A DNA stretch of 12,681 bases from Candidatus Aenigmatarchaeota archaeon (lineage in GTDB: Archaea; Aenigmatarchaeota; Aenigmatarchaeia; JACPZZ01): contig JAZDLW010000024.1 of assembly GCA_043801595.1 (NCBI GenBank), positions 1 through 12,681 on the forward strand. Direction: 5' to 3'. This document shows, one piece after another, positions 1 to 12,681 of this stretch. Each line of letters opens with the position of its first letter. Position 1 is the stretch's first letter. A program made the translations under genes and the position numbers. The notes beneath the pieces are model-generated. The model saw only the letters and a list, made by a program, of their open reading frames with translations. It searched no databases and was not told where the DNA came from.

Positions 1-1
1 G

Positions 2-934
2 AAAAAGAATGCGGATGTGATCGAAAACTTCGAGGTGACTGATCTGCTGTTCGAAGGCGGAAGGGTTGTCGGCGTAAAGGGCACTGGCAAAGATAAAAAC
101 GAAAAGACGTTCAACGCGAAAGTCGTTGTAGGCGCTGACGGTGCGGGTTCTATTGTCGCGAGCAAATTGGGGCTTAATAATTTCGAAGCTGACAGATCGC
201 TTGTCGCTGTGAGAGCGTACTATGAAAACGTCGAGCCTGTCGAAGGCTACATAGAGTTTCATTTTCTCGAAGAATTGATGCCAGGTTATTTCTGGATATT
301 TCCTGTCGGTGACAACGAATACAACGTAGGAATAGCCGTTGTTGCCGAGGACGTTTCAAAAAGAAAACTCAACCTGAAGGATAAACTGAACGAAATAACC
401 GCAAAGTCGAGGTTCTCGGACCGGTTCAGAAATGCAAAACAGATAACGGACATAAAGGGCTGGAACCTTCCGACAGGCGCGCAGAAGAGGAAGCGCGCCG
501 GAGACGGATTCATACTCGTGGGCGACGCAGCATCGCTGATAGACCCGTTTACAGGCGAGGGCATCGGAAACGCGCTGACAAGCGGAAAGCTTGCCGCAGA
601 AACCATAGCTGACGCAATCGGGAAAAACGATTTTTCGTACAGGTCGTTGGGCGCCTACGAGGAGAAAATAAACGCAACGTTTGGAAACGAATTTGCCGCG
701 AGCTACAAATTCCAGAGGTTCGGCAAAAACCCGGTCATGTTCAACGCGCTCATCGAAACATTAAGCAGGGACAAGAACACGATGAAGATCGCCACATCGA
801 CCTTCATGAAACCCAAAGACAAAAAAGCCACATTCAAAATACCTTTCAGGATGTACCTGCGCGTTTTGTTCAGGTATATTTCAGACGTAATTAAAATCAA
901 GGTCTCCAAGAATAAACATTTAGGAAAGGTTTAA
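2..934 (+). CDS. Geranylgeranyl reductase family FAD-dependent oxidoreductase (5'-truncated by window edge)
   Basis: Frame is open from position 2 (KKNADVIENF...), so the GTG at 17 is not the true start and the N-terminal GxGxxG is outside the window. Motifs VVGADG, PGYFWIFP, YNVG and LVGDAASLIDPFTGEGIGNA are typical of the GGR/FixC-like family. Basic amphipathic C-terminus. Confidence 0.9.
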   Translation, partial: KKNADVIENFEVTDLLFEGGRVVGVKGTGKDKNEKTFNAKVVVGADGAGSIVASKLGLNNFEADRSLVAVRAYYENVEPVEGYIEFHFLEELMPGYFWIFPVGDNEYNVGIAVVAEDVSKRKLNLKDKLNEITAKSRFSDRFRNAKQITDIKGWNLPTGAQKRKRAGDGFILVGDAASLIDPFTGEGIGNALTSGKLAAETIADAIGKNDFSYRSLGAYEEKINATFGNEFAASYKFQRFGKNPVMFNALIETLSRDKNTMKIATSTFMKPKDKKATFKIPFRMYLRVLFRYISDVIKIKVSKNKHLGKV

Positions 935-954
935 CCGAAAGAGAATGACTAGGA

Positions 955-1542
955 ATGATTCCCAATTTCATACGAAAGAACAGATTATTCGGCAAGGCTC
1001 TATACCTCGCAGACCGCGAAAGGTCCATGTACCTGACAAAACTTATAGAACCGAACCTGAACAAGAATGATACCATAATCGACGTAGGTTCCGGCGCATG
1101 CTGTTTGAATGAAATACTCGCAGAGCACGGTTACAAAGCTACGCCACTCGACGTCAAAAATTTGAGCCTCGTAAAAAACATCAAACCGATAATATACGAC
1201 GGCAAAAAAATGCCGTTCGGCGCAAATGAGTTCGACGTCGCTCTGCTGATAACAATGTTGCACCACACAAAATATCCTGAAAAGATAATCAAAGAAGCGA
1301 AACGTGTTGCTGGCAGAATAATAATCATCGAGGACATCTACACTGGAAACGCACACAAAAAACTTACCTGGTTTCTGGACAGCCTGTTTAATTTCGAGTT
1401 CGCCGGGCATCCGCACACAAACAAAACTGATAAAGAATGGCAGGATACGTTCAAGCGCATGGGGCTTAAACTCACGGACGTCGCTTATGTAAACGGACCG
1501 CTGGGAATAAGGCACGCCGCATACATGCTTGTCAAAGGCTAA
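955..1542 (+). CDS. Class I SAM-dependent methyltransferase (Methyltransf_11/UbiE-like fold)
   Basis: Motif I IIDVGSG, then YDGKKMPFGANEFDVALL, MLHH and EAKRVAGRIIIIE. 195 aa, 20 nt after the reductase stop, with AGGA immediately before the ATG. Confidence 0.9.
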   Translation: MIPNFIRKNRLFGKALYLADRERSMYLTKLIEPNLNKNDTIIDVGSGACCLNEILAEHGYKATPLDVKNLSLVKNIKPIIYDGKKMPFGANEFDVALLITMLHHTKYPEKIIKEAKRVAGRIIIIEDIYTGNAHKKLTWFLDSLFNFEFAGHPHTNKTDKEWQDTFKRMGLKLTDVAYVNGPLGIRHAAYMLVKG

Positions 1543-1552
1543 CGGCCCAATG

Positions 1553-1560
1553 TATTAATA
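1553..1560 (+). promoter_or_regulatory. Putative archaeal TATA box for pheS
   Basis: TATTAATA ends 22 nt before the ATG at 1583, the spacing expected for a leaderless archaeal transcript. The same spacing occurs at 7527-7534. Confidence 0.5.
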
Positions 1561-1582
1561 TCAAAATACACAAACCTATTTT

Positions 1583-3100
1583 ATGAAAAGAGGAAACGAC
1601 GTAGTGGACGAAAGAAATAGGTTTCATCCTCATGAAACTAAAGTTCTAAAAGCATTGTATGAATTGTACAAATCGACCAAAAACCACACGACAGATATAA
1701 AAATTCTTTCCAGCCAAACCGACCTTAATGAAGACTCCGTGAGAAAAGCAGCGTTGTGGCTAAGTAATAAAGGTTTGGTGAAATTGGGTGGTGATTCTAA
1801 GATATTTTATACGTTGACTATGGAGGGTGAAAAATATACCAAAGTTGGGATGCCTGAAAGCGAACTCTACAACCTGTTGGCCATCGAAGGTCCTGCTAAG
1901 ATAAGCAGTCTAAAAGGGCATGACATTGCAATAATGTGGGCAAAGAAAAAGGGATGGATAACTATCAACAACGGCGTTGTTAAAATTTATCAGCACCCAG
2001 CTGATCCGCACTTTGATCAAAACATGTTAAACGAAGTGAAACTTGGGCACTTCGATAAAATTCCAGACATGAAGTTGGATGAATTCAAAAAAAGAAAACT
2101 AATTAACGAATTCATTCGTAAAGAAGAAACGGTGACATTGACTGGTGAAGGTCTACGAGTTGCAGAACTATTCACCACCGATCCAGGTTTTGGAGCCGAA
2201 AATCCGATTGGAATGCTCACGCCTGAAATCATAAGATCTGGAGAATGGAAAAAACGTGGGTTCAGGTCATACGATGTATCGTTATCAGTGAATGCGGCTG
2301 CATGCGGAAAAAAACACATCACATCGATATGGTCTGAAAAGATAAGAAAAATATTCCTGGATATGGGATTCAAAGAGGCTTCGGGACCCGTAGTAGAATC
2401 GAGTTTCTGGTGCTTTGACGCCCTGTATCAACCGCAAGACCACCCGTCACGCGAAATGGCGGACACGTTTTTCATGAAGACGCCAGCGAAATGCGAATTA
2501 CCGGATAAGAACGTGGTTGAGGCTGTAAAAGATTCACATGAAGGCGGGATTGAAGGTTCAACGGGTTGGGTGTACAAGTGGTCGGAAGAAATCACAAAAA
2601 AACCTGTCCTGCGAACGCACACTACTGCGGTTTCGGCACGCAGCCTTTACGGATTAACCCCACCGGCAAAAGTGTTCTGCATAGGGCGCACTTTCCGAAA
2701 TGAAACCGTTGATTACAAACATCTTCCCGAGTTTACGCAGGTCGAAGGCATTGTCGCTGACGAAAACGTGACGTTCCGCGATTTGCTCGGTTATCTGAAA
2801 GAATTTTATTTCAGGCTCGGATTTGAAAAGATCCGCTTCCGTCCTGCTTATTTCCCGTACACGGAGATGAGTGTTGAGCCGGAAGTTTATTTCGAGGAAA
2901 AGAATGAATGGGTCGAGTTGGGAGGCGCCGGAATACTCAGGCCCGAAGTTACGAAGCCGCTTGGCGTTGATGTTCCTGTGTTGGCGTGGGGTTTGAGCCT
3001 GGAGCGCCCGATTATGCTGATGACCGGATTGAACGACATACGCAATTTTTACTTCAAGAACGACCTGAAAATTCTCCGCGAATCGAGAGTGATGATATAA
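1583..3100 (+). CDS. pheS: Phenylalanine--tRNA ligase alpha subunit (archaeal type with N-terminal winged-helix domains)
   Basis: FDALYQPQDHPSREMADTF, VLRTHTT, motif 2 FRNETVDYKHLPEFTQVEG, YFPYTE, WVELGGAG and motif 3 AWGLSLER. 505 aa. An alternative in-frame GTG lies at 1604. Confidence 0.97.
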   Translation: MKRGNDVVDERNRFHPHETKVLKALYELYKSTKNHTTDIKILSSQTDLNEDSVRKAALWLSNKGLVKLGGDSKIFYTLTMEGEKYTKVGMPESELYNLLAIEGPAKISSLKGHDIAIMWAKKKGWITINNGVVKIYQHPADPHFDQNMLNEVKLGHFDKIPDMKLDEFKKRKLINEFIRKEETVTLTGEGLRVAELFTTDPGFGAENPIGMLTPEIIRSGEWKKRGFRSYDVSLSVNAAACGKKHITSIWSEKIRKIFLDMGFKEASGPVVESSFWCFDALYQPQDHPSREMADTFFMKTPAKCELPDKNVVEAVKDSHEGGIEGSTGWVYKWSEEITKKPVLRTHTTAVSARSLYGLTPPAKVFCIGRTFRNETVDYKHLPEFTQVEGIVADENVTFRDLLGYLKEFYFRLGFEKIRFRPAYFPYTEMSVEPEVYFEEKNEWVELGGAGILRPEVTKPLGVDVPVLAWGLSLERPIMLMTGLNDIRNFYFKNDLKILRESRVMI

Positions 3101-4722
3101 TGGCTGTTGTTACATTCGACCGTACTGACTTTGAAAACTTGCTCGGCAGAAAATTAAAGGATAACGATTACAAAGACCTTATACCGATGATCGGCGTAAC
3201 CACGGAAGAGCTGAACAAGGATTCGGTTTCGTTCGAAGTCTTCCCCAACAGGCCTGACATGCTTTCTTCGGAGGGCTTTGCGAGAGCGCTCAAATCGTTC
3301 CTATGGGGCGACCAACAGAAAAAATATGAGTCAGGCAAAGTGTTCGGAAGCATAACTGTGGACAGATCACTGAGAACTATCAGACCTTATGTGGTGTGCG
3401 CGGTTGTGCGAAACATAAAACTTACCGACACGTCGCTAAGGTCACTCATGCAGTTTCAGGAAAAAATACACGAAACTTTCGGAAGGAAACGCGCGCGGGT
3501 TTCGATCGGCGTACACGATATTTCCAAAATTGAATTTCCGCTGAAGTATGCGGCGTACGGGCCGGACGAAATTTCGTTCGTGCCGTTGGATTTTGACGAA
3601 AAGCTTACGCTCGGCGAGATACTTAAAAAACATCCGAAAGGGGTCGGGTATGCGTGCATTCTGGAAAACATGAAAAAATATCCTGTGATAACCGATGAAA
3701 AAAACCGAGTTTTGAGTTTTCCGCCGATAATCAACGGCGAATTAACAAGAGTCACGAATAATTCTAATAACCTTTTCATTGATGTGACCGGAACTTCGAA
3801 ACGCTACATTGAAAAAACCCTTGCAATACTGTGCGCATCGTTCATTGATCGCGGCGCGACAATCGAAAGCGTAAAAGTCATTTACGAAAAGCCGGAAATA
3901 ACGCCGAATATGTCCGCCCAGAAAATAAAGTTAAACGCGGGCTATCTGAACGAACTGCTCGATACTGACCTGAAAGAGGGTGAAATAAAGAAGATCCTTT
4001 CAAAAATGGGCATCGGATTTTCCGAAGGCGTCGCCTCTGTTCCGTGCTACCGTGCTGACGTAATGCACCAGATAGACATTGTCGAAGACGCGGCAATTGC
4101 GATCGGCTACGGTAATTTCATTCCGCGAATACCGAAAATACCCACTATGGCTGAACGCGACGCGCTGGCGGAAAAATGTTCCGCAATAAAGGAAATAATG
4201 ATCGGGCTGGGCGGACAGGAGGTCATTTCTTTCATACTCACAAACGAAAAGAGACATTTTGAAATGATGAACGTGAAAACAGAGGAGTGCGCGACTATTC
4301 TTAATCCGAAAACGGAGGACTATACAATATGCAGGAAATCGATAACGCCGTCGCTGCTGGATGTACTTAAGTCAAACATGCACAACGAATACCCTCAGAA
4401 GATATTCGAGGTTGGCGATTGCGTTTATGTTTATAAAAGCGAAACTGGCGCGATAAATGTGCGAAAGCTTGCATTCGCAACATCGCACCGCGATGCGGAT
4501 ATAAACGAGGTAAAATCGATTCTGGAAGCGTTTATGAAATTATCAGGCGAAAAGTACGAAATAAGGAATGCCTCGAATCCGTCGATGATTAAAGGCAGGT
4601 ACGGGGAGGTTTTTGCAGGTGAAAAGAAAATCGGCGCGATCGGTGAAATTGACCCGTCTGTCCTGAAAAACTGGGAACTGGAAAATCCTGTTGCTGTGTT
4701 TGAAATTTTGGTTGACTTTTAG
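3100..4722 (+). CDS. pheT: Phenylalanine--tRNA ligase beta subunit (archaeal type)
   Basis: True start is the ATG at 3100, overlapping the pheS stop (TAATG), giving MAVVTFD... and 540 aa. Motifs PNRPDMLS, QEKIHETFGRKR..SIGVHD, LSFPPIIN, YRADVMHQIDIVED and YPQKIFEVG. Confidence 0.97.
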   Translation: MAVVTFDRTDFENLLGRKLKDNDYKDLIPMIGVTTEELNKDSVSFEVFPNRPDMLSSEGFARALKSFLWGDQQKKYESGKVFGSITVDRSLRTIRPYVVCAVVRNIKLTDTSLRSLMQFQEKIHETFGRKRARVSIGVHDISKIEFPLKYAAYGPDEISFVPLDFDEKLTLGEILKKHPKGVGYACILENMKKYPVITDEKNRVLSFPPIINGELTRVTNNSNNLFIDVTGTSKRYIEKTLAILCASFIDRGATIESVKVIYEKPEITPNMSAQKIKLNAGYLNELLDTDLKEGEIKKILSKMGIGFSEGVASVPCYRADVMHQIDIVEDAAIAIGYGNFIPRIPKIPTMAERDALAEKCSAIKEIMIGLGGQEVISFILTNEKRHFEMMNVKTEECATILNPKTEDYTICRKSITPSLLDVLKSNMHNEYPQKIFEVGDCVYVYKSETGAINVRKLAFATSHRDADINEVKSILEAFMKLSGEKYEIRNASNPSMIKGRYGEVFAGEKKIGAIGEIDPSVLKNWELENPVAVFEILVDF

Positions 4723-5504
4723 CTATATAGGCTTCTTTCGATGCTTTGCAGCATCCTAAGTTTTGCATTGGCCTTTGCGGGCGTATATCTGAAGTGGCTG
4801 GCTCCGCATGCAAGTGTCAGATAGTCACCGTCCTTGGCGTGTTTTTTTAGATGTTCTATTATGTCTGCGACTGTTCTGAATCTTTTGCCTTTTCCAAAGT
4901 CCACACCCCATCCAACCCTTCCGCCTGATTCACGGAATTCGTTGTACTTCGAAGACAACATAATGTCATAAAGCGAAGCATCAAAGCTTATTGTTTTAAT
5001 TCCTATACCATATAACCTGTCCCATTCCATGTTCCCACATGTGTGTAAACCCAATTTCACACCGAGTTCCTTTACATCAGGGTTGTTTATCACAGGCGAC
5101 CAGAGATCAGGTAAAGCATCGTAGTTAGGATAAGTGCCCACACCAGGCTCGTCAATAAACAGGTCAATCTGATTAAGACCCAGCTCTCTGAAAGGGTGCA
5201 AAAGTACTGAAACGTGATTGTTAACAGCTGTGACAGCGTTATCAGCGCTGTATCCGTTTTGCATCAGCAGCACAACGCCTGGTGTTTGAAGTTTTACTGT
5301 TTTGCATCCCTGCTTTTTGATTTCACTCACAAATTCGTAAAGGCAAAGCATAGCACCCGGGAATTTTATATAGTCGTTCGCCATTGTTTCGCCTTTGGCT
5401 GTGAGTTCTGGCAGAAACGGCTTTCCGTGTTTAAAACTGTATCTTATTGCGCTGCGAACTTTCCGGTAAGGCGTAGACCCTATTCCTGTTATTACAAGAT
5501 TCAT
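4719..5504 (-). CDS. Core (single-barrel) cobalamin-independent methionine synthase-like protein, MetE C-terminal/UROD-like TIM barrel
   Basis: TGIGSTP, PFLPEL, VKLQTPG, FIDEPG, GLHTCG (HxC Zn ligands), ISFDA, GWGV and LACG (last Cys ligand). 261 aa. Its stop overlaps the pheT stop. Confidence 0.8.
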   Translation of the reverse strand: MNLVITGIGSTPYRKVRSAIRYSFKHGKPFLPELTAKGETMANDYIKFPGAMLCLYEFVSEIKKQGCKTVKLQTPGVVLLMQNGYSADNAVTAVNNHVSVLLHPFRELGLNQIDLFIDEPGVGTYPNYDALPDLWSPVINNPDVKELGVKLGLHTCGNMEWDRLYGIGIKTISFDASLYDIMLSSKYNEFRESGGRVGWGVDFGKGKRFRTVADIIEHLKKHAKDGDYLTLACGASHFRYTPAKANAKLRMLQSIERSLYS

Positions 5505-5537
5505 AACATTTGTAATTACTGCGAGAATTTATCGTTA

Positions 5538-6302
5538 TCAGTCGAAAATGAAACTGAAAAGCCTTTCAACGATGGTCCTGCTTCTTGGTGTGTACTCCAA
5601 ACCTGCGATCGTGTGGGCAAGTTTCGTAAATTCCTCGGCAGCAGGCGAGCCTGGCGACGTATGAACTACGGGCCTTCTCTTCGCTATCGAAATAGGAACG
5701 CTTACGTCCTCCGGTATCTCTGCAGTCACAGGGAACGATAACATATTTTCGACCTCAGCCTTTGTCAGCTCGTGATTCTTTCCGCTAACCCTGTTCAAAA
5801 CAACGCCTGTCAGTCTTTTGCCTTTTGACTCGATGATCTTTAACGTTTTCAGAGCGTCGGCAACGGACGGCAGATCCGGATTGGTCACGAGAAGCACCTC
5901 TTCCGAGGCGTCGATAGCGGATTGCGCCTCGCGCCCCAATCCTGCGGCAGAGTCTAAAATTATCAGGTCAACCGCGCCGGATAGGTTCGCAACAACATCG
6001 CTTAATGTTGACGGGTCTACGCCGTGCATTTCGTCGAACGATATTCCCGCTGGCAATACGAAAAAACCGGAATCGTGGCGGTATACCGCATCGCGAATCC
6101 GTGCCTCGCCGCGCATTACGTCGTGAAGCGTCACGGGTGCTAAAGGCATACCAAGATGAAATCCTATATTCGGCGTTGTCACGTTTCCGTCGATAACCAT
6201 GACTTTCTTGTTGAGTTTGGCGAGCGATGCTGCGAGATTTGAAACAAGAGTTGTCTTGCCTACGCCGCCCTTTCCGGACGCGACGCATATCAAACGTGTC
6301 AT
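5538..6302 (-). CDS. minD: MinD family ATPase (archaeal cell division ATPase MinD)
   Basis: Deviant Walker A SGKGGVGKTT, VIDGN, IILDSAAGLG, VTNPD, GVVLNR and IPED, plus an amphipathic C-terminal membrane-targeting helix (IVERLFSFIFD). 254 aa. Confidence 0.93.
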   Translation of the reverse strand: MTRLICVASGKGGVGKTTLVSNLAASLAKLNKKVMVIDGNVTTPNIGFHLGMPLAPVTLHDVMRGEARIRDAVYRHDSGFFVLPAGISFDEMHGVDPSTLSDVVANLSGAVDLIILDSAAGLGREAQSAIDASEEVLLVTNPDLPSVADALKTLKIIESKGKRLTGVVLNRVSGKNHELTKAEVENMLSFPVTAEIPEDVSVPISIAKRRPVVHTSPGSPAAEEFTKLAHTIAGLEYTPRSRTIVERLFSFIFD

Positions 6303-6366
6303 AATCCTAATTGGGTACGCTACAGATAAATGTGGTATTTTCCGTTTGTTTGCTCAGATAATTAAG

Positions 6367-6533
6367 CGGGCCTGATGGGATTCGAACCCACGACCTTTTG
6401 CTTTCTTCCATTCTATTTTGATCAAGCTTTTTTGAAACAACGAAAACAATCATGTTTTCGTGCACAGGAAATCCATGATTTCCCGTGAGCTTGTTAGAAG
6501 GCAACCGCTCTGTCCAAGCTGAGCTACAGGCCC
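6367..6533 (-). tRNA. tRNA-Arg(UCU), intron-containing (5' exon 6533-6495, 3' exon 6402-6367), CCA not encoded
   Basis: Minus strand reads GGGCCTG TA GCTC AGCTTGGACA GAGC G GTTGC CT TCT A [intron] A GCAAA AGGTC GTGGG TTCGAAT CCCAT CAGGCCC G. Acceptor stem is a perfect 7 bp, D-stem 4 bp, and the T-loop is canonical. Anticodon TCT at 6498-6496, A20 arginine identity element in the D-loop, G73 discriminator. Confidence 0.96.
6403..6494 (-). other. 92-nt archaeal tRNA intron at canonical position 37/38 with a bulge-helix-bulge motif
   Basis: Central 4-bp helix CUUC (tRNA 32-35) pairs with GAAG (intron end). Bulges are U36-A37|A and A-A|A38, and the outer h' helix is CA/UG. The intron body holds two hairpins (6487-6463 and 6461-6440). 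Confidence 0.92.
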
Positions 6534-6613
6534 ACGTCAAACCTCTACCTTCGGTAATACACCTGAAATAAGTATATCAATGGCATGCTTAAGACTTTTA
6601 TAGATCAAGCTTT
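6420..6613. repeat. 11-bp direct repeat GATCAAGCTTT (6420-6430 inside the intron; 6603-6613 upstream of the tRNA)
   Basis: Exact match read directly from the sequence. Confidence 0.6.
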
Positions 6614-6637
6614 CAGCTGCCGGTATTTAATCATATA

Positions 6638-7504
6638 TCACTGATAATGTCTTTCCCAACCTTCTTCAAAGGCTATGGGATTTGTTCCTCTTCTTGAAAA
6701 TCGGATTTTACTCACATCTGGGTTGCGCAATTTCTTTTCTTTCTCGGCTTCGGCTATTCTGAAATTACTTGTTATTCCCCTGGCCTTATTTACAACGTCT
6801 TCGGGGTTAAACCCATTCAACCTCAATTCTTCGGCCGAAAGAGTTTCGCCACTGATCAGATCGACAACATATTTTGCGAACAACTCCCTGTTTAGCATGT
6901 GTCGCAAATGATTGTCGCTAGATAGATGTTCAACAACGCGGGACTTCAACGCTTCCAAATCAATTCCGTTTACATTAAACGACAACTTATCCGATTCTTC
7001 AAGTATACTCCTTTGCCAGGATTCGTATTCGGGGCGTGTCAATGTCCGTTCTCTGATTTTGCTCCTCGTCGTAGCATCAGAATTTCTGTATACGATATCT
7101 TTTTGCAGGTCTATCCTTTCGGCGGAATTCATCAACCTGATTTCATCGTCTGAGTAGCCCATGAGCTTTCTGAACCTCCTTTGCAACCTACGCTTCAATT
7201 CTGCGTTGTATTTTATTGCGAACCGCTTTGCGCCCTTTTTCTGGTCCTGAGGCAGGTGTTTATATTTTTCGTACAGATTTTTTGCCTTTTCATATGAAAG
7301 GTCTGTGGCAGATTCTGCAAGCCCGAGTCTTTGAGAGTTCTTTCTTGCCCTTGACAGGTGATCGTCACGGCTTCCGAAGGCATCAGAATAGAACAACGCG
7401 TCAGCGAATCCAACAACGCTCCTGACAAAATTTGGATCCTCTCCCTGCTCCACCAAGACGTATCTTACGTACTGCCTGACCGGGACTGATGCGCTTTGCG
7501 CCAT
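6638..7504 (-). CDS. Hypothetical protein, highly charged and predicted helical (288 aa)
   Basis: Long ORF filling the space between the ASCH gene and the tRNA. Start reassigned to the ATG at 7504 (MAQSASV...) because TTTAAATA lies 22 nt upstream and the longer start would overlap the ASCH gene. No family recognised. Confidence 0.8.
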   Translation of the reverse strand: MAQSASVPVRQYVRYVLVEQGEDPNFVRSVVGFADALFYSDAFGSRDDHLSRARKNSQRLGLAESATDLSYEKAKNLYEKYKHLPQDQKKGAKRFAIKYNAELKRRLQRRFRKLMGYSDDEIRLMNSAERIDLQKDIVYRNSDATTRSKIRERTLTRPEYESWQRSILEESDKLSFNVNGIDLEALKSRVVEHLSSDNHLRHMLNRELFAKYVVDLISGETLSAEELRLNGFNPEDVVNKARGITSNFRIAEAEKEKKLRNPDVSKIRFSRRGTNPIAFEEGWERHYQ

Positions 7505-7526
7505 ACCGAAGAATAACACAGTCAAA

Positions 7527-7534
7527 TATTTAAA
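7527..7534 (-). promoter_or_regulatory. Archaeal TATA box (TTTAAATA) for the 288-aa hypothetical gene
   Basis: Consensus TTTAAATA in the 40-nt intergenic gap, ending 22 nt before the ATG at 7504. Confidence 0.65.
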
Positions 7535-7544
7535 CTGCGCCGTC

Positions 7545-7994
7545 TTATCCGCTGTGCGCCAAGCGTTTTCGCACATTACCTATGTTTTCCGTGCAAATCC
7601 ACGCAGCCATTGCGCCAAACCCAGCCTTGTCTATTCCAAACGGCTTTATGTGTCTGGCGTTTTTTAGGAAAACCAGAACGCAATACTTCTTATTTTTGAA
7701 CATGCTACGAAACTTCGGAATGTCGCATTTCTCAATTCCGCCGTCTTTGCCGTATTTTGCCAATATTTTTGCAACCTTTGACCGGCTAAGATTTTCAATA
7801 TTGACAACCCTGTCCACCCTGGTGCGAATTTTGACAGGCTCGCCGCTGTTCTTGAAATAAACAATATCGTTTTTGCTTACCTTTTGCCACGGAACTGTTC
7901 TTTTCGAAAGCCACCTTGACTCTATCTTCTTCCGTCCGTCCAGAATTTTTTCAGTCAGGCCCCATTCTTTTTTCATTATTGCAATGTGGTCCAT
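7545..7994 (-). CDS. ASCH domain-containing protein (PUA-like superfamily)
   Basis: True start is the ATG at 7994: MDHIAIMKKEWGLTEKILDGRKKIESRW. Contains the ASCH GxKxxExR motif followed by NDIVYFK. 149 aa. Confidence 0.85.
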   Translation of the reverse strand: MDHIAIMKKEWGLTEKILDGRKKIESRWLSKRTVPWQKVSKNDIVYFKNSGEPVKIRTRVDRVVNIENLSRSKVAKILAKYGKDGGIEKCDIPKFRSMFKNKKYCVLVFLKNARHIKPFGIDKAGFGAMAAWICTENIGNVRKRLAHSG

Positions 7995-8078
7995 TTTAAA
8001 TCTATTTAAATTCCGCAAAATAAATAATCTTAGATCAGAATGGAAAAAACCACGTATCCGGCAACTTGGAAGACGTTT

Positions 8079-8184
8079 TTGACAGTCAATAATATGTCCA
8101 TTTGCCGATAAACGCCGACAAAATTTCCCTGATCTTGAATTTTTTCTTCCCTGTTGGTCTTCTGGAAAAGGCGAATTTTTTCTT
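8079..8184. repeat. Cluster of short repeats in the divergent intergenic region (candidate operator sites)
   Basis: Palindrome TTGAC-A-GTCAA (8079-8089), tandem GCCGATAAA/GCCGACAAA (8104-8112, 8114-8122), and exact 12-bp direct repeat GAATTTTTTCTT (8137-8148, 8173-8184). Confidence 0.5.
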
Positions 8185-8217
8185 GGTGTGGTTAACCGCT
8201 GGTCAGGATGTGGTAGT

Positions 8218-8550
8218 ATGAACCAAACAGCGTTTGGCGTTGCGAAGACGGAAGAACTTGCATCGCTCAAGAACCGCGTTGCGGACCTTGAACGAATGTT
8301 AAGAAGCGCCTCTATGCTGCGGTTGACGCAGAAAAAGAGGATTATCCTGAACGAGGTTGAAAAGATGTCTGGAAAAAAGACATTTACGTCAACCGTAGAC
8401 GCAGTTTCGAGAAACCTATCCATACCCTATTCGACAGTGAAATGGAACATGATGAAGATGCGTTCTTGCGGGCTTTTAGACGCCAACATCAGCATGCCGG
8501 TAACCGTTACAGAGGCGGGACGGATTGCGATACGCTTGAGCGAGGCGTAG
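8218..8550 (+). CDS. Winged helix-turn-helix protein with N-terminal coiled coil (putative transcriptional regulator)
   Basis: ATG at 8218 is preceded by GTGGT. Coiled coil EELASLKNRVADLERML, then a wHTH pattern LTQKKRIIL...VSRNLSIPYSTVKWNMMKMRSCGLL...VTVTEAG. 110 aa. Confidence 0.8.
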   Translation: MNQTAFGVAKTEELASLKNRVADLERMLRSASMLRLTQKKRIILNEVEKMSGKKTFTSTVDAVSRNLSIPYSTVKWNMMKMRSCGLLDANISMPVTVTEAGRIAIRLSEA

Positions 8551-8597
8551 TATACGAACCATCTTCGGCATTAATCGATTTAAAACACAAAAACAAG

Positions 8598-11249
8598 ATG
8601 GTTTTGAGCGATATGATCCCGAACAACGAAAAAAAGTGGCAGAAATTGTGGCAGGACAGGAAAATATTCGAACCTGTCGCAGGCGCTGAGAAGAAGTTTT
8701 TCTTCACTGTGCCATACCCGTATACAAGCGGTACGCTGCACGTAGGACATGGCCGTACGTACACGCTAGGCGATATAACTGCCCGCTTTATGCGGATGCA
8801 GGGTTTTAATGTGCTGTGGCCGCTTGCGTTCCACATAACCGGTACTCCGATACTCGCTATATCAAAACGCATCGAAAACAACGATAAAAAACTGATCAAA
8901 GAGCACGAGGAATACGTTTCGCTGCACGACCCAAACAAAGCAAAGGAAATTGTCGCTGGTTTCTCTGACCCGAACAAGGTTGCGAACTATTATTCGTCTG
9001 TCATAATCAAGGACATGACAGAACTAGGCTGTTCGATAGACTGGCGGCGCTCGTTCACAACAGGCGATAAAATATACAACCAGTTCATAAAATGGCAGTA
9101 TTACCACCTCAACAAGCTGAACTACCTGAAAAAAGGCGAACATGCGGTTTTTTACTGTCCTGATGACGGAAATCCTGTCACAACCGACGATGTGAAAGGA
9201 GGCGATGAGTTCTCGATGACGATCGAGAAATTCTCGCTGATAAAAGAAAAATTCGGCGACGGATTTATCGTTGCAGCCACACTAAGGCCGGAAACCATTT
9301 TCGGAATTACAAACATATGGGTAAACAAGGATTCACAATACGTGAAGGCGGTTGTAAACAATGAAATTTGGTACGTATCCGAAAAAGCCGTTGACAAGCT
9401 AAAAAACCAGGGATTTGAAACCAAGATAATCGAACGCATGAAAGGAGAAAAACTTATTGGAAAGGACGCGGTAATACCAATCGTCAACAGGGACGTACCG
9501 ATATTTCACTCGTCCTTTGTTGACGATGATGTTGCAACAGGCGTTGTTAATTCTGTGCCTGCGCACGCGCCGTACGATTACGTTGCGCTGAAATCGATCA
9601 ACAAAACGATTAAACCCATTTCGCTGATAACGGTTGACGGCAAAGACGCGACTGCGATAACGACATGCGAACAGATGGAAATAAAATCGCTCGAGGAAAC
9701 GGAAAAACTTGAAAAAGCGACGAAAGCCGTGTACGCAGCCGAATTTTACAAGGGCGTGACGAATAAAAACTGCGGTTCGTTCTCAGGACTGAAAGCCAGC
9801 GATGCGAAAACAAAAATATACGACGAGCTGCTTCGAATCGGATCTGGATCGGCAATGTATGAAAACGCGAGCGCCGATTCCGACGGAAAACCGATTAAAA
9901 CGATAATGTGCAGGTGCGGGGCGACTGTTGTTGTGAAAGTTATAAAAGACCAATGGTTTCTGGATTATTCGAACGACTACTGGAAAAAGATAACCAGAAA
10001 GCTTCTCGGAAAAATGGAGATAATACCCGGCGTATATAGGAAAAATTTCGAGGATACCATTGCGTGGCTCCATGAGTGGGCGTGCGCGCGGCACCGCGGG
10101 CTCGGAACAAAGTTACCGTACGATGAAAAGTGGATAATAGAATCGTTGTCCGACTCGACGATTTACCCGGCGTTCTACACAATAGCGAACGAAATAAAGA
10201 AGAATAAGATCGATCCAGAAAAATTAAACCTAGAATTTTTCGACCACGTGTTTCTCGGGAAAGAGGATGAAAATCATGCAGCGAAATCTACGGGCATAGA
10301 CAGGAAAATCATAGTCGAGGCGCGAAAAGAGTTTACATACTGGTATCCGCTCGACGAACGAAGAAGCGCGCCCGCCCACATTCCGAACCATCTTACGTTT
10401 TTCCTTTTCCACCATGCTGCGATATTCCCGGAGACGCTATGGCCGAAGCGGGTCTCGATAAACGAGCTGCTGATAACGGAAGGCAGGAAGATGAGCAAGT
10501 CGCTCGGCAATGTCATACCTCTCGTATCCGCAATAAGGAAACACGGCGCTGATGCGATACGACTTTATCTATCTTACGCCGCCGACGCGGCATCGACGCT
10601 TGACTGGCGTGAAAACGAGGTCGTGAATGTAAAATCAAGGCTGGAAAAATTTTACGACCTGATACAGCGGAGTGCGGAACCGGGCGCGAAATCAATGACG
10701 GGCAAATGGCTTGTTAACGAATTCGAACAGAACCTCAAAACCGCCGAAAAAATAATGAAAGGATATGGGTTCAGAAATTACATCCAGAAAATGTTTTTTG
10801 ACACGCTGCGAAATGCGGAAAATGTCGTAAACAGAACCGGCGATTACGGAGCGATACAATCGATCGCGCAAAACTGGATCCTTGCGCTCTCTCCGATAAT
10901 ACCGCACATATGCGAAGACCTTTGGAAGGGCGGCGGGCTTGTTTCAACGCAGCGATGGCCGACTGCCAAGGATGTTGACCGCCATTACATCGAGCTCGAA
11001 TTCATGTTCTCGACGCTTCTGAAGGATCTTAACCAACTGCTGAAAATAGCCGGCGCAAAGAAAAACGCATACGTGTACGCAAAAACAAAGGATGAAAAAA
11101 TATACATAAGCGAATCGATTGATTACATCAAGAACGCGCTGAACTTTAGCAATGTTATAGTTTACGGTCCGGATGACAAGGATGTATACGATCCCGCCGA
11201 CAAGGCGCTGAAAGCGAAAACTGGAAAACCCGGGCTTTACCTGGAATGA
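8598..11249 (+). CDS. leuS: Leucine--tRNA ligase (archaeal/eukaryal type)
   Basis: PYPYTSGTLHVGH (HIGH), KMSKS, CP1 editing motifs ATLRPET and TGVVNSVPAHAPYDY, IESLSDSTIY, and C-terminal GKPGLYLE. Start is the ATG at 8598 (883 aa) or 8613; the ORF-track start at 8442 overlaps the wHTH gene. Confidence 0.97.
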   Translation: MVLSDMIPNNEKKWQKLWQDRKIFEPVAGAEKKFFFTVPYPYTSGTLHVGHGRTYTLGDITARFMRMQGFNVLWPLAFHITGTPILAISKRIENNDKKLIKEHEEYVSLHDPNKAKEIVAGFSDPNKVANYYSSVIIKDMTELGCSIDWRRSFTTGDKIYNQFIKWQYYHLNKLNYLKKGEHAVFYCPDDGNPVTTDDVKGGDEFSMTIEKFSLIKEKFGDGFIVAATLRPETIFGITNIWVNKDSQYVKAVVNNEIWYVSEKAVDKLKNQGFETKIIERMKGEKLIGKDAVIPIVNRDVPIFHSSFVDDDVATGVVNSVPAHAPYDYVALKSINKTIKPISLITVDGKDATAITTCEQMEIKSLEETEKLEKATKAVYAAEFYKGVTNKNCGSFSGLKASDAKTKIYDELLRIGSGSAMYENASADSDGKPIKTIMCRCGATVVVKVIKDQWFLDYSNDYWKKITRKLLGKMEIIPGVYRKNFEDTIAWLHEWACARHRGLGTKLPYDEKWIIESLSDSTIYPAFYTIANEIKKNKIDPEKLNLEFFDHVFLGKEDENHAAKSTGIDRKIIVEARKEFTYWYPLDERRSAPAHIPNHLTFFLFHHAAIFPETLWPKRVSINELLITEGRKMSKSLGNVIPLVSAIRKHGADAIRLYLSYAADAASTLDWRENEVVNVKSRLEKFYDLIQRSAEPGAKSMTGKWLVNEFEQNLKTAEKIMKGYGFRNYIQKMFFDTLRNAENVVNRTGDYGAIQSIAQNWILALSPIIPHICEDLWKGGGLVSTQRWPTAKDVDRHYIELEFMFSTLLKDLNQLLKIAGAKKNAYVYAKTKDEKIYISESIDYIKNALNFSNVIVYGPDDKDVYDPADKALKAKTGKPGLYLE

Positions 11250-11545
11250 TGCGAATGATTTTGGAAAAACTGAAAGCGATTGCAAAAAAATTAAAGCATG
11301 AAATAAGGGTTTACAAGCTTGTCAACGAGGACAAAAGAACGCCGAAAGCCGCGAAGTTTGTTCTCGGCTTTGCGATTGCGTATACCGTTTTTCCCATAGA
11401 CATCATACCCGACTTCATACCAGTGATCGGCTATATTGACGACGTGTTGATATCATTGTTTCTGGTGTGGATAGCGAGAAGGATAGTCCCGAAATATATC
11501 ATGGACGACTGCCGCAGGGAGGCTAAATCGAACAGACGAATTTAA
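11246..11545 (+). CDS. DUF1232 / YkvA family small membrane protein
   Basis: Signature AYTVFPIDIIPDFIPVIGYIDD preceded by DKRTP. ATGA overlap with the leuS stop; alternative ATGs at 11249 and 11255. Confidence 0.9.
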   Translation: MMRMILEKLKAIAKKLKHEIRVYKLVNEDKRTPKAAKFVLGFAIAYTVFPIDIIPDFIPVIGYIDDVLISLFLVWIARRIVPKYIMDDCRREAKSNRRI

Positions 11546-11548
11546 ATA
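11541..11548 (+). promoter_or_regulatory. Putative TATA box (TTTAAATA) for the FKBP gene, overlapping the DUF1232 stop codon
   Basis: Consensus TTTAAATA 30 nt before the ATG at 11579, with an SD-like GTGGT just upstream of that ATG. Confidence 0.5.
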
Positions 11549-11578
11549 CATCCGGCGAAACATTATTGAAGTGGTAAA

Positions 11579-12250
11579 ATGAAAAACGGCGACTTTGTAA
11601 AGATAAGCTATGTCGGGCGCATCAAAGAAACGAATGAAATTTTCGACCTGACCGATGAAGAGGTTGCGAAAAAGGAGAAGATTTACAACCCCAAGGCGAT
11701 GTACGGACCTGTTACGATCATAATCGGAGAAAAGATGATCCTGCCTGCGCTTGAGGATGAAATTAAAAATCTTAAGCCGGGCGAGAAAAAAACGTTCGAC
11801 GTGGAGTTTGAAAAGGCATTCGGCGCGCGAGATGCCCGGTTAATCAAGGTTTTCAACGAGGCTGAATTCCGCAAAAACGACATGAACCCGATTCCAGGAT
11901 TGACAGTTAACATCAACGGGCTGCACGGCAAAGTGCTGTCGAATTCCGGCGGGCGCGCGCGGGTCGATTTTAACCATCCGCTCGCGGGCAAGGCGCTAAA
12001 TTATGATCTCTCCGTTAACGAGATCGTTGAAAAGGACGACGACAAAGCCAAATCAATTTTACAATATTACGCGGGCGTTGCCCCTGGCACAGCGACAGTG
12101 TCGATAGCGGGTGCGCAGGTTACTGTTGCTCTTCCGCCGAAAAATCAGGTTCCGCCGGAGGCCAAAGAAAAAGCCGCCTCTGAAATAATGAAATGGCTTA
12201 CGAACGCAACGAGCGTAAAGTACGAGGAAATTTACAAAAAGAAGGCGTAG
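11579..12250 (+). CDS. slyD: Long-type archaeal FKBP peptidyl-prolyl cis-trans isomerase (SlyD-like, with IF and C-terminal domains)
   Basis: GDFVKISYVG, IFDLT, YGPVTIIIG, EKAFGARD and VDFNHPLAGKALNY. 223 aa including a C-terminal extension. Confidence 0.92.
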   Translation: MKNGDFVKISYVGRIKETNEIFDLTDEEVAKKEKIYNPKAMYGPVTIIIGEKMILPALEDEIKNLKPGEKKTFDVEFEKAFGARDARLIKVFNEAEFRKNDMNPIPGLTVNINGLHGKVLSNSGGRARVDFNHPLAGKALNYDLSVNEIVEKDDDKAKSILQYYAGVAPGTATVSIAGAQVTVALPPKNQVPPEAKEKAASEIMKWLTNATSVKYEEIYKKKA

Positions 12251-12267
12251 ATTTGAATTTGATTAAT

Positions 12268-12681
12268 ATGACGCTGTCTAAAGGCGCGTATTACTTCCAA
12301 ACTGTTCTGAAAGGTCTTGGCCAAGTAATGCTGCAGAACAACAGCGCCACAGGATTACTGTTCCTGCTGGGAATATTTTACAACTCGTGGTTGATGGCCG
12401 CGGGCGCATTGTTGGGCACAATCGCAAGCACCGCAACGGCTTTCTCGTTGAATTACAAAAAGAAAAACATTGAGGATGGACTTTACGGGTTCAACGGCGC
12501 CCTGATAGGAATATCATTGTTGTTTTTCTTCGATGTCCAGATCTTAACATTCATCCTAATCGTGATCGGATCTGCATTTTCTTCAGTAATTATGAATTAC
12601 GCTCTCAATAAAAAATTTCCGGCGTTCACATTCCCGTTCGTGCTATCCACTTGGATATTGTTGTTTTTGATAGCAAGCTTG
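12268..12681 (+). CDS. Urea transporter, UT/Yut family (3'-truncated by window edge)
   Basis: Not in the ORF track because it has no stop in the window. Manual translation: MTLSKGAYYFQTVLKGLGQVMLQNNSATGLLFLLGIFYNSWLMAAGALLGTIASTATAFSLNYKKKNIEDGLYGFNGALIG...FPAFTFPFVLSTW. GxGQV, GLYGFNG and PxxTxPF are UT-family signatures. Confidence 0.9.
   Translation, partial: MTLSKGAYYFQTVLKGLGQVMLQNNSATGLLFLLGIFYNSWLMAAGALLGTIASTATAFSLNYKKKNIEDGLYGFNGALIGISLLFFFDVQILTFILIVIGSAFSSVIMNYALNKKFPAFTFPFVLSTWILLFLIASL

Follow-up and report, generated by a model that had tools for sequence, protein, structure and literature searches.

A 92-nt tRNA-Arg(UCU) intron of an aenigmatarchaeal genome as a probable nest of dispersed hairpin repeats

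The window analysed here is a stretch of 12,681 nt from a Candidatus Aenigmatarchaeota archaeon (contig JAZDLW010000024.1). Its sole Rfam match at E values up to 1 is a minus-strand tRNA at 6367-6533. Removal of nucleotides 6403-6494 yields a 75-nt tRNA-Arg with the anticodon UCU, and the removed segment sits between positions 37 and 38 of the intact tRNA, the canonical site of archaeal tRNA introns. ARAGORN missed this gene at default settings and mislabelled it as Pyl when a longer intron was allowed. The gene is flanked by minD on one side and an ORF of no assigned family on the other, with leuS nearby. It adjoins leuS also in G001, G002, G003, G005, G006 and G007; here, G000 denotes the genome of the window itself (an assembly 86% complete), G001 to G006 are its congeners and G007 is a relative outside this seven-genome genus set. 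Three ORFs close to the tRNA (6638-7576, 4719-5504 and 7545-8423, all on the minus strand) have no NCBIfam match, and the last of them is overlapped by a 120-aa ORF (8188-8550, plus strand) with a weak match to the TK0271 family. A second AAAGCTTGATC at 6603-6613 is at chance level (12 of 200 shuffles) and was not seen upstream of six orthologs; it was dropped. Read in the direction of transcription, the gene consists of the following parts, in which O and AB designate the two repeats described below.

6495-6533, minus strand: 5′ exon of tRNA-Arg(UCU), positions 1-37, anticodon TCT at 6496-6498 (Rfam RF00005, E 4.3e-08; identical in 7 of 7 congeneric orthologs)
6403-6494, minus strand: canonical 37/38 intron of 92 nt (exon reconstruction; the syntenic G007 ortholog is intronless)
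6488-6493, minus strand: first 6 nt of the 5′ arm of the O module (CAAGCT), from intron nucleotide 2 (alignment to O-only orthologs)
6438-6487, minus strand: AB twin-hairpin mobile cassette of 50 nt; insertion point T^T, no target duplication (exact 50-nt gap in four orthologs; ~38 genomic copies)
6463-6487, minus strand: hairpin of AB unit A, 11 bp with one G-U (fold and family alignment)
6438-6462, minus strand: hairpin of AB unit B, 9 bp plus a terminal TTG with a bulged T in the family; its loop is that of the tRNA-Cys intron copy (fold and copies)
6423-6437, minus strand: remaining 5′ arm, loop and 3′ arm of the O module (O copies, ortholog alignment)
6409-6422, minus strand: O tail ATCAAAA, the parallel complement of the T tract, and AGAATG trailer, common to intergenic O copies (genomic copies)
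6405-6408, minus strand: GAAG, predicted 3′ strand of the BHB central helix, pairing with C32-C35 at 6497-6500 (pair probability 0.70; GAAG in 6 of 7 congeneric orthologs)
6367-6402, minus strand: 3′ exon, positions 38-73, no encoded CCA (Rfam, exon reconstruction)

The intron folds strongly (MFE -28.9 kcal/mol, z -4.28, with none of 200 shuffles as stable). The first-pass annotation of this DNA had described two 25-nt units forming an 11-bp hairpin with one G-U and a 9-bp hairpin within a 6-bp helix; all of these elements are present in both the MFE and the centroid structure. It had also pointed to a CATG in each unit, which is there but incidental, since the loops differ freely from copy to copy. 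The opposite strand gives a fold of similar significance (z -4.09), so the fold alone is no pointer to an RNA.

At the splice junction, the central 4-bp BHB helix CUUC/GAAG is predicted to form between C32-U33-U34-C35 and 6405-6408 with a probability of 0.70, compared with 0.86-0.99 in four orthologs that carry O without the cassette. By sequence, the junction also offers the two 3-nt bulges, U36-A37-A and A-A-A38. The intron-side h′ helix comprises 2 bp at a predicted probability of 0.21, and U36 and A37 are predicted to pair competitively into the intron (0.69 and 0.57). Because this pairing exceeds that of h′, the canonical bulge is a minor conformer in the folding model. A single EndA gene of ~202-205 aa is found in 7 of 7 genus genomes, and we infer that EndA splices the tRNA-Arg(UCU) intron. 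The EndA of G000 (L169, 1195-1800) has a conserved basic insertion, which is kept in all seven genomes.

Among the seven genus genomes, the tRNA-Arg(UCU) exons are the same apart from one T-loop base, and the introns range from 30 to 225 nt. The first-pass annotation had proposed aligning the introns of relatives. An unguided alignment of six of the eight orthologs, with the unrelated introns of G002 and G003 (made of other repeat families) left out, separated the cassette cleanly: G001, G004, G005 and G006 lack exactly the 50 nt of 6438-6487 and keep the same host hairpin, and in G007 the whole intron is absent. From this alignment, the 6-bp closing helix is what remains of a 9-bp hairpin (CAAGCT^TTT-CAA-AAAAGCTTG, the caret marking the split) interrupted by the AB cassette. 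Within the genus, AB occupies the Arg(UCU) intron in one of seven orthologs, that of G000. The same pairing of an O allele with an O+AB allele was found at Cys (G000 versus G004), Arg(CCU) (G006 versus G005) and Gly(UCC) (G003 versus G004), each O+AB allele again in one genome only. The compared genomes are only 68-85% identical, so that no strain-level empty site of the exact Arg(UCU) allele was seen. An intergenic comparison of G002 with G005 revealed heavy turnover of other hairpin families and no clean O boundary.

Two further tRNA genes show a different kind of pattern. The tRNA-Pro(CGG) introns of G002 (L128) and G004 (L108) are near-identical, and G005, the sister of G002, carries a different intron (L091). 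Likewise, Val(CAC) of G002 resembles the intron-bearing G007 allele. These sequence patterns suggest tRNA allele exchange or binning.

The AB cassette is dispersed throughout the genome. Its hairpin-junction core occurs 19 times and its tail motif 22 times; neither was found in five shuffles. A looser definition gave 62 twins over all DNA examined, 39 of them in G000 (one an evident false call). A lack of further hairpin copies, which the first-pass annotation had named, together with a lack of covariation among orthologous introns, as the outcome that would leave just an incidentally folded intron, is decisively contradicted by the ~38 copies in G000, nearly all of which lie between genes and in both orientations. 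Relative to the flanking genes, 10 are sense, 16 antisense, 7 convergent, 5 divergent and 1 is at an edge; this mixture implies that AB is independent of which strand is transcribed. The stems are preserved through double changes that switch the pair type (A3: 30 C-G and 25 T-A; B5: 25 G-C and 36 A-T) and the loops vary, the copies being related and the pair counts hence not independent events. The excess of G-T over A-C, a point against the reading preferred below, is weak (23 versus 9, p 0.02, in non-independent copies).

AB is found mainly close to home. The 13-mer at its junction occurs 25 times in G000, 1-11 times in the six congeners, twice in G007, and 0-1 times in 33 other members of the class. 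Eight of nine records of AB-carrying relatives are assigned to Ca. Aenigmatarchaeota and one to an ‘uncultured archaeon’. Metagenomes yielded nine AB loci, none within a tRNA according to ARAGORN, AB was not found in viral contigs, and one DNA read run (word share 0.05) gave nothing informative, just short pieces and no joints. In the loci L211 and L212, an AB copy lies just inside an apparent right end that we take to be of the IS200/IS605 family; such IS elements could ferry AB between genomes. A second twin-hairpin family, distinct from AB, provides a 48-nt insertion with an in-frame stop in an IS200-type tnpA of G006 (L032, about 1465-1515), lacking from the G004 homolog (L031), and it also occurs beside AB in L216 and in spacers of G002 and G005.

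Several tRNA introns are among the AB carriers. The closest paralog of the Arg(UCU) intron is the tRNA-Cys(GCA) intron of the same genome, with 54 of 57 nt identical, and the two share a B loop that was not found in the intergenic AB copies of G000. The tRNA-Asp of G000 also bears AB, as judged by eye.

Two readings had been offered for the cassette at first, a small palindromic mobile repeat that uses the spliced intron as a neutral site, and a structured RNA released as a circle. Archaeal introns are ligated to circles upon excision and some long ones carry C/D guides. Together with the strong fold, this is what speaks for an excised intron acting as a functional, possibly circular RNA, such as a guide or a protein ligand, whose fold was selected for that role. 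We consider this very improbable. AB is present in one of seven congeneric orthologs, whose introns span 30-225 nt, there is no CTGA box D, and the only Rfam match up to E = 1 is the tRNA itself. The test for a box C/D guide was negative on all three counts: box, Rfam family and conservation of the cassette among orthologs. Moreover, the same units occur between genes in either orientation. The mobile repeat, in contrast, has its many copies, the orthologs with an empty site, its presence in other tRNA introns and its lack of strand bias behind it, and the reading of AB as selfish DNA, not a functional RNA, is well supported.

The intron outside AB is a repeat as well, which the first-pass annotation had not recognised. 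Without AB, the Arg(UCU) intron reads as A, a 9-bp hairpin, ATCAAAA, the trailer and GAAG AA. The hairpin and its tail, the O module, recur in 45 tail-confirmed copies in G000 and 95 over all DNA examined. A simple pattern finds 36 in G000, 4-24 in the congeners, 5 in G007, and 44 and 11 in two other families; it matched at least once in 20 of 41 genomes. Where both neighbouring genes point the same way, O is sense in 22 cases and antisense in 2, and it often starts at a stop codon or directly past the end of a tRNA.

Read in parallel, the O tail is complementary to the pyrimidine tract in the 5′ arm of its hairpin. Such a tail lies downstream of 133 of 212 hairpins, compared with 19 in the upstream control; these hairpins were defined without regard to the tail, and the set holds both readings of some palindromes. 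In the 43 informative cases, tails matched their own hairpin at 0.887, whereas swapped tails reached 0.709 ± 0.028 (maximum 0.794 in 2000); an antiparallel reading gave 0.823. Where the 3′ arm wobbles, in six listed cases, the tail tracks the 5′ arm. This symmetry would be compatible with a pyrimidine-motif triplex on the antisense strand.

O-type modules also begin intervening sequences in the D-arm and T-loop (L184 and L185 in G007; L053 and L072 in G006). The tRNA-Ala(GGC) introns of 23 and 17 nt (L102 in G004 and L077 in G005) resemble O remnants from which the hairpin is gone, and some ordinary-looking short introns may thus be decayed repeats. Multi-intron class II tRNA genes of 295-357 nt (L059, L090, L131; in G000, C10:2180-2322) keep conserved inner segments among variable hairpins.

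We favour, at a probability of roughly 0.85, a spliceable BHB intron whose interior is a neutral nest of selfish hairpin repeats. Direct observations underlie this reading: the copy number, the empty and filled alleles, the insertion point, the missing target duplication and strand bias, and the retained central helix. The older hairpin-plus-tail module O would form the body of the intron, and the younger 50-nt AB would then have entered the 5′ arm of the O hairpin, as it appears to have done at many intergenic hairpins and in AB itself. It would be tolerated there as EndA recognises nothing but the exon-intron junction and the entire interior is removed.

The insertion points speak to how AB moves. 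The junction is T^T in 33 of the 62 twins, where the host is an O-type or similar hairpin, and G^A in 11, which lie within the B unit of AB itself. Target-site duplications are at chance level (3 nt in 0, 5 nt in 0, 4 nt in 1 and 2 nt in 4 of 62). From the constant ends, the lack of duplication and the hairpin targets, we infer a structure-directed reaction on single-stranded DNA, most likely by an HUH/Y1-type enzyme acting in trans. Candidate enzymes were sought in several ways. In the 86% complete G000, Y1_Tnp (PF01797), the TnpB zinc ribbon (PF07282), integrase (PF00589) and RT (PF00078) are all absent. No RAYT gene flanked by repeats was found in the genus; in these incomplete genomes, Y1_Tnp is present in 2 of 7, as ordinary IS200-type genes without flanking repeats. 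A scan of small ORFs for HUH motifs gave none, and none of nine ORFs with repeats on both sides looked transposase-like by eye. Two RTs of the genus (L171, L172), present in 2 of 8 genomes, are by eye presumably DGR-like.

Such a result is also what would be expected if no dedicated enzyme existed and the repeats spread by gene conversion or template switching between hairpins, the Arg(UCU) intron having received O+AB as a copy from, for example, the Cys intron. The 54 of 57 nt shared by these introns, including the B loop not seen between genes, and the restriction of insertions to hairpins fit this as well. We nevertheless regard it as unlikely, since the precise and constant 50-nt ends, seen in unrelated hairpins, in AB itself and near the apparent IS200/IS605 right end of L211, are hard to obtain without an end-specific reaction. 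The Arg and Cys sequences rather suggest some copying between tRNA introns, probably by recombination, in addition to the insertion favoured here.

To see how far O takes part in other tRNA introns, we examined 173 tRNA gene calls, 15 of which could not be parsed and five isotype groups of which were dropped as misparsed. In the remainder, 63 genes are intronless at 37/38 (2 from G007) and 87 have an intron. Of the 87 introns parsed at 37/38 across the genus, 35 open with O no more than about 3 nt from the 5′ splice site, as counted by a strict regex with one probable false call and several misses. Intron presence varies on near-identical exons at Ala(CGC), Pro(UGG), Arg(GCG), Leu(CAA) and Gly(UCC). 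The tRNA introns of this genus have been colonised and rebuilt by repeats, and O, which opens many of them, is a candidate source of the DNA from which such introns arise.

A bolder proposal extends the nested-repeat explanation and does not replace it. In this proposal, O is an archaeal introner that inserts at or near 37/38, and its purine tail pairs with Y32-U33-N34-N35, making the insert spliceable at once. Besides the 35 of 87 introns that open with O, minimal introns amount to about one O, as in the 41-nt Arg(UCU) intron of G004, whose tail ends in the GAAG helix strand; six intergenic copies of this O subtype in G000 end in GAAG too, and the tail of Leu(UAG) in G007 passes directly into the helix strand. 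O-built introns are found in Gly(GCC) and Leu(CAG) of G007, genes for which 5 of 5 and 3 of 3 genus genomes, respectively, have no intron. Conversely, the Arg(UCU) and Lys(CUU) introns of the genus are absent from G007, and O-like Arg(UCU) introns occur in further families (L013, L023, L026). Against this stands the distribution of absences within the genus: the G002+G005 pair lacks the introns of Pro(UGG) and Arg(GCG), and that of Ala(CGC) is missing from G002+G003+G005, patterns most simply explained as losses on a three-protein tree (support 100% for G002+G005, 83% with G003 added, 35-80% at deeper nodes). In addition, O accounts for neither the 3-nt 3′ bulge nor most linkers, and the Arg(UCU) introns of G002 and G003 are made of other repeats. 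A target preference for C at -4, seen at 21 of 27 intron starts in the genus, failed in most G007 introns by eye and was dropped as a rule. As the within-genus absences map best as losses, we consider it less likely than not that O is a mobile, triplex-forming hairpin-plus-tail of ~30-35 nt that makes EndA-spliceable introns de novo, which would then nest AB and others. A 3-nt target duplication that builds the BHB was discarded, the 3′ bulges not copying positions 36-38.

Short extragenic palindromes in many copies and mosaics, as found here, are characteristic of bacterial REP/BIME/REPIN sequences, and the available text of PMC3733652 supports the likeness in that these are short, palindromic, mostly extragenic, multi-copy and lineage-restricted, with dimers and mosaics. 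According to the same text, some REPs insert into other palindromes and CGTC-type families have no known dedicated transposase. AB and O differ in being archaeal, in being nested inside tRNA introns and in lacking a flanked RAYT, and O has its parallel-complement tail. No GTAG or CGTC terminal tag is present at the ends of the 62 twins, 61 of which, all but the false call, begin with CA or CG and end with TTG (by eye). The label ‘REP/MITE-like’ given by the first-pass annotation thus describes the behaviour of AB well, but not a membership, for which the tag, the flanked RAYT and a target duplication are missing.

MITEs are non-coding, non-autonomous and dispersed, and eukaryotic Introner elements are repeats that make introns. 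AB and O share the first three of these features. Unlike MITEs, they lack a target-site duplication and a proper terminal inverted repeat, the ends having only CA...TG and an imperfect arm in common; unlike eukaryotic Introners, the splicing system is EndA and not the spliceosome, and intron creation by O is a candidate reading. Compared with a canonical archaeal 37/38 intron, the position, the predicted 4-bp central helix, the two potential 3-nt bulges and the presence of an EndA gene agree, whereas the length of 92 nt, the predicted h′ helix of just 2 bp and the turnover of the interior between congeners do not.

The transposed tRNA introns of Thermoproteales (Fujishima et al. 2010), as summarised in the accessible parts of PMC4090602 and bioRxiv 10.64898/2026.10.13.758758, are a parallel in that near-identical, BHB-constrained introns occur in different isotypes of one genome, here Arg(UCU) and Cys(GCA) with 54 of 57 nt. 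They differ from the present case, in which the sequence is a genome-wide repeat with far more copies outside tRNA genes and the cassette enters an existing intron. The latter source, a study of Asgard archaea, states in its accessible text that the route by which DNA enters archaeal tRNA genes as introns remains open, copying, mobile elements and reverse transcription having been tested without a general route emerging; the terms ‘intergenic’ and ‘palindrom’ have no match in that text. Integrative elements, a different route, are proposed in the accessible part of PMC3293823. That of bioRxiv 10.64898/2026.05.13.725050 holds no AB, O or related content, and no published description of these repeats was found in the openly accessible literature; subscription journals and bioRxiv supplements may hold one.

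In this genus, a donor-like sequence can be seen: the small repeats that build the tRNA introns also build the intergenic spacers, and filled and empty alleles occur side by side among the congeneric genomes. The same repeats disrupt tRNA annotation, as with the present gene in ARAGORN. The pattern points to a mobiliser of tagless, duplication-free hairpin elements. What makes the case of interest is the connection of dispersed repeats with tRNA intron turnover, through which the gain, loss and remodelling of introns can be tested by comparing genomes and assaying EndA in vitro.
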